In this document: positions 1 through 64,000 of the stretch, one piece after another
Layout: each line of letters starts with the position of its first letter
Position numbering within the stretch: position 1 is the stretch's first letter
DNA from: Phycisphaerae bacterium
GTDB lineage: Bacteria > Planctomycetota > Phycisphaerae > UBA1845 > Fen-1342
Length of the DNA: 64,000 nt
NCBI GenBank assembly: GCA_963675745.2
Contig: CAXXWX010000019.1
Span: 192,001-256,000, forward strand
Reading direction: 5' to 3'
Notes under the pieces: model-generated
The model's input: only the letters and a program-made list of their open reading frames with translations
Told to the model about the DNA's origin: nothing
Databases searched by the model: none
Position numbers and translations under genes: made by a program

Positions 1-1
1 G

Positions 2-1738
2 TCGTTCTTGCGGCACAGCGCGGATGAAGCGGAAGAGCCGCTGTTGCTGGAGAATCCCGAGGCCACCGGTCGGTACACGACCCCGCCCGAGCCCCCCCGC
101 TTTGCCCGCTTCGAGTTCGAGGAACCGATTATGGAGCCGTTTGAGAACGTACCTAACACCGATTTCGCGCTCGATGAAAACCGCCGAGCCATGCTGGCCG
201 CCCTCGGCCGGGTGCGGGCCGAGATGGGTGGCGCGTATCCACTGGTCATCGGGGGAACGCCGCTCACAACCGGTGCGAAACATGATTCTGTGAACCCGTC
301 GCGTCCCAGCGAGATCATCGGCAGCGTTGCCCAGGCCGGCGGTGCGGAGGTTGATCGGGCGGTCAGCGCCGCCGCGGAGGCCTTCGACTTCTGGCGGCGC
401 ACGAACGCGGGCGAGCGTGCGGATCTGCTGCGCCGGGCCGGTACCCTGATCGCCGAACGTCGCTTCGAGCTGGCCGCGCTGGCCGCGCTGGAGTGTGGCA
501 AGCCCTGGCGCGATGCCGACGCCGACATCTCCGAAGCCATCGACTACTGCCACTACCATGCGGCCGAAATTGTCCGCATGACCGACAACATTCGGCGACG
601 CGACATTGCCGGCGAGCTCAACGAGTATTACCACACGCCCCGTGGGGTGGTGGCGGTGATGAGCCACTGGAACTTCCCGCTGGCGATTGCGACGTGCCAG
701 ATCAGCGCGGCTCTCGTGACGGGCAACACGGTCGTGTTCAAGCCGGCCAATCCCGCCGCCGTGATGGGGGCGCGGCTCGTGGCGATCTTTGAAGAGGCCG
801 GTCTTCCCGCGGGCGTGTTGAACTTCGTGCCGGGCAGCGATGAGGAGGCCGGCGAAGCACTCGCGTTTCATCCGGGTGTGGCAACAGTCGCCTGCACCGG
901 GCCGCTGGTCAGTGGTACGCGTCTGCACGAGATCGCCGCCGGCGCCAGGACGACTCCGCCGGGCTTCAAGAAGTTCATCATGGAGTTGGGCGGCAAGAAC
1001 GCGATTATCATCGATTCCGACGCCGATCTCGACGAGGCCATCAAGGGGCTGCTCGAGAGCGCGTTTGCCTACGCGGGGCAGAAGTGCTCGGCGTGTTCGC
1101 GCGCGATTGTGGTCGGTTCGACCTACGACCGCCTGATGGAGCGCTTTGTCGAAGCCGCGCGTTCGAAGGGGGTGGGCCCCGCGGATGAGCCGACCACCGC
1201 CATCCCGCCGGTGATTGACAAGGCCGCGTTCGAGCGCATTCGCGAGTACATAAAGGTGGGTAAGGCCGACGGCACGTGCGTGCTCGAGACCGACACGGCG
1301 GCGCGGATCGACGCGAGTGGTGGCGGGTATTACATCGCGCCGACCATCTTCACGAACATCGCGCCGAGCTCACGCCTGGCGCGCGAGGAGATCTTCGGCC
1401 CCGTGCTGGTCGTCTTCCGGGCGCTGGATTTCGACGAGGCGATCAGGCTGTTCAACAACTGCGACTACGCACTCACCGGCGGCATTTACTCGCGCAGTCC
1501 GGCCAACATCGACAAGGCGCGCGATGAATGCCAGTGCGGCAATTTCTACATCAACCGCGTCATCACCGGCGCCAAGGTTGATCTCCAGCCCTTTGGTGGC
1601 TTCAAATCATCCGGGATCGACAGCAAGGTTGGCGGCCCCGACTATCTGATTCAGTTCTGCCAGCCGCGAACCGTCACGGAGAACACGCTGCGCCGCGGTT
1701 TCGCTCCGAGCGAGGAAGTCCAGGAAGCCATCGGCTAG
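2..1738 (+). CDS. putA: 3' part of bifunctional proline dehydrogenase / delta-1-pyrroline-5-carboxylate dehydrogenase (P5CDH domain); 5' end outside the window
   Basis: Frame is open from base 2 (SFLRH..., typical end of the PRODH domain linker). ALDH motifs WNFPLAI, ELGGKNA, GQKCSACSR, EEIFGP, YALTGG, QPFGG..SG; C-terminal 'TENTLRRGFAP'. Confidence 0.88.
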   Translation, partial: SFLRHSADEAEEPLLLENPEATGRYTTPPEPPRFARFEFEEPIMEPFENVPNTDFALDENRRAMLAALGRVRAEMGGAYPLVIGGTPLTTGAKHDSVNPSRPSEIIGSVAQAGGAEVDRAVSAAAEAFDFWRRTNAGERADLLRRAGTLIAERRFELAALAALECGKPWRDADADISEAIDYCHYHAAEIVRMTDNIRRRDIAGELNEYYHTPRGVVAVMSHWNFPLAIATCQISAALVTGNTVVFKPANPAAVMGARLVAIFEEAGLPAGVLNFVPGSDEEAGEALAFHPGVATVACTGPLVSGTRLHEIAAGARTTPPGFKKFIMELGGKNAIIIDSDADLDEAIKGLLESAFAYAGQKCSACSRAIVVGSTYDRLMERFVEAARSKGVGPADEPTTAIPPVIDKAAFERIREYIKVGKADGTCVLETDTAARIDASGGGYYIAPTIFTNIAPSSRLAREEIFGPVLVVFRALDFDEAIRLFNNCDYALTGGIYSRSPANIDKARDECQCGNFYINRVITGAKVDLQPFGGFKSSGIDSKVGGPDYLIQFCQPRTVTENTLRRGFAPSEEVQEAIG

Positions 1739-1928
1739 CGCGCCTTCAGAAACGGTCCGGCGTGCCACTGCGCTTGGGTGGTGCGGCATCCGAGCTGCTC
1801 GCGGCGCGAACCGGTGATTTGCCTTGTCCGGGTTCCTGCCAAGCAGTACGCTATCAGTTGTGCGCGTCGGCCCCGAACTCCGGCAGGTTGCAGCACGATA
1901 CACGCTCATCGGGACAGGAGAACAAGCC

Positions 1929-3947
1929 ATGTCACCCATCACCAGGCTCTGTCGTTTTTCGGTATGTGCCGCCGCGCTTATGTTCAGCGCCACATCGGGG
2001 AATGCTGTCGCCGATTGGCACGAACTCGACATCGTTTATACGCAGACCATCACGGCCATCGTAACTCCGGATGAATTTCAAAGCTGGGCCGATGGCGTGC
2101 GCGTGCAGACCGTTGGCGAGTTCACGGCCAGCGCCGACGGATCGCGGATTGCGTTCATCGTCGCCTTCTACACGGGCGGAGCCGGAGGCGATCCGCATCT
2201 GTACGTGGCCAATGGTGACGGATCGGGGCTAACCGATTTGACCGGCAGCATTCATGCCGACGCCGATTCCACGCCGCGCCACCTGAGGCTGAACGACGAT
2301 GGCTCGCGCCTGTTCTTCCTTGCGAATGACGACGACCATGACGGAACCACGTGCTTTTACTTTGATTTGGCCACCGGCGTGTGCCATGTGGCGTGCCACG
2401 GTATGGACGGGCTCGGCTACAAGAAGGACTATGTACTGAACGCCGCCGGCACGCGTGTGTACTTTCGATACGACGGCGGCAGTGACATCAATGAGCGCGG
2501 GCTTTACTACTCGAATGTGCCGGGAGATCCGGCCCCATACATGCCGCTTTCCGCGGTCACGGACGTGAACGACGTCTACCGCATCGATCTTGTCGGCGGC
2601 GCGCCCGATGCGGGCAAGCTGCTGTTCGTCTTCGGAGGCTGGGGCACGGGCGGTGGGTCGCTCAGCGATCCGCGCACCATGTGGGTTGCGAATTCAGACG
2701 GTACGGCCACACAGACGCCGGCTGAGGAGCACAGCTACATCTGGGACAAGGATCCGTTTGAATACAGGCTGATGAGCCAGGACGGCCAGTATGCGCTTTA
2801 CTACACAAAGGACTGGATCGATGGCGGGGACACACTCCACGGCCTGCACGTGATCGACACCGAGTCCGGCGCGAAGCACACGATCGACGAAGGCGCTACC
2901 TACGATCCAGCCATGCTGTCTCCCGATGGTGAGTTGCTCCTTGTACGCGGTGGGCAATACAGCATGGCGCTCGTCGATTGGCAGGCCGGCACAGCGCGCG
3001 ATACTTACTTTCCCGGCATTGGCATCAGTTATTCCAACGTCAGTAACCTGACATACGACGCCAAACACTACTTCATCGCCGGCCGCACCGATCCAGAGCA
3101 GGTGCCCAAAGACGCCTTCATCTACCGCGTCGATCTGGTCGACCCCGACTACTCCATGGCCCCGAAGATCGAGAAGATCGAGCTGAGCGATCGCGGGCTG
3201 CTGCTCGCCGATCCGGTGCCCGAATACACGGTTCGCGCCACGGTCAGCGACGCACAGGGTGATGCGACAGTTGTCTGGGTCGGCCAGGACGACCTGATGG
3301 ACGGGCTCTCGCAGTTCAACGGTATCTCCAAGGGCCCGATCCGCTACTTGTCGGAGTTGAAAGACGATGCCACGGACGGCGATGCGCTGGCCGGGGACAG
3401 CGTGTACACGTATGACACGGTCCGCGTGCGCGACTCGAGTGATTTCTTTGACCAGTTCACGCTGCCATACAACATCAGCTATCGTATCATCGCCAAGGAT
3501 GCCGACGGCAACTTCGGCCTTGCCGATGCAAGGCTCTTGATTACCGACGATCCCGCCGACCTGGATGCGGCACCGGCCGATCCCAATGATGTTGATCCGA
3601 ACGATGCCGACCCGAACGATGCCGACCCGAACGATGCGGACCCGAACGATGCGGACCCGAACGACGTGGATCCGAATGATGCTGATCCCAATGACGCGGA
3701 TCCGAACGACGCCGATCCCAACGATGCGGACCCGAACAGTGCTGATCCCAATGATGCCGATCCGAATAGTGCGCAACCCGACGGGTCAGCCGATCCCAAC
3801 GGCGGGATGGCTGGTGATTTTCCGAACGCTGTTCCCTCGGGCTGCCCGGGCGGCGCGTGCGGCGGTGGCCTGTATGCGTTTATACCGCTGACGATCGCCT
3901 GCCTGTTTGCCGCCAGACTCGAGGCCCGGCGCCGTCGGAAGCACTGA
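1929..3947 (+). CDS. Secreted/surface protein: beta-propeller (TolB/PD40-like blades), choice-of-anchor-X-like motif, DADPN repeats, C-terminal Cys/Gly-TM-basic sorting tail
   Basis: RBS ACAGGAG before ATG 1929; signal peptide; repeated SxDGxR/LSPDG blade motifs; 'LKDDATDGDALAGDSVYT'; tail GCPGGACGGG + hydrophobic helix + RRRRKH. Confidence 0.7.
   Translation: MSPITRLCRFSVCAAALMFSATSGNAVADWHELDIVYTQTITAIVTPDEFQSWADGVRVQTVGEFTASADGSRIAFIVAFYTGGAGGDPHLYVANGDGSGLTDLTGSIHADADSTPRHLRLNDDGSRLFFLANDDDHDGTTCFYFDLATGVCHVACHGMDGLGYKKDYVLNAAGTRVYFRYDGGSDINERGLYYSNVPGDPAPYMPLSAVTDVNDVYRIDLVGGAPDAGKLLFVFGGWGTGGGSLSDPRTMWVANSDGTATQTPAEEHSYIWDKDPFEYRLMSQDGQYALYYTKDWIDGGDTLHGLHVIDTESGAKHTIDEGATYDPAMLSPDGELLLVRGGQYSMALVDWQAGTARDTYFPGIGISYSNVSNLTYDAKHYFIAGRTDPEQVPKDAFIYRVDLVDPDYSMAPKIEKIELSDRGLLLADPVPEYTVRATVSDAQGDATVVWVGQDDLMDGLSQFNGISKGPIRYLSELKDDATDGDALAGDSVYTYDTVRVRDSSDFFDQFTLPYNISYRIIAKDADGNFGLADARLLITDDPADLDAAPADPNDVDPNDADPNDADPNDADPNDADPNDVDPNDADPNDADPNDADPNDADPNSADPNDADPNSAQPDGSADPNGGMAGDFPNAVPSGCPGGACGGGLYAFIPLTIACLFAARLEARRRRKH
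3573..3800 (+). repeat. Coding tandem repeat with a 15-nt unit (D[AV]DPN pentapeptide), about 13 copies plus one degenerate
   Basis: gatgc(c/g)gacccgaac-type units with synonymous variation, read directly. Confidence 0.95.
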
Positions 3948-3962
3948 TACCCACGGTGCGCC

Positions 3963-4148
3963 GTAGCGTCCGCCCCCATGGCGGACGCGGGCTGCCGAGA
4001 GCGGCTGGTGCGAGATTCCCATCTCGCACCCGAAGCCTGCGGGAATCCTCTCCTGCATCCGCCGCCCGCGGGAACGGATTCCCGCAGAGGAAGGTGCGAG
4101 ATAGGAATCTCGCACCAGCACGCCCCTCGGCTGCCACAGGGGGCAGCC
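3963..4148. repeat. Cluster of REP-like palindromes between convergent genes (likely also terminator function)
   Basis: GTAG-led hairpin gcgtccgcc-cccat-ggcggacgc (3963-3988); inverted pair ggtgcgagat-N4-atctcgcacc at 4007-4030 and 4093-4116; inner IR ctgcgggaatcc/ggattcccgcag; hairpin ggctgcc..ggcagcc. Confidence 0.75.
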
Positions 4149-4171
4149 GCTATGAGATGCGGGGGTGGTTG

Positions 4172-5383
4172 TTACGGAACGATATAGCCATTGGGGTAAT
4201 CCAGCATCCCGTTGGAAGCGTTCTCCAGGACCGAACCACTGGGATACCACAGCTCGATCTCGCGCGACTGGCGATCCGTCAGCAGTTCAACATGCCCGTC
4301 GAACATCAGCGTTCTGATGCCGCCGCTGTTGTCCTGTGCCGTGCTCGGCGGTTCATCGGAGCCGGGCGTAGCGCCGTGCACTGCCGTCAAGGGCGGCTTG
4401 GGGCCGGGGATCGTCTTGAGGATGTGGCGATACGAGTACTGCAAGTTCCATCCGTCCGACGGGCTTCCATACGTGATTAGCGTGCCGTCCCAGTTGCACG
4501 ATCCTTCCGCCACGCCGTATGCGGTCGTGCCTGCCCACCATGCCCCCATGGCTGTGAACGCGCCGAAAACAGCTGAAAAGGGATCGCAGTCGTGATCGAT
4601 GAAACCGCCGGGGTCGACGACAAAACGCGTGCCATCGGCAATGAAGACCTTTCGCCCCGCCGGCCCGACCTGGTCCAGCCGAGATCGGTAGTCGCTGGGG
4701 CTGCTGACATTCCAGTTGTCAAGCGCACGCTTGGGGGTCACCGACTGAGGGATCCACTCCATCGTGGCGAGTTCCTCTCCCGCATAATCGTCTCCCCACA
4801 ATCCGAAATACGCGGGCATGAGATAGCTGCACGCCGGCCACGGATTCTGATGTATGAGCGCGTTACGGTCCGGCAAGCTGCCCGTAATGTACGGCACGGA
4901 CATCCACGGATTCTGCGGGCAGCGGTAGTTCGTCCACAACGCGTACCAACGTTCCGCGCGGATCTCCGGCAGGGGCGTCACTTCGGCGTCGTACATGGCC
5001 AGCGGAGTCATCCAATCGTAGGTCTGCACCGGGAGATTGCTCTCGTTGAGTTCGTTGGGATCCGCGTGCCACGAGAACAGTTTCACCGACACCGCCACGC
5101 CGCTCGTGTTGACGCCCGGGATGTAATCGTCGTTGTCCAGTGCGTACATCTGCAAGCCGATACCGAAGCGCTGGAGGATGGTGGCACAGGTGGCCGCCAT
5201 CACGCGCGCGCGTGTCGCCCGCATGGCCGCCGGTAGCAGTGTCACCATAAGCAGCAGCATGCCCAGCGTCAGCCCCAGTTCCGCGCGCGTCAACGCGCGC
5301 CGTCGCCGGCCACGGCATGATAGGTTCGCGGCGTTCCCCTGGTTTTCCGCTGCGTGATAATCGCTCAGATGTGTCATTGACAT
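4172..5383 (-). CDS. DUF1559-like planctomycete pseudopilin-type protein (degenerate prepilin N-terminus, H-X-DG C-terminal motif)
   Basis: RRRALTRAELGLTLGMLLLMVTLLP; 'CATILQRFGIGLQMYALDNDDYIP'; C-terminal YRH...LMFDGHVE. Confidence 0.75.
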   Translation of the reverse strand: MSMTHLSDYHAAENQGNAANLSCRGRRRRALTRAELGLTLGMLLLMVTLLPAAMRATRARVMAATCATILQRFGIGLQMYALDNDDYIPGVNTSGVAVSVKLFSWHADPNELNESNLPVQTYDWMTPLAMYDAEVTPLPEIRAERWYALWTNYRCPQNPWMSVPYITGSLPDRNALIHQNPWPACSYLMPAYFGLWGDDYAGEELATMEWIPQSVTPKRALDNWNVSSPSDYRSRLDQVGPAGRKVFIADGTRFVVDPGGFIDHDCDPFSAVFGAFTAMGAWWAGTTAYGVAEGSCNWDGTLITYGSPSDGWNLQYSYRHILKTIPGPKPPLTAVHGATPGSDEPPSTAQDNSGGIRTLMFDGHVELLTDRQSREIELWYPSGSVLENASNGMLDYPNGYIVP

Positions 5384-5539
5384 GGTCTATCCCCTTTTTG
5401 CCCACGCCATGATGTCCGGCACGCCGCACAGCGGTGCCCGGTTCAACATCAGTATAACGCGCGGCCAGTGGCTCCCCAAGATCTGGGTGCACTAACGAAG
5501 GTCGCGCGGCATATTTTCGTCGGGCTTGGAGGTCCGACG

Positions 5540-8410
5540 TTACTGCGCGAGGGCGTCGGCGATGTACTCGATTACGTGGCGCGGCTTGGCACCCGTATGG
5601 TGCTCGATGTGATGCCGGCAACTGAAACCGCTGATGGCGATGTCGGCGTCGCCGCGATTGCGGACCGCCGGGAACAGCCGCTGCTCGCCGACGGCCTTGG
5701 CCACGTCGTAGTGCTCAACCTCATGGCCGAACGCGCCCGCCATGCCACAACAGCCGCTGTCGATCTCCGCCGCGCCGCCGCAGGTGCAGGCGCGTAGCGC
5801 GTTCATCGCATCCCCCGTGCCGGTGATGGCCTTCTGATGACAATGCCCGTGGTAGAGCAGCGGTCGCCGACCGTCCTTGAAGTTCAATGCGTCGGGGCGC
5901 TCGGCGAGCGTGTGGCCGACCAGCGTTTCGATCGTCCGGGCCAGTTCCGCGATACGCCGTGCCTGCGGCGTGCGTACGAACTGCGGCAGTTCATCGGTTA
6001 ATGCCGACACGCAGCTCGGCTCGGTGCCGACGATCGGCAGTCCTTCTTCGGCGAAGGGCGTGAGAATCTCGACGTTGTCCTGCGCCAGCAGTTTCGCCTC
6101 ATTCAGCAGGCCCTTGCTGATCAATGGCCGTCCACAGCAAACCGTCGGCGGCACGAGCACTTGATATCCGAGCGCCTCGAGTACTTTCACCGTCGCCTTG
6201 CCGACCTGTGGCGTGTAACAGTTCACCCAGGTGTCAACAAAATAGACGATGCGGGGCTTGCCCACGTTTTGCGGCGCGCGTTTCGCGAACCAGCGCCGGA
6301 ACGTCGGGCTGGCGAATCTGGGCGGCGGGACACGGCGGTCGAGCCCGTAAAAGTGCTCCATGAACACGCGCGCGATCGGGTTCTGCATCATCCAGTTGGA
6401 CAGCGGCGCGAAGAGGCTGCCCCAGGTTGCCAGCTCGATCGAGCGCGCGATGAGCCGGCTGCGCCGCGGGACGCCGGCGCGCTCATTGCGCGCGTGGAGC
6501 CACTCGGCTTTCAGCTTGGCCATGTCCGTGCCGGTCGGGCACTCTGTCTTGCAGGCCTTACAGCTCAGGCAGAGGTCGAAGACGTCTTCGAGTTGCGGGT
6601 CGGCGAGGCCGTCGAGCAGTGGTTTGTTTGAAAGAGCGTGGCGCAGAGCGTTGGCTCGCGCTCGCGTGGTGTGCGTCTCGTCGCCGGTCGCCATGTACGA
6701 CGGGCACATGGTGCCGACCAGGCGTTGGCGGCACTGTCCGATGCCGCTGCACATGTCGGCGAGCCCGGCCATGCCGCCGTGCGCGCCAAAATCGAGCACC
6801 GTCGACGGCTGCTGTGACTCGAACCCCTCGCCGTAACGCAGATTCGCGTCCATCGGCAAGGGCTCGACGATCTTGCCGGGATTGAGAATGCCCTGTGGAT
6901 CGAAGGCCGTTTTTACCTTGCGAAACGCCTCCACCAGCTTCGGGCCGTAGAGTTTCGCGATCCACTCCGAGCGCACGATCCCGTCGCCGTGCTCGCCGCT
7001 CATGGCCCCGCCAAACTCGTGTACCAACGAGCTGACGCGCTCGCCGATGCTGCGCAGGCGGGCGATGTCTTCGCGCTGTCTGAGGTTCAGCGCTGGGCGA
7101 ACGTGCAGCAGGCCGACGCTGGCGTGGGCGTAATAGCCGACTTCCTCAACACCTTCCTCGCGCAGAACCTGTTGCAGGCGTGCGATGTAGTCGTGCAGTT
7201 TCTCCGGGGGAACGGCGCAATCATCCACGAAGTCGTACGGCTGGAGCGGCCCGGGTCGTGACATCAGCAGTCCGGTTCCCGCCTTGCGCACATCCCACAC
7301 GTCGGCCTGACGCGCGGGATCGGTAATCACCGGCCAGGCATAGCCGATCTTCCTGGCGCGCAGATCGGCCGCCACCTCGCGCAGTCGCCGGTCCAGTGCG
7401 TCGGCATTGTCCGCATAAAACTCGACCGCCAGCACCGCCGCCGGATCGCCTTCCAGGAACCAGCGCCGGCGCTCCATCGCCGGATTGCCCCTGGTCTGGT
7501 CGAGGATGAACTTGTCGACCAGCTCGACGGCGGCCGGCTTGAGCTGCAGCAGGGCCGGCACCGAGGCCATGGCTTCGAGCAGGTCGGCGTAGTGGACGGC
7601 GATAAGACCCGGGTGCTTCGGCAGCGGCAGCAGGTTCAGCGTCGTCCCGGCCACGATGCACAGTGTGCCCTCACTGCCGACCACGAGTTGCTCGACATTC
7701 ACACGCGCGTTATCGACGTTCAGGCGATCCAGTGCGTAACCGCCGTTGTGGCGCATCACCTTCGGAAAGCGCGCGGCGACTTCACCGGCGTATTCGCGCT
7801 TGATCGATGTCAGGGCCTCCTCACACCGTCGTGCCGCGGCGTTATTGGCGGAATCGCCGTTCACGCCCCAGCGACAGGTTGAACCGTCGGCAAGCACAAC
7901 GTCGATGTCGATTACGTGGTCGCATGTTCGGCCCACGACAATCGAGCGCGCTCCGCACGAATTGTTGCCGATCATTCCGCCGACAGTTGCGCGGCTCGAG
8001 GTCGCGACGTCCGGCGCGAAGTGCAGGCCGTGTGGTTTCAGTTGCGCGTTCAGCTCGTCGAGCACGACGCCGGGCTCGACTCGCGCGCTGCGCGTTTCGG
8101 GGTTGATCTCCAGAATACGGCCCAGGTAGCGTGAGCAATCGAGTTGTACGCCGTGATTAACCACCGCGCCCGTGAGCCCGGTGCCGGCGCCGCGTGGCGT
8201 GATTGGGACGCCGTGCTGGGCGCATAGTCGCACCACGGCCGAGATGTCCGCCACGGTCTTCGGCAGCACGACGATATCAGGCACGATTTCGTAAATGCTG
8301 GCGTCGGTGGCGTAGAGCGCTCTGGTGAGGGCATCGCAGCGCACCTCTCCGGCGATGGCTGCCTGTAACTCGCTCGCAAGCGCCGCGGCGCCGGCTGAAT
8401 CATCAATCAT
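5540..8410 (-). CDS. FAD-binding and 4Fe-4S-binding oxidoreductase (GlcD/GlcF or YdiJ-like 2-hydroxyacid dehydrogenase fusion)
   Basis: YATDASIY, RGAGTGL, GGMIGNNSCG, GSEGTL, SGEHGDG, CLSCKACKTECP, CCGRP, HGHCHQ, CCGMAGAFG; GGAG RBS before ATG at 8410. Confidence 0.9.
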   Translation of the reverse strand: MIDDSAGAAALASELQAAIAGEVRCDALTRALYATDASIYEIVPDIVVLPKTVADISAVVRLCAQHGVPITPRGAGTGLTGAVVNHGVQLDCSRYLGRILEINPETRSARVEPGVVLDELNAQLKPHGLHFAPDVATSSRATVGGMIGNNSCGARSIVVGRTCDHVIDIDVVLADGSTCRWGVNGDSANNAAARRCEEALTSIKREYAGEVAARFPKVMRHNGGYALDRLNVDNARVNVEQLVVGSEGTLCIVAGTTLNLLPLPKHPGLIAVHYADLLEAMASVPALLQLKPAAVELVDKFILDQTRGNPAMERRRWFLEGDPAAVLAVEFYADNADALDRRLREVAADLRARKIGYAWPVITDPARQADVWDVRKAGTGLLMSRPGPLQPYDFVDDCAVPPEKLHDYIARLQQVLREEGVEEVGYYAHASVGLLHVRPALNLRQREDIARLRSIGERVSSLVHEFGGAMSGEHGDGIVRSEWIAKLYGPKLVEAFRKVKTAFDPQGILNPGKIVEPLPMDANLRYGEGFESQQPSTVLDFGAHGGMAGLADMCSGIGQCRQRLVGTMCPSYMATGDETHTTRARANALRHALSNKPLLDGLADPQLEDVFDLCLSCKACKTECPTGTDMAKLKAEWLHARNERAGVPRRSRLIARSIELATWGSLFAPLSNWMMQNPIARVFMEHFYGLDRRVPPPRFASPTFRRWFAKRAPQNVGKPRIVYFVDTWVNCYTPQVGKATVKVLEALGYQVLVPPTVCCGRPLISKGLLNEAKLLAQDNVEILTPFAEEGLPIVGTEPSCVSALTDELPQFVRTPQARRIAELARTIETLVGHTLAERPDALNFKDGRRPLLYHGHCHQKAITGTGDAMNALRACTCGGAAEIDSGCCGMAGAFGHEVEHYDVAKAVGEQRLFPAVRNRGDADIAISGFSCRHHIEHHTGAKPRHVIEYIADALAQ

Positions 8411-8577
8411 TGCACCACTCCAGTGTGGCCGCGCGGATCGCGGCCGATCATGGAGCCACATCATCGTGCCGACGCCGGTGACGGTCAATTGCGGCGGACT
8501 GTGGCGGTCAGTTCGCGGGGGGCCCCGCGCGCGGACGGCCTTCTCCCGACGCCGGTGTCGCCGTATCATCGTTTATC

Positions 8578-10164
8578 ATGACTACGATCGACGTGCTTTA
8601 TGACCTTACCTGTGCGGCGAGCGATGCGGCGCGTTTTGCGCGCGACATCGCCCTCGAACAGACCGTTGAGGTTCCCGAAGCGGTTGCCACCGCCGCCGAC
8701 CTGCCGGCGGGGATCGTCGGCGAGGTGGCGGATATCCAACCGCGCGCCGGTGCCGCCGGCTGTTTTCGCGCCACGATTCGGTACGGCGCCGACCTTGCCG
8801 CGCTGCAATTGCCCCAACTGCTCAACCTGCTCTACGGGAATATCTCGATCAAGAACAACGTCCGCATCGTGGATGTTAGCCTGCCGGCGGAGTTCATCGC
8901 CAACTTCAAGGGGCCCAACTACGGCGATAGCGGCCTGCGCAGACTGCTGGGCGTGTACGATCGCCCGTTGCTGGCCACCGCCATCAAGCCGCGCGGGGCG
9001 CGACTCGACCACCTGACGTCCATCGTGCGCGACTTCGCCCTCGGCGGCGGCGACATCATCAAGGACGATCACAACCTCGTCGATCTCTCATTCGACGCGT
9101 TCGAAACGCGGGTTACCGCCTGTCAGAGGGCTGTTGAGGAAGCCAATGCCGGCACGGGGCACCATGCGCTCTATTTCCCGATGTTGATGCCGCCCGCTGA
9201 TCAGCTCGAGCGCCACATCGACTTTCTGCTGAGCCGTGGCATCCGCGGCGTGCTGGTGTGCCCGTTCATTCAGGGCGTTGACACGATTCGGCATCTGGCC
9301 GAAACGCATCGCCTGGCAATCATGGCCCACCCCGCCTTCTGCGGGACGTTCCTGCACGACGAGACGCACGGCATCGCCGCACATGTGTTGCTCGGCACGC
9401 TGCTGCGCCTGGCGGCCGCCGACGCGTCGATCTTCCCCAACCACGGTGGTCGTTTTGCCTTTACGCGCGAGCGGTGTGCGTCGATCAGCCGCGCTCTGCG
9501 CGAGCCGCTGGGGAATCTGAAGCCCGCCATGCCCGTGCCGGCCGGCGGGATGCGCTTCGAGAGCATCCCCGACATGGCCGAGCTGTATCAGGCCGATGCT
9601 ATTTTCCTCATCGGTGGGGCCCTGCTGAGCCACTCGCGCAGCCTGCGTGATAGCACGGCGGCATTCGTCGAACGCGTCGGCGAACACTTCAGCCCGCGAT
9701 ACACCCCGCCCGAGCGCGACTTGTTCCCGCTGGGCAGCGCGTGCGAACACGGTGTCAGCGAGCTGGTCGAGGGAATCAGGACGCACCTGCGATTCAACGC
9801 CGACTTCACCTGGCAGGGCCGCAGCGCCGTGGCATACAAGTCTTCTGCGGAGCTCCCGTTTCGTGACGTTGAGCGTACTGAACTGGTCGGAAAAACCGGT
9901 GAGCCGGCGGCGTTTGACCTGCGCTATTTCCAGATCGCTCCGCAAGGCTTCACCAGCCTTGAGAGGCACCGTCACATTCACGCCGTCATTTGTGCCCGCG
10001 GTCGGGGTGTGCTGCTGGTCGACGAGCGGCGCATCGAATTGCGGCCGCTGGACGTGGCGTACATTGAGCCGAACGCCGTTCACCAGCTCCGCAACGAATC
10101 CACGGAGCCGCTGGGGTTCTTCTGCATCGTCGATCGCGAGCGCGATCAGCCGCGTCGGCCATAG
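8578..10164 (+). CDS. RuBisCO-like protein (form IV RLP) fused to a C-terminal cupin domain
   Basis: IALEQTVE, LLYGNIS, FKGPNYG, AIKPRG, GGDIIKDDH, IMAHPA, PVPAGGM, LIGGALL; then cupin LRYFQIAP..SLERHRHIHAV..HQLRN. Confidence 0.9.
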   Translation: MTTIDVLYDLTCAASDAARFARDIALEQTVEVPEAVATAADLPAGIVGEVADIQPRAGAAGCFRATIRYGADLAALQLPQLLNLLYGNISIKNNVRIVDVSLPAEFIANFKGPNYGDSGLRRLLGVYDRPLLATAIKPRGARLDHLTSIVRDFALGGGDIIKDDHNLVDLSFDAFETRVTACQRAVEEANAGTGHHALYFPMLMPPADQLERHIDFLLSRGIRGVLVCPFIQGVDTIRHLAETHRLAIMAHPAFCGTFLHDETHGIAAHVLLGTLLRLAAADASIFPNHGGRFAFTRERCASISRALREPLGNLKPAMPVPAGGMRFESIPDMAELYQADAIFLIGGALLSHSRSLRDSTAAFVERVGEHFSPRYTPPERDLFPLGSACEHGVSELVEGIRTHLRFNADFTWQGRSAVAYKSSAELPFRDVERTELVGKTGEPAAFDLRYFQIAPQGFTSLERHRHIHAVICARGRGVLLVDERRIELRPLDVAYIEPNAVHQLRNESTEPLGFFCIVDRERDQPRRP

Positions 10165-10307
10165 GTGCCTCGCGACGGCCGGCCCGCCGGGCTTTGGCGA
10201 CGCGCTTGGCGCAGACGCGCGGCGGGACAAGCCAGGCTCATCCCGCCGCGGTTGCATCATGCGACCAGGTCACCCAGACGGGTGATGGTGGTACGAAGGC
10301 AGCGGGC

Positions 10308-11681
<1,374 letters not shown>

Positions 11682-12101
11682 TTACTCCATGCGGTGCGCG
11701 GACTCTCGTCCAACCCAATCGGGGAAAGAGAAAATTGGTAGGAACCAAAACGTTTGGCATGTATGCAGCACGCTCTTTCTGAGAAGCGGTGCTTCGCGGA
11801 TTCAACGACCACCGCCGTAACTCGCCGGTAACGATCGCGCGCCCGCGGAAACCGTCGTCGCCACCCTGTCAGGGGCAACGATGAAAAAACGTGCAAGCGA
11901 CTATTCTTGCACATCCGCGGGCTGCTTGGCAAGGCGTCGGCGCCTATTTCCCCGGAATTCCGGCCCATACTCGGCAGGTGGCCGTCGGCGACCACGGGGC
12001 GCCGGCCGGCGACCAGCGCCCCGCCCGCCTGTCCCCGGTTTCGCCGCTTGGTTACAATCAGCATCGGTAATCACCGGGCGACGCTATCGCGGGAGCCGGC
12101 C

Positions 12102-12626
12102 GTGGATCTGTGGAAGAAATTCGATCAGAACATCATCAGCCACAGTGCCGCCCACCACCTGATGGCCATCGATGATCTGTTCAGTAAATTCGGTTACGCC
12201 CGGGTCTCGGATGTGGCCCGGCTGTTGAACATCACGCGCGGCAGCGTCTCGATTTCTCTGCAACCGCTCAAGAAATCCGGCCTGGTCATCCAGGACGAGA
12301 ATCGGCACGTGCGGCTCTCAGCCGCCGGTCAGGGCCTGGTGGATGCCATCAAGACCAAGCGCGAGCTGATTCGACGGCTGTTGACCGATCTTCTCGGAGT
12401 GCCGGCGGCCGAAGCCGAGACCGATGCCTGCAAGATAGAGCATCTGATCAGCAACCAGACGGCGCAGCGGCTGGTGCTGTTTCTGCGTTTTATTGACGAG
12501 GGTAAAGAGCCGGCCGCCGGGTTCCTCGCCGCGCTGCGTGGATTTCACGAGGAGTGTTCTCGGGATCCGGCAATCTGCCCGACATGTGACACGCAGTGCC
12601 GCGCGGAGAATGTGAGGCCCGAGTAG
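12102..12626 (+). CDS. Metal-dependent transcriptional regulator, DtxR/MntR family, with Cys-rich C-terminal tail
   Basis: GGAG + GTG start; ARVSDVARLLNITRGSVS HTH; 'AETDACKIEH' metal site; tail CSRDPAICPTCDTQC. Confidence 0.85.
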   Translation: MDLWKKFDQNIISHSAAHHLMAIDDLFSKFGYARVSDVARLLNITRGSVSISLQPLKKSGLVIQDENRHVRLSAAGQGLVDAIKTKRELIRRLLTDLLGVPAAEAETDACKIEHLISNQTAQRLVLFLRFIDEGKEPAAGFLAALRGFHEECSRDPAICPTCDTQCRAENVRPE

Positions 12627-12668
12627 GGCCCCGCCGGCGTGCTGGTGGCAAACGGCCGACTCGGGGTC

Positions 12669-12716
12669 GGCCGCTACCGGTTGGCCGCTACCGTTGGCCG
12701 CTACCAGTCGGCTGCT
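12669..12716 (+). repeat. Short intergenic tandem repeat (GGCCGCTACC-N3-4) x3
   Basis: ggccgctaccggtt ggccgctaccgtt ggccgctaccagtc read directly. Confidence 0.7.
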
Positions 12717-12768
12717 TTGATAGGCGCAACGTGCTTCAGAAGATTGTGGGCCCTGCAAGAGGGAGAAC

Positions 12769-13194
12769 GTGGTGGCCACGCTGACGAACTCTGATCTGGT
12801 CGACGAGCTCAACGTCGTATTCGCGGAGGAGACGGAGGCGGCCATTCGCTATCTGCACCTGCTCACCGCGGTGCGCGGGATGGATCGGCTCATCGTTGAG
12901 CCGGTGCTGAGACAGGCGTTTGAAGAGACAATCCAGCACGCCCAGATGATCGGTCAGAAGTTGCGCACGCTGGGCGCGGTTCCCAAGCTGCGGATTACGC
13001 TCGATTGCCCGCCCGAGCCGCTCACCGGCAAGCAGGCCATCGAAATCGCCCTGACGTTCGAAGAGGCGGCGCTGGAAGCCTATGGCGACATGCTCAAGCG
13101 GGTCGAAGGCGACGTTGTGCTGGAGGAGTTTGTCCGCGCGCAGGTGGCCGCCGAATCACAACACGTCGCCGAGTTGAAGGAACTGCTCGACTGA
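12769..13194 (+). CDS. Ferritin-like (bacterioferritin/Dps-type four-helix bundle) protein
   Basis: GGAGA RBS; E..A...Y, EETIQHA, FEEAA...Y, AESQH ferroxidase-type pattern; follows the DtxR regulator. Confidence 0.8.
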   Translation: MVATLTNSDLVDELNVVFAEETEAAIRYLHLLTAVRGMDRLIVEPVLRQAFEETIQHAQMIGQKLRTLGAVPKLRITLDCPPEPLTGKQAIEIALTFEEAALEAYGDMLKRVEGDVVLEEFVRAQVAAESQHVAELKELLD

Positions 13195-13196
13195 TC

Positions 13197-15080
13197 TCAC
13201 GGGCTCGGCTGAGTCGTGTTCCCCGCGCCGGGAGCCCGCCACGCGTCATCGATGCCTGGAATCAAGCGCTCCGCCTGTTCGCGGTGGTCTCGCGCTTCGT
13301 CGGTCAGTCCGGCGGCCGATAGCAGCTCTGCCAGAAGAAAGTGCGCGGCGCCGTCCCTTGGATCGAGTTTTAAGGCGGTCCGCAGTGATGCGATCGCTTC
13401 CTCCGGCCTGTCCTGGGCCATCAGGGCCGCACCGAGCCCGGTGTGTGCCGGCGCGATTTGTGGCGCCAGCGCGATGACGGCCCGAAAGGACGCCTCGGCG
13501 TCGGTTACCCGATTGAGCTCCAGTTGCACGCGTGCCAGGTCAAGGTGGTCGGCAAACTGGTTGGGATCGGCGGCAACCGCTTCCTCCAGGTAGGCCGCGG
13601 CGCGACCCGGCTGCCCCGCACGGTAGTACGCCTCGCCGAGGATGCTCGCCTGGCGCGCGTAGTCCACATCTCTCACACCCCACAGAGCCGAGTTGGAAAG
13701 CACCACCAGCAGCACGAGCGCGGCTCCGGCCAGGCGCAATTGTTTGTACCGCCGAAATCGCACGGCCGCAATCAGCCAGAACACGGCCTGGGCGGCATAG
13801 ATCGCCAACAGCGGTACGAGCGGGATGCGAAATCGCCCGGTCACAAAAAACGCCACGATCGTCAGTGCGTACAGGGCGATGATCCAGCGCGGCAGGCCGG
13901 CCAGGGGAGTCGGCCTGGCGGGCAGGAACATGCCGATCAGCGCCAGCGGAAGCAATACGCCGCCTGGAAACGCGACGCCGGGGTTGTGCTGCCAAAACAG
14001 AGTCGCCGCCAACGGCGACCATAGTCGATCGAGATACATCGAGCGATTCGACTCAATCTCGAAGCCGTTCAGCAGGTAGTACACCTTGCGCACGGTCAAT
14101 CCGAGCGCGCCAGCCGGGTTCTCGCGCCAATACGCGAGTCCTCGGGCAAACCAGAATCGCGATACCGCGGAGTCAGTCATCGGGTGGCCGCTGAGCGCCT
14201 CGGCGTTGGCGCGCGAGGACCACCAGACGTTGTCAACGTATTTCTCGTGCCGCACCCAGGCCGGCGGGATAAAAGCGACCGCGGTTTTGCCATCCGCTTC
14301 CGCATGATTGCCGATGTAGAAGTTGGCCCCGCCTTGGGTGCTGATCAGCACCCACTCGCCGCCGATGACACGGTTGTGTAGAGTGACTGGCAGTATCGGC
14401 AGCATAAGACCCGCGCCGAATACCAGGACGTGCGCGAGCGTTCTGCGATTCTCGTCGGCGCGCCGCCTCTTCCACAGCCACCACAGCACTATGGCCGGCG
14501 CAATAACCAGGAACGTCGGTCGCGTGATCGCGCTACAGCCCAACAGCCCGCCACAGAACAGCCAGCGCGCGGCGGTCGGCCGGGCCGCGGCCGCATGCAG
14601 CGCCAGCAACATCGCCAGGAACAAAAAGACCGCCAATGACGGGATCAGTAGCTCGTTCTCGAAGTAGATCAACGGTCCGTACAGGGCGCAGATGAAGCCG
14701 GCGAGCGCGCCGGCCGCGGCATTCACCATACGTCTGCCGAGGAGCACCACGAGAACGCAACTGATTGCACCGAGCAGGTGCTGGACAACACGCGCCCCCA
14801 GGAAACTCTCACCGGTGAGTCGGTAAGCGCCGGCCAGGAACAACGGATACAGCGGCGCGCGAAAGAACGGGTGTTTTTCGGTCCACTCTCCGGCCGCCAG
14901 GGTTTGCGCCCATTCGGCGTGCCAGCGCGCGTCGGTCTGAAACACGTTGAACAGCGGGCCGGCTGACACCTGGTGCATGTAGAGCAGGCGCACGCCGACG
15001 GCCAGCACGAACACCGCAACTATGATCAACGGTCGCTCAGCGCTGATCAGGCCTCGGAGTGTTCCCGGCCGTTCACTCAT
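13197..15080 (-). CDS. GT-C fold (GT39/PMT-like) membrane glycosyltransferase with C-terminal TPR repeats
   Basis: Many TM helices; FFRAPLYPLFLA, ITRPT, STQGGANFYIGN, FFVTGRFRIP; TPR helices at the C-terminus. Start could be 15125. Confidence 0.8.
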   Translation of the reverse strand: MSERPGTLRGLISAERPLIIVAVFVLAVGVRLLYMHQVSAGPLFNVFQTDARWHAEWAQTLAAGEWTEKHPFFRAPLYPLFLAGAYRLTGESFLGARVVQHLLGAISCVLVVLLGRRMVNAAAGALAGFICALYGPLIYFENELLIPSLAVFLFLAMLLALHAAAARPTAARWLFCGGLLGCSAITRPTFLVIAPAIVLWWLWKRRRADENRRTLAHVLVFGAGLMLPILPVTLHNRVIGGEWVLISTQGGANFYIGNHAEADGKTAVAFIPPAWVRHEKYVDNVWWSSRANAEALSGHPMTDSAVSRFWFARGLAYWRENPAGALGLTVRKVYYLLNGFEIESNRSMYLDRLWSPLAATLFWQHNPGVAFPGGVLLPLALIGMFLPARPTPLAGLPRWIIALYALTIVAFFVTGRFRIPLVPLLAIYAAQAVFWLIAAVRFRRYKQLRLAGAALVLLVVLSNSALWGVRDVDYARQASILGEAYYRAGQPGRAAAYLEEAVAADPNQFADHLDLARVQLELNRVTDAEASFRAVIALAPQIAPAHTGLGAALMAQDRPEEAIASLRTALKLDPRDGAAHFLLAELLSAAGLTDEARDHREQAERLIPGIDDAWRAPGAGNTTQPSP

Positions 15081-15201
15081 GGCGCAATCTCTCGGTGCAT
15101 CCGGCCGCGCGGGCGTTTCCAGCATGCGAGCGGCTGCGCGGATGCTGATTTGGCCAAGTTGGCCGGCGACCCGGTCAACGTTCTGGCTTTGCGCGGCATT
15201 C

Positions 15202-15210
15202 TGCTAGAAT
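15202..15210 (+). promoter_or_regulatory. Putative extended -10 promoter (TGnTAGAAT) for the 15271 gene
   Basis: tgctagaat about 60 nt upstream of the ATG. Confidence 0.45.
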
Positions 15211-15270
15211 ACGGAGCCATATGTCAGGCGACAAGGAAGCCCGGCACCAGACCCCTTTCATGAGGGCGCG

Positions 15271-18200
15271 ATGAAGAGCGCGGATCCCGTGACGGACGCA
15301 CAAGACGAACAGCTCATGCAGGCGACCGCCGGACACCCCTGGCGCCTGGGCCGCTTCCCCACGCTGATGCCGCAGCGCATCGAGGAGATTCTACTCGTCT
15401 CCAGTCCTTATGATTCCTTCATCCTCGAGGAAGACGGCCTGTTGACCGAGCTGATCTCGTCGGAATACTCGGATCTCGGTCTGACGCACTCGCCCAACGT
15501 CACGCGGGTTTCGACGGCGGGTAATGCGCTGTCCGCCATCGAACACCAGAAATTCGATCTAGTAATCGCGATGCAGCGGCTTGGTGACATGGATGTCAGC
15601 CGTTTTGCGAGCACCGTGCGTGAAGTGGACAAGGATCTGCCAATCGCAATGCTGGTTTCCAGTGACCTGGAGCTGAAGCGCTTCGCCGAGGTCGCCGGCA
15701 GGTTCGAGGGTGGTACGGCCTACGTATGGCACGGCGACGCCAAGCTCTTTCTCGCGATTATCAAGGTGCTCGAGGATCGGCTCAACGTCGAACATGACAC
15801 GCGTGCCGCCGGCGTCGGCACTATTATTTTCCTCGAGGACTCGATCCAGTACCGTTCGCTGCTGCTGCCCATTCTCTACAGTGAGTTGGTCAACCAGACC
15901 CGCTCGGTGCTCGCCGACGGCATTAACCGCATGCACAAGACACTCCGCATGCGTGCCCGCCCCAAGATCCTCGTGGCCGATACCTACGAGCAGGGCGTGG
16001 AGTATTACTCGCGCTACCGCAAGTACCTGTTCGGCGTTATCGCCGACGTGCGTTTCCCGCGCGAGGGGATTCACGATCCGCGCGCCGGGCTCGACTTCAT
16101 CCGCATGGTCAAGGCTGATTACCGCGACATGCCTGCGTTGCTGCAATCTTCGGAGGAGCGCAACCGCGAGTTGGCCGAGGCGGTCGGCGCGCAGTTTCTC
16201 CACAAACGCTCCCCGACGCTGTTGCAGGACGTGCGCGACTTCATGTTGGGCAATTTCGGCTTCGGCGACTTCGTATTTCGCCTGCCCGACCATCACGAAA
16301 TCACACGCGCCGCCGACCTGCGCGCCATGCGCATGGCCCTCGAGGATGTGCCGGCCGAGTCGATTGAATACCACGCGCGACGGAATCACTTCTCCAACTG
16401 GCTGCGCGCGCGAACCGAGTTCGAGCTCGCCGCGCGCCTGCGGCCCCGCCGCGTATCCGAATTCGGCAATTTCGAAGACCTCAGACGCTACCTGATCGAC
16501 TCGTGCGAAGAGGCCCTGCGACGCAACCGGCGCGGCGTCGTCGAGGATTTCTCACGCCTTCGTTTTGACGAGGGTGTCCATTTCGCACGCATCGGCGGTG
16601 GTTCGCTCGGCGGCAAGGCCCGCGGACTGGCGTTTGTCGACGCGTTGATTGCTCGACACAAGTTGCACCAGGCTTACAAGGGTGTGCAAATCTCGGTGCC
16701 GCGATCCGTCGTGATCGGGACCGATGTCTTCGACGGTTTTCTGGCCACAAACAACCTCTGGCCGGTTATCCACGGCGAGGCCACGGACCGCGAGTTGCGC
16801 GCCGCGTTTCTCCGCGCGGAGTTTCCCAAACGCGTGCTCAAAGACCTGCGGGCGTTTCTGCACGTGGTGCGCGATCCGATCGCCGTGCGCTCATCCAGTC
16901 TGCTCGAAGACTCCCAGTACCACCCGTTTGCGGGGATCTATGAAACGTTCATGATCCCGAACAACGAGTACAACGGCCGCCAGCGCCTGGCGCGCCTGGC
17001 CGATGCCATCAAGCTGGTGTACGCATCGGCCCACTTCGCCGGCGTACGGCGCTACCTTCAGAACACCCCGTACCGAATTGAAGAGCAAAAGATGGCGGTC
17101 GTTATGCAGCCCGTCGTGGGCCAACGGCGCGGCCGGAACTACTATCCGAGCTTTGCCGGAACCGCACGCTCCTTCAACTTCTACCCCGTCGGACATATGC
17201 GTCCCGAAGATGGCATCGCGTCCGTCGTGTTGGGGTTGGGGGGCATGGTCGTCGATGGTGGGGCCGCGCTGCGCTTCTGCCCGGCGCATCCGCGGATACT
17301 CCCGCAGTTCGGCGAAATGGAGGAGTTTCTGAATCAATCGCAGCGGTCGTTTCTCGCCATTGATCTTGAAAGCGACGCGCGTGGATTGGGTAGCGAGAAC
17401 TTCAGAAGCTTGGTGAACCTCGATCTGGAAGTTGCCGAGCGCGACGGCACCCTAGCCCCGGTCGGCTCGGTCTGGTCACCAGAGAATGACGCCCTCTACG
17501 ATGGGATCCATCGTGCCGGCGTGCGCGTGGTCACCTTTGCCCATGTGTTGAAATCCGAAATCTTCCCGCTTGCCAAAATACTCCGCCAACTGCTGGCCAT
17601 CGGCAAGGCCGGCCTCAACGCGCCTGTCGACGTGGAATTCGCCGCCAATCTCGACACCGACCCGATGCAGTTTGTCGTGCTTCAGATTCGCCCCTGTGTC
17701 GGCAACGGCGACCAGCGCGACATCGACGTGGACGGCCTGCCGCGTGACGAACTACTGTGCGACAGCCCGCAGGCGCTTGGCAACGGTGTGATCACCGGTG
17801 TCAGTGATATCCTCTACGTGCGTCCGGAGCACTTCGATCCGGCCAGGACCGAGACAATCGCGCACGAGATCGGCGTGTTAAACGCTGATTTGGCAGCCGA
17901 ACGGCGCAACTGTATGCTCATTGGCCCGGGGCGTTGGGGGACCACCACCAACTGGCTCGGCATTCCAGTGAACTGGTCGCAAATCTCGACGGCGCGGGTG
18001 ATCGTCGAGGCCGCCCTGGACAACTTCACGATTGACCCATCCCAGGGCAGCCATTTCTTCCACAACCTCACCTCGTTCGGCATCGCCTATCTGTCGGTGA
18101 ACGCCCACGCGGGCGTGGGTTTCATCGATTGGGACTGGCTGCACGCGCAGCCCGCCGAGTGCGAAACGGACCTCGTGCGCCATGTCCGTCTGCCCGAGTC

Positions 18201-18273
18201 ACTTGAAGCCCGCGTGGATGGACGCTCTTCCCACGCGGCGGTTCTGAAACGTGCGCGGCGCGTGGACTGTTGA
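15271..18273 (+). CDS. Receiver-like domains fused to a PEP synthase/PPDK N-terminal (ATP-grasp, PEP/pyruvate-binding) domain
   Basis: N-terminal ILLVSSPYD..FDLVI and IIADVRFP..ALLQS REC-like folds; IGGGSLGGKARGL, AVRSSSLLEDS, FAGIYET, MAVVMQ, DVEFA, LQIRP, SQGSHFFHN. Confidence 0.85.
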   Translation: MKSADPVTDAQDEQLMQATAGHPWRLGRFPTLMPQRIEEILLVSSPYDSFILEEDGLLTELISSEYSDLGLTHSPNVTRVSTAGNALSAIEHQKFDLVIAMQRLGDMDVSRFASTVREVDKDLPIAMLVSSDLELKRFAEVAGRFEGGTAYVWHGDAKLFLAIIKVLEDRLNVEHDTRAAGVGTIIFLEDSIQYRSLLLPILYSELVNQTRSVLADGINRMHKTLRMRARPKILVADTYEQGVEYYSRYRKYLFGVIADVRFPREGIHDPRAGLDFIRMVKADYRDMPALLQSSEERNRELAEAVGAQFLHKRSPTLLQDVRDFMLGNFGFGDFVFRLPDHHEITRAADLRAMRMALEDVPAESIEYHARRNHFSNWLRARTEFELAARLRPRRVSEFGNFEDLRRYLIDSCEEALRRNRRGVVEDFSRLRFDEGVHFARIGGGSLGGKARGLAFVDALIARHKLHQAYKGVQISVPRSVVIGTDVFDGFLATNNLWPVIHGEATDRELRAAFLRAEFPKRVLKDLRAFLHVVRDPIAVRSSSLLEDSQYHPFAGIYETFMIPNNEYNGRQRLARLADAIKLVYASAHFAGVRRYLQNTPYRIEEQKMAVVMQPVVGQRRGRNYYPSFAGTARSFNFYPVGHMRPEDGIASVVLGLGGMVVDGGAALRFCPAHPRILPQFGEMEEFLNQSQRSFLAIDLESDARGLGSENFRSLVNLDLEVAERDGTLAPVGSVWSPENDALYDGIHRAGVRVVTFAHVLKSEIFPLAKILRQLLAIGKAGLNAPVDVEFAANLDTDPMQFVVLQIRPCVGNGDQRDIDVDGLPRDELLCDSPQALGNGVITGVSDILYVRPEHFDPARTETIAHEIGVLNADLAAERRNCMLIGPGRWGTTTNWLGIPVNWSQISTARVIVEAALDNFTIDPSQGSHFFHNLTSFGIAYLSVNAHAGVGFIDWDWLHAQPAECETDLVRHVRLPESLEARVDGRSSHAAVLKRARRVDC

Positions 18274-18417
18274 GGGCTGCCCAGGGCAAGAGCGCCGGGT
18301 GCGCGTAGCGGCGTTTTCAGGAAACAGTCGGTGGCCGTTGTCGCCGGCCAGCGGCGCAGGTGGTTGAGTTCGCGGCTGGCGAGCAGCCTGTGTCGTCAGA
18401 TTGTCAATGAGACCGGG

Positions 18418-19419
18418 TCAACTCGCGTCGCCGTCCAGAATCCTGCCGATTCCGCCGAGAATGCTGCCTTCTCCGGTGCGCTTGCCGGCGACGCCGCCGG
18501 TGGCGTGTATGCGGTCGGCCAGCCGCGCAAAGGGCAGCGACTGGAGCCACACATTCCCCGGTCCGGTCAGTGAGGCGAAGAACAGTCCCTCGCCGCCGAA
18601 GAGCGAGTTCTTAATTCCCCCGACGAACTTGATTTCGTAGTTGACGGATGGCTCAAAGGCCACGATGCACCCGGTGTCGACCTTGAGCGTGTCGCCGGGC
18701 GCCAACTGGCGGTGGTGCAGTGTTCCGCCAGCGTGTACGAATGCGATGCCGTCGCCGGTGAGCCTTTGCAGGATGAAGCCCTCGCCGCCGAACAACCCGG
18801 CACCGATGCGCTTGGTAAAGGCGATGCCGATGGACACGCCGCGCGCCGCCGCCAGGAACGAGTCCTTCTGGCACAGCATTTCACCGCCGAGCTGGGCCAG
18901 GTCCATAGGCACGATGCTGCCGGGATAAGGAGCGGCGAATGCGACCTGGTGTTTGCCCTGCCCCTCATTCGTGAACGTGGTCATGAAGAGCGACTCGCCG
19001 GTGAGCACGCGTTTACCGGCGGTCATGAGCTTGTTGAGTATGCCCTGGTCCTGCGCGCTAGGATCGCCGAATTTGGTCTGCATCGTGATTGCGCTGGTCA
19101 TGTACATCATCGCGCCGGCCTCGGCGATGACCATCTCGCCCGGGTCGAGTTCGACCTCGACAAACTGCATGTCGTCGCCGGTGATGACATAGTCGATTTC
19201 GTCGCTGCCGCGGCGGTTGGGCGGCGGTGTCGGGGCGGTGGTGTCGCGTTCGATGTTCAGACCCGGGGCCTGTCGCGCGGCGACCCACGTTGACATTCCC
19301 GGGCCGAATACCAGCGTCTCATCCCCGTCCAGCGCGGGCAGCTTGGCGATCAGTTCCGCCTTGGTTATGGGACCAACAGATTTCCCATCCTGTACGTAGT
19401 GCCACTGGCCATCTGCCAT
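18418..19419 (-). CDS. GYF_2 domain + TIGR00266/AIM24 family protein
   Basis: N-terminal [59 protein letters not shown]. Confidence 0.9.
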
Positions 19420-19681
19420 GATCTTCTCCGTTCGCTGAAATCACGTGTGAATTCGCGACTCACCGATCGTTATTCACCGTGCATCGCGAACCACATTAAC
19501 TGGCACGGGGATAAGCCGGAAGTAGAAATCCCGGCCGCGTTTCGAATCGGGCAAGCCGAATGCCAGCAGCGGCCCCCAAACCTGCAACCTATCCACGCCC
19601 GATTCCCCCCGCCGGATCGACCGAGACCGCGCGAGACCAAGCCCCGCTCAGACGCTATGTCGGAGAGGCTCCATCGCCTTG

Positions 19682-20284
19682 TTACTTGAGCGACGGGTCG
19701 GGCTCGTCCGATGGCGGCTCTTCGCGGGTCTCTTCAACGGGCGAGTCCTGATACTCCACCGCATCCGATTCGATCGGCACCGTTGATATCCCCGGCGGCG
19801 TGATCACCACCCCGGGCGACTCGGCCGGTTGCTCGTACACCGGCGTCTCGGCGGGCGCCACGTACGTGGTCGTCGGGGCCGGCTGTACCGGCAGGGAGGG
19901 GCCGACGATTATCATCGTCTCGCGCGGAGGTACCTGCGTCATGCTCCGCTCGCGTTCGACAAGCCGATTGCGGTTGCCGAAGTGGTTGAACTGCACGACC
20001 AGGCCGTGGGGTATGCTGACTACGTTGTCATTGCCAAAGACCTCGATGCGCGGGATGCGCACACCTTCCTCGATGAACACCTCGTTCTGATTGCCGATGA
20101 TCGATAGCTTGCACAGTCGCGACCACTTCTCGATCGTCACCACGTTGCTGTTGCCCGTTATGCCCGTGTCGCCGAAGAACTCGCCGGTGCGCGTCGTTCC
20201 ATGAGCGATGATACCGGTGGGCGCGCAGCCCGCGGCGCAGAGGATCAGGGCCGACAGAAATACTATGGTTATGGTGTTTCTCAT
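19682..20284 (-). CDS. Putative lipoprotein with beta-solenoid-like (IxGNxNxV) repeats and Pro/acidic tail
   Basis: Lipobox LCAAGC; ITGNSNVV / IIGNQNEV / VFGNDNVV / FGNRNR repeats. Confidence 0.65.
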   Translation of the reverse strand: MRNTITIVFLSALILCAAGCAPTGIIAHGTTRTGEFFGDTGITGNSNVVTIEKWSRLCKLSIIGNQNEVFIEEGVRIPRIEVFGNDNVVSIPHGLVVQFNHFGNRNRLVERERSMTQVPPRETMIIVGPSLPVQPAPTTTYVAPAETPVYEQPAESPGVVITPPGISTVPIESDAVEYQDSPVEETREEPPSDEPDPSLK

Positions 20285-20445
20285 CGCGACACCCTCGCTG
20301 CTGTGTGATGACCACGTCTGATTCATATACGCAACCACTGCCTTTTACCTATCGCGACAGCAAGTGTACAAGCGCCGCCAAAGCGTGACCAGCGTCTCGC
20401 AGGGCGATGGTTCCCAATTTACTACCGGCCGCGGTGGGTGTTGCC

Positions 20446-21327
20446 TCAGTCAAACGCCTCGCCTCTGACCGGGCCAGGGGCGCAGTCGGGGAAGCGTTCG
20501 ACGAAGCGTGCCCCGCATAACGACAGGTCCGCCGGGCGTGGTTCACTCGCCGCCACGTCCAGCCTGGACACCGCCTCGAACGCCGGGTTCTCGATGCCGA
20601 GCAAATCCGCGCAGCGCGCCAGCAGATCATATCGCGACAGACGCTCCGGGCCTGCGACGTGCAGAATCCCCGTTTCCCCACTTCGCCCCAGAGCGACCAG
20701 TGCCCGAGCGGCGTCCTCGAACCAGAGGGGTGTTCGATGCTCGTCGACAAACAGTCGCAGGGGCTGGTGTGCGCGCAGGGCCGCCAACTGCGTCGCGAAC
20801 GTCGTCGGCCGGTCTGTCAGCGGCAATCCATACATCAGCGGCAGGCGTGCGACCAGCGCGCGCTCGGCGCCGGTTACCAGTTGCTCTGCGGCAAGCTTGC
20901 TGCGGCCATAGTCGCTCAGCGGTCGCGGCGGGTCAGTCTCCCGATATGGCGCCGCCGTCCCATCAAACACCATGTCGGTCGAGCCATAAACCAGCCGCGC
21001 GCCACAGGCCTCGGCAGCTTGCAGCAGGAACCGAGTCCCATCAACATTGACGCGCCGTGCGAGGTCGGGATTGGCATGCGCCTCGCCGACGGCGGTCACC
21101 GCGCCCAGATGCACAATCACCGTCGGACGAAAGGCCGCCACACTGCCCTGCACGGCACGCTTGTCGGCCAGGTCGATCCGCTCGGCGGTCATCTGCGGCG
21201 TGGCGATTGAGTGCCGGTGAGTCCAGGCCAGCAGCTTCGGTTGCGGGGTAACTCCGGACAGCAGCCGCAGAACGTATCCGCCAAGCTGCCCTGACGCCCC
21301 GGTAATCAACCAACGCTCGTCATCCAT
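20446..21327 (-). CDS. Extended SDR, RmlD (dTDP-4-dehydrorhamnose reductase)-like
   Basis: LITGASGQLG, STDMVFDG, YRETD...YGRSKL, FVDEHRTP. Confidence 0.85.
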   Translation of the reverse strand: MDDERWLITGASGQLGGYVLRLLSGVTPQPKLLAWTHRHSIATPQMTAERIDLADKRAVQGSVAAFRPTVIVHLGAVTAVGEAHANPDLARRVNVDGTRFLLQAAEACGARLVYGSTDMVFDGTAAPYRETDPPRPLSDYGRSKLAAEQLVTGAERALVARLPLMYGLPLTDRPTTFATQLAALRAHQPLRLFVDEHRTPLWFEDAARALVALGRSGETGILHVAGPERLSRYDLLARCADLLGIENPAFEAVSRLDVAASEPRPADLSLCGARFVERFPDCAPGPVRGEAFD

Positions 21328-21497
21328 GCGGCACCCCACGTGGGTCGGGTCGTCTGCATCCAACCGCGCTCCTGACGTGTATAGACTATAGCGGCCGTGC
21401 GCAATTCTGCGAACGTGGTCGGCGGATGGCCCATGGGCCGCCACGCTTCTTCGTTGGGTCGTGCGGTGGCGTAGTGCGGTATCACGCGTAGAATGCC

Positions 21498-23633
21498 ATG
21501 CCGCGGGGGCCGGTCGACTTACTCGTGCGGAGATTACCCGTGAGCAGACTCATGGTATTGGGGATCGTGACGCTGATCTGGGTTGTCAGCGGCGACGCAT
21601 TGGCGCGCGAGCCGCGCCCGGTGCGCGAAGTCCGCTCGGAAAACGAACGCTACGTCTTGCGCGTCGAGATGGGGCGTCCAACCTCGTCGAAAGCGCGCGC
21701 GGCGCGCGGGACGCTGCTTTCGCGCGGCGAGACCGGATCGACCGAGAGGCTGTGGGACAGACCGCTGGTCAACGATGTTGCGCCGCTGCACGCACTGGTG
21801 CGCGACGACGGCCGGTTTGTCATAACGCTCGACGAATACCGACGCGGCGGCGCCCGCCACGCACTTGTCATCTACGGTCCGCAAGGCGCGCTATTGCGTC
21901 ACTTCACCCTGCCCGACCTGCTCCAGCGTTCGGACTGGCCGCACGTTAGAGTGGATGGCTCCACCGTAAGCTGGCTCGATGAGGCCGAATTCACCTTTGA
22001 TGACAAGAGCCAGCAGTTTGTCATTCGCCTGAACTGGGACCGGACCATCCGCGTGGACCTGCTGACGATGCAGCTCGTCCCAGAGGGCCAGGATTCGGCG
22101 AATGCGGCCGGGGCGGGCATCCCGGCGAACGCGCTCGTGGCGATTTACGACAGTGACCCAGCGGCACTGGCCAAGCGATCCGGCGTGACGCCGTCGCCGC
22201 CGACCGCCGAAACGCCGGCCGCCGTGGGCGAGGAAGCCGACGATGGCGCAGCCGAAGTTGAGCCGCCCGTCGTGGACCCGGCTGACAGCGATGCCCACCA
22301 GCCGGACGAAGCTGCCTCAGACGCCGAGCCCGATCAACCCGCCAAGTCTCCAGAACCACCCGAGTTTGAATCGGCGGGTTTCCAGAACATCCCGGCCCCC
22401 AACCCGGACCAGCCGACCGATTATGTGTCGTGGATGAATGATCAGGTACGCGGCGAAAGCGCGCCCGGCGCCTCGACCTACAACGAAGCTGTCGGACTTT
22501 ATCAGGGCTGGGAAGGATCGGCTGACCTCATCAGGGCCGCGACGAAGGGTGATCCCGCCGTCCTGACCAACCCCGACCTCAAAACCTGGCTTGACCGGAA
22601 TCAGATCGCGATTGCCCGCTTCCGCGAGGCCGCACGCGCCCCGCACGCCGGCTTTGAATACCACGCCGACAAGAGCGGGGCGGCAATCTCGGTGGTGTTG
22701 CCCCACCTGTCGCCCATTCGCAATCTGGCGCGGGCGACCATCGTCGCCGGAAAGCTGCACGAATCAAAGGGGGAGGTCAACCAGGCGGTCGACGCCTATC
22801 TCGATGTGACCGCCGCCGGCGCTCACGCCAGCCGGGGCATTACTTTGATCGAGAACCTCGTGGGAATCGCGATGCAATCGCTGGGCCATAAGGCCTTGCT
22901 GGATGCGTACGCGGCGCCCAACGCCGACGAGATCGACTATGTCAGCATCGCCCGGCGTATGAGCTCGCCACAAATGGCCCTGCGCCCGATGAAAGAGGCT
23001 GTGGCGGCCGAACACGCCTTTGCGCTCGACATGCTCCAACGGGTGTTCAAGCGTGACGAAACCAGCGGCCGTTACGTCGCAAGCGGCGGCATGGTTGGGG
23101 AGGTGTTGGCATACATGGCGGCAGAAACTGACACGGAGGAGGATGAGGTGTTTCGACAGGCGATCGGCAACGTTGACTACGATGTGACGCTCGCTGAACT
23201 AAACACCTATTATGACGGCCTTTCCGTTGCCGCCGAACTGCCCTACGATCAGGCGCGCGAACTGCTGGCGGACATTGAAAGTCAGGTTAGCGGTCCCGAC
23301 AGCAACCCCGTGCTCAGAATGTTCGTACCGGAGTTCACCCGCGCCTACTTCGTCCGCGCGCGGGCTGACACTCAGGAGCGCGGCGCGCATCTGCTCACCG
23401 AGCTGCGCGCCTATCGCCAGGAGCACGGGGCCTACCCGAAGTCTCTCGACGTCTTCGGCGACCGCGACTTTGTGTTCGATCCACTCACCGGCGCCTCGTT
23501 CGTATACCGGCGCGACGGTGACGATATCACGCTGTATTCGCTCGGCGTCGATGGAATCGACAGCGGCGGCGTACATGACAAGAGCGGCGAACGCAGCGAC
23601 TACGTAATCTGGCCACGCCCGGATGATGAGTAG
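21498..23633 (+). CDS. Hypothetical secreted protein; acidic Pro-rich linker, helical domain and GspG-like C-terminus
   Basis: Long GC3-biased ORF; signal-like N-terminus (true start may be 21552); C-terminal AYRQEHGAYPKSL..DPLTG..Y..LYSLGVDGID. Confidence 0.65.
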   Translation: MPRGPVDLLVRRLPVSRLMVLGIVTLIWVVSGDALAREPRPVREVRSENERYVLRVEMGRPTSSKARAARGTLLSRGETGSTERLWDRPLVNDVAPLHALVRDDGRFVITLDEYRRGGARHALVIYGPQGALLRHFTLPDLLQRSDWPHVRVDGSTVSWLDEAEFTFDDKSQQFVIRLNWDRTIRVDLLTMQLVPEGQDSANAAGAGIPANALVAIYDSDPAALAKRSGVTPSPPTAETPAAVGEEADDGAAEVEPPVVDPADSDAHQPDEAASDAEPDQPAKSPEPPEFESAGFQNIPAPNPDQPTDYVSWMNDQVRGESAPGASTYNEAVGLYQGWEGSADLIRAATKGDPAVLTNPDLKTWLDRNQIAIARFREAARAPHAGFEYHADKSGAAISVVLPHLSPIRNLARATIVAGKLHESKGEVNQAVDAYLDVTAAGAHASRGITLIENLVGIAMQSLGHKALLDAYAAPNADEIDYVSIARRMSSPQMALRPMKEAVAAEHAFALDMLQRVFKRDETSGRYVASGGMVGEVLAYMAAETDTEEDEVFRQAIGNVDYDVTLAELNTYYDGLSVAAELPYDQARELLADIESQVSGPDSNPVLRMFVPEFTRAYFVRARADTQERGAHLLTELRAYRQEHGAYPKSLDVFGDRDFVFDPLTGASFVYRRDGDDITLYSLGVDGIDSGGVHDKSGERSDYVIWPRPDDE

Positions 23634-23635
23634 CC

Positions 23636-23920
23636 GGCAGGTCAGCGGTCAGCGGTTAGAGGTCAGAGGTTAGCGGTCAGGGGTTAGCGGTCAGTGGTCG
23701 GCGGTCAGCGGTTGGTGGTTGGCGGTTGGTGGTTGGCGGTCGGTTTGGGGGATTGGTCTCCGGTGGATCAGTTTGCGCGGGTGTTGTTTCTTTGTGCTGA
23801 GATTCGAGATCTGAGATTTGAGATCCGAGATCTGAGATTTGAGATCTGAGATCTGAGATCTGAACACTTAACACTTAACACTTAACTCTGAACTCTGAAC
23901 ACTGAACTCTGAAAACTGAC
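23636..23920. repeat. Three consecutive heptamer tandem arrays: (GGTYRGC)n, (GAGATYT)n, (AACACTT/AACTCTG)n
   Basis: Read directly at about 23636-23745, 23798-23862 and 23863-23920, between convergent genes. Confidence 0.92.
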
Positions 23921-23929
23921 CACGGAAAA

Positions 23930-24529
23930 CTACACCAGCCTGCAAACGGCGATCTGGTAAATCTCGCGTCCTTCGCGCAGGTACTTGACTTCGAAATTCG
24001 TCTGCAAACCCGCTTGTCCGACGCCGAATTCCGGATCGTCGAATGGCACCTGTTCTAGCCGCTCGTGAGCGGACAACAGCGACTCGATCTGCTGGAAGTA
24101 TTCCGCGTGATCCGTCTGTACCGCCCAGCGCCCGCCGGGGATCAGGCAATCAACCGCCGCGTCAACGAACGGCTGCTGAATCAGCCGCCGCTTGTGGTGA
24201 CGCTTTTTCGGCCACGGGTCGGGGTGGTACACGTGCAGGGCGGTCAGTGAATCGCGCGGGCAGACCACGCGAATGAAATACGCCGCGTCGGTGCGCAGCA
24301 TCCTGACGTTGCCGACACCCCAACGGCGCATGCGATCGACGGCAAACTTGTAGAACTCGTTAGCCCACTCGATCCCCAGAAAGTCGCGTTCGGGGTGTGC
24401 TCGCGCGCGGTCGAGCAGAAAGCCGGCCTTGCCCGTGCCGATCTCGAGCTCCAGCGGCGCCGCGCGCGGGAAAACACGTTCCCAGGCGAAGTCCTCCAGC
24501 TCGCTCGGTTCAATGGCGATCGGAATCAC
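23930..24529 (-). CDS. trmB: tRNA (guanine-N7)-methyltransferase
   Basis: LEIGTGKAGF, FLGIE, HVYHPDPWPKKRHHKRRL, QTDHAEYF, TNFEVKY. Start is GTG at 24529 or 24535. Confidence 0.93.
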   Translation of the reverse strand: MIPIAIEPSELEDFAWERVFPRAAPLELEIGTGKAGFLLDRARAHPERDFLGIEWANEFYKFAVDRMRRWGVGNVRMLRTDAAYFIRVVCPRDSLTALHVYHPDPWPKKRHHKRRLIQQPFVDAAVDCLIPGGRWAVQTDHAEYFQQIESLLSAHERLEQVPFDDPEFGVGQAGLQTNFEVKYLREGREIYQIAVCRLV

Positions 24530-24665
24530 GCTCACAACGCCACACACTATCAGACATTGGTCTCGAAAACAGCCGTGACTGAAGGACGCCCGGCCCGATA
24601 CCGATGACAGGCACAGCCGCACGGCTCGGCGTCGGCATGAGACTATATGTAGGGCAAGATCTGGC

Positions 24666-25145
24666 ATGCCGCAACCATCCACAAATACCCGCGAACGTCG
24701 CGACGGCCCGCGACGCACAACCGCGTTTGCGTTCTGGGTGCACAACGGGGAGCACGGCGATCCGCGCGGGGCCTGGATGCTGAACATCGGCCCGCACGGG
24801 GGTGCGTTTCTGCTGGCCAGTGACCAGCGGCCCGCCGTCGGCCAGCGGCTCGAACTCTCGGAAATGCACACTTCGTCGCGCGTCGTGCGCGAAGGAGCCT
24901 GCTCGCTACCCTGCCACGCCGAGGTGGTGCGCGTGGAGTCCGGGGAGTCGCTGACCTGCCAGATTGCCGTCCGATTCGCGGATCAATCACCGATCGCCGG
25001 CGGAACAGCCCCCCGAGACCGTGACAACGTGGCCGTTACCCCTCGATCGTTGCCGGCCGCCGCCCTGAGCGTCCCACCATTCGGTTTGCCGGCCGACACC
25101 CCACGCGCGCAGACCGCAAACGCAACCACAACGCTCCGCCCCTGA
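24666..25145 (+). CDS. PilZ-domain (c-di-GMP binding) protein
   Basis: ERRDGPR (RxxxR) and NIGPHGG (D/NxSxxG variant) motifs; C-terminal AEVVRV..IAVRF. Confidence 0.7.
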   Translation: MPQPSTNTRERRDGPRRTTAFAFWVHNGEHGDPRGAWMLNIGPHGGAFLLASDQRPAVGQRLELSEMHTSSRVVREGACSLPCHAEVVRVESGESLTCQIAVRFADQSPIAGGTAPRDRDNVAVTPRSLPAAALSVPPFGLPADTPRAQTANATTTLRP

Positions 25146-25172
25146 GCGCCTTGCCCCTTCTCGCAGCCCCCG

Positions 25173-25212
25173 CTCCCTGTTCCCCGTTCCCTGTTCCCTG
25201 TTCCCTGCCCTC
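25173..25212. repeat. Heptamer tandem array (TTCCCTG)n
   Basis: ctccctg ttccccg ttccctg ttccctg ttccctg upstream of cysK. Confidence 0.85.
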
Positions 25213-25282
25213 TACACCCCCGTCCCATCCCGCGCATAACATACAGGGTGAGTAAACCGCAGGGACCGACTGGGAGATTGTC

Positions 25283-26230
<948 letters not shown>

Positions 26231-26242
26231 GACAGGGGCAAC

Positions 26243-26860
26243 ATGACGCATCAGAAAGCCACAAACATCACCTGGCACGAGGGCCACGTCGAACGAAAGG
26301 ACCGCAACAAACTGCTCAAACAGACCGGCGCCACCATCTGGTTCACCGGTCTGAGCGCCTCAGGCAAGAGCACCATCGCGTTTACGCTCGAACACGCGCT
26401 CATCGAGCGCGGACACCTGGCCTACGCACTGGATGGCGACAACATCCGCCACGGGCTCAACAAGAACCTAGGCTTCTCGCCCGAAGATCGCAACGAGAAC
26501 ATCCGCCGTATCGGCGAGGTCGCCAAGCTCTTCGCTGATACGGGCGTGCTCGCGTTGACGAGCTTCATCAGCCCGTATCGCGCGGACCGCGATCAGGCGC
26601 GCACGCTTCATGAAGAGGCCGGGTTGAAGTTCGTCGAAGTCTTTGTGAAGGCTTCCGTCGAGCTTTGCGAGCAGCGCGATCCCAAAGGGCTCTACAAGAA
26701 GGCCCGCGCCGGCGAGATCCCCGAGTTCACCGGCGTCTCGGCGCCGTACGAAGAGCCGCTCAAACCCGAGGTTGTGCTCGACGTCAGCGCGCTCTCGCCC
26801 CAGGAAGCCGCCGCGCAGTTGATCGACTATCTTGAAGAGCAGGGCCTGTTAAAGGCCTGA
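26243..26860 (+). CDS. cysC: Adenylyl-sulfate kinase
   Basis: [46 protein letters not shown]. Confidence 0.97.
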
Positions 26861-26908
26861 TGGCTGTTCATCCACAGCGGTTTCAAGAGAATCCTGCCAC
26901 CACGCGGT

Positions 26909-26933
26909 GTGCCACGGCTCTGTGAGCCGTGTC
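26909..26933. terminator. Hairpin (cacggctc-tgt-gagccgtg) between convergent cysC and HIT genes; REP-like or terminator
   Basis: 8-bp perfect stem; no U-tract. Confidence 0.5.
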
Positions 26934-26964
26934 ATGCTTGGCGGCCGCGCCGCTGCGCGGTGCT

Positions 26965-27483
26965 TTAATCGCGCGGCAGGCCCAGCTTCGCGGCACTGGC
27001 CCGGAGTCTCTCCGCCGTTCGTGTGAGCGCTTCGGGCACGACCTTCACGTCGGCCAGCACGGCCATGTAGTTAACGTCGCCCGCCCAGCGCGGCACGACA
27101 TGGCAGTGCAGATGATCGGGCAGGCCCGCCCCCGCGCAGTGGCCGAGATTAAAGCCGACGTTAAAGCCCTGGGCGTTTACGGCGTGTGCGAGCACCAGCT
27201 TGGCGTCGCGCACGCGGTGCAACAGCTCGAGCAACTCGTCATCCGCCAGGTCTTCGAGTGACGCGCCATGCCGCAGCGGCGCCACCATCAGGTGTCCGTT
27301 GCTGTAGGGGAAGCGGTTCAACGCCACGATCGTGCGCGGACCACGCCACAATACATGGTTTTTTGCGTCGGCCTCGGCATGGTCGCGGTAGTGGCAAAGA
27401 AAACACGCGGGCGCATCATCCGCCAGCGTCCGGATATATTCCATGCGCCACGGCGCCCAAAGATTCTCCTGGAATTCGCTCAT
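26965..27483 (-). CDS. HIT-family protein (Ap4A phosphorylase type)
   Basis: LWAPWRMEYI, CFLC, LNRFPYSNGHLM, GAGLPDHLHCHVVPRW. Confidence 0.92.
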   Translation of the reverse strand: MSEFQENLWAPWRMEYIRTLADDAPACFLCHYRDHAEADAKNHVLWRGPRTIVALNRFPYSNGHLMVAPLRHGASLEDLADDELLELLHRVRDAKLVLAHAVNAQGFNVGFNLGHCAGAGLPDHLHCHVVPRWAGDVNYMAVLADVKVVPEALTRTAERLRASAAKLGLPRD

Positions 27484-27493
27484 ACGGCGTTCG

Positions 27494-28735
27494 CTATCTG
27501 GTATCGCCGACGTAACCCGTGTTCTGCACGTGCGGCAGTACACGAATGCGCTGCGTTGCGCGAAACTCCCGGTTATCCGAGGTTACCACCAGCAGGCCCA
27601 GGGCATGCTCGCCGGCGGTGGTAAGTGTTCGTTGGCCATTGACGCTCGTCGCGATCGGGTCACCATCCAGCGTCCAGAGGAAACTCGCCGTCTCGTACCA
27701 ATCGGAAGGGCACACAGCCCAGAAACCCAGGTGCAACGGCTCGATGCCGATCGCGGATGATACGCGGATAGATACGGATCGTGGCGGTGTGCTCACGCGA
27801 GACGGCGGCGTCGTACGTCGGCTGGGCGGCTGCACACGGCCACCCGCCGGTGCTGAAGCGTGCTGGGGCGTGGGTGAGGTCTGAGGCTGCCGCACCGTCG
27901 GCATACGCCCGGAAAGAAAGGCCAGCCCTTCAGCGTTTCCATCAATGGCCTGGCGGCGCACGAGTGTTTGAGAGGGGGTGCTGGGCGAGACCTTGGCGAC
28001 GCGCCCGAAGAAGTCCGCGGCCAGCTCGGGCGTCCGTTCATGCCCCAGCCCCTTGATGAACACCCAGGCGAAATTCTGAAACCCGTGCGACTGGTACCAG
28101 CGGATCGCCTGCTGCGACTCGCGCTTGCAGATGGCGAAGTCGTTCTCGGTGATCAGCACGAGGACCGGGTGGTAGCGCGAGCGCGGGGCCAGCGCGTCAT
28201 CCATCAGCGGCGCCGAGTAATTGGCCTGCCGCGCCGCAAGCGCTGTGAATACGTCGGGATGTTGGTTCACCATGTAATGCGCCATGTAGCCGCCCGAAGA
28301 AAAGCCGGTGGCCAGCACATTATTCCTGTCGGCGGCGGTGTTGGTGAAGACCTGGTCGAGAATGTCGAGCACGGTGTGCTCGTCGAGCTTGAACCAAGGG
28401 TGTTTGGTGCGGATGGGGAACTCGGCGAGCACATCCATCGACGCCAACTCGGGCGAGACCACGATAAACCCATAGCGGTCCGCCTCGCGTTCCCATTCGT
28501 GCGCCTGCGACGTGGCGTTGTCGAAGGGACGCATGCCATGAAAAGTGACGACCAGGGGCCATCTGCGGGCGGCGCGTTCGGCGTCGTCGGCCGCCACGTA
28601 GTCCTTGGGCAGGTATAGCCAGTATTTGCGCTGCGACTTGGGTTCGATGAGGCGCCGCTGCTGGCCGTCCCCGCGCGGCTGCGGAACCGCGCAGCCCATC
28701 GGCAGGGTGAGTGCCAGGGCGGCGAGCGCATACAT
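27494..28735 (-). CDS. Lipoprotein esterase (PHB depolymerase-like alpha/beta hydrolase) with C-terminal PKD-like domain
   Basis: Lipobox LPMGC; PLVVTFHG, TGFSSGG nucleophile elbow, GLGH; C-terminal GIEPLHL..FLWTLDG. Start uncertain. Confidence 0.72.
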   Translation of the reverse strand: MYALAALALTLPMGCAVPQPRGDGQQRRLIEPKSQRKYWLYLPKDYVAADDAERAARRWPLVVTFHGMRPFDNATSQAHEWEREADRYGFIVVSPELASMDVLAEFPIRTKHPWFKLDEHTVLDILDQVFTNTAADRNNVLATGFSSGGYMAHYMVNQHPDVFTALAARQANYSAPLMDDALAPRSRYHPVLVLITENDFAICKRESQQAIRWYQSHGFQNFAWVFIKGLGHERTPELAADFFGRVAKVSPSTPSQTLVRRQAIDGNAEGLAFLSGRMPTVRQPQTSPTPQHASAPAGGRVQPPSRRTTPPSRVSTPPRSVSIRVSSAIGIEPLHLGFWAVCPSDWYETASFLWTLDGDPIATSVNGQRTLTTAGEHALGLLVVTSDNREFRATQRIRVLPHVQNTGYVGDTR

Positions 28736-29088
28736 TGTCCAAGTCGCCGCCCCGCGGCAACCTCCATGTTGCCCAGCCGCGCGTGGTTTGATCAATGTGC
28801 TCAAGCTCCTCTGCGTTTGAACCGCCCCGCCGATGGTCGCTGGCGCATCCAGGTACGGGGAACCTCCACAACATTGTAGCGTCGGCGATCCGCGCGCCAA
28901 AACCCGCCAGACGGGCTAAAAACGCGCACAGACCGCGTCACACCGCCCATCAAGCCGAAACGCGGACTGACATCAGGGGGCATTCGTCGCGCCCGAGAGC
29001 CACATCAGCGCGTCCAAGCGGCGGCAACGAGGCCACGCCGTGCGCAATACCGCGTTTGTGGATTCTCGATTCCCGGAGGCGATGCCCC

Positions 29089-29094
29089 TATAAT
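29089..29094 (+). promoter_or_regulatory. Putative -10 box (TATAAT) for cmk-plsC
   Basis: Consensus TATAAT about 50 nt upstream of the cmk ATG in a GC-rich background. Confidence 0.45.
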
Positions 29095-29144
29095 CACGCC
29101 CCACTGGCCAACATGTTCATACACAGGGTAGCCACCAAACAGCC

Positions 29145-29828
29145 ATGATTATCACGATCGATGGACCGGCGGGAGCTGGAAAAACAACCACGGCGCGGCG
29201 CCTTGCCGAGCGACTGGGCATCCCCTACCTCGACACCGGCGCGATGTACCGCGTCGTAACACTCGCAGCGCTCAGCGACGGTATCGATCTGGCCGACGAG
29301 GAAGCCCTCACGCGCACCGCGGCGCGCGATGATTACGATTTACAGCTCAAGTCCGACGGCATTCGCGTGCAACTCCGCGGCCGCGACGTAACTGACGCAA
29401 TCCGTACCATGCGCGTAAACGACCACACGCGCTACATTGCCGGATCGCCCGGCGTGCGCCGGTTGCTTATCGAGAAGCAGCGCAGCATTGCGGAGCGCGT
29501 CGGTTCGCTGGTAACAGAGGGTCGTGATCAGGGCACCGCCGCCTTTCCCGAGGCCGACGTGAAGTTCTTCATCCTGGCGGACCTTGATACGCGTGGCCGG
29601 CGCCGCCTGGATGAATTAAGCGACGCCCGGAACGTAACTCTTGAGGAGGTAAAGGGGAACCTGGCCCAGCGTGACCGCACTGACGCCGGCCGGCCGGTCG
29701 CCCCACTGGTCAAGCCCGACGACGCCATCGAGATCGACACCTCGCATCTGCCGGTCGAAGCCGTCGTCGAGACGATGCTCTCGCACCTGCGGCGTGCGGG
29801 ACTCTGGCAGGTGGAGAAACAGCCGTGA
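29145..29828 (+). CDS. cmk: Cytidylate kinase
   Basis: ITIDGPAGAGKTT, LDTGAMYR, VTEGRDQGT, RDRTD..R.VAPL. Confidence 0.96.
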   Translation: MIITIDGPAGAGKTTTARRLAERLGIPYLDTGAMYRVVTLAALSDGIDLADEEALTRTAARDDYDLQLKSDGIRVQLRGRDVTDAIRTMRVNDHTRYIAGSPGVRRLLIEKQRSIAERVGSLVTEGRDQGTAAFPEADVKFFILADLDTRGRRRLDELSDARNVTLEEVKGNLAQRDRTDAGRPVAPLVKPDDAIEIDTSHLPVEAVVETMLSHLRRAGLWQVEKQP

Positions 29829-30469
29829 GCCGCATGCGGCCGCATTATCGCATTGGCCGCCGCATCTGCCACTGCGTGTTCACGACACTGCTGCGGGGGC
29901 GCACGTTTGGTGTCCGCAACGTGCCGGTTGAGGGCGGGGTGCTGCTGGTCTGCAACCACCAGAGCTTCCTGGACCCGATGCTGGCGACGCTGGCGCTGCC
30001 GCGGGAATGCTGTTACATGGCGCGCGATTCGCTGTTCAGGAACGAGACGTTCGCCAGGCTCATCCGAGCGTTCAACGCGTTTCCCATCAAACGTGGCACC
30101 GCAGATCTGAAAGGTATCAGGGAGGCGCTACAGCGCCTGAAGGCGGGCATGCTGGTCACCGCGTTTCCCGAAGGCACGCGCACGCTGGACGGGAGTGTTG
30201 GCCCGATGCATGCCGGTACGATTCTCATGTCGCGCCGGGCCAAAGTGCCGGTCGTGCCGGCGACCATCCTGGGGGCGTACAAGGCCTGGCCGCGACACGC
30301 CAGGTTTCCCCGGCCGGTGCCGATCATCGTCTCATATGGCGAGCCACTATGGCCCGCGCAGGCCGCCGAGCTCAGCGATGAGCAGGCCATCACAGTGGTT
30401 CGCGACCGTATCGTGGACATGTATGAGCGCTATCGGCGCCACCCGTTGCTCGCGCACGGAGGCCGGTGA
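29825..30469 (+). CDS. plsC: 1-acyl-sn-glycerol-3-phosphate acyltransferase
   Basis: NHQSFLD, FPEGTRT motifs; GTGA overlap with cmk. Confidence 0.9.
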   Translation: MSRMRPHYRIGRRICHCVFTTLLRGRTFGVRNVPVEGGVLLVCNHQSFLDPMLATLALPRECCYMARDSLFRNETFARLIRAFNAFPIKRGTADLKGIREALQRLKAGMLVTAFPEGTRTLDGSVGPMHAGTILMSRRAKVPVVPATILGAYKAWPRHARFPRPVPIIVSYGEPLWPAQAAELSDEQAITVVRDRIVDMYERYRRHPLLAHGGR

Positions 30470-30512
30470 GCCCCGCGGCGCCTCAATTCGCTGGTTAGTG
30501 CGCGCTGACGAG

Positions 30513-32795
30513 TCAGTCTCCCGCCAAAACCGCCGCGCGATTGAAGACATCTTCGGCGTGCGGCACGTTGAGCAGCTCGAGGTAGATTCGCGTGTCCACG
30601 GTCACCGCGACCTGCCCGTGGCCCAGGTCGGCGACGTTGAGCGGGTTGCCGCGGTAGTTGGTTGCCCGCAAGTCGGTGACGTTGACGCCGTCCAGGATCA
30701 CCTGGGGCGTGTCGCCCGACGCCCTGGGCCAGAGCGTGGCGAAGCGGTTGCCTTGGGCGCGGTCTTCCGACAAGTAGACAGTGACACGGCCGGCTGCATC
30801 CGCGACATGCACACGCGCCACGGGGAGGAGATGGTCAGTGCCGGCGCCATCGGTGAAGAGCATGAAGTCCTTGCCCGGGTGGGCGACCGTCTTGCGCACG
30901 TGTTCGTCAAAATGCCCTGCGAGACGCAGGGCCTCGTATCGTGAGATCAGGTGCAGATTCTCGTCGCGCAGCGGCCAGGTGCGGAAGGTGCTCAGCCACG
31001 TCTCGAAGATCGGCGGCATCTCGTGGGCGATGCACTTCACCAGCGCGTATTCAAGCTCGTCAGGCGTCGTCTGTGGCGTCAGCGGTCGCGAGATCTGCAC
31101 CCAGCCGATCTGGGGCTGGATGAAAGCGAGCTGTTTCTCGCGCCGCTCAATCGACGTGACATTGCGGTCAACCTCGTTCTTGAGCGGAGCCCCGTCCTGC
31201 GGCAAGTAGTCGATCTGCCCGTCCGACCCGATCATCGTCCACTGCAATCCAGCCGCCGAATTACTCGATACCTCAAACCAGTCGGGCTTGCGCGTCAGCT
31301 TCTGCCAGAGGATGTGGGGCTGCACGGCGGTCGCGAACCACGACGGTTCCTGCGGGTGCTCCAGGCCATCGGTGTACACGTAGTCGAAATTGAGCGTGTC
31401 CAGCAGGGCCGCCTGGTTGGTGCAGACTTCGGCAAGGCCGCCGCGCTCGATGTCGACCCAATAGCGATTCGGGCCGGTTTTGACGAGGTGCCCGATGTCG
31501 GTACCGGCGCTGTGTGCTTGCGGCCCGAGGCCGTCGGAGCTCGGCTGGTATTTGGCGCGTACAAACGGCCCCGTGAAGCCGTAAGGCGCGCTGGTGCGCA
31601 CGCCTGAATACTCGATGAGCTCGCGCCCGATCAGTATCTCGCGCTGATCCGGCGCGGTGGGCCAATCGGCGGTGGTGGTGGTCGTTTCGATCAGGCCATC
31701 GATCTGATCGGCGGGAAGATCGGCGGCGAGCGTCGTGGTCCGGTCGTGATACAGTGCAATATCGCAGCCGTCCTCGACGTATTCGCACTCAGGACCGATG
31801 TAGAGGCGCGTCGGAAACAGGTGCGCGCCGACGACGATTCCCTCGGCGTGGCACTGATCGATCCACGACACAAGCGCACTTCGTGAGCCCCAGCCATCCG
31901 CCACCTCCGAGCGCTTCAGGTGACTCTGCCAACTGGGCGTGTAGAGCATTATTCGGCCGGCGCCCGCCTCGCGCGTATAGTCGAGCGCCTCCTGGCAATT
32001 CTCGGCGTCAACGTCGATCCAGAAGATTCCCGCGTGGTGCACCGCCGCATTCGTCTTGCCGGCCGCGCCGCGTGGCAGGTCGTTGTCCGTCTCGACTTTG
32101 TCGAGGGCGGCGTAGACCGACGCCGGATCGGCGTCGCAGGCGAACAGCGCCACCTTGCGACCCGCGATGCCGGGGCCACCCGGCGCTGGAAGATTCGGCC
32201 GGGCCTGGGCAATCATGTAGCCGGCCTCACCGGCGCCCACCGACGTGAGTGTGGCGATGTCGAGCGCGTAAATGACGAGATAACGCCGGCGGCCATCGTC
32301 CTCGAACTCCAGGAAACGGTACGCCGTGTGGTCGATCCCATTGAGCGGCTGGAGCTCGGCGAAACGGACTTCGTCGAACCCGGTTTCGACTGTGATGCTG
32401 TCGAGCGTTACCAGGAGATAGTCCGGCCGCGCCTCGATGCGAACGTTGGCGACCGGTGCGCCGGGCGCCTGGCCGAAGGTGTATTCCCAATGGTCTTCGG
32501 CGAACGTCACCGCTGTTGGGGAGGTCTCGCTGCCTTCAATCAGCAGGCGGCAGAAGTAGGCGGCCCACTCACCCGCACTGTATCGCGAACGGTTGACCCC
32601 CGTGGCCCGGTCGAGAATCGAGATCACAGCGCCCCGATCGTCGATAGTCAGCGAGAGTCCGGAGCAGGTATAGGTTTGCGACGCCGCCATGGCCGCCGGC
32701 ACCATGCCCAGCGACAAGAGCAGTGCGGCGCACGTGGTGAAACCGCGCGGGCGGCAGTCATTGGCGCTTTTCAGACGAGATGCTGGTGCGGCCAT
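30513..32795 (-). CDS. Large secreted hypothetical protein, possibly a glycoside-hydrolase-like TIM barrel
   Basis: Signal peptide (LLLSLGMVPAAMAA); WIDQCHAEGIVVGAHL and DYVYTDGLE resemble (beta/alpha)8 GH elements. Confidence 0.55.
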   Translation of the reverse strand: MAAPASRLKSANDCRPRGFTTCAALLLSLGMVPAAMAASQTYTCSGLSLTIDDRGAVISILDRATGVNRSRYSAGEWAAYFCRLLIEGSETSPTAVTFAEDHWEYTFGQAPGAPVANVRIEARPDYLLVTLDSITVETGFDEVRFAELQPLNGIDHTAYRFLEFEDDGRRRYLVIYALDIATLTSVGAGEAGYMIAQARPNLPAPGGPGIAGRKVALFACDADPASVYAALDKVETDNDLPRGAAGKTNAAVHHAGIFWIDVDAENCQEALDYTREAGAGRIMLYTPSWQSHLKRSEVADGWGSRSALVSWIDQCHAEGIVVGAHLFPTRLYIGPECEYVEDGCDIALYHDRTTTLAADLPADQIDGLIETTTTTADWPTAPDQREILIGRELIEYSGVRTSAPYGFTGPFVRAKYQPSSDGLGPQAHSAGTDIGHLVKTGPNRYWVDIERGGLAEVCTNQAALLDTLNFDYVYTDGLEHPQEPSWFATAVQPHILWQKLTRKPDWFEVSSNSAAGLQWTMIGSDGQIDYLPQDGAPLKNEVDRNVTSIERREKQLAFIQPQIGWVQISRPLTPQTTPDELEYALVKCIAHEMPPIFETWLSTFRTWPLRDENLHLISRYEALRLAGHFDEHVRKTVAHPGKDFMLFTDGAGTDHLLPVARVHVADAAGRVTVYLSEDRAQGNRFATLWPRASGDTPQVILDGVNVTDLRATNYRGNPLNVADLGHGQVAVTVDTRIYLELLNVPHAEDVFNRAAVLAGD

Positions 32796-32811
32796 TTGGC
32801 GCTCCGTTCGG

Positions 32812-34848
32812 TTAGCGCGGCAGCGTGATCCGCCAGGCCTCGCGCTGGCCGGTGGGGTTGATTCCCTGGCCGACAATCACCTGTCCGTCGGCCGAGATTG
32901 CGACAGCGCGCTCGAGTTGCCAACCGGCCAGCTCGGCCCCGCCGCCCGCCGCCGCGTAGGCCGCGGCTAGACTGCGCATCCCCGCGGCTTCGTCCCAGAC
33001 AAACGCCTCGGACCCTGTATCGCTCAAGCCGGCACCAACCACGCGCTGTCCGTCGCCGGACACTGCGTAGGCGGTGCTCTGGAACTCGCCGCCGGGAAGG
33101 TCGCCGAGCCCCACCATGCCGCTGGCGCCCGTCCAGACAAATGCCTGACGGCCGTCCGGCGAATCACTGTAACCCACGATCGTGGTGCCGTCGACGGAAA
33201 TGCCGGTCGCCTGGCTGCGTGCTCCGTCTTCGAGGAATCCCAGGGGCACGAGGCCGGTTGCGGTCGTCCAGTAGCAAGCCTCGTCGCCCGATTCGGACGC
33301 CCCATAGCCGACGATCACGTCACCGGCGCCGGACACCCCGGTGGCGCAGCTCTCAAATACACCTCCCGGCAGATCGCCGAGACCGATCATTCCATCGGTG
33401 GCGGTCCAGGAGAACGCCTCGAATCCATCCGCGGATTCACTGAAGCCAACGACAACGCGGCCGTTGGCCGAGACCGCGTACGCGCCGCTGCGATATTCGC
33501 CGCCGGGCAGGTCACCGAGCGCGGTGAATCCGTCGGTCGCGGTGTATGCGAAGGCCGTGAACCCATCATCACCGAGCGCGTGTCCGACGACGAGGTCGCC
33601 ATCAGCGGTCGTGCCGAAGGCGTGGCTGTAGACGCCGGCGGCCGACATGGCACCGAGCAACTCGAATGTGCCATCAGCGTGCCAGATCGCGCCCTGCACG
33701 AGACCATCCTCAACACCGCGCTGCCGCCCCACGACGACTGCGCCAAAGGCCGAGATGCCAAATGCCTCGTTGGTCGCCTCGTCAGCTAGTCCCGCGCCAA
33801 GGCCACCAAAGGCCGTTGGTGCCGGGTCACCCCGATAGGAGCTCCAAAACTCCGGGTCGTCCACATCGCGATATACCGACATCGTGACGCTGACATCGGC
33901 GCTCTGCCCGTCGGTGGTGATGACTGAAAGCTCGCCCGCATAGTCACCCGAATACAAACCGGTGCGGTCAATTGACACGACGATGTCTTGACCGTCGCCG
34001 GCATCCTCACCAGAGTTCGGCGACGCCACGATCCAGGGCGTGTCCGTGACGACCGAGAAGGCCAGCGTGCCCCCGCCCGTGTTTCGGATGCTGAGCGTCT
34101 GTGGCTCGGCACCAAGTTCGTAAGAGAGCAGCAGCGGCGACACTGACAGGACCGGTGGTGCCGCCGGTGGCTCATTCGGGTCGTTGGGATCGGTGATCGG
34201 AACACCCGGGTCGTCGCGTGGCTCGCCGGGATAGTCGGGCGCATCATTGGGGTCGGCGCCCGGCTCGGTGGGGCTGTCGGCGGCATCGTTCGGATCGGGC
34301 GCGGGTTCTCCGTCGGTGGCCCCGCCCCCACCATCGTTCGGGTCCGCGCCTACCGGATCGTACGGCGGCGAATTGACGGAGTACGGCGTCTCAGTGGCGC
34401 CACCGGCGCCGGGCACAATCGACACATTGAGAGCGATCGTGATAGTCTCGATGCCGACAATCACGACATCAAGCGTCGCCTGGTAGTCTCCAGGGGGCAG
34501 CCCTGTGCGATCGACGTGCACGTCGAACGCGAGCACTTCAGCTTCGGAGTAGCCTGCATCGGGCGTGACCCAGAGCCAGTCGTCGTACACGTGAACCATG
34601 TAGTGAACGCGATTGCCCGGCGTGTTGATCAATTCGAAACGCAGATCGTTAAACTCGCCGCCGAAATCGAGTGTCGCGGCGATGCTTTGCTGTCCGGCGC
34701 CAATTACGATGAGCGGCACTTCGGGATATGCGATATCGGGCGAAGTTCCGACGGGAACACACCCGACCCAGGTGCTGATCGAGAGCAGCAGACACAGCGC
34801 GGTGATTCTCCCCCCTCGCACCAGATGTCGCGTAGCGGCACGCATGTT
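32812..34848 (-). CDS. Lipoprotein with BACON-like domains, DPND linker and HAF-type extracellular repeat propeller
   Basis: WVGC lipobox; WLWVTP/WIVASP BACON-like segments; repeated AF.WT...GM.GLGDLPGG..S.A..VS.DG..VVG. Confidence 0.78.
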   Translation of the reverse strand, partial: NMRAATRHLVRGGRITALCLLLSISTWVGCVPVGTSPDIAYPEVPLIVIGAGQQSIAATLDFGGEFNDLRFELINTPGNRVHYMVHVYDDWLWVTPDAGYSEAEVLAFDVHVDRTGLPPGDYQATLDVVIVGIETITIALNVSIVPGAGGATETPYSVNSPPYDPVGADPNDGGGGATDGEPAPDPNDAADSPTEPGADPNDAPDYPGEPRDDPGVPITDPNDPNEPPAAPPVLSVSPLLLSYELGAEPQTLSIRNTGGGTLAFSVVTDTPWIVASPNSGEDAGDGQDIVVSIDRTGLYSGDYAGELSVITTDGQSADVSVTMSVYRDVDDPEFWSSYRGDPAPTAFGGLGAGLADEATNEAFGISAFGAVVVGRQRGVEDGLVQGAIWHADGTFELLGAMSAAGVYSHAFGTTADGDLVVGHALGDDGFTAFAYTATDGFTALGDLPGGEYRSGAYAVSANGRVVVGFSESADGFEAFSWTATDGMIGLGDLPGGVFESCATGVSGAGDVIVGYGASESGDEACYWTTATGLVPLGFLEDGARSQATGISVDGTTIVGYSDSPDGRQAFVWTGASGMVGLGDLPGGEFQSTAYAVSGDGQRVVGAGLSDTGSEAFVWDEAAGMRSLAAAYAAAGGGAELAGWQLERAVAISADGQVIVGQGINPTGQREAWRITLPR

Positions 34849-35402
34849 CACCAACCAATGTGCTATCAACATCCCCGAGGTCGCCCGCCGAGCCGTTCGC
34901 TCGCACGGATCACCAGTTTCAAGTGTGCGAATGCCGGAGGTCTGAAGGCAAATATCCTCGGCTCAGGTATGGGCGATGCGGGATATCGCCTGCCCGACCG
35001 AGAAAACATGCTGCGCACGATCAGTCACAAGCGTCCGATCACACGGCGCACCGCCGCCGGCTCATCAGTGGGCCCCAAGGCTCTGACGACGCCGCCACGC
35101 GCCCTGGAACCGCCGGTCCGGATTGCCCCTCGGCGTTTGAGTGTGTTAGAATCCAGGTAGCAGTCGCGTCGAGACTCCGGGGCGGGTTTGGGGGCTGCGG
35201 CGCAGTTCGAGAGGCGGCGGGGAAAGTGAAATGAGAATACGACCACGAGGAATGACGCCCGCATCTGTACCGGTTGCGGCTGGGCTGCGCACGCACTTCG
35301 CGTTGACAGCCACACATAAGTACTCCGGCGAATGACGCGGGTGGCGATGAAAACTGGACATATGCACCATGCAGCCCACTTGCTCCAGGCAAGGAGAATC
35401 CG

Positions 35403-37814
35403 ATGTTAAGGAACTGCACTAGTCTGGTCATCGTGGTAACACTCGCTGCGTCGATTGCGTCCGCGGCCGATTACGTCGATTTGGGCGACGTTGCCGTCGG
35501 TGGTGATGGCACCGGCTCGGCGGTTGATAGAAGCGGGCTGCACATCGCCTCCGGGCAACTTGTGGACCCCAATACCTCCGGCGGACACACTGAAGGAGGG
35601 CCTCTGTTCACGGCCATCGACGGCACTGCCGGCGCGGTCGACTTCCCGCTGGTTGACGGTGTGTTCATTCCGGACAGGACGACGCAGATTCGTTCTGATG
35701 GAGCGACCTTCGACTTCCCGAACACGGAGGGCGACAACCATGACTCCATCCGTAACGCCGCCTCGCACTTCTCCAAGGCGGAGTCCGAGGTGCTGCCCAT
35801 CGAACTCGCAGATCAGCCAGGTGTGTATCGGCGGGGACTCGGTATGCACACGAATGCTGGCATCACGTTTGACCTGAACGCCGTGCGGGATGCCGGGTAC
35901 GAGTTCAATCGGTTTGTGGGAGTGGCCGGCATCAACTTCAATGCCATCGACAATGTGTACACCGATTTCACGGTGTGGGTGCTGCTGGATGGCGAGGTGC
36001 AGTACCAGCAGTCGTTCAGGCGGGGCGGACTGATCGTTGACGCAATCGTGGTGCCGATCACGGAGTCCGACGGGTTCCTGACCGTGGTGACGACCGATTA
36101 CAATGTCTCCAACAGCGTTGATCACGCGGCGATCGCTGATGTGGCCTTGCTGTTGACCCCTCCCGCGGCCTGCTGCATTCCAGGGCAGGAATGCCAGGTG
36201 TTGCTCGAACCCGACTGCTTCGCACTGGGGGGCCGTTGGCTGGAGTATGAGCCCAACTGTGCCGGCAACCCGTGCGAGCCTTACACCTTCTACGCGCCCG
36301 GCGAATCGAATGGCTGGGATACCTCCACGCTGATGGCCGATCAGTTGGATGGCACCTACCACTACGACATCATCGGCTTTGCGGACCCATCCCCGGCCGA
36401 GGCCCTCTTCGATATTCTCGCTGTCGAGGGCGATTGGAATTCCAAGGTCCACGCGGCGGGCAACCAGTGGCTGATCCTCGACCCGAACGGCGACAACACG
36501 CTGATCCTGGACACCAACACGTATGCGGATGGCTGGTCGCCGGACACGAATCGTGTCATGGTCGCCTACGAGCCATCCACCTCGTGGACGGCGGTCGGCA
36601 ACTGGCAGTCACAGGTCGGCGGGAGTGATTGGGACAACGCCAACCCGAACACGGCTATGACGCCTGCCGGCGGTGACACTTACTCATTCCAGGCCGTGCT
36701 GGCCGAGGGCGGCTACGAGTACAAGGCGGTTGTCACCGGCACCTGGAACGGCATCGGCACCAATAGTCGCAACGTCAACGCCGACAGCCTCAGTTTCAAC
36801 GTCCCGGCCGAAGGCGCAACCGCGGTCATGTGGGTTGATGTCATCGATGGCGCTATCAGGGTCGACGTGCTGCCTCACGCGGCTTGCTGTATTCCCGGGC
36901 AGGGATGTCAGGTCTTGGACGAGCCAGATTGCCTCAGCCAGGGCGGTCGCTGGCTCGAGAGTGAGCCGAATTGCGCCGGCAACCCCTGCGAGCCTTACAC
37001 CTTCTACGCGCCGGGTGAATCGAACGGTTGGGACGGCGCCGCATTAATGGCCGACCCGGTTGACGGCACGTACCGCTACGACATCGTCGGCTTCGTTGAT
37101 CCGTCGCCGCCGACCACCAACTTCGACATTCTCAGCGTCGAGGGTGATTGGGGTTCGAAGGTCCACCCTGAGGGTAACCAGTGGCTGATCCTCGACCCCA
37201 ACGGCGATAACACGCTGATCCTGGACACCAGGTACCCATTCGATATTTGGTCGCCTCAAACCAACCGCGTGCAGGTGGCCTACGAGCCGTCCACTTCGTG
37301 GACCGCGGTCGGCAATTGGCAGTCGCAGGTCGGCGGTAGTGACTGGGACAACGCCAATCCGAACACGCTCATGACGCTCGACAGCGGCAGCGTGTATCGG
37401 TTCGACACATTCCTGGTGCCGGGCGACTACGAGTACAAGGCGGTCGTCACCGGCACATGGGACGGTATCGGCCTCAACAGCCGCAACGTCAACGCTACCA
37501 GCCTTCCCTTCAACATCCAGGCTGGAGGCGGAGATGCCACCATGTGGGTTGACGTCATCAAGGGCACAGTCATGGTCGATATCGTGCCGCCTTGCCGGGA
37601 GCCGGCCGACTCGAACTGCGATGGCTTCGTCAACAACGGCGACATAGATGCGTTTGTGGTCGCCATGTCAACGGGCGAGAGCGACTGGCGACAGTACCTC
37701 ATCGATCACGGGCACAATGTCTGTGATTACAGGTGCGCGAATGACACGAACGGCGACGGATTCGTGAACGGTGGTGACATAGACCCATTCATCCTCATGC
37801 TCACCACCCAGTAG
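35403..37814 (+). CDS. Secreted modular protein: NPCBM/NEW2-like domain, two duplicated [Cys-rich + carbohydrate-binding X25-like] modules, C-terminal dockerin-like domain
   Basis: AGGAG RBS; signal peptide; RGLGMHTNAGITFDL; AACCIPGQ.C modules; DSNCDGFVNNGDIDAF / DTNGDGFVNGGDIDPF. Confidence 0.75.
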   Translation: MLRNCTSLVIVVTLAASIASAADYVDLGDVAVGGDGTGSAVDRSGLHIASGQLVDPNTSGGHTEGGPLFTAIDGTAGAVDFPLVDGVFIPDRTTQIRSDGATFDFPNTEGDNHDSIRNAASHFSKAESEVLPIELADQPGVYRRGLGMHTNAGITFDLNAVRDAGYEFNRFVGVAGINFNAIDNVYTDFTVWVLLDGEVQYQQSFRRGGLIVDAIVVPITESDGFLTVVTTDYNVSNSVDHAAIADVALLLTPPAACCIPGQECQVLLEPDCFALGGRWLEYEPNCAGNPCEPYTFYAPGESNGWDTSTLMADQLDGTYHYDIIGFADPSPAEALFDILAVEGDWNSKVHAAGNQWLILDPNGDNTLILDTNTYADGWSPDTNRVMVAYEPSTSWTAVGNWQSQVGGSDWDNANPNTAMTPAGGDTYSFQAVLAEGGYEYKAVVTGTWNGIGTNSRNVNADSLSFNVPAEGATAVMWVDVIDGAIRVDVLPHAACCIPGQGCQVLDEPDCLSQGGRWLESEPNCAGNPCEPYTFYAPGESNGWDGAALMADPVDGTYRYDIVGFVDPSPPTTNFDILSVEGDWGSKVHPEGNQWLILDPNGDNTLILDTRYPFDIWSPQTNRVQVAYEPSTSWTAVGNWQSQVGGSDWDNANPNTLMTLDSGSVYRFDTFLVPGDYEYKAVVTGTWDGIGLNSRNVNATSLPFNIQAGGGDATMWVDVIKGTVMVDIVPPCREPADSNCDGFVNNGDIDAFVVAMSTGESDWRQYLIDHGHNVCDYRCANDTNGDGFVNGGDIDPFILMLTTQ
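36165..37592 (+). repeat. Intragenic tandem duplication, 714-nt (238-aa) unit x2
   Basis: Units start at AACCIPGQ (36165 and 36879); long identical peptide stretches such as GNQWLILDPNGDNTLILDT and TSWTAVGNWQSQVGGSDWDNANPNT. Confidence 0.92.
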
Positions 37815-37998
37815 CCGGCGCGGCAGGCGCCCAAGATCATGTGCCTTGTACCTCATCGGCGAGCAGATGAGCCTTGATGCGCGCGCCCACAGGTGCTATC
37901 GTACAGGGTCCAGGAGCAGGGACGCTGTGTCGCGGCCGACAGGCGGCCGCGGCGGGAAGTGGCCTGTGTACGGACGCACCTCGAAGGGCAATACCAGC

Positions 37999-38919
37999 AT
38001 GCGTGCCATGTCGATGCCGCTGCGTCGTCACGCATTCACCCTGGCCGAATTGTTGGTGGTCGTCGGTGTGATCGCGCTATTGATCGCGCTGTTGCTCCCG
38101 CCGCTGCAATTGGCCCGCGCCCAGGCCTTGCAGGCTCAATGCGGCGCCCACGAGCAGCAGATCGGCCTGGCCCTCGAAATTGCCCGCTCTGATTTTGAGT
38201 TCTACCCGTTGTGGGATGACGGTGGCAGCCCCATCCGCTACACCTGGATCGACGTCCTGGTGCAGCGCGGCTACATGCCAGCCGCGCGCGCCGGCTATTG
38301 CCCCGCCGACCGCCGGCCCGATCCACTTAACGAGGCCCGCGCCCGCGCGACCGATCGCCGTCTGATTTACCCACCCAACCCCACGCGCGGCGGCGTCGAT
38401 TACAGCTATGGCATCAGCGTACCGCTGTCGTGCGGCGGCTGGGCCTGGCGGTCGGATGCCAGCCCGCCCGGCGATCAGCGCGCCCGTAAACTCGTCCATC
38501 ACGAAACCTACACCTCACGCCGCGTGTTGGCCGCCGACGGGAACTGGAACGCCATTTACAATCTCAGCGGAGCCGCGCTCGAATCGCAGATCTGGAACGA
38601 CCCCACGCAGTTTGAGAACACGGTCGCCTGGCGCCATCCCCACAACGCCGCGCTGCTGCTATTCCAGGATGGACACGTCGCGCGCGCCAGTTACAACTCG
38701 CTCGACGAGCGTGAGCCCATCGACACGGTGCGCCAGTTCATCTGGTATCCGGCCGAGTCGATCGACATCGGGCCCGAGTCGCGCTACCGCGACAATTGGT
38801 ACCCGTGCGTGGCGCCACCCAACCCCTACAGCACCCCGCCCGGCAACGTCATGCCGCAGGAGCTCTTTCCACGCTACTACACCGAGCGCCAGCTCTGGAC
38901 GCGGATATATCACAAGTAA
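37999..38919 (+). CDS. Prepilin-type N-terminal cleavage/methylation, DUF1559-like protein
   Basis: RRHAFTLAELLVVVGVIALLIALLLP; YCPAD; WRHPHNAALLLFQDGHV (H-X9-DG). Confidence 0.85.
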   Translation: MRAMSMPLRRHAFTLAELLVVVGVIALLIALLLPPLQLARAQALQAQCGAHEQQIGLALEIARSDFEFYPLWDDGGSPIRYTWIDVLVQRGYMPAARAGYCPADRRPDPLNEARARATDRRLIYPPNPTRGGVDYSYGISVPLSCGGWAWRSDASPPGDQRARKLVHHETYTSRRVLAADGNWNAIYNLSGAALESQIWNDPTQFENTVAWRHPHNAALLLFQDGHVARASYNSLDEREPIDTVRQFIWYPAESIDIGPESRYRDNWYPCVAPPNPYSTPPGNVMPQELFPRYYTERQLWTRIYHK

Positions 38920-39022
38920 ATGCAGAATGAGGAATGATGAATGCAGAAGCGCTGCGCGGCGTTCTCTTAGTCCGGGGATCGCCGTAGCGAGTTTCTGCAT
39001 TCATCATTCCTCATTCTGCATT
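38919..39022. repeat. Perfect 30-bp inverted repeat built from GAAT-containing heptamers, between convergent genes
   Basis: aatgcagaatgaggaatgatgaatgcagaa (38919-38948) is the exact reverse complement of 38993-39022. Confidence 0.92.
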
Positions 39023-39027
39023 CGTCG

Positions 39028-40782
39028 TCACCCCTTGACTCCGCTGATCACCACGCCGCGTATGAACGCTTTCTGTGCCAGGAAAAACAGCACAACCGTG
39101 GGAATCAGCATCATGACCGAAGCGGCCATCAGCAATTGCGGGTCATCGGTTTGGAACGTGCTCTTGAAGTTTTGCAGGCCGAGCGCGATCGTCTGCTTGT
39201 GATCAGAGTTGATGTAGAGCAACGGCCCGAGAAAGTCGTTCCACGCCCCGATAAACGAGAAAACCGCCACCGTGACGATAATCGGTTTGCAGAGCGGCAT
39301 CATGATCAGCCACCAGGTTGCCAGCGGGCCGCAGCCGTCGATGCGCGCCGAGTCTTCCAGGTCGACCGGAATGGTCATCATGAACTGGCGATAAAGAAAC
39401 ACGAAGAACGCGGCACTCGACAAAAACGCCGGCAGCGTCAGGGGCAGATACGTATCAATCCAGCCGAACGTCGCGTACATCACGAATGTCGGAATGCTGG
39501 TTACCTGTCCGGGGATCATCATGGTGGACAGCAGAATCAGAAACAGCACGTTGCTGCCGCGGAAATTCAGACGCGCGAACGCATAGCCGACCAGCCCGCA
39601 ACTGAGCACCGTGCCCAGCACCACCAGCGAGGCGATCAGCAGCGTGTTCGCCAGATAGAGATCGAAGCGCTGTTCGCGCCAGGCCTTGACGAAATTGATC
39701 CACTGGGGCCTGAGCGGCCGCTGTTCGACGATTCGATCCGCCGTCACCGCCAGCGTGCCGGAGACACGTACCGCGACCGCTGCGCGCGGATCGGCGGGCA
39801 GCGGCTGACTGACCGGCTCGATCTGCACGGGCTGCCCCAGCAACTGTGCGTGGTATTCCACATGCGATTCACGCGCGAGCGCCGCCGCCGGCACCCGCGC
39901 CGTACGCGCTTCGCCGAGCACCTCGACGCGCACCATGCCGGGGGTTTCGCCGGCGCCCAGCTTGGCGACTTCAATCCGCTGCGGCGACAGGTAGAAGCGT
40001 GTTTTGAACGCCTCGCGCAGCTCGCCGACCGGTACACGAAGTCCGTCATCCGGACAGAGCAATTCGATTGTCAGGAAACCGGCCGGCTTGCTGCCGCCGA
40101 TCAACCGCGCCGGAATCAGCCGCTCGCGATAGCGCACGCGCGTCTGGCCGGTGGCCTCGACGATCTCCGGGGCAACCTCGGCGATCGGCGCGGCCAGCAG
40201 AGTCATGATCCGCGCGCTACCCTCGGTCGGCAGGTGTTCAACGTCGAGTTTGACCGGCACCTCCCGGCCCAGAACCGACCAGTACACGGTCCGCTCCGTC
40301 ACGCGCTCGAGCGCTTTGGCCGGCACTTCCGCCTGCCGGCGCGTGCCGACCAGCGCCAGCTCGACCGTCGCCTCTCCGGCAGTCGGATCGGCGAGCGGCT
40401 CAACACGGCGGGTGCGGCCGTCGATCATGGCAACGTAGCGGTCGGATGTGGTTGCGGCGACTTCCCCGGCCGGCAGCTCGAGCAGCAGTTCCTCATCGCC
40501 ACGATCGTGGAGAACCTTCAGACGCCGCACACGCGTGCCGGACGCCATCCCGTCATCGAACACCTTCACGGGCAGTGATTGTCCGGCGATGGTGACCGAC
40601 GCTTTGGGCACGACGGGCAGCCAATCCGGCGGATAGGCTTCGACGCGCTCCTTGGTCTTGAGGCTGGCGATGAGCATCCAGTAAAAGGGCAGCAGAACCG
40701 GCAGTGCCCCGCCCACCAGGATCACGTAAATGACCAGCCGATAGGCGAACGACTCACGCCGGCCTTCGCTCCCGCGCCTCAT
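39028..40782 (-). CDS. Carbohydrate ABC transporter permease (MalG-like) with a large inserted extramembrane domain
   Basis: LLPFYWMLIASLK; GYAFARL, EAA loop DLEDSARIDG, AWNDFLGPL, FFLAQKAFIRG; ATGA overlap with the upstream gene. Confidence 0.88.
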   Translation of the reverse strand: MRRGSEGRRESFAYRLVIYVILVGGALPVLLPFYWMLIASLKTKERVEAYPPDWLPVVPKASVTIAGQSLPVKVFDDGMASGTRVRRLKVLHDRGDEELLLELPAGEVAATTSDRYVAMIDGRTRRVEPLADPTAGEATVELALVGTRRQAEVPAKALERVTERTVYWSVLGREVPVKLDVEHLPTEGSARIMTLLAAPIAEVAPEIVEATGQTRVRYRERLIPARLIGGSKPAGFLTIELLCPDDGLRVPVGELREAFKTRFYLSPQRIEVAKLGAGETPGMVRVEVLGEARTARVPAAALARESHVEYHAQLLGQPVQIEPVSQPLPADPRAAVAVRVSGTLAVTADRIVEQRPLRPQWINFVKAWREQRFDLYLANTLLIASLVVLGTVLSCGLVGYAFARLNFRGSNVLFLILLSTMMIPGQVTSIPTFVMYATFGWIDTYLPLTLPAFLSSAAFFVFLYRQFMMTIPVDLEDSARIDGCGPLATWWLIMMPLCKPIIVTVAVFSFIGAWNDFLGPLLYINSDHKQTIALGLQNFKSTFQTDDPQLLMAASVMMLIPTVVLFFLAQKAFIRGVVISGVKG

Positions 40783-43517
40783 GCCTTCCTCCCCTTGGCC
40801 GATTCGTAATAGACCCACATCGGCGACGACTTCATGATCAACGCGGTGAAGGCCAGGATGATGACGAACAGAATCCACGCCAACGCCGAGGCATAGCCCA
40901 GGCGGTATTTGAAAAACGCCTCGCGGAACAGGTGCAAACCATAAAACAGCGCCGAGTCGCTGGGGCCGGTCCCGCCGTCGAAGAGCACAAACGCCACGTT
41001 GAACACCTGAAACGAGCCGATGACACCCATGATCAGGTTGAAGAAGATCACCGGCGAGAGCATGGGGATCGTCACGTTTCGCAGACGCTGCCAGCGACTC
41101 GCTCCGTCGATCTCGGCGGCCTCGTAGAGCTGTGTCGGGATGCTCTGCAAGCCGGCCAGGTAGATGATCATGCCACCCCCGACAGCCCACAGCGCCATTA
41201 CCACGAATATGTAGGGCGTCACGTGCTCGTCATCCAGCCAGGCAATCGGATAGCGCGCGCCGATCATGTCCGCCAGCGTCTGAATCCACCCGGGGCGCAA
41301 CCACCACGTCGGATGCAGGTACGTCAACTGCGACCCGTTACTAAGCGCTGCCTGAGCCTGATACACTGCGGACAGCACCCATCCACGATCCGGCGCCACC
41401 ATCCACCACCATACGGCCGCCGCGCCCAGCGACAGTCCAATAGCTGGGAAGACACGCCCGACCGCGCGGCCGCTCCGGTCGGCAGGCCCGCGCTTGAGCA
41501 ATCGAATGGCCAGCACGAGCGTCACGGCACCGACGACGATCGCGAAGAGCTGCGCCGGATTGGCCGGATTCGCCCAGGCGAGCATGCGGTTTACCCAGCC
41601 GTGGTTCTTGTCAAACAGGTGCCACCACAAGACCGCCGCCGCCACCGACGGCAGCACCGCCGGGATGTAGTACAGCGTGCGAAAAACCGCGATCCCCTTG
41701 ACGGCCTGGTTCATCAGGATCGCGACCGCCAGCCCGGCGACCAGCCCGGCCGGCACCGCCAGCAGCGCATAGCGGAGGGTCACCCACAGCGAGGTCCAGA
41801 ATTTCGGGTCGGTTCCGCTCAGCGCGACCTGGTAGTTCTCCACACCGATAAACTCCGCCTGTGTGAAATCCGACAAGGACTGCCACTGGGCGAACGACAG
41901 CGTGATCGACACCAGGATCGGAAACGCCGCGAAGATCAGGAATCCAAGCACCCACGGTGCGATCAACGCATAACCCCAACGCTCCTCGGCGAGCTGTAAT
42001 TTCGAGCGCCCTTTCCGTGGCCGTGAGATCAGGCGGTAGATCAGCACTACGATCGGCACCAAGGCCAGCAGCAGGGCCGCGATACCAAAGGTGTGGGCGC
42101 CGCGCACCGCGCGATCGCGGTGCAGGACGATATTGCCACGCTTGGTGATCCGGGCGGCGGCATCGGCCGGCGTCAGCTCCGTGCGCGGACGCAGCAGCAG
42201 ATCGTGAAATGTGTCGTTGATCACCTCGTAGATGTCGCCGTAATACGCCGTCGTGCTGTAGGGCGCCAGCGCATAGCCGTTGTCGATGTCATGCGTCAAA
42301 ACCCAGCGACTGGCCGGCTTCTGCGTCGGGTCCACCACCCCGCGCTCCCGCAGGATCGACCGGCGGGTGGGCAGAAATACCTGGTGATTGCGCATGATGC
42401 GCATGCCTTCATCGCTGACGAGGAACTTCAGGTATGCCAGCGCCGCCTCCGGAGCCGCCGACCCCGATGTGACGCCCATGCCGTTCGGGAAATTGACCGA
42501 CGCGCGCGTGCCGTCCGGGCCGCGCGGCAAGACGGCGACGTCCCAATCCAGTTCACGGGCCTGATCGTTGAGCGTCGCGGCGTAGAACACACCCCACAAC
42601 ATCATGCCCAGCGTGCCCTTGCTGAAACTGATATTGCGCGCGTTTTCGCCCTCACCGGTCGGCACGACGCCGTCCGTGTACTTGAGGTCATAAAGGAACT
42701 GGAGCGCCTCGATGGTGCGCGGGTCGTCGGCCACGACCCTGTCTCCGGCCTCATTGACCAGGCGCCCGCCATTCTGCCGGATGAAGCACTCCACCCCGTG
42801 CTGCCACCAGGCGAACTGAAATCCGTAGCTGCTGACGCGTGTTTCGTCGAAACCCGCCTGATCGGGGCGCCGGCCCTGCACATCGCGCGTCAGCGCCAGG
42901 GCTTTTTCGCGCAAATCGTCCCAATCCCAGTTCTCCGTCGGGTACGGGACGTTGTAACGATCAAACAGGTCCTTGGAATAATAAATAATGAACGGCGTGT
43001 AGCTTACGGGAATCGCATACAGCTTCTTCTGACCGTCAACCGTCCGCAGAAACGGCTTCGCCATCGCTTCGATGTAGTCAGGCGGCGGCTGGCCGGGCTC
43101 ATCAAACAGAATCGACCCGAACGCTCGGCGCAACACAGGGTCGTCGGCGATAAACGGCACCAGGTCGCGCAAAACGCCGGACTGGATGTAGTAGTCCGCC
43201 GTGTCACAGGGCACTTGCAGCAGATCAGGGGCGCAACCGGCGGCGATCATCGTGTCCGCTTTGCGCGTCACGTTGCTGCGGATTACGTTCAGGTGAATAT
43301 CGGGATGCAGCCGCTCAAACGCCGCCCGCAGTTCCTTCATCTCGGCCCGGTCGCGCTTGTACCCGCCCTTGCAGAAGGTGATGACGGTCTTGTCGGGTGG
43401 AATCTCGGTCGTCCCGCGTGAGAACAGGCCGCAGGCGACGGCGATGACCAGGCACCCGCCGACGAGGGCGGTAATCCATGGATCGCTGTTCGAGATGGTC
43501 TGCCAGATCATCCGCAT
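40779..43517 (-). CDS. Fused extracellular solute-binding protein + carbohydrate ABC permease (MalF-like)
   Basis: N-terminal SBP (APDLLQ, YAIP, YYSKDLFD, WDWDDL, DWDVAVLP); C-terminal FRTLYYIP, LYEAAEIDGA, LGYASALAW. Confidence 0.9.
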   Translation of the reverse strand: MRMIWQTISNSDPWITALVGGCLVIAVACGLFSRGTTEIPPDKTVITFCKGGYKRDRAEMKELRAAFERLHPDIHLNVIRSNVTRKADTMIAAGCAPDLLQVPCDTADYYIQSGVLRDLVPFIADDPVLRRAFGSILFDEPGQPPPDYIEAMAKPFLRTVDGQKKLYAIPVSYTPFIIYYSKDLFDRYNVPYPTENWDWDDLREKALALTRDVQGRRPDQAGFDETRVSSYGFQFAWWQHGVECFIRQNGGRLVNEAGDRVVADDPRTIEALQFLYDLKYTDGVVPTGEGENARNISFSKGTLGMMLWGVFYAATLNDQARELDWDVAVLPRGPDGTRASVNFPNGMGVTSGSAAPEAALAYLKFLVSDEGMRIMRNHQVFLPTRRSILRERGVVDPTQKPASRWVLTHDIDNGYALAPYSTTAYYGDIYEVINDTFHDLLLRPRTELTPADAAARITKRGNIVLHRDRAVRGAHTFGIAALLLALVPIVVLIYRLISRPRKGRSKLQLAEERWGYALIAPWVLGFLIFAAFPILVSITLSFAQWQSLSDFTQAEFIGVENYQVALSGTDPKFWTSLWVTLRYALLAVPAGLVAGLAVAILMNQAVKGIAVFRTLYYIPAVLPSVAAAVLWWHLFDKNHGWVNRMLAWANPANPAQLFAIVVGAVTLVLAIRLLKRGPADRSGRAVGRVFPAIGLSLGAAAVWWWMVAPDRGWVLSAVYQAQAALSNGSQLTYLHPTWWLRPGWIQTLADMIGARYPIAWLDDEHVTPYIFVVMALWAVGGGMIIYLAGLQSIPTQLYEAAEIDGASRWQRLRNVTIPMLSPVIFFNLIMGVIGSFQVFNVAFVLFDGGTGPSDSALFYGLHLFREAFFKYRLGYASALAWILFVIILAFTALIMKSSPMWVYYESAKGRKA

Positions 43518-43845
43518 CTGAGCGAAGATACCGTTTCATGTCGCGGCTAGCAAAACATACACGCGATTTCATGGCTACGCCGACGACACGCGCCAAACGC
43601 CCGCCGGCTCTGATAACACACCCGCGGCAAACCCACGAGACCACGCGCCGGCCAATAACCCATGACTTGCCGCGAATCACCAATAGCCGATTTAAGCGTA
43701 TCACGAAACCGCGGCCAACGGCGTTTGCCGGGCCACCCGGTTTTCACTTGGGTAGCGGCCCGTTACAGTGTTTAGCGATACGCGCCGGGTGAACGCGCCA
43801 GGCCGTGGCACGTTCCCGCGCCCTCCCACACAGGAGCACGTCGTT

Positions 43846-46395
43846 ATGCGCGAATTCAGTCCGCTCGCCATATTCCTCGGAATCGTGATCGGCATCGTTT
43901 TCGGTGCCGCCAACGCGTACATCGGGCTGAAAGTCGGCATGACGGTCAGTGCGTCGATCCCCGCCGCCGTCATCTCGATGGGCATCCTGCGGGCCCTGCT
44001 GAAACGCGGCACGATTCTCGAAAACAACATGGTGCAGACGATCGGCTCAGTCGGCGAGAGCCTCGCCGCCGGCATGATCTTCGTTATCCCGGCGCTCTTC
44101 ATCTTCGCCGTCGCCGAGCACAAGCCCGACATGGCCCCGAATTTCTGGGAAATCGCGGTCTGGGGCGGACTGGGTGGCTTGCTTGGTGTCCTGTTCATGG
44201 TGCCCCTCCGCCGCATGCTGATCGTCAAAGAGCACGGCAAGCTGCCGTTCCCCGAGGGCACGGCCTGTGCAGAGGTGCTCGAATCAGGTGATCGCGGCGG
44301 CAAGGCGGCCAAGACCGTGTTCGCCGGGTTGGGTGTCGGCGCCCTGTTTGAGCTGGTTCGCGGACTGGGTTTTTTCAGAGACGTGGCCACACAAAGACTG
44401 CCCCTGCTGCGCACCGCCGCCGGGCTCGACACGTCGCCGGCGCTGCTCGGCGTCGGGTACATCCTGGGAATCCGCGTGGCCGGCTATATGCTCGGTGGAG
44501 CGGTGCTCGGCTGGTTCGTCATCATCCCCGCCATCGCTTTCTTCGGGGCGAGTAACCCCGACGTCATCTTCCCCGCCGCCGACCGCATCGCCGAGATGGC
44601 CCCCGACGACATCTGGGGCAAATACGTTCGTTACATCGGTGCCGGGGCCGTCGTTTTCGGCGGAATCATCTCGCTGCTGCGCAGCCTGGGCACCATTGGC
44701 GGGTCGGTCTTCCATCTGTTCGGCGGGCGCGGCAGCAGCGAACGCACCGACCGCGACATCCCGACCTTCGTGCTCCTGCTGCTTGTCATCGGCCTCGGTG
44801 CGGCGATGTGGTATCTGCCGGGCGTCAAGATCGCGGGGCCAGACGGGCCGGCGACGGTCCCGCTGCTGCACGAGTTATTCAAGCACATTCCGGTGATCGC
44901 CTGCGTGATCGGATTCGGATTCTTCTTCGTAACCGTGTCGTCACGCCTCGTCGGTATCGTCGGCAGCTCTTCCAACCCAGCTTCCGGCATGACTATCGCG
45001 ACCATCCTCGGCACGGCCCTCATCATCGTCGCCCTGTCACAGACGATGGGGCTAGATGCCACCGCCCAGAAAGTCGCCATCATCGCCGTCGGTTCGCTCG
45101 TGTGCATCGCGATCTGCATCGCCGGCGACACCTCACAAGACCTGAAAACCGGCTACCTTGTCAAGGCTACCCCCTGGAAGCAGCAGATCGGCGAGCTGAT
45201 CGGCGTGTTGACTGCGACGGTCGCGCTGGCGGGCGTGATCTGGCTCATTAAGGGTCAATACGGATTCTCGGAGACCGTTGACACGCCCAATCCCGTGCCA
45301 GCTTATCAAGCCAATCTCATGAAGATGGTCGTGCAGGGCGTGGTTGACCAGCAGTTGCCCTGGAACTTCATCTTCATCGGCATGGCCGCCGCCCTGATCG
45401 TCGAGATGCTTGGCCTGCCCGCTCTGCCATTCGCCGTCGGACTCTATCTGCCGCTCAACCTGTCAATGCCAATCATGGCTGGAGGCGTCATTCGCTGGGC
45501 CATCGATCGCATCCATCGCGGCCGCAAGTCGTCGGAAGCGCAAGACCCCGGCATCCTGGCCTCTTCCGGTCTGGTGGCCGGACACGGTGTGATGGGTGTG
45601 GTACTGGTCGGCGTCACGGCGCTGATTGGTTGGTGGTGGGCCGACCCGTACTTCGCCGAGCCCAAGTATTACGAACCCGCCAAGGCCTGGGTCGCGTTCG
45701 ACAAGACCCATGACACTTGGGTCCATCAGGATGGCGACCAGCCGACCGCTTACTTCGATGACGTGACGGAGGATTGGGTTGTCGGTACCCCGCCGGTACC
45801 TGAGACGCAACCGGCCGCGGCAGGCGAAGGCGCGTCACACGCAGTGCGCCCCAAGGGTGAACGCGTCTGGCCCAAGCACCTCATGCCGTGGCTCTCGACG
45901 CGCGTCGGCTTCCTGGACATGGAGTATGGCCTGCGCCAGCTACAATGGGAGCAAGCGCTGCCGGAAGACCCGGCGGAAGCCGCCAAGATCGATCCCGAGA
46001 CCGTCTTCCGCGGCAAGTACGCGATCGACTGGTTCAAGCTGCTGCCGTTGGGGCCGTTTGCGCTCATGGCGTTGTGGCTGTTCATCGTGGCGCTGCGCCG
46101 ACCACCGGAGGTGTCAGTGAGCGTCGCCGGCGCTGCCCCGACGCCCTTGGGGCCGGCCGCACATCCTGACTACACACCCCCGGCAGAACCAGCCGTACCG
46201 TCGGGGTCGCCGCCCGCGGAGCCCGCGCCGCTCGGCGGAAGAGTTGCCCCCGATTCGGGTCATAGCGCCGGAGGACACCAAACCGATCCTGATGGACGAA
46301 CCCGAAGAGCAGCTTCTAAGCGAGTCGCCGCCGCCACGGCCGGCGCCCGATGCGGCAAGGAAATCAATCTTCTCATCCGAACAGACGCCGGATGA
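43846..46395 (+). CDS. Oligopeptide transporter, OPT family
   Basis: AGGAG RBS; ANAYIGLKVG, ENNMVQT, LPFPEGTACA, SSNPASG, DTSQDLKTG, GLYLP. The tail may be frameshifted. Confidence 0.92.
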   Translation: MREFSPLAIFLGIVIGIVFGAANAYIGLKVGMTVSASIPAAVISMGILRALLKRGTILENNMVQTIGSVGESLAAGMIFVIPALFIFAVAEHKPDMAPNFWEIAVWGGLGGLLGVLFMVPLRRMLIVKEHGKLPFPEGTACAEVLESGDRGGKAAKTVFAGLGVGALFELVRGLGFFRDVATQRLPLLRTAAGLDTSPALLGVGYILGIRVAGYMLGGAVLGWFVIIPAIAFFGASNPDVIFPAADRIAEMAPDDIWGKYVRYIGAGAVVFGGIISLLRSLGTIGGSVFHLFGGRGSSERTDRDIPTFVLLLLVIGLGAAMWYLPGVKIAGPDGPATVPLLHELFKHIPVIACVIGFGFFFVTVSSRLVGIVGSSSNPASGMTIATILGTALIIVALSQTMGLDATAQKVAIIAVGSLVCIAICIAGDTSQDLKTGYLVKATPWKQQIGELIGVLTATVALAGVIWLIKGQYGFSETVDTPNPVPAYQANLMKMVVQGVVDQQLPWNFIFIGMAAALIVEMLGLPALPFAVGLYLPLNLSMPIMAGGVIRWAIDRIHRGRKSSEAQDPGILASSGLVAGHGVMGVVLVGVTALIGWWWADPYFAEPKYYEPAKAWVAFDKTHDTWVHQDGDQPTAYFDDVTEDWVVGTPPVPETQPAAAGEGASHAVRPKGERVWPKHLMPWLSTRVGFLDMEYGLRQLQWEQALPEDPAEAAKIDPETVFRGKYAIDWFKLLPLGPFALMALWLFIVALRRPPEVSVSVAGAAPTPLGPAAHPDYTPPAEPAVPSGSPPAEPAPLGGRVAPDSGHSAGGHQTDPDGRTRRAASKRVAAATAGARCGKEINLLIRTDAG

Positions 46396-46533
46396 CGAAG
46401 ATAAGCCGGATGAGGGTTGAAACATAGACAGCCCGCCGTGCCGGCTTGAACATGGCGGGGGCGCCACGGCTTGCGGTCGGGCACAGACTGCGCGCGGAGC
46501 ATAGCGTGCCTGATGCCGTGCGAGCGCGTGATC

Positions 46534-48069
46534 CTATGCCTGGTCGGTCACGAAGGGCTCCCAGCGCTCGCGCGGCGGCGGCGCGGTCAGCAGACTGACA
46601 ACCACCAAGAGCGCGATCGATGCCACCATCGCCGGCAAAACCGCGTCCAGGGCCGCGATGCTCGCCGGTATGCGCCCGTATTCCAGCAGTGTGTTCCAGC
46701 CGATCGTGACGCCGATTCCGCTCGCTATCCCGGCCGCGGCCCCCGCTCCAGTCGCCCGCCTCCAGAAGAATGTCGCCATGAGCGCCGGCGTTATCGAAGC
46801 CCCGTACACCGTGTAGGCCCAGAGTGCGACTTCGAAGAATCTGGCACTGAACACCGACACAAAGAACGCGACGCCGCCCAACACCACGACAGCAATCCGC
46901 GAGGCAAAAACCAACCTGTGCTGCGCTGCCTGCGGATTGACAAACCGGTGATACACGTCGCGCACCAGCGAGTTTGAACACACGAGCAGGAATGAATCCG
47001 CCGTCGACACGATAATCGCCACCGCCGCCGCCAGCACGGCCGCCGCCAGTGCCATCGGGAAGTGCCGATAGGCCGCGATGATGATGACGTGTCCAAAGCG
47101 ATCTTCAGCCAGATTCGGTTCAACCGCGCTGGCCACAAGCGCCAGCAGAATGATCGCCACCTCCACTATCGCCACCGCCCCGACCAGCAGCCACGCCGCA
47201 CGCTTCGCCGTGCGCGGGTCGCGGGCGGCGAAGAACCGTTGATACAGATTGGCCTCGCCCATCACCAGCAGCATAGCCGGCAGCATGTAATTGACAGCCC
47301 GAATACCGCCGATCGGGCCGAACAGCTTGAGCTTGTCTGGAGCGTCGGCGAAAGCCGTTTCCATCCCCGCAACCCCACCGACGTTGCCGAACAACAGTGG
47401 CAGGCCGATGGCGATGCCGATCAGTATCACGATACCGTTGATCACGTCGGTGTACGCGACTGAGACGAGGCCGCCGAGCACCGTGTAGCCGATGATGAAC
47501 ACCGCGGCCAACACGCTGCCCCACGATGCGTCTGCCCACGCAGTGTGCGCGCGCAGAAAACCGTCCAGTTCGGCGAAGTGCGCCCCGCACCACTCGGCCA
47601 GGCCCGGGTAGATCGTGTGGATCACAGCCCCGCCGGCGCGATACTGATAGCTGACGATGGTCAGATAGGCCGTGATGATCGCCACCGTGCCGAGGATACG
47701 CGGTACCACGCCAAAACGCCGTTCCAGAATATCCTGCACGGTGAGTTTTTCGAATCGGCGCACGCGTCCGGCCACTGTCGCCAGAATGAATATCCCCACC
47801 ACGCTGCCAATCGGCATCAAGACCATCGCCAGGCCGAGCTGGTACGTCTTTTGCGCGTTACCGATCAGGCTGCCCGTGCCAATCCAGGTTGCCAGCATCG
47901 TGCCGACGAGGATTGGAATGGACAGGCGGCGTCCCGCCACCGCGAAATCTTCCTGCGTCCGAATTCGCCGTGAATGCCAGGCGCCGTACCCGATCAGTGC
48001 CAGCAGGTACGTGAGAATCAACACCGCAATCAAGTGCGGCGAGTTCGCGGCGGATGCGAGCAGTACCAT
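46534..48069 (-). CDS. Sodium:solute symporter family protein
   Basis: DFAVAGR, ATWIGTG, YTVLGGLVSVAYTD, QRFFAA, STADS. Confidence 0.92.
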   Translation of the reverse strand: MVLLASAANSPHLIAVLILTYLLALIGYGAWHSRRIRTQEDFAVAGRRLSIPILVGTMLATWIGTGSLIGNAQKTYQLGLAMVLMPIGSVVGIFILATVAGRVRRFEKLTVQDILERRFGVVPRILGTVAIITAYLTIVSYQYRAGGAVIHTIYPGLAEWCGAHFAELDGFLRAHTAWADASWGSVLAAVFIIGYTVLGGLVSVAYTDVINGIVILIGIAIGLPLLFGNVGGVAGMETAFADAPDKLKLFGPIGGIRAVNYMLPAMLLVMGEANLYQRFFAARDPRTAKRAAWLLVGAVAIVEVAIILLALVASAVEPNLAEDRFGHVIIIAAYRHFPMALAAAVLAAAVAIIVSTADSFLLVCSNSLVRDVYHRFVNPQAAQHRLVFASRIAVVVLGGVAFFVSVFSARFFEVALWAYTVYGASITPALMATFFWRRATGAGAAAGIASGIGVTIGWNTLLEYGRIPASIAALDAVLPAMVASIALLVVVSLLTAPPPRERWEPFVTDQA

Positions 48070-48229
48070 GGCTGCGGCCTCAAGTGCGTACAAGCAGGAT
48101 TCGATGTGACACTACCGCAGTCTAGCGCCCACCACATACGGATGTCCACCGTGGGGCGCGAGCGTGGCAGCGCGAAGCGCTCCTCCGTTTGCGCGCCGCA
48201 CACCGGAAAATCCTGACCGCTCCAGGGCG

Positions 48230-48258
48230 TTGACAGGCACGCCCCGCGTGGGTATCAC
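48230..48258 (+). promoter_or_regulatory. Putative sigma70 promoter TTGACA-N17-TATCAC
   Basis: Perfect -35 with 17-nt spacing, upstream of small ORF 48318. Confidence 0.55.
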
Positions 48259-48317
48259 CATGCCGATTAGACGTGATCAATGCACTGGCGCGCACCGCGC
48301 TTCTGGGAGACAGAACG

Positions 48318-48428
48318 ATGGCCAATATGCTGGCTGCATTCTTCGAAACATGGCAGATCATTCTCATCGTCGTGCTGGTCATCATCGTTGTGGTCCTGAT
48401 GATCATCAAGAAGAAACAGCAGGGCTAG
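48318..48428 (+). CDS. Small 36-aa single-TM membrane protein (absent from the ORF track)
   Basis: MANMLAAFFETWQIILIVVLVIIVVVLMIIKKKQQG; GGGAGA RBS; GC3-rich codons; upstream promoter. Confidence 0.7.
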   Translation: MANMLAAFFETWQIILIVVLVIIVVVLMIIKKKQQG

Positions 48429-48734
48429 GGTCGTTTCCGCCTCGGCTGTTTCGTGCGCATGCTTCTGTGGCGACACGCATAGTATTCTGGCGGCCCGCGC
48501 CTCGCGGGCCGTCGGCGCTACAGCATCTTCGGAAATGGCTTGATGTGCCACTGCTCTTGAGCAGTGCGGTTTCGATGCCAATCTCACGGCTCACAGAGCC
48601 GCGGCACCCTGCTAAGTCACAGGCCTCCACGAAAACCGCGCTAGCCGGCACTTTCGATGCCCGACGCCCGGCGCGTTGCGGCCATTATCCACCACGTCGC
48701 CATAAGCGCGTACGGCCCGGCCGTCGCCCTTGGG

Positions 48735-49829
48735 TTACGTCTCATCCGTCTTCAGACGCGACAGGGCGAACGTCGCGGCGAATCCCGATGCCACCAGTAT
48801 TGCTGCGATTGAGGCGTTGGCGACGGTGTAGTCGCTCTGCTTACGCTGATTCCAGTGATCCAGAACATATTCGGCAAGCACTTCAACCTCATCGTTTCCA
48901 GCGCCGACTTGGACGCCGGAGATTCCCGGAATGCCCCGCGCCTCTGCGAAAGACCGCAGTGCCGGGGGATCCAGCCGTTCCAGAGCCTTTGCGCCCGGCT
49001 TCTGCCCGAACGGCCACAGGCCGATCACCGACCCCAGCAGGATACCCAGCAGCACGCCATGCGTGGCCCGCCGATAGTGGTGCAGCAGGTACTTGAGCAG
49101 GTTGGATAGGCCGACAATCCCGATCACCGCGCCAATGCCGACCGGCACGACAATCCACAGCGCCTCGCGCACGAGTTGCCAGTCGCGCCCGCGCAGCGCG
49201 TCCTTCAGTTCGTCCACCGTGCCCACGATGCGCTCGTACTGATCGAGGATCAGCAACATGTACGACCCGGAGATGCCGGGTAGCACCATGGTCGTTGAGC
49301 CAACCAGCCCGGACACAAAATCCATGCCGGTGTTGTGCGGCAGGCCGCCGCCCGCCATGAAACGCAGCAACACCACGCCGACCATCAGCAGCAGCCCCGC
49401 CAGCGTGGCAATTACCGCGTCAGAGCGCCAGGGCGTCAGCGAGCGCGACAAAAGCGGCGCCCCGCCGAGCGTCAGCCCGATGAACAGCGCGAACATCGCG
49501 ACCGTGAAATGCAGTAACAGATAGAGGATCACACCCGCCAGGCCGACAATCGCACCGGCCGCGCACAGCCCCACGATTCCCAGAAATACTACGCGGCGAA
49601 CCGAAAAACGCAGCGCCGAAATGTCGGCGACGCTGTCGATGAACTCGTCGTAGACCCCCATCGCCAGGATCATGGTGCCGCCTGATACGCCCGGGATCAG
49701 GTTGGCGATCCCCATCAGCACACCGGCAACCGCCGCCCGTGCCGTGCCTAGAATCCCATGCCGGCGTGGCCCTGCCGCCCGCTCGCCATCCGATGCTGCT
49801 GTCGGGGGTGTCTCTGTCTGATCGCTCAT
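48735..49829 (-). CDS. DUF368 family membrane protein (putative undecaprenyl-phosphate translocase)
   Basis: Two repeats, MGIANLIPGVSGGT and MVLPGISGSYMLL. Confidence 0.9.
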   Translation of the reverse strand: MSDQTETPPTAASDGERAAGPRRHGILGTARAAVAGVLMGIANLIPGVSGGTMILAMGVYDEFIDSVADISALRFSVRRVVFLGIVGLCAAGAIVGLAGVILYLLLHFTVAMFALFIGLTLGGAPLLSRSLTPWRSDAVIATLAGLLLMVGVVLLRFMAGGGLPHNTGMDFVSGLVGSTTMVLPGISGSYMLLILDQYERIVGTVDELKDALRGRDWQLVREALWIVVPVGIGAVIGIVGLSNLLKYLLHHYRRATHGVLLGILLGSVIGLWPFGQKPGAKALERLDPPALRSFAEARGIPGISGVQVGAGNDEVEVLAEYVLDHWNQRKQSDYTVANASIAAILVASGFAATFALSRLKTDET

Positions 49830-49941
49830 GGCGGCAGACTCTAAGCAAACCGCGCCGTGGTGTCTATGTCGCCGCCGACCCGGTATACTGCCGCCAGTCA
49901 CATCGCACGTTCGTCACAGGTACTGTTGCGGGAGCGAATCG

Positions 49942-50487
49942 TTGTCCGCACCACCACCGACCGATCCAACCTGGCCTCAGTTTGCGCGTTCGGTCATCTC
50001 GAATGCCGTGCGCGAAACCGCCGCGCCGCGCATCCCGCCGCCCGCGGATGCTGGCCGTGCGCACAGCGGCGCGTTTGTCACCCTGCGCAAAGCTGAGCGG
50101 CTGCGCGGGTGCATGGGCACGCTTGACCCGTCAATGACCCTGGTTGAAGCGGTGCGCCACGCCGCGGTCAACGCCGCCCTGCACGATCCGCGCTTCCCTC
50201 CACTGCGGCCCGAGGAGCTTCATGACGTCACTGTCGAAGTGTCCGTCCTCTCCGAGCCGCACGCCATGCAATCACTTGATGATCTTGTGCTGGGTCGTCA
50301 CGGGATCATTGTCGAGGCTGGGCACCGGCGCGGCCTGTTTCTTCCACAGGTTGCCACCGACCACAACCTCGACAAGATCGCGTTTCTGAGCCGATGTTGT
50401 TCCGAGAAGGCCGGACTGGCCGCTGATGCCTGGCGTCAGCCCGATACCTCCGTCCAGATCTTCGAAGCCGAGAAGTTCAGCGAGTGA
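49942..50487 (+). CDS. amrA: AMMECR1-domain protein (AmmeMemoRadiSam protein A)
   Basis: GAFVTL..LRGCMG, DPRFPPL..EL, VEVSVLS, GLFLPQVA, KAGL; TTG start after GGAG. Confidence 0.88.
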   Translation: MSAPPPTDPTWPQFARSVISNAVRETAAPRIPPPADAGRAHSGAFVTLRKAERLRGCMGTLDPSMTLVEAVRHAAVNAALHDPRFPPLRPEELHDVTVEVSVLSEPHAMQSLDDLVLGRHGIIVEAGHRRGLFLPQVATDHNLDKIAFLSRCCSEKAGLAADAWRQPDTSVQIFEAEKFSE

Positions 50488-50504
50488 CTGTGTTCGGCGG
50501 CGCT

Positions 50505-50720
50505 TCACTCGGCCGGAGTGCTACGCTGGCCGGCGTCCTCGTGTGCGATCCCCAGAATCAGCGCCACACCCACGCCCAACACCGCCACCACCGTCTCTTC
50601 AGACAGAATCCAGCCGGCTTGCGCCGCGTACGCCACCAGAACCGTTGCCAGTGCTACCTGCACTTTCCGGCTGACGAGCGGCCATAGCCAGCGCCGCCAT
50701 GTCCCTTCGTTATTGCTCAT
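50505..50720 (-). CDS. Small 2-TM holin-like membrane protein
   Basis: 71 aa; LVSRKVQVALA motif, two hydrophobic helices, GIAHEDAG; last gene of the phage-head operon. Confidence 0.6.
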   Translation of the reverse strand: MSNNEGTWRRWLWPLVSRKVQVALATVLVAYAAQAGWILSEETVVAVLGVGVALILGIAHEDAGQRSTPAE

Positions 50721-50724
50721 GCCG

Positions 50725-51312
50725 TCATTCCTCACCGTCACTGTTTGCGTCGGAAGTCGCGTTGTCAGCCGAGGCGCCCACCTGCTCTCCCAGCGCGGTC
50801 GCCCAGCCATCCTTGATCCGCTCAAAACGTCGATCGAGCGATTTGATGATTAGATCCACCGGCGATTGGTCGGCGTACAATTTCGCATCCACTCCCGCCA
50901 GGCGCAGCGCCTTGGCACGCTCAAACTGCAACGCCCAGAATTCCAACAAGTCACGTTCGTTCCACGCCTCGTTCAGTGCCTCTCGTTGGGCGGCGTTCAG
51001 CGTCGCATCATCCTGCTCGAGGCGGTGCAACAGATCGCGGTGCAACATGATCCGCAACCCCTCGTGCTGACGCTGGAAGACGAACTGCTGTACCTCGTCG
51101 GCGCGCTGCTGGGCGTTGAGCGCCAGACGCAGCGACGGTGCCGTGCAACCTCCCACCAGCAGCACCATAAGAACCAGCACCAGCGCTCGGCGGCAGAACC
51201 GGTGCAACGTGACGCCGTGACTCTCTTGTGCATTCACTGCCAGATCCTCACAAACCCGCGCGGCTGCGCGCCGCGGTCCCCGTTCACGATTCTCGCTTCG
51301 CGCGATGACCAT
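50725..51312 (-). CDS. Putative helical lipoprotein
   Basis: Lipobox VLLVGGC followed by coiled/helical sequence; GGAGG RBS. Confidence 0.6.
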   Translation of the reverse strand: MVIARSENRERGPRRAAARVCEDLAVNAQESHGVTLHRFCRRALVLVLMVLLVGGCTAPSLRLALNAQQRADEVQQFVFQRQHEGLRIMLHRDLLHRLEQDDATLNAAQREALNEAWNERDLLEFWALQFERAKALRLAGVDAKLYADQSPVDLIIKSLDRRFERIKDGWATALGEQVGASADNATSDANSDGEE

Positions 51313-51316
51313 GCCC

Positions 51317-51616
51317 TCAACCTCCCAGTTCGCCGAGCAACCGCACGGCACACACAAAACCGTCCGTCCATTTCTCAGCACTGATCGCCTCGGCGAGCTG
51401 CTGAACGGTGTCGCGCAGGGCGCTGTCGGACAGCCAGCCACCCGCCGGCGCTTCGCGCGAGAGCGTGGCGTCGTTGTAGTCGCGCGCCGCTGGTGTCTGT
51501 GTCTGCTGTACGTGCTGGGCTTCGATAAGCAGTGCGTCGATCACCTGCCGCGCCGCGCGGACAAAGGTGCGCGCCGTGTTCTGATCCAACTGTTCCGCGA
51601 ATGTCACGAGGTCCAT
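51317..51616 (-). CDS. Hypothetical protein (99 aa)
   Basis: GGAGG RBS, compact operon spacing. Confidence 0.65.
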   Translation of the reverse strand: MDLVTFAEQLDQNTARTFVRAARQVIDALLIEAQHVQQTQTPAARDYNDATLSREAPAGGWLSDSALRDTVQQLAEAISAEKWTDGFVCAVRLLGELGG

Positions 51617-51679
51617 CGTATGCCTCCGTTGTACAAGGCCGCGCTACCCGCGGCCGGGGTCCGATGTGCCGGCCGATTG

Positions 51680-51967
51680 CTACGCCTGGTCCAGCACCTC
51701 GAGTTGGTGCGAAAGACGGGCAAACCACTCGGCCTCTGTTTCCCGCTGCGAACGCAGTTCCTCACGCAGCGCGGTCAGCGCCGCCGTGTTTGTTCCGATC
51801 ACGTCAAGCAGGCGGTCATTAATGTCGATGAGCTGGGCTGCATGCGATTGCGACGCCTCGACGGCACGCGATGTTCGTACGCGCTCCTGACGCTCATACC
51901 ACCACATCACGAATAGCAGCCCCGCGATCCCCAGCGATGGAATCTGCTCCACGACCGCGTCGAGCAT
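51680..51967 (-). CDS. Single-TM + coiled-coil protein, BhlA/UviB holin-like
   Basis: SLGIAGLLFVMWWYERQER...NTAALTALREEL; TGATG overlap with the upstream gene. Confidence 0.6.
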   Translation of the reverse strand: MLDAVVEQIPSLGIAGLLFVMWWYERQERVRTSRAVEASQSHAAQLIDINDRLLDVIGTNTAALTALREELRSQRETEAEWFARLSHQLEVLDQA

Positions 51968-52293
51968 CACGGCACCAACTCGTACCACACGGTCAACTGG
52001 AAGTCCTTGTCGAGTCCGTCCATGCTGTTCGTGAACACCAGCGCTTCGCCGATTTTGGTTGTCACCCCATACTCGCGCCCGAAGAACAGGTCATGCGGGG
52101 CATAGCTGTCGATTCGCAGCCAGCCAAGAATGGTCGTCGGCGTCTCCTCCCCCAGACGCGACTTCAATGTCAGCCTGCCGGTGTCCGTGCCGCTGTACAG
52201 CACGCGCGTGATCAGCACGCGCTTGCCGGCAACAGCCGCCACAAGTTCGGCGTTAATCTGAGACCCCGAGTGTTGCGCCGTGGCAATCGCCAT
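51967..52293 (-). CDS. Hypothetical beta-rich virion-type protein (108 aa)
   Basis: AGGAG RBS, MAIATAQHSG start; follows the gp36-like adaptor. Confidence 0.65.
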   Translation of the reverse strand: MAIATAQHSGSQINAELVAAVAGKRVLITRVLYSGTDTGRLTLKSRLGEETPTTILGWLRIDSYAPHDLFFGREYGVTTKIGEALVFTNSMDGLDKDFQLTVWYELVP

Positions 52294-52348
52294 CTTCTGT
52301 ATCTCCTGTGTCTCAACAATGGTCGCGCAGGTACGCCGGATGCCGCGC

Positions 52349-52801
52349 TCAAAGTCCGTCGAGTTCGTCTCCGGTGAACTTGCGCGCACTCCCCGAATAC
52401 CGCGGCGAATCGTCCACCGCCGTCGGGCCGGCAATCGGGCGCGCCGCCGGTAGGTTGATCGCGCCGCGCGCCACTCCCTTGAACCACTCAGTGGTGGCCA
52501 GGTACACATCACGGACGCGACCCGGAATGTCACCCACGAACGGCGAGCTCTTCCACGCACCGTACTCAGCAAAATCCAACACTCGCGCCTGTAAGGTCGC
52601 TTCAAGGTCCGCGTTGGCGCTGATGTTGATCGGTGTCGCGTAACGCACTGACAAATAGCTGTCGGCTTCCGACTGGGCTTCGTCAATGATCTGTTGCGCG
52701 ACGCTCGCTGATGCCGTCTTGCCATCAACCCTGTCTGTGAGCCGCGCGTAGAGCAAACTGCCCAGCCGGGCAGTGAGATCCGCGGTCGTGATGTATGCCA
52801 C
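52349..52801 (-). CDS. Mu gp36-like (DUF1320) head-tail adaptor protein
   Basis: AYITTADL..RL...LTD; I.EA.SEADSYL..RYATP; Y..A..W...VARG.I.L; RKFTGDEL pattern; GAGGAG RBS. Confidence 0.85.
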   Translation of the reverse strand: MAYITTADLTARLGSLLYARLTDRVDGKTASASVAQQIIDEAQSEADSYLSVRYATPINISANADLEATLQARVLDFAEYGAWKSSPFVGDIPGRVRDVYLATTEWFKGVARGAINLPAARPIAGPTAVDDSPRYSGSARKFTGDELDGL

Positions 52802-52888
52802 TGTCGCTCTCCTCGGCGGCGCGCCCGGGGTCACGTGGACCCCGGTGCGACACCGCTGTGGGAAAAGGCTCCCCCGCTCGCGTTTCTG

Positions 52889-53818
52889 TTATGTCAGCGT
52901 CACCAGGCAGGCGTTTTGCCAGAAGCCATACCCCGCCTCGTGAATCGCCTTCACGCCGTACTGGTGCTGGTTCTCATTGATCTCGAGCTCACTGCCCTCG
53001 GCCAGGGCCTGCACCTGGACGGGAAGCTCTTCCTGGAATATGAACGGGCGCGTCTCGCCATCACCACGAAAGATGGCGAACTTGGTCGTCCAGCTCAGTC
53101 GCGGATTGGCGACCCACTCGACACGAAACGGCTCCGGCCCGGCCAGTGGATTAACCGTGCCATCACCGGGCTTGCCGGTCAGGGCGGCCAACGTCGCCGG
53201 CAGGAAGGGCATCGGTACCATCACCATGAAATCACGCGACGACTCGTTCAGCGGCTCACCCGCGTCATCCTTGAGCCCCATCAGTTGCGTGATGCCGTGG
53301 ACGATCCCCTCGTACATCTCGATTTCGGTTGGCGCGGTTGGTGTCGCGACGTCATGCGTGATGCTGTTGCTCTGCGCGCCCGAATCACCCTCATTGTGGT
53401 CCGTGGCAAAAAAATTGCTGCCGTCGTACGCCGCTGAGCTCTCGCCGGCTTGCAGCAGCGTCGTCAACAGCTTGTTGGGATGGGTGGCCACGCGCCGCGC
53501 CATCTCGTTGACGCGCACCATGATCTGCCCGGTCTTGTCACGCCGCTGTTCATCGGCATCGACACGTATCGTCGACTCCCACACCTTGTTGACGATCGTC
53601 ACGCCCTGCGCGCTCAGCGGCTTGACGCGGCGACCACCAACCCACTCGCGCACCTGGGGGACCATCCCCAGCCAGCGATACGTCTCACTTTCCTGCGCGC
53701 TGGAGAAATGCAGCGCCAGTTTGGTCCACCACGCGGCTTGCGCGTACTCCTCGAGTCGGCGGTAAAACCGCCCGATGATCGCGCGCGACGTTAATCCTGT
53801 CTCAGTCACAACTGCCAT
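52889..53818 (-). CDS. Mu-like prophage major head subunit (gpT family, HK97 fold)
   Basis: ETYRWLGMVPQVREWVG.R, IVNKVWESTI.V, HPNKL..LL..G, YDGSNFFATDH, GYGFWQ. Confidence 0.92.
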   Translation of the reverse strand: MAVVTETGLTSRAIIGRFYRRLEEYAQAAWWTKLALHFSSAQESETYRWLGMVPQVREWVGGRRVKPLSAQGVTIVNKVWESTIRVDADEQRRDKTGQIMVRVNEMARRVATHPNKLLTTLLQAGESSAAYDGSNFFATDHNEGDSGAQSNSITHDVATPTAPTEIEMYEGIVHGITQLMGLKDDAGEPLNESSRDFMVMVPMPFLPATLAALTGKPGDGTVNPLAGPEPFRVEWVANPRLSWTTKFAIFRGDGETRPFIFQEELPVQVQALAEGSELEINENQHQYGVKAIHEAGYGFWQNACLVTLT

Positions 53819-53872
53819 GTTCTTGTCTCCCAATCGGTCTCTGCTTGTCTCTTTTGATTCGTCAGCCAGGTC

Positions 53873-54017
53873 GTTCAGTCAGTTCTCAGTGTTCAGTTGT
53901 CAGTTTCAGCAGCGACAACACCCGCCGAGATCAGCGAACCTGTAACGCGAATCAGCGCCACGGCCGCAGCATCTGTGTTCGCTGTTTCTGTTCCTGAAGA
54001 CTGAACACTGAAAACTC
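53873..54017. repeat. Heptamer-based imperfect inverted repeat between the cement and major capsid genes
   Basis: cagttctcagtgttcagttgtcag (about 53880-53903) vs ctgaagactgaacactgaaaactc (about 53994-54017); same unit family as 23885-23920. Confidence 0.75.
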
Positions 54018-54022
54018 CTCCG

Positions 54023-54433
54023 TTACTGCCATGGCTGACAGCGCACGCGCGCGAGGTTGGTTCCTTCGAGCCCGATCAGCACACCGATCGCGCTGTTCCC
54101 GCTCGACGTAAGCGTCAACGTGCCGTCGTCGCTGGCGTACACAACGCTGCCCACGTCGCTCTGCGTAACCCCGCTCAGCGTGTGGACAATGTCCACGACC
54201 TGGTGCAGGCGCGCCGCAATACCGCCGGCCGCGTGTCCCGCAATCGTGTTGTCCGCCTGACGGTAGGCCACGCCCACGAACGTGTCTGCGGCGACAAGCG
54301 GTCGCGCGTATCCCGTGCTGGCGTTCAATCCGACCAAGGCCCCCTTGAAGATCACAACGTCATCATCGACCGGCACGTCGATCAGTTCCTGTGTGGCAAA
54401 AAACTCCACTTCGCGATCCGCAGTCAACGCCAT
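54023..54433 (-). CDS. Capsid cement/decoration protein (DUF2190/RecA-like-fold phage family)
   Basis: MALTADR..., PV....IFKGALV, FVGVA, VTQSDVGSVVYASDDGTLT, AIG; strong RBS GAAGGAGA; lies between protease and capsid genes. Confidence 0.82.
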   Translation of the reverse strand: MALTADREVEFFATQELIDVPVDDDVVIFKGALVGLNASTGYARPLVAADTFVGVAYRQADNTIAGHAAGGIAARLHQVVDIVHTLSGVTQSDVGSVVYASDDGTLTLTSSGNSAIGVLIGLEGTNLARVRCQPWQ

Positions 54434-54480
54434 TGGTGATATCTCCTTCATGTTGGGTGACAGCTTCCGCCGCCAAATGA

Positions 54481-55665
54481 TCAAATGCTCGTGGACACCG
54501 AGCCACGCCGTACGCGGCCCGCAAGCACCGCGCGCTCATACGCCGTCAGATCCTCAACTTCGATCCCCGCGCGCCGAAAGGCATCGGCGTTGCGCGCGTA
54601 GGTCAGCTCGACATCCGATCGTGCCAGCACGTCGCCGCGCGCATCGAGTTCCACGACGCGCCCCGGCGGCAGCAAGACAGGCGCGCGCGCCAACCGGGCC
54701 GCCGTCGCTTGCGGATCGCGCAGGTAGTCCTCGCGCCAATCCATGCTGTTGGCGTCGAGGATCTTCCCCACGCGCATGCCACGCTCGACAAACGTGTCGG
54801 CCTCTTGTCCAGCGAGTTGCCGCCGCAGCCGCGCCACTTCTTCCTGTGCAGCATCCAATTCGCGTTCGGCCAGCAGCGCCGCTTCGAGCGTGATCTGGTC
54901 TTCGGAGTCGCCGTTGATAGCTGCGGGCTGAACGCCGCGTGAGGCGGCGAGCGGCGTAACATCGTGCATCGCAGGGTCATTGGTAAGTGCCACCGGCCCC
55001 AACGCCGCCACATCACCATGATCCTCGTCGGCCCAGTAGATCACGGGCGAGAAGTAGCGGTACTCCCCGGCCGCCAGCAGTGTCTTGGCTCGATCCGTCC
55101 ACGTGACGTCCACGGCCCACAGACCGTCATCGCGCACCTCGAGCCTGCCGATCCAACCCGCCGCCGGTCGCAAACCGTCCGCGCGTGTGTTGAGATGCTC
55201 AAAGCTCTGGTGCTCATAGTCGATCGCCAGCTTGCGCCCCAGGCCGTCGAACCACCGCTTGGCCGAGTCCGCGTGCCGGCGCGTGAATTCAAAGCTGCCG
55301 CCCGACACCGGGTGTTCAACCTCTATCGCCCCAAACGGAATGAGCAGCCATTCACTCACCGGCTCGGCTCGGCGTGTCGCCAGGACACTGTACGTGTTGG
55401 CATCGCAGTCAACGCACATGTCGGCGGCTTGCACGAGTTCATGGGCACGCAGGCGGTCAAGCGCATCGGTCATGATCTCGCTGACACGCCCGAAATCAGC
55501 CTCAACCCCGCTGCTTAGCAGCGCCAACGCCTCTCTGAGCCCATCACCGATGATCGGCGGTGGTGGGAATGCTGCCCGCGGAGGCTCGCAGGTGTTTCTG
55601 GTTGTATCTGTGCGTTCCAAGCTGATCACCTCGCTTTCTGCGTTTCGTTGTCCATCCCGCCGCAC
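54481..55665 (-). CDS. Mu-like prophage I protein (head maturation protease/scaffold)
   Basis: LAIDYEHQS, PAAGWI, GLWAVDVTWT.RA..L..GEYRYFSPV, VALTNDPAM; C-terminal coiled scaffold. Start uncertain. Confidence 0.9.
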   Translation of the reverse strand: MRRDGQRNAESEVISLERTDTTRNTCEPPRAAFPPPPIIGDGLREALALLSSGVEADFGRVSEIMTDALDRLRAHELVQAADMCVDCDANTYSVLATRRAEPVSEWLLIPFGAIEVEHPVSGGSFEFTRRHADSAKRWFDGLGRKLAIDYEHQSFEHLNTRADGLRPAAGWIGRLEVRDDGLWAVDVTWTDRAKTLLAAGEYRYFSPVIYWADEDHGDVAALGPVALTNDPAMHDVTPLAASRGVQPAAINGDSEDQITLEAALLAERELDAAQEEVARLRRQLAGQEADTFVERGMRVGKILDANSMDWREDYLRDPQATAARLARAPVLLPPGRVVELDARGDVLARSDVELTYARNADAFRRAGIEVEDLTAYERAVLAGRVRRGSVSTSI

Positions 55666-55675
55666 GACGCGCGGC

Positions 55676-56164
55676 TCAACTCGCCTTGACCCGGCGCCGC
55701 TTACTCTCGGCGGGCGCTTGAACCATGAGCTCGACGTTCCCCTTGCTGCTGCACCGACCGGTCGAACGAAACCCCAGCGCCTCGTAAAAGCGGCGCGGAT
55801 TGCCCGAGCTCATGTCGAGCTTGCAGCGCACCTCGGTCGATCCTGTCTGACGAATCAGCGCACGCCCCACTCCCAGCCCCCGATACGCCGGATGCACCAG
55901 CACGTTGATCAGCCGCTTGCCGGCGGTCTGTATCGCGATGCCGACCAAAATCGCGTCGACTTCCGCAATGAAAACGCGGTGGTGCTTGCCGGACAGGATG
56001 TCCGCGAGTTGGCCGCGCCGCATGAAGTAGTCCTTGCGCAAAACCGTGTCGAAGAAGAACAGCAACGGCTCGACGTCCGTCGGCCCCACCCGCCGCACAC
56101 TGAGGTTCGCCACACGCCTTGGTTCCGCCGTGGCGCTATCGTTTTTCCGCGTGCGTTTGTTCAC
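55676..56164 (-). CDS. GNAT family N-acetyltransferase
   Basis: Motif A VHPAYRGLGVGRAL and RRFYEALGF; GTG start overlaps the portal stop (GTGA). Confidence 0.85.
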   Translation of the reverse strand: MNKRTRKNDSATAEPRRVANLSVRRVGPTDVEPLLFFFDTVLRKDYFMRRGQLADILSGKHHRVFIAEVDAILVGIAIQTAGKRLINVLVHPAYRGLGVGRALIRQTGSTEVRCKLDMSSGNPRRFYEALGFRSTGRCSSKGNVELMVQAPAESKRRRVKAS

Positions 56165-57480
56165 GATTGGCCCTCCCGCGAGACGGTGGTTTCGCCACTC
56201 TGAGCCTGCGGGATGCCCAACGCCTGGTGCAACCATGGCAGCGGTATGGACAGTCCCAGGTCGTTGACCGCAACGGCCAACGTCTCGGCCAGGACTTTCG
56301 TATCCACCGATTGCACCAACGACCGCCGAAAGTGCGGCACGGGAACATCATCGCCAAAGCGCGCCTGCACGATCGGCTTGAGCACATCGCGGCGCAGCGT
56401 GTCTGCCTCGTCGTTTATGTCGTCGACAAGCAGGTCTTCGCGGACGCGGTCGTGGACCTCCGCCGCCGCACGCGAGCCCGTGTTTCCCATGTCGGTCGTC
56501 AGGTGTTGCCCCAGCCAGAGAATGGTTATCTCGGTATTGCAGTAGTCCTGGAGTGGCAGGTAAGGCTTGTCACCGCCCTTGGATTCGAGAAAGTCCATCT
56601 CGACGTTCTTGCTGAACGCCGCCACCGCGTCGGTGCCCAAACGCGTGAGCATCTTCAGCAGCTCACTCTTGTCGGGCTCCGGCGTGCCGGGTTCATAACG
56701 CGCGACCCGCACGGGCATGCCGGCGATCTGCGAGTAGATAAGCCAATCTTTGAAGCTCAGGTTCTGGGCCACATAGAGCAGCACGGAGGCACGCAGCAAC
56801 CCATCCTCAAAGTGTCGTCCCGGACGCGGGCGCGGCTTGTGAACGATCCATTTGGTCGGGTGTTCGTCGAGCGCAATCCCGAATGAGGCGCTGTCCGCCG
56901 TGCGCACGCACAGCCGCCACGGCTGCTGCGGGTCGGCGACCAGGCGCGAGTACGGCACGGGCACAACATCCACCAGCCGACCACGCTCCCACACCAGTTC
57001 GGCAACGGATATGCCATAGCCGATTGCGTTGGCCAGGTGGTCGAGCGCTTCACGGAATCGGTCAAGCCCCGCAAGCGTTGCTCGGCAATGTTCAACCGCG
57101 GCAGCCGCATCCCCCGCGATACTCCGGTGATCGGCGCTCTTGCAGTCTGGCGGCGACTGCAACTGCCCGGGTGAGAGCTCCCACTCCAGTCCGGTCAGCG
57201 CCAGGCGGCGCGTCGCCTCGACGGCGGCCAGCCGCGGCCATTTTTGCAGCATCTCGGAGAACAGTTCGAATTGCAGTTGCGGCGCGCCGGAGTCGGCGCT
57301 TTGCAGGAAGCTCAGCAGGCGGGCGGGCGTGATGCCCACGCTGGGGTACATGCGCAAGCTGTCCTCGCGCCAGGGCCGGATCACACGGCCATCGCACGCC
57401 GGCGCGGTTTTCTCTCCCGGCAGCAGCGATCCCAGGGTCTTTAGCAGGCTGAGGGCATGACGGCGGGTCTTCTTGAGCAC
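56161..57480 (-). CDS. Mu gp29-like (DUF935) portal protein
   Basis: GITPARL, LFSEM, RRLAL, AIGYGISVAELVW, GLLR, W..Y....GMPVRVARY, LGQHLTT, GSRAAAEVH..VR.D; AAGGAGG RBS + GTG. Confidence 0.92.
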   Translation of the reverse strand: MLKKTRRHALSLLKTLGSLLPGEKTAPACDGRVIRPWREDSLRMYPSVGITPARLLSFLQSADSGAPQLQFELFSEMLQKWPRLAAVEATRRLALTGLEWELSPGQLQSPPDCKSADHRSIAGDAAAAVEHCRATLAGLDRFREALDHLANAIGYGISVAELVWERGRLVDVVPVPYSRLVADPQQPWRLCVRTADSASFGIALDEHPTKWIVHKPRPRPGRHFEDGLLRASVLLYVAQNLSFKDWLIYSQIAGMPVRVARYEPGTPEPDKSELLKMLTRLGTDAVAAFSKNVEMDFLESKGGDKPYLPLQDYCNTEITILWLGQHLTTDMGNTGSRAAAEVHDRVREDLLVDDINDEADTLRRDVLKPIVQARFGDDVPVPHFRRSLVQSVDTKVLAETLAVAVNDLGLSIPLPWLHQALGIPQAQSGETTVSREGQS

Positions 57481-57534
57481 GGCGGCAGCCTCCTTCACGC
57501 GGGGGGGCTGACCGCGCCCACGCCGCATGCATCA

Positions 57535-57561
57535 AGAATAGCACAGAAGTCTAGCTATTCT
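57535..57561. promoter_or_regulatory. Inverted repeat AGAATAGC-N11-GCTATTCT, candidate operator upstream of the head operon
   Basis: Perfect 8-bp dyad in an AT-richer patch about 55 nt upstream of the portal start. Confidence 0.45.
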
Positions 57562-57704
57562 AGGACTAGCCGTCGGCCTGGCGCCGTCTGCGCCGCATTG
57601 CGCTGTTCTGGTGGACTATCCCCCTGCCAAGTCACCGGCCCCAACGAGTGGAAATTGTCCCCCGCACCTCGCGCCCGGGGCCGCACGCTCCTCTCGGGCG
57701 CGGA

Positions 57705-58148
57705 TTACTCGGGCACGCCGTCGGCGGTGCGTTGTCGCGCCGCCCCTACGCGCGTGCTGCCGCACTCCGGGCACTTCACGGTCTCACTCGTGTCCGCCGG
57801 CACAAACCGCTCGTTACACGCGCGGCATTCCCATACCGGATAGCAATCACGCGACCCCGTGTCAGGGCACACCGCCGGATAAACCCGTTGGGCATCCATG
57901 GGCAGCTCGAATTCGGCGCCGGTCGACAGGCTGCGCACTATCACGACAGCCGGAGTCGCCTTGCCCCCTGGTTGAGCGCTTAGCATGACGTAGACCACGC
58001 CGGCGGTCAGGAGCAACGCAAGCCCGATCGTCGCCATCAGCCAATGATGGCGACGCAGGCGCCGGGCAAATGCGCCGACAGAGACATCGCCGTCGCCGTC
58101 AATCGCCGAGTGGAGCGTTCTTAGTGATTGTGATCCATCACGACGCAT
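57705..58148 (-). CDS. Membrane-anchored protein with Cys-rich (Zn-ribbon-like) C-terminus
   Basis: One TM helix; CPDTG..C, ECRAC, CPECGS. Confidence 0.65.
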   Translation of the reverse strand: MRRDGSQSLRTLHSAIDGDGDVSVGAFARRLRRHHWLMATIGLALLLTAGVVYVMLSAQPGGKATPAVVIVRSLSTGAEFELPMDAQRVYPAVCPDTGSRDCYPVWECRACNERFVPADTSETVKCPECGSTRVGAARQRTADGVPE

Positions 58149-58271
58149 GCTCGATCCTCGTCCGCCATCTAATATGGTACCGGCGCGAATTGGGCAAGGC
58201 GTCAAACCTCACTCCTCAAATGCCGCCGCCTCCCTCGCTCTCCATCTCCGGCCTGCTACACTACCACTACC

Positions 58272-58751
58272 ATGAGCTTCCGCACCGGCATCGGCTACGA
58301 TCTCCACCGCACCACCGAACAGCGCCCGCTCGTGCTCGGCGGCGTGACGATTGACGCCCCGTTCGGCCTCGCCGGCCATAGCGATGCTGATGTCGTGCTG
58401 CATGCGCTATGCGACGCACTGCTGGGGGCCGCGGGCCTCGGCGACATCGGCGAGCTCTTCCCGGATACCGATCCCACTTACGAGAATGCGGACAGTTGTG
58501 TGTTCGTCCACGAAGTCCTGCGACGCGTCCGCGCCGCCGGCTTCGAACCGGTCAACGTCGACATCATCATCCACGCCCAAAAGCCCAAGCTCGGCGAACA
58601 CAAGTCGACCATCCGGGCGTCACTCGCCAAGCTGTGCAGCCTGCCCTCCGAAGCCGTCGGCGTGAAGGCCACCACCAACGAGGGCCTCGACGCCATCGGT
58701 CGCGGCGAGGCACTCGCCTGCTGGGCAACCGTGTTGCTGGCATCCCGCTGA
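58272..58751 (+). CDS. ispF: 2-C-methyl-D-erythritol 2,4-cyclodiphosphate synthase
   Basis: RTGIGYDLH, GHSDADV.LHA.CDALLGA.GLGDIG.FPD, VKATTNEGL..IGRGE. Confidence 0.97.
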   Translation: MSFRTGIGYDLHRTTEQRPLVLGGVTIDAPFGLAGHSDADVVLHALCDALLGAAGLGDIGELFPDTDPTYENADSCVFVHEVLRRVRAAGFEPVNVDIIIHAQKPKLGEHKSTIRASLAKLCSLPSEAVGVKATTNEGLDAIGRGEALACWATVLLASR

Positions 58752-58907
58752 GGTGACGTCACGCACGTCGCGCAGTCCACCTGCCTGCCGCCTCAAATCC
58801 GGCCGGCGAGCGATATGTAGGCGCTGGGGCGGCCTGCCGCTATATTTCCCCTGGAAGCCCCGCGGCGGTGCGGTTCGCGCGTCGGCTACGAGTGGGAGCG
58901 TTTTGCG

Positions 58908-59969
58908 TTGCTGGCTTGGTCGGTGATTAACGCATTGGCCCGAAACTGGGCCATCGTTGCCATCGCCACGACGATCATCACACTCGTCGTGGTGCCGGTG
59001 CTGATCCTCCTGAAATACGTGCGCATCTCGCTGAACATCATGCGCACCACAAAGCCCCCCCTATCCCGCAATCCGCTGGATTTCACCCGGCTGAGCGGCG
59101 AATCCGTCAACTTCCCCGCCTATGACGGGCTGCCGCTCGAAGGCATGCTGGTCCGAGCCGATGACGCCGTCGAGCGGCGCGGCATGATCGTATTTGCACA
59201 TGAGTTCTGTTCGGACATGTACTCCTGCGCGCGTTATTGTCGGCCCCTGCGCGACCTCGGGTACGACGTGTTTGCGTTCGACTTCCGCGCGCACGGCCAG
59301 TCAGAGTGCCCACCCGACTACACCCCGCGCCAATGGGCCAGTGATCGTGAGCTCGATGACATGCGCGGCGCGATTGCATTCATCCAGACCTGGCTGGAAG
59401 AACGCGGATATTCACGCGAAGTGGGCGTGGTCGGCGTCTCGCGCGGCGCGTGCGCCGCCTTGTTGGTAGCCGAGGAAAACCCGGACATTCGCGTGATCTG
59501 GGCCGACGGCGCTTTCAGCACCGATACTACCATCGAATATTTCATGAAGCGTTGGGCGTACATCTTCGCCAAGGTGCGCGTGGTATACGAAAACCATCCG
59601 CCGGTGTTTTGGCGCTTCCTGCGCTGGTCGATGATGGTGTTCGCACGGCGAGAATTCGGGTGCCGCTTCCCGTCGGTACGCAAGGCGATCAAGCGCATGT
59701 CGCCGCGGCCGATCTTTTTCGTCCACGGGGAGAAAGACTCGTACCTTCCGGTGGAGCAAAGCCGGCGTCTGTACGCCCTGGCGGGTCAGCCCAAACACCT
59801 GTGGCTGGCGCCGGGAGCACGGCACAATCAGGCGTGCCTGCTGCACCCTGAGCGTTATGCCGAGCTGTCCAGCGCGTTCTTCGACCGCCATCTTGCTAAA
59901 ATACACCCTGCGGCCCCCGAGCGCGAGTTCACGCCGCCGGCGGTGGCGTCGGTTCCCTCGTCCGCTTGA
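58908..59969 (+). CDS. Membrane-anchored alpha/beta hydrolase
   Basis: N-terminal TM; FDFRAHGQS, GVSRGA nucleophile, VHGEKD, GARHN. Confidence 0.85.
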   Translation: MLAWSVINALARNWAIVAIATTIITLVVVPVLILLKYVRISLNIMRTTKPPLSRNPLDFTRLSGESVNFPAYDGLPLEGMLVRADDAVERRGMIVFAHEFCSDMYSCARYCRPLRDLGYDVFAFDFRAHGQSECPPDYTPRQWASDRELDDMRGAIAFIQTWLEERGYSREVGVVGVSRGACAALLVAEENPDIRVIWADGAFSTDTTIEYFMKRWAYIFAKVRVVYENHPPVFWRFLRWSMMVFARREFGCRFPSVRKAIKRMSPRPIFFVHGEKDSYLPVEQSRRLYALAGQPKHLWLAPGARHNQACLLHPERYAELSSAFFDRHLAKIHPAAPEREFTPPAVASVPSSA

Positions 59970-59988
59970 GCGGCACCACGGTTGCACG

Positions 59989-61659
59989 ATGGCCAACCTT
60001 CTCGAAAAACTGGCGGCCCGCCTGGCGTTTCTGCACGCCGATCGTGTGCATCGGGGCTTTCTTGCCGCTCTGCAAGACGTGGAATGCGCGCAAACCCGCG
60101 CGCTGGAAACAGCGTTGGCGCAGGTTGCGCGCAGCGACTTCGGCCGCCAACACCGCCTGGCTGCCGTGCGTACGATTGATGACCTGCGTCAAGCGTTGCC
60201 GATCCAAACGTACGAGGATTATCGGCCCCATATCGAGCGCGTCGCGAATGGGGACACCGGGGCCCTCTTTTCACCTGGCCAGCAGATCCTCATGTTCGCA
60301 ACCAGCAGCGGAACGACCGCCAAGCGAAAGCTCGTCCCCGTCACGCCGCGATTTGTCAAAGACTATAGGCGTGGTTGGCATGTGTTCGGGCTAAAGCTGC
60401 TGCGCGACCATCCGACGGCCGTTCTGCGCACGATTCTGCAATGCACCAGTCGGCATGATGAGGATCACACGCGCGCCGGGATTCCCATCGGGGCCATTAC
60501 GGGCCTGTTGGCTCGATCGCAGAAGCGAATCGTGCGCCGTTTTTACGCGGGCCGCCCCGAGCTCACCCACATCACCGACCCGCGCGCCCGCTACTACGCG
60601 TTGATGCGGTGCGCCATCGAGCGCGACGTGGGTTTCGCCGTTACCGCCAACCCCGCCACGCTGATTCGCCTCGCCCAGACGGCGGATGACGAGAGTGAGT
60701 GTCTTATACGAGATGTTCACGATGGGACGCTGTCAGCCGACATTGTCAGCGACGATGCACCGCGCATGGCCCTTCAGGAGCGCCTCAGGCCCAACTCGCG
60801 GCGTGCGGCCGAGCTTGAGGATCTTCGCCGAGAACACGCCCATCTGCGACCGCGTGATTATTGGCGCGTGTCCTTTGTATCGTGCTGGACGGGGGGCAGC
60901 ATGGGCCACTACCTGGGCCGCCTGGCCGACTGGTGGGGCGACGTGCCCGTACGCGACATCGGATTGCTGGCCAGTGAAGGGCGCGTCAGCATCCCATTCG
61001 ACGATGGCAGCCCCGCCGGCGTGCTGGATGTCACGGCGGCGTGCTTCGAGTTCATACCGATCGAGCAGGCCGAGGCGCAAGACCCGCCGGCGCTGAGCGC
61101 GCGCGAACTCGAAGTCGGTCGCAAGTACGTTGTCGTGCTCAGCAACACGACCGGGATGCTGCGCTACCGGCTTGACGATGTGGTGCGCGTGACCGGATTC
61201 CTGCACCAGGTCCCGGTGGTCGAGTTTCTCCATCGGGCTGGACGAGTGTCTTCGGTCGCCGGCGAGAAAATCACCGAAAACCAGTTGGTCTCGGCCGTAC
61301 GCCGGGCATGCGCGGATCTCGGAATAGGCGGTTTCGACTTCGTCGCCGCCCCCGTCTGGGATGAAGTGCCCTTCTACCGACTCAGTTGTCCGGTGGAAGA
61401 CACGCGGCTGGCCGCGGCGGTTGATCAGGCGCTGTCCGACGAGAACGAGGAATATTGCTCAAGGCGCAAGTCCGGTCGATTAGGTGGCTTACGGCTACGG
61501 CTGATCGACCGGGAACAGATCGCCGCGATGGATCGACGCTTCACGCAAGCGCATGGGGCGACGGCTGAGCAGTACAAGCGTCCCTGCCTGCATACCGAAC
61601 CGGGAGCCGACGACGCGGCTCTCGGCATACCTTCCGCGGCAGAAGCCGCGAGCAGATAA
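59989..61659 (+). CDS. GH3 (auxin-responsive promoter) family acyl-acid amido synthetase
   Basis: TYEDYRP, FATSSGTT, LASEG, FEFIP, GMLRYRLDD, GEKITE. Confidence 0.9.
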   Translation: MANLLEKLAARLAFLHADRVHRGFLAALQDVECAQTRALETALAQVARSDFGRQHRLAAVRTIDDLRQALPIQTYEDYRPHIERVANGDTGALFSPGQQILMFATSSGTTAKRKLVPVTPRFVKDYRRGWHVFGLKLLRDHPTAVLRTILQCTSRHDEDHTRAGIPIGAITGLLARSQKRIVRRFYAGRPELTHITDPRARYYALMRCAIERDVGFAVTANPATLIRLAQTADDESECLIRDVHDGTLSADIVSDDAPRMALQERLRPNSRRAAELEDLRREHAHLRPRDYWRVSFVSCWTGGSMGHYLGRLADWWGDVPVRDIGLLASEGRVSIPFDDGSPAGVLDVTAACFEFIPIEQAEAQDPPALSARELEVGRKYVVVLSNTTGMLRYRLDDVVRVTGFLHQVPVVEFLHRAGRVSSVAGEKITENQLVSAVRRACADLGIGGFDFVAAPVWDEVPFYRLSCPVEDTRLAAAVDQALSDENEEYCSRRKSGRLGGLRLRLIDREQIAAMDRRFTQAHGATAEQYKRPCLHTEPGADDAALGIPSAAEAASR

Positions 61660-61789
61660 CCACCCTCTTTTTACATAATTTTCATCACCAAGCGCCATTG
61701 ACTGCCACACCCCAGCAATTTAACATCTGGCCACAATCGCATGTCAAAATAGATAAAATAGAGCAGATATGGGTTTCTTTGTACGCTTC

Positions 61790-61817
61790 TAAAGTTAAGA
61801 TAGGTGTGTAACGATAT
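61790..61817 (+). promoter_or_regulatory. Putative sigma28-type promoter TAAA-N16-AACGATAT within an AT-rich intergenic island
   Basis: Resembles the TAAA-N15/16-GCCGATA(A/T) consensus; about 100 nt upstream of the FliA/WhiG gene. Confidence 0.45.
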
Positions 61818-61916
61818 AACCGATGTCACCTGATAAAACGCGCCGGGTCGCCATGGCAGGATCCACCCCTCACATCGCGCTGCCGCGACCTGCACAAAGC
61901 GAGGCAGGAGCAGATC

Positions 61917-62690
61917 ATGGAGCGAGGCAGTCGGAAGCGGGAAGCGATAACGGCGGTCTGGGATACTTACACACGCACTCGCTCTGATGAGGCCCGCAAC
62001 AAGCTCGTCGAGCACTACATGCCGATCGTCACTAAGCTGGCGGAAATCATGTCACGCCGACTTTGGCCCCGGGTATCAGCCGATGAGCTGGCCAGCGCCG
62101 GCTTCGACGGGCTGATAGCGGCTGTCGCGGCGTTCGATCGAGATCGGGGGGTCAAGTTCGAGACTTATTGCCGACAGCGCATTGTCGGTGCCATCCGCGA
62201 CTGGCAGCGTGAAATCGACCCGCTGGGACGCTCCGGGCGGAGCTTCGAGCGGACACTGCTGGCAACGGAAAGCCGCTTTCAGGCCGAACAGGGGCGTTTG
62301 CCGACCGTGTCCGAGCTTGCCGGCGCCATGGACATGCCTCTGGGCAAGTTCACCAAGATGAAACGAACCGTACTTGCATCGCACTGCGTGCCGTTGGAGA
62401 CGACGATGGACCGCCGCGAAGAGCACAGGGTGGGGTCATTAGTGCCGGCCGACCCTCGACCGGGACCTGCCCAACACACTGAGCGCGAGTTGATTCGGGA
62501 GCATCTGACCAGGGGGCTGAAAGAACAGGATCGGCTAGTCATCGTCTTGTATTACTACGAGCGCCTGACCATGGCGGAGATCGGCGCGGTGCTCGGCGTG
62601 AGCGAGTCGCGCGTCTGTCAACGTCACGCGGAGATCATCGAACAGTTGCGGGCGCGCTTCGGCAAGCAACCCTGCGACCTGGTGGCCTGA
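61917..62690 (+). CDS. RNA polymerase sigma factor, FliA/WhiG family
   Basis: RNKLVEHY, FDRDRGVKFETYC..RI.GAI.D..R..D, LYYYERLTMAEIG.VLGVSESRVCQ.H. Confidence 0.93.
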   Translation: MERGSRKREAITAVWDTYTRTRSDEARNKLVEHYMPIVTKLAEIMSRRLWPRVSADELASAGFDGLIAAVAAFDRDRGVKFETYCRQRIVGAIRDWQREIDPLGRSGRSFERTLLATESRFQAEQGRLPTVSELAGAMDMPLGKFTKMKRTVLASHCVPLETTMDRREEHRVGSLVPADPRPGPAQHTERELIREHLTRGLKEQDRLVIVLYYYERLTMAEIGAVLGVSESRVCQRHAEIIEQLRARFGKQPCDLVA

Positions 62691-62840
62691 GCAGCTCGCC
62701 TGAGAACAGACTGCCTCCCTTCCCCCTCGAGTCCGGGAGCCTCGCTGCAATGCATCGAGGCTCCCGCGATGTTTCGCCCCCATCCATTCCGACGAGCCGG
62801 CGCAGCACAAGTGTCTTCGCTGACGCGTCTGCGCAAGTTC

Positions 62841-63842
62841 TTAGTATTGAACGAGTTCGGCGCCGTCGATGACTCGGTCCCAGTCAAAGGCCGGGCCGGG
62901 ATCCACCTTGCCGCGCGTGATGTGCCAGTGACCCAAAAGCCCACTATACGCGGCCATCTCATCATCGCTCAGTACCGTCGTGCGCAGATTCCCATCCGCA
63001 TCACGCGGATAGTCCATCTCGATTCTGGGCAACACCGCGCACAGCGTGGCGGTCAGCTTGACGAGTGAATCGTACTGCGCGTCCGTCAGGTCGTATTGGC
63101 TCAGCTCACGTCCGTTGATCGTGCCCTGGACGATGTCGTTGCGGGCTGGGTACGCGACAAAACCGGGAGTGCGCACCCCGGGATCACCAATCCAAGCAGG
63201 ATAATTGACGTATGCGCGTCCTTCGTCGTCACGGGCATACCACTCATCCAGCGTCTTGGTGTCGCCATACGCCCCGATATTCGCGATCTCGACCCCGATA
63301 CTGCGATCGTTGGCACTGCCGGCGTGCCACGCGCGCTCCTTGAGATCGAGGGTTTGATAGATCGTGCCGTCCACGTCGAGCATGAAATGGACGCTCAGGC
63401 CGCGCATGTCCTGCAATACGCGAAAGCACCGCCGCGACGAGCCGCAGGCATCGTAGTGGATCACAAACAGGTCGACCCATTCCTGCAATCGCTCCAGGCT
63501 CCAGCCCGATTCCCGCACCTCCGCCAGCACCTCATCGGGCAAATGTCGCCGATACGTGCTGTAGCGAATTGGCTGCTTGCTGACCGGCTTGGTTGGGCTC
63601 TGCTGATCGCTGAAACGGCACTCGGCCCGGTAGGCGTCATAGCCTCCGGGGTCCATCCACAGCACGACAGGTGCCCCGGTGTGAAAAAGCTGCCCGCAGA
63701 CCACTATTTCATCGCCGAGACGCGTCACGGGGGCGCCTGGGTGGCCGTAGGGCCCCGGGGCAACGCAACCCGCGGTTGCGAGAAACAGAGCCAGCGCGCC
63801 AACTAATTGCCAGATCAACGCTCGATTGCCAGTCGTTTTCAT
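62841..63842 (-). CDS. N-acetylmuramoyl-L-alanine amidase (Amidase_2), lipoprotein
   Basis: Lipobox ATAGC; VIHYD, LSVHF, AWHAG..NDRSIGVEI, GHWH...KVDPG. Confidence 0.9.
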   Translation of the reverse strand: MKTTGNRALIWQLVGALALFLATAGCVAPGPYGHPGAPVTRLGDEIVVCGQLFHTGAPVVLWMDPGGYDAYRAECRFSDQQSPTKPVSKQPIRYSTYRRHLPDEVLAEVRESGWSLERLQEWVDLFVIHYDACGSSRRCFRVLQDMRGLSVHFMLDVDGTIYQTLDLKERAWHAGSANDRSIGVEIANIGAYGDTKTLDEWYARDDEGRAYVNYPAWIGDPGVRTPGFVAYPARNDIVQGTINGRELSQYDLTDAQYDSLVKLTATLCAVLPRIEMDYPRDADGNLRTTVLSDDEMAAYSGLLGHWHITRGKVDPGPAFDWDRVIDGAELVQY

Positions 63843-63885
63843 GGATTCTCCTGCTTGCGGAACACAACTACACCCCGCGCGGCTG

Positions 63886-64000
63886 TCAGGGTGATGGTTC
63901 GGATGGGGCCGTGGTCGGGTGTTGCGCGGCATCGCGGAGGGCGGCCCGCAGATTCTCGTGTTTCGGCAGATCCTCGAAGTCGAACAGCTTCATTTCTTCG
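63886..64000 (-). CDS. 3' end of an unidentified CDS entering from beyond the window
   Basis: Open frame EEMKLFDFEDLPKHENLRAALRDAAQHPTTAPSEPSP* with GC3-rich codons, ending just upstream of the amidase. Confidence 0.5.
   Translation of the reverse strand, partial: EEMKLFDFEDLPKHENLRAALRDAAQHPTTAPSEPSP

Follow-up and report, generated by a model that had tools for sequence, protein, structure and literature searches.

An apparently tail-less capsid gene system of Mu type in an uncultured family of Phycisphaerae, a candidate DNA packager akin to gene transfer agents

A Mu-type head block between host genes

The stretch of DNA analysed here (the window, 64,000 nucleotides, from a genome that we denote G000) carries a Mu-type head gene block, which Pfam and PHROG profile searches place at positions 50505-57528 on the minus strand, between host genes. 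Its eleven genes all have uninterrupted open reading frames and follow the order portal, GNAT, gpI protease/scaffold, decoration protein, gpT capsid protein and gp36 adaptor, and then five small genes (s7-s11). A first-pass annotation had listed these head genes and the five small genes, and the profile searches found all of them on the minus strand; its block limits of 50505..57480 enclose the right genes, except that the portal ORF runs 48 nt past 57480, to 57528.

The portal gene (56161-57528, minus strand) is a 455-aa ORF of the Mu type (DUF935/Portal_Mu; PF06074 E=5e-73, phrog_113 E=2e-73) whose conserved part begins near residue 17. It is the single portal in the whole G000 genome, and a portal at 55-70% identity is present in all 41 named loci that extend far enough upstream. 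The GNAT acetyltransferase gene (55676-56164, minus strand; PF13508 E=8e-12) sits where Mu has gpF/gpG, a position at which phage D3112 carries F and G. The gene begins with a GTG codon that shares bases with the stop codon of the portal (GTGA, a junction read directly); the second overlap that had been claimed, TGATG, agrees with the ORF coordinates at the s7/s8 junction. GNAT occurs in 41 of 41 loci with room for the gene, in one of 41 as an in-frame fusion with the portal, and its acetyl-CoA-loop residues H91, P92, R95 and G100 vary little or not at all among 40 sequences.

The remaining head genes, all on the minus strand, are also recognizable by profile. The gpI-type head maturation protease, with a C-terminal scaffold-like part (54481-55665; PF10123 E=7e-37, phrog_328 E=3e-34), is found in 43 of 49 named loci, all misses being at contig ends. 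It is followed by a decoration/cement-like protein (54023-54484; phrog_1731 E=8e-21; phrog_122, head decoration, E=5e-4), whose relatives align from residue 18 (about 54433) and match PF09956 Phage_cement_2, by the gpT-type major capsid protein (52889-53833; PF10124 E=4e-43, phrog_371 E=3e-52), and by the gp36-type head-tail adaptor (52349-52834; PF07030 E=1e-15, phrog_195 E=5e-18), present in 49/49 named loci. The region between the decoration and capsid genes holds a long imperfect hairpin (53881..54016, minus strand, inverted repeat I3; RNA fold -72.5 kcal/mol, z=-2.9). Few of 46 other loci have a comparable hairpin, and the length of this spacer ranges from 7 to 399 nt; the hairpin is lineage-specific and stands outside the conserved system.

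The small genes also lie on the minus strand. The first, s7 (51967-52305), encodes a 112-aa beta-rich protein of unassigned family, with no Pfam or PHROG match and no likeness of its profile to Mu gp37-like proteins. It is the variable member of the block: no more than 17 of 49 named loci gave a match (27-34% identity), 7 of these matches contain stops, and the gene is absent from one locus of the same genus (L033). The s8 protein (51680-51967; 35/49 named loci) has, as read from its sequence, an N-terminal transmembrane helix and a coiled coil, an architecture suggestive of an i-spanin-like role. The s9 gene (51317-51616) encodes a 99-aa soluble helical protein, present in 44 of 49 named loci without internal stops and aligned at a mean column identity of 63%. 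The s10 product (50725-51201) is a lipoprotein whose lipobox cysteine, C19, is invariant in the alignment; its mature domain is all helices in the predicted model (pLDDT 84), for which no PDB fold match was found, and among the 120 matches listed for its family (n=338) the source-named members are all Phycisphaerae/Planctomycetota hypothetical proteins. Finally s11 (50505-50735; about 70 aa, two transmembrane helices) is the best-conserved small gene; 41 of 49 loci have it, at 57-88% identity. Among Atlas clusters the closest to s11 are small viral proteins (0.91), and the closest that bear a name are phage holin families (0.82-0.84); these are leads only, by which s11 may be holin-like.

As the first-pass annotation had proposed, the flanks are of host type, namely AMMECR1 (49828-50487, plus strand), a Zn-ribbon protein (57705-58205, minus strand) and IspF (58272-58751, plus strand), and on both sides the block is joined to contiguous host DNA within a 511-kb contig. 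It had also reported no obvious composition shift and no att repeats, and our measurements agree: GC is 0.60-0.66 within and beyond the block alike, GC3 is 0.71-0.81 for the module genes versus 0.76 +/- 0.05 for 42 other window ORFs, and the repeat search returned only short imperfect, chance-like matches at the flanks. The window contains no tRNA, none of the 49 other window ORFs scanned has a phage or mobility Pfam domain, and scanning of the window and flanks showed no integrase, transposase, small terminase or primase/replication gene.

Family-wide conservation and an orphan large terminase

The clean retention of the block had been taken as a sign of selection on a domesticated capsid system, and its distribution in the family strongly supports this. 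The order from portal through GNAT, protease, decoration and capsid to gp36 is kept in all 15 family loci retrieved and in every named locus with sufficient DNA, and dozens of genera carry the block intact. Of 36 family genomes, close relatives included, 33 have one copy of the capsid gene, at 66-80% identity to that of G000 where full-length; NusA is similarly conserved in the same genomes (62-78%). A portal was found in two of the three family genomes that lack a single-copy capsid match. The crude dN/dS of the module is 0.21-0.39, like the 0.29 of its host neighbour AMMECR1, and does not indicate relaxed selection; these values are rough, since synonymous sites are saturated (pS about 0.55), with the ORFs still open.

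That the locus holds only one phage module could also mean a decaying prophage remnant or an assembly break. This we consider highly improbable given eleven open frames, a block intact in dozens of genera across which synonymous change is saturated, and contiguous, compositionally even host DNA on both sides; no full-length prophage was found at the same site, and gene order in 15/15 loci together with NusA-like capsid conservation rejects decay.

A search of relatives for the same order at the amrA/ispF locus had been suggested; the order was found, and the position is kept only in part. Downstream of the block, 10 of 49 named loci have AMMECR1, and no locus has ispF upstream. Among genomes with G handles, AMMECR1 flanks the block on several branches of the NusA tree, and NusA lies within 4 kb of the terminase described below in 3 of 24 genomes, observations that fit inheritance in place. 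The suggested comparison of capsid and host trees gave modest agreement (Mantel test, capsid vs NusA r=0.36, p=0.017; terminase vs NusA r=0.25, p=0.08; 23 taxa, star-like trees), and exchange within the family may occur. Elsewhere in the phylum, beyond the order, just 10 of 400 genomes have a capsid homologue; two of these were inspected, and both cases are ordinary siphophage prophages that carry a small terminase, a tape measure and a tail terminator.

The absence of a terminase, noted in the first pass, is true of the window and not of the genome. By tblastn we found an intact orphan large terminase gene on an unlinked contig, with host genes on both sides (G000:C16:109972-111765; phrog_38 E=7e-92), 60% identical to the terminase that lies directly before the portal in genome G017. 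The terminase is present in 35 of 36 family genomes, G024 being the one without a match, and is usually on a separate contig from the head genes; in G004 both share one contig, 236 kb apart. At least 32 of the 36 family genomes have both head genes and terminase, counting the 33 that have a capsid match and leaving out G024. Among 24 terminase sequences the residues K45/S46/T47, D179/D180/E182, D325, E384 and D457/D458/D461 are invariant, and these form the ATPase (Walker A, Walker B) and nuclease motifs. No small terminase was found for the system, and no motif common to the two promoter regions. Two genomes (G034 and G018) keep head genes and terminase and have s10 and s11 nowhere in the genome, implying that these envelope genes are dispensable for the head.

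A DNA-free shell, either a portal-bearing nanocompartment or an anti-phage decoy directed against Mu-like phage assembly, would require the terminase to serve another purpose. One genome, G026 (99% complete, 7 contigs), lends itself to such an explanation: its portal and capsid genes are absent, and an intact terminase and s9-s11 are kept, so that these genes may have uses without a head, or the loss may be recent. The GNAT of the operon, with its single portal fusion, could likewise mark an enclosed enzyme, and no tail was found. However, the terminase accompanies the head genes throughout most of the family, adjoins the portal in G017 and keeps its ATPase and nuclease residues invariant, and portal and gp36 belong to a channel for DNA, a feature that encapsulins do not have. 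The conserved catalytic terminase makes the DNA-free option less likely, and we give it little credence.

A probable DNA-packaging capsid apparently without a tail

Our best reading is that the head block belongs to an old capsid system, under selection and apparently tail-less, that packages DNA and is comparable to a gene transfer agent. The block would be what a Mu-like phage, domesticated long ago, contributed for head morphogenesis, and a family of uncultured Phycisphaerae would maintain it as ordinary genes of its chromosome. We put the probability that this is a domesticated capsid system under selection, spread over several loci and capable of packaging DNA, at roughly 0.7. Because the head genes are intact, a terminase is encoded at another chromosomal site and searches gave no tail genes, cells of the family probably make DNA-filled capsids for their own use.

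The first-pass annotation had raised a gene transfer agent with terminase and tail genes elsewhere, and had proposed a genome-wide search for both; the search recovered the terminase alone. Sheath, tape measure, baseplate J and MuF were not found in five family genomes (G000, 91% complete with 6% contamination, and four at 96-99%). No neck/hub homologue or gp37-type closure protein was found in G000, where profiles of the sister-family proteins gp37, hub, p164 and p153 gave 0 matches among 48,550 six-frame ORFs, even at E<=10. Just one hub-like gene turned up, a VgrG within a PAAR/effector island of the kind that typifies type VI secretion, and that VgrG is also present in the headless G026. 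These results, with neck, hub and tip protein profiles all silent in G000, make a complete gene transfer agent unlikely. In its favour, the terminase is an example of a component encoded well away from the head genes, and gp36, by its normal role the tail-receiving adaptor, is kept in every named locus. Tail proteins can moreover be too divergent for sequence searches, as with the sister-family hub, which has no Pfam or PHROG match and was recognised only by predicted fold, and tail genes could lie in unassembled DNA, given the incompleteness of the G000 assembly.

The gene content, head and packaging functions with no tail and a retained adaptor, would also suit tail-less DNA-filled heads that rely on tails from infecting or resident phages, fixed in the chromosome unlike capsid-forming phage-inducible islands (cf-PICIs). 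There is a precedent (10.1101/2025.02.11.637232) in which capsids are released without tails and bind those of phages afterwards. Yet the window and its scanned flanks show no integrase, replication gene or small terminase, the system occurs throughout the family as a single syntenic copy and not in patches, and no helper phage is known, the closest phage portals being at most 34.5% identical; we find borrowed tails quite unlikely.

If the system is a DNA-packaging capsid, its intact conserved genes suggest that portal, gpI protease/scaffold and gpT capsid protein would build a prohead, which gpI would mature and the decoration protein stabilise. GNAT, translationally coupled to the portal, is probably a head-associated enzyme. 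The invariant residues of the orphan terminase suggest that it would dock on the portal, drive DNA in and cut it with its own nuclease. Cargo, release and delivery we infer as follows. Since no small terminase was found, host DNA taken in with no preference for sequence would be the most likely cargo. The gp36 adaptor would close the portal, and is also the normal binding surface for a tail. The holin-like, spanin-like and lipoprotein genes among s8-s11 might work at the cell envelope, conceivably in release. Sequence and profile searches give no sign of an encoded tail, so the particle would exit the cell tail-less and delivery, if any, would need a factor in trans. Actual gene transfer between cells by this system is a tentative proposal, which we hold to be possible but doubtful.

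Comparison with known systems

We found nothing comparable in the published literature. Gene transfer agents (viriforms), in particular the RcGTA type with its multi-locus genome (PMC5026251, PMC9662315), likewise consist of phage-derived structural genes in the host chromosome that are conserved in a lineage like host genes. They also resemble the present system in lacking replication, integration and lysogeny modules and in having essential parts at separate loci. The head here is Mu-like (DUF935 portal, gpI, gpT, gp36) and not of the RcGTA type, GNAT stands in place of gpF/gpG, and the host phylum is Planctomycetota. The RcGTA head is HK97-like. To our knowledge all described gene transfer agents are tailed, whereas neither tail genes nor a small terminase were found here.

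Mu-like transposable phages (Mu, Pseudomonas phage D3112 and Faecalibacterium phage Mushu) have four Pfam families in common with the window block and the same order of portal, protease/scaffold, small protein, capsid and gp36. The block differs in having no adjacent terminase, no gpF or gpG and no transposase or tail genes, in a portal with at most 34.5% identity to any phage in the collection, and in being fixed and single-copy in a bacterial family. With cf-PICIs the system shares its own capsid and packaging genes and the want of a tail. Those are mobile, helper-dependent satellites that package their own DNA and are seen to release tail-less DNA-filled capsids, whereas the present system shows no integrase or replication genes and has a vertical, family-wide distribution.

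Sister families within the order carry a Mu-like cluster, denoted type B, with the same five core families in the same order, likewise single-copy and flanked by host genes. Its terminase, unlike that of the window type, is adjacent and belongs to another PHROG (phrog_5909/phrog_2). Type B further encodes a Mu gp37 homologue, a protein of 720 aa with a predicted tail-hub fold and two more conserved proteins, and it lacks both GNAT and s8-s11. The capsids of the two types are 34-42% identical, against 58-68% for NusA. Since the sister families hold this different and more complete Mu-like module, that of the window family is not a simple order-wide ortholog. Encapsulins, finally, are also host-encoded capsid-like shells of phage ancestry, which presumably share the HK97 fold with the window capsid. 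We know of none with a portal, protease, adaptor or terminase; in contrast, the present system has all four.

The head-gene block and its genomic setting

ORF calling places 11 co-directional ORFs on the minus strand of the window, between positions 50505 and 57528. Pfam and PHROG scans identified six of them: a Mu-type portal (PF06074, E=5e-73), a GNAT acetyltransferase (PF13508, E=8e-12), a gpI protease/scaffold (PF10123, E=7e-37), a decoration or cement-like protein (phrog_1731, E=8e-21), the gpT major capsid protein (PF10124, E=4e-43) and a gp36 head-tail adaptor (PF07030, E=1e-15). PF06074, PF10123, PF10124 and PF07030, the head-gene families of Mu-like prophages, all exceed their cut-offs. 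The remaining ORFs are small and were denoted s7 (112 aa, beta-rich), s8 (one transmembrane helix and a coiled coil), s9 (soluble, helical), s10 (a lipoprotein) and s11 (two transmembrane helices). The portal stop codon overlaps the GTG start of the GNAT gene in the junction sequence GTGA, and the ORF coordinates of s7 and s8 give a stop-ATG overlap of TGATG. The first-pass annotation had described such a set of head and small genes, with overlapping junctions, host-type flanks and neither a composition shift nor att repeats, and we confirm this description; it had ended the block at 57480, 48 nt short of the end of the portal ORF.

The block is flanked by genes for AMMECR1, a Zn-ribbon protein and IspF (Pfam), and the 32 further window ORFs scanned beyond these are ordinary host genes. 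Indeed, when 49 other window ORFs and the 20-kb loci of seven relatives were scanned with Pfam and PHROG, only host genes appeared around the block. GC content does not shift between the block and its surroundings, nor does GC3 (0.71-0.81 in the module, 0.76 +/- 0.05 elsewhere in the window). We found no att-like repeats around the block and no tRNA in the window, and the Pfam and PHROG scans revealed no integrase, regulator or replication genes in the window or in the scanned flanks. The block, which holds the sole portal of the genome, is thus without any sign of recent arrival. Taking the map of phage D3112 as the reference order, the window lacks the adjacent terminase, F and G (gpF/gpG), and the tail genes that follow gp36/gp37; the transposase genes A and B are absent as well.

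Several other elements of the window were recorded. A long imperfect hairpin (53881-54016, z=-2.9) lies inside the 189-nt spacer between the decoration and capsid genes; this spacer ranges from 7 to 399 nt among relatives, only a few of which carry similar structures, and the hairpin could have arisen as a small insertion of palindromic DNA or could be an RNA element specific to the lineage. Rfam matched nothing in 49500-58500 at E<=0.1. For 52349-57528 no RNA dataset was listed, the three entries being DNA contigs of a single study. On the portal's strand, 5.3 kb upstream of it, a gene (62841-63932, minus strand) encodes an Amidase_2 protein (N-acetylmuramoyl-L-alanine amidase) and adjoins a sigma-70 family gene (61917-62690, plus strand); neither is syntenic with the module in relatives, and a part as its missing endolysin or regulator would be speculative. 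A 528-aa ORF at 8578-10164 (plus strand) has a catalytic domain like that of the RuBisCO large chain (E=2e-21) and, at its C-terminus, a cupin domain.

Distribution and selection within the family

Records with close relatives were all metagenome-assembled Phycisphaerae or Planctomycetota. In our sample of the source genome's family (36 genomes spanning 34 genera), 33 genomes contain a single capsid match, with 66-80% identity where the gene is complete. Two of the other three (G012 and G016) keep the portal, leaving G026 as the only family genome without both genes; head genes are hence present in 35 of 36. The order portal-GNAT-protease-decoration-capsid-gp36 is intact in all 15 family loci retrieved as 20-kb fetches, 13 of which also carry s9-s11. 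Capsid and gp36 were present in each of 49 named loci, which were drawn from the same species-representative collection and so overlap with the genomes just described, and every missing head gene was explained by a contig end. The setting between amrA and ispF noted in the first-pass annotation recurs on one side only: AMMECR1 lies downstream of s11 in 10 of the 49 named loci (among the compared genomes, in separate branches of the NusA tree), and ispF lies upstream of the module in none of them.

The essential host protein NusA is 62-78% identical between the family genomes and the source genome, so that the capsid, at 66-80%, is at least as conserved. Synonymous sites are saturated (median pS about 0.55); the ORFs nevertheless remain open. 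Nei-Gojobori dN/dS medians were 0.21-0.39 for ten module genes versus 0.29 for the adjacent host gene AMMECR1, ratios that are rough because dS is saturated and GC3 biased. When only pairs with pS<0.45 were used the ratios rose to 0.32-0.69; the set contains no close pairs, and this rise is probably a selection artefact. A prophage remnant or an assembly break was considered and rejected, since the ORFs have stayed open despite saturated synonymous change and gene order is kept across the family.

Single-gene trees of 23 genomes were star-like. Pairwise distances were compared by Mantel tests. Capsid and NusA distances were correlated (r=0.36, p=0.017), as were those of the capsid and the terminase described below (r=0.42, p=0.007); terminase and NusA gave r=0.25 (p=0.08). 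These values are compatible with vertical descent and too weak to argue against exchange within the family. Tree agreement with NusA is modest, and the crude dN/dS values resemble that of AMMECR1.

Outside the order that contains this family and its sister families, any capsid homologue was found in only 10 of 400 sampled genomes of the phylum. Two of these genomes, G302 and G202, were annotated and hold ordinary siphophage-type prophages with small and large terminase subunits, a portal of another kind, a protease of the ClpP type and, for the tail, a terminator and a tape measure; our tools therefore detect tail genes where they are present. The G302 prophage (locus L165, from another family of the phylum, GC 41%) supplies the nearest outside relatives of the window's pair of capsid and decoration proteins. 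Its capsid is 51% identical to that of the window, although portal, protease and terminase come from different families, a sign of module mosaicism. The closest phage portals (Mushu, D3112) are at most 34.5% identical to the window portal.

Terminase, tail and accessory genes

One family genome, G017, carries a large terminase directly upstream of the portal. At this locus (L023:5201-7477) portal and GNAT form one 758-aa ORF, fused in frame; it is the only one of 41 family loci with either feature. The ortholog of this terminase in the window's genome (60% identity) lies on a separate contig, at G000:C16:109972-111765 (L042:9673-11469), among host genes for NusA, an ABC-F ATPase, a STAS protein and a glycosyltransferase. 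It matches the terminase large subunit family phrog_38 over nearly its whole length (E=7e-92); the ORF has 598 aa, and the conserved protein begins about 100 codons in. Orthologs occur in 35 of 36 family genomes at 55-77% identity, and almost all of them lie on a contig other than that of the head genes; in G004 the two share a contig at a distance of 236 kb. Terminase neighbours are not conserved, with NusA less than 4 kb away in 3 of 24 loci. The absence of a terminase noted from the window is therefore not a trait of the genome, and the option that the enzyme is encoded elsewhere has been demonstrated. As the terminase and head loci are unlinked, one headful cannot hold both.

An alignment of 24 terminase sequences shows an invariant Walker A (PRGHAKST), Walker B with the catalytic glutamate (LIICDDIE) and nuclease acidic residues (VDPA, IETxxYQ, HDDAPD), these names being our reading of the alignment rather than assignments from a solved structure. 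A variable insert, often K/R-rich, separates the two halves of the ATPase domain. The terminase profile matched no solved structure at E<=0.01, and its identity rests on phrog_38 and Pfam Terminase_6C; no second Terminase_6C was found in the window's genome and four other family genomes. Gene transfer agents package host DNA more or less at random, in amounts too small to carry their own genes; here the intact enzyme and its conserved catalytic residues would confer the capacity for this, and the main reason to suppose DNA-filled heads is that this translocase/nuclease is co-conserved with the portal, capsid and adaptor. We could not identify a shared promoter motif above noise upstream of the portal (40 regions) and the terminase (23 regions) by a crude search that used exact k-mers as well as 14-mers allowing at most 3 mismatches; what it returned was either GC-rich noise no stronger than in shuffled controls or the conservation of coding sequence.

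In ten other families of the order, 18 of 24 genomes matched the capsid query at only 35-40% identity, versus 58-68% for NusA. These matches belong to a different Mu-like cluster, denoted type B, with the order terminase (phrog_5909/phrog_2), portal, protease, decoration, capsid, gp36, gp37 (PF08873, E=8e-5), a protein of about 720 aa, p164 and p153, and without the GNAT gene or s8-s11. Type B capsids of different families share 62-82% identity; with the window's type they share only 34-42%. The capsid tree places the window's family beside prophage capsids, that of G302 among them, and apart from the sister families. The 720-aa protein, directly after gp37 (L160:8390-10537 and relatives), has 109 relatives, and those with a named source are nearly all hypothetical proteins of Phycisphaerae or Planctomycetota. 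Its model (pLDDT 80.6) resembles tail hub or central-spike proteins, with 43 PDB matches at E<=0.001; contractile injection system hubs and central spikes rank at the top, Mu gp44, MuSo2 and VgrG are among the matches, and the gene transfer agent RcGTA matches more weakly. No tube, sheath or tape-measure gene lies between gp37 and this hub, which implies a stub tail. The order thus holds two distinct fixed Mu-like modules, of which only type B has a stub tail and a linked terminase. We also note a His-rich repeat in p164 (GHLxDGH...HLD), a highly conserved N-terminus in p153, and a divergently transcribed TPR protein of 766-789 aa adjoining the terminase end of type B in three loci of two families (L037, L039, L041), which may be a conserved neighbour or a regulator.

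Nor were tail genes recognised from sequence when the search was widened from the window to whole genomes: no phage sheath, baseplate J or tape measure above cut-off was found in the window's genome and four other family genomes, and MuF was absent from all five. Profiles of gp37, the hub, p164 and p153 found nothing among the 48,550 six-frame ORFs of the window's genome even at E<=10, and in profile comparisons of s7-s11 with these four proteins all probabilities were below 1%. In the window's genome Phage_GPD has a single match, a VgrG with a PAAR protein after it, about 86 kb away from the module. This island (L171:3489-10465 on G000:C19) encodes VgrG (Phage_GPD and gp5 C-terminal domain), a PG-binding protein, two unknown genes and PAAR. 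VgrG occurs in one to four copies in each of five family genomes searched, and G026, which has no head genes, has such genes too. The layout of the island is typical of type VI secretion, and we judge it unrelated to the module.

The GNAT gene occupies the F/G position of Mu-like phages and its acetyl-CoA-loop residues are kept in 40 sequences, and we infer that it is a head-associated enzyme. The best-conserved small gene is s11 (57-88% identity), whose nearest Atlas clusters are small viral proteins and nearest named relatives holin families, both as leads only. The architecture of s8 is that of an i-spanin; the confident, all-helical model of s10 has no PDB match at E<=0.001. Together s8, s10 and s11 resemble a residual phage lysis cassette that lacks an endolysin. 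The link between accessory genes and head is loose: G034 and G018 have head genes and terminase with s10 and s11 nowhere in the genome, and G026 has kept s9-s11 and the terminase with the head genes gone. In this near-complete genome the s9-s10-s11 trio (L170:9172-10215) sits between host genes (APH-type kinase, Hsp70, HEPN).

Interpretation and relation to known systems

The proposal that the block is a domesticated capsid system is supported by its family-wide distribution, synteny, NusA-like conservation and open ORFs, and a host-kept, multi-locus, apparently tail-less DNA-packaging capsid is the best-supported mechanism. From observed gene identity, integrity, synteny, distribution, conservation and catalytic motifs we infer that particles would assemble, fill with DNA, choose cargo, be released and perhaps transfer it. 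A more specific and tentative proposal, which we hold at odds of roughly three in ten, is a particle that is all capsid, the mirror image of a tailocin, in which a chromosomally fixed Mu-type head, tail-less and filled with DNA, would reach other cells by a route requiring no tail of its own. Such a head would be loaded by the terminase encoded elsewhere, carry the portal-coupled GNAT along as a packaged enzyme and be released through the linked holin- and spanin-like genes; it could reach recipients with tails captured from phages, as cf-PICI (capsid-forming phage-inducible island) capsids do, or by direct uptake. The second, different module of the sister families, with its stub tail, suggests repeated selection for such particles; under the same proposal, their taming would have happened more than once within the order.

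Across dozens of Phycisphaerae genera, a Mu-derived system with its genes at separate loci, apparently no tail and conservation on a par with a housekeeping gene would give domesticated virus particles both a further origin and a further body plan. For Planctomycetota, a phylum with unusual cell biology that is common, as isolate names also indicate, in wastewater and anammox reactors, it would indicate either DNA exchange by an unrecognised route or some other use of capsids. Eleven genes and one terminase would make it a directly testable case.

The first-pass annotation knew of no such system in Planctomycetota, and our literature search found no description of one either. As far as their accessible text goes, a cf-PICI preprint (10.1101/2025.02.11.637232) offers the nearest precedent for functional tail-less capsids, a Namib salt-pan preprint deals with alphaproteobacterial gene transfer agents only, a Thaumarchaeota paper provides a general parallel only, and the gene transfer agents in the literature surveyed come from few lineages.

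A nanocompartment, also suggested initially, is less favoured: encapsulins are shells without portal or packaging machinery, whereas this system has a conserved portal, adaptor and terminase. With cf-PICIs it shares its own capsid and packaging genes without tail genes; however, those are mobile islands with integrase, regulators, replication genes and a patchy distribution, and the window's module is family-wide, single-copy and syntenic. All described gene transfer agents are, to our knowledge, tailed, and the window's system appears to differ from them in this respect, no tail gene being found by Pfam families or sister-family profiles. Gene transfer agents and viriforms are still its nearest functional relatives: the phage-derived particle genes are resident in the chromosome of the host and are accompanied by no module for replication, integration or lysogeny, and they are inherited with the host lineage, with only modest tree agreement, under purifying selection.
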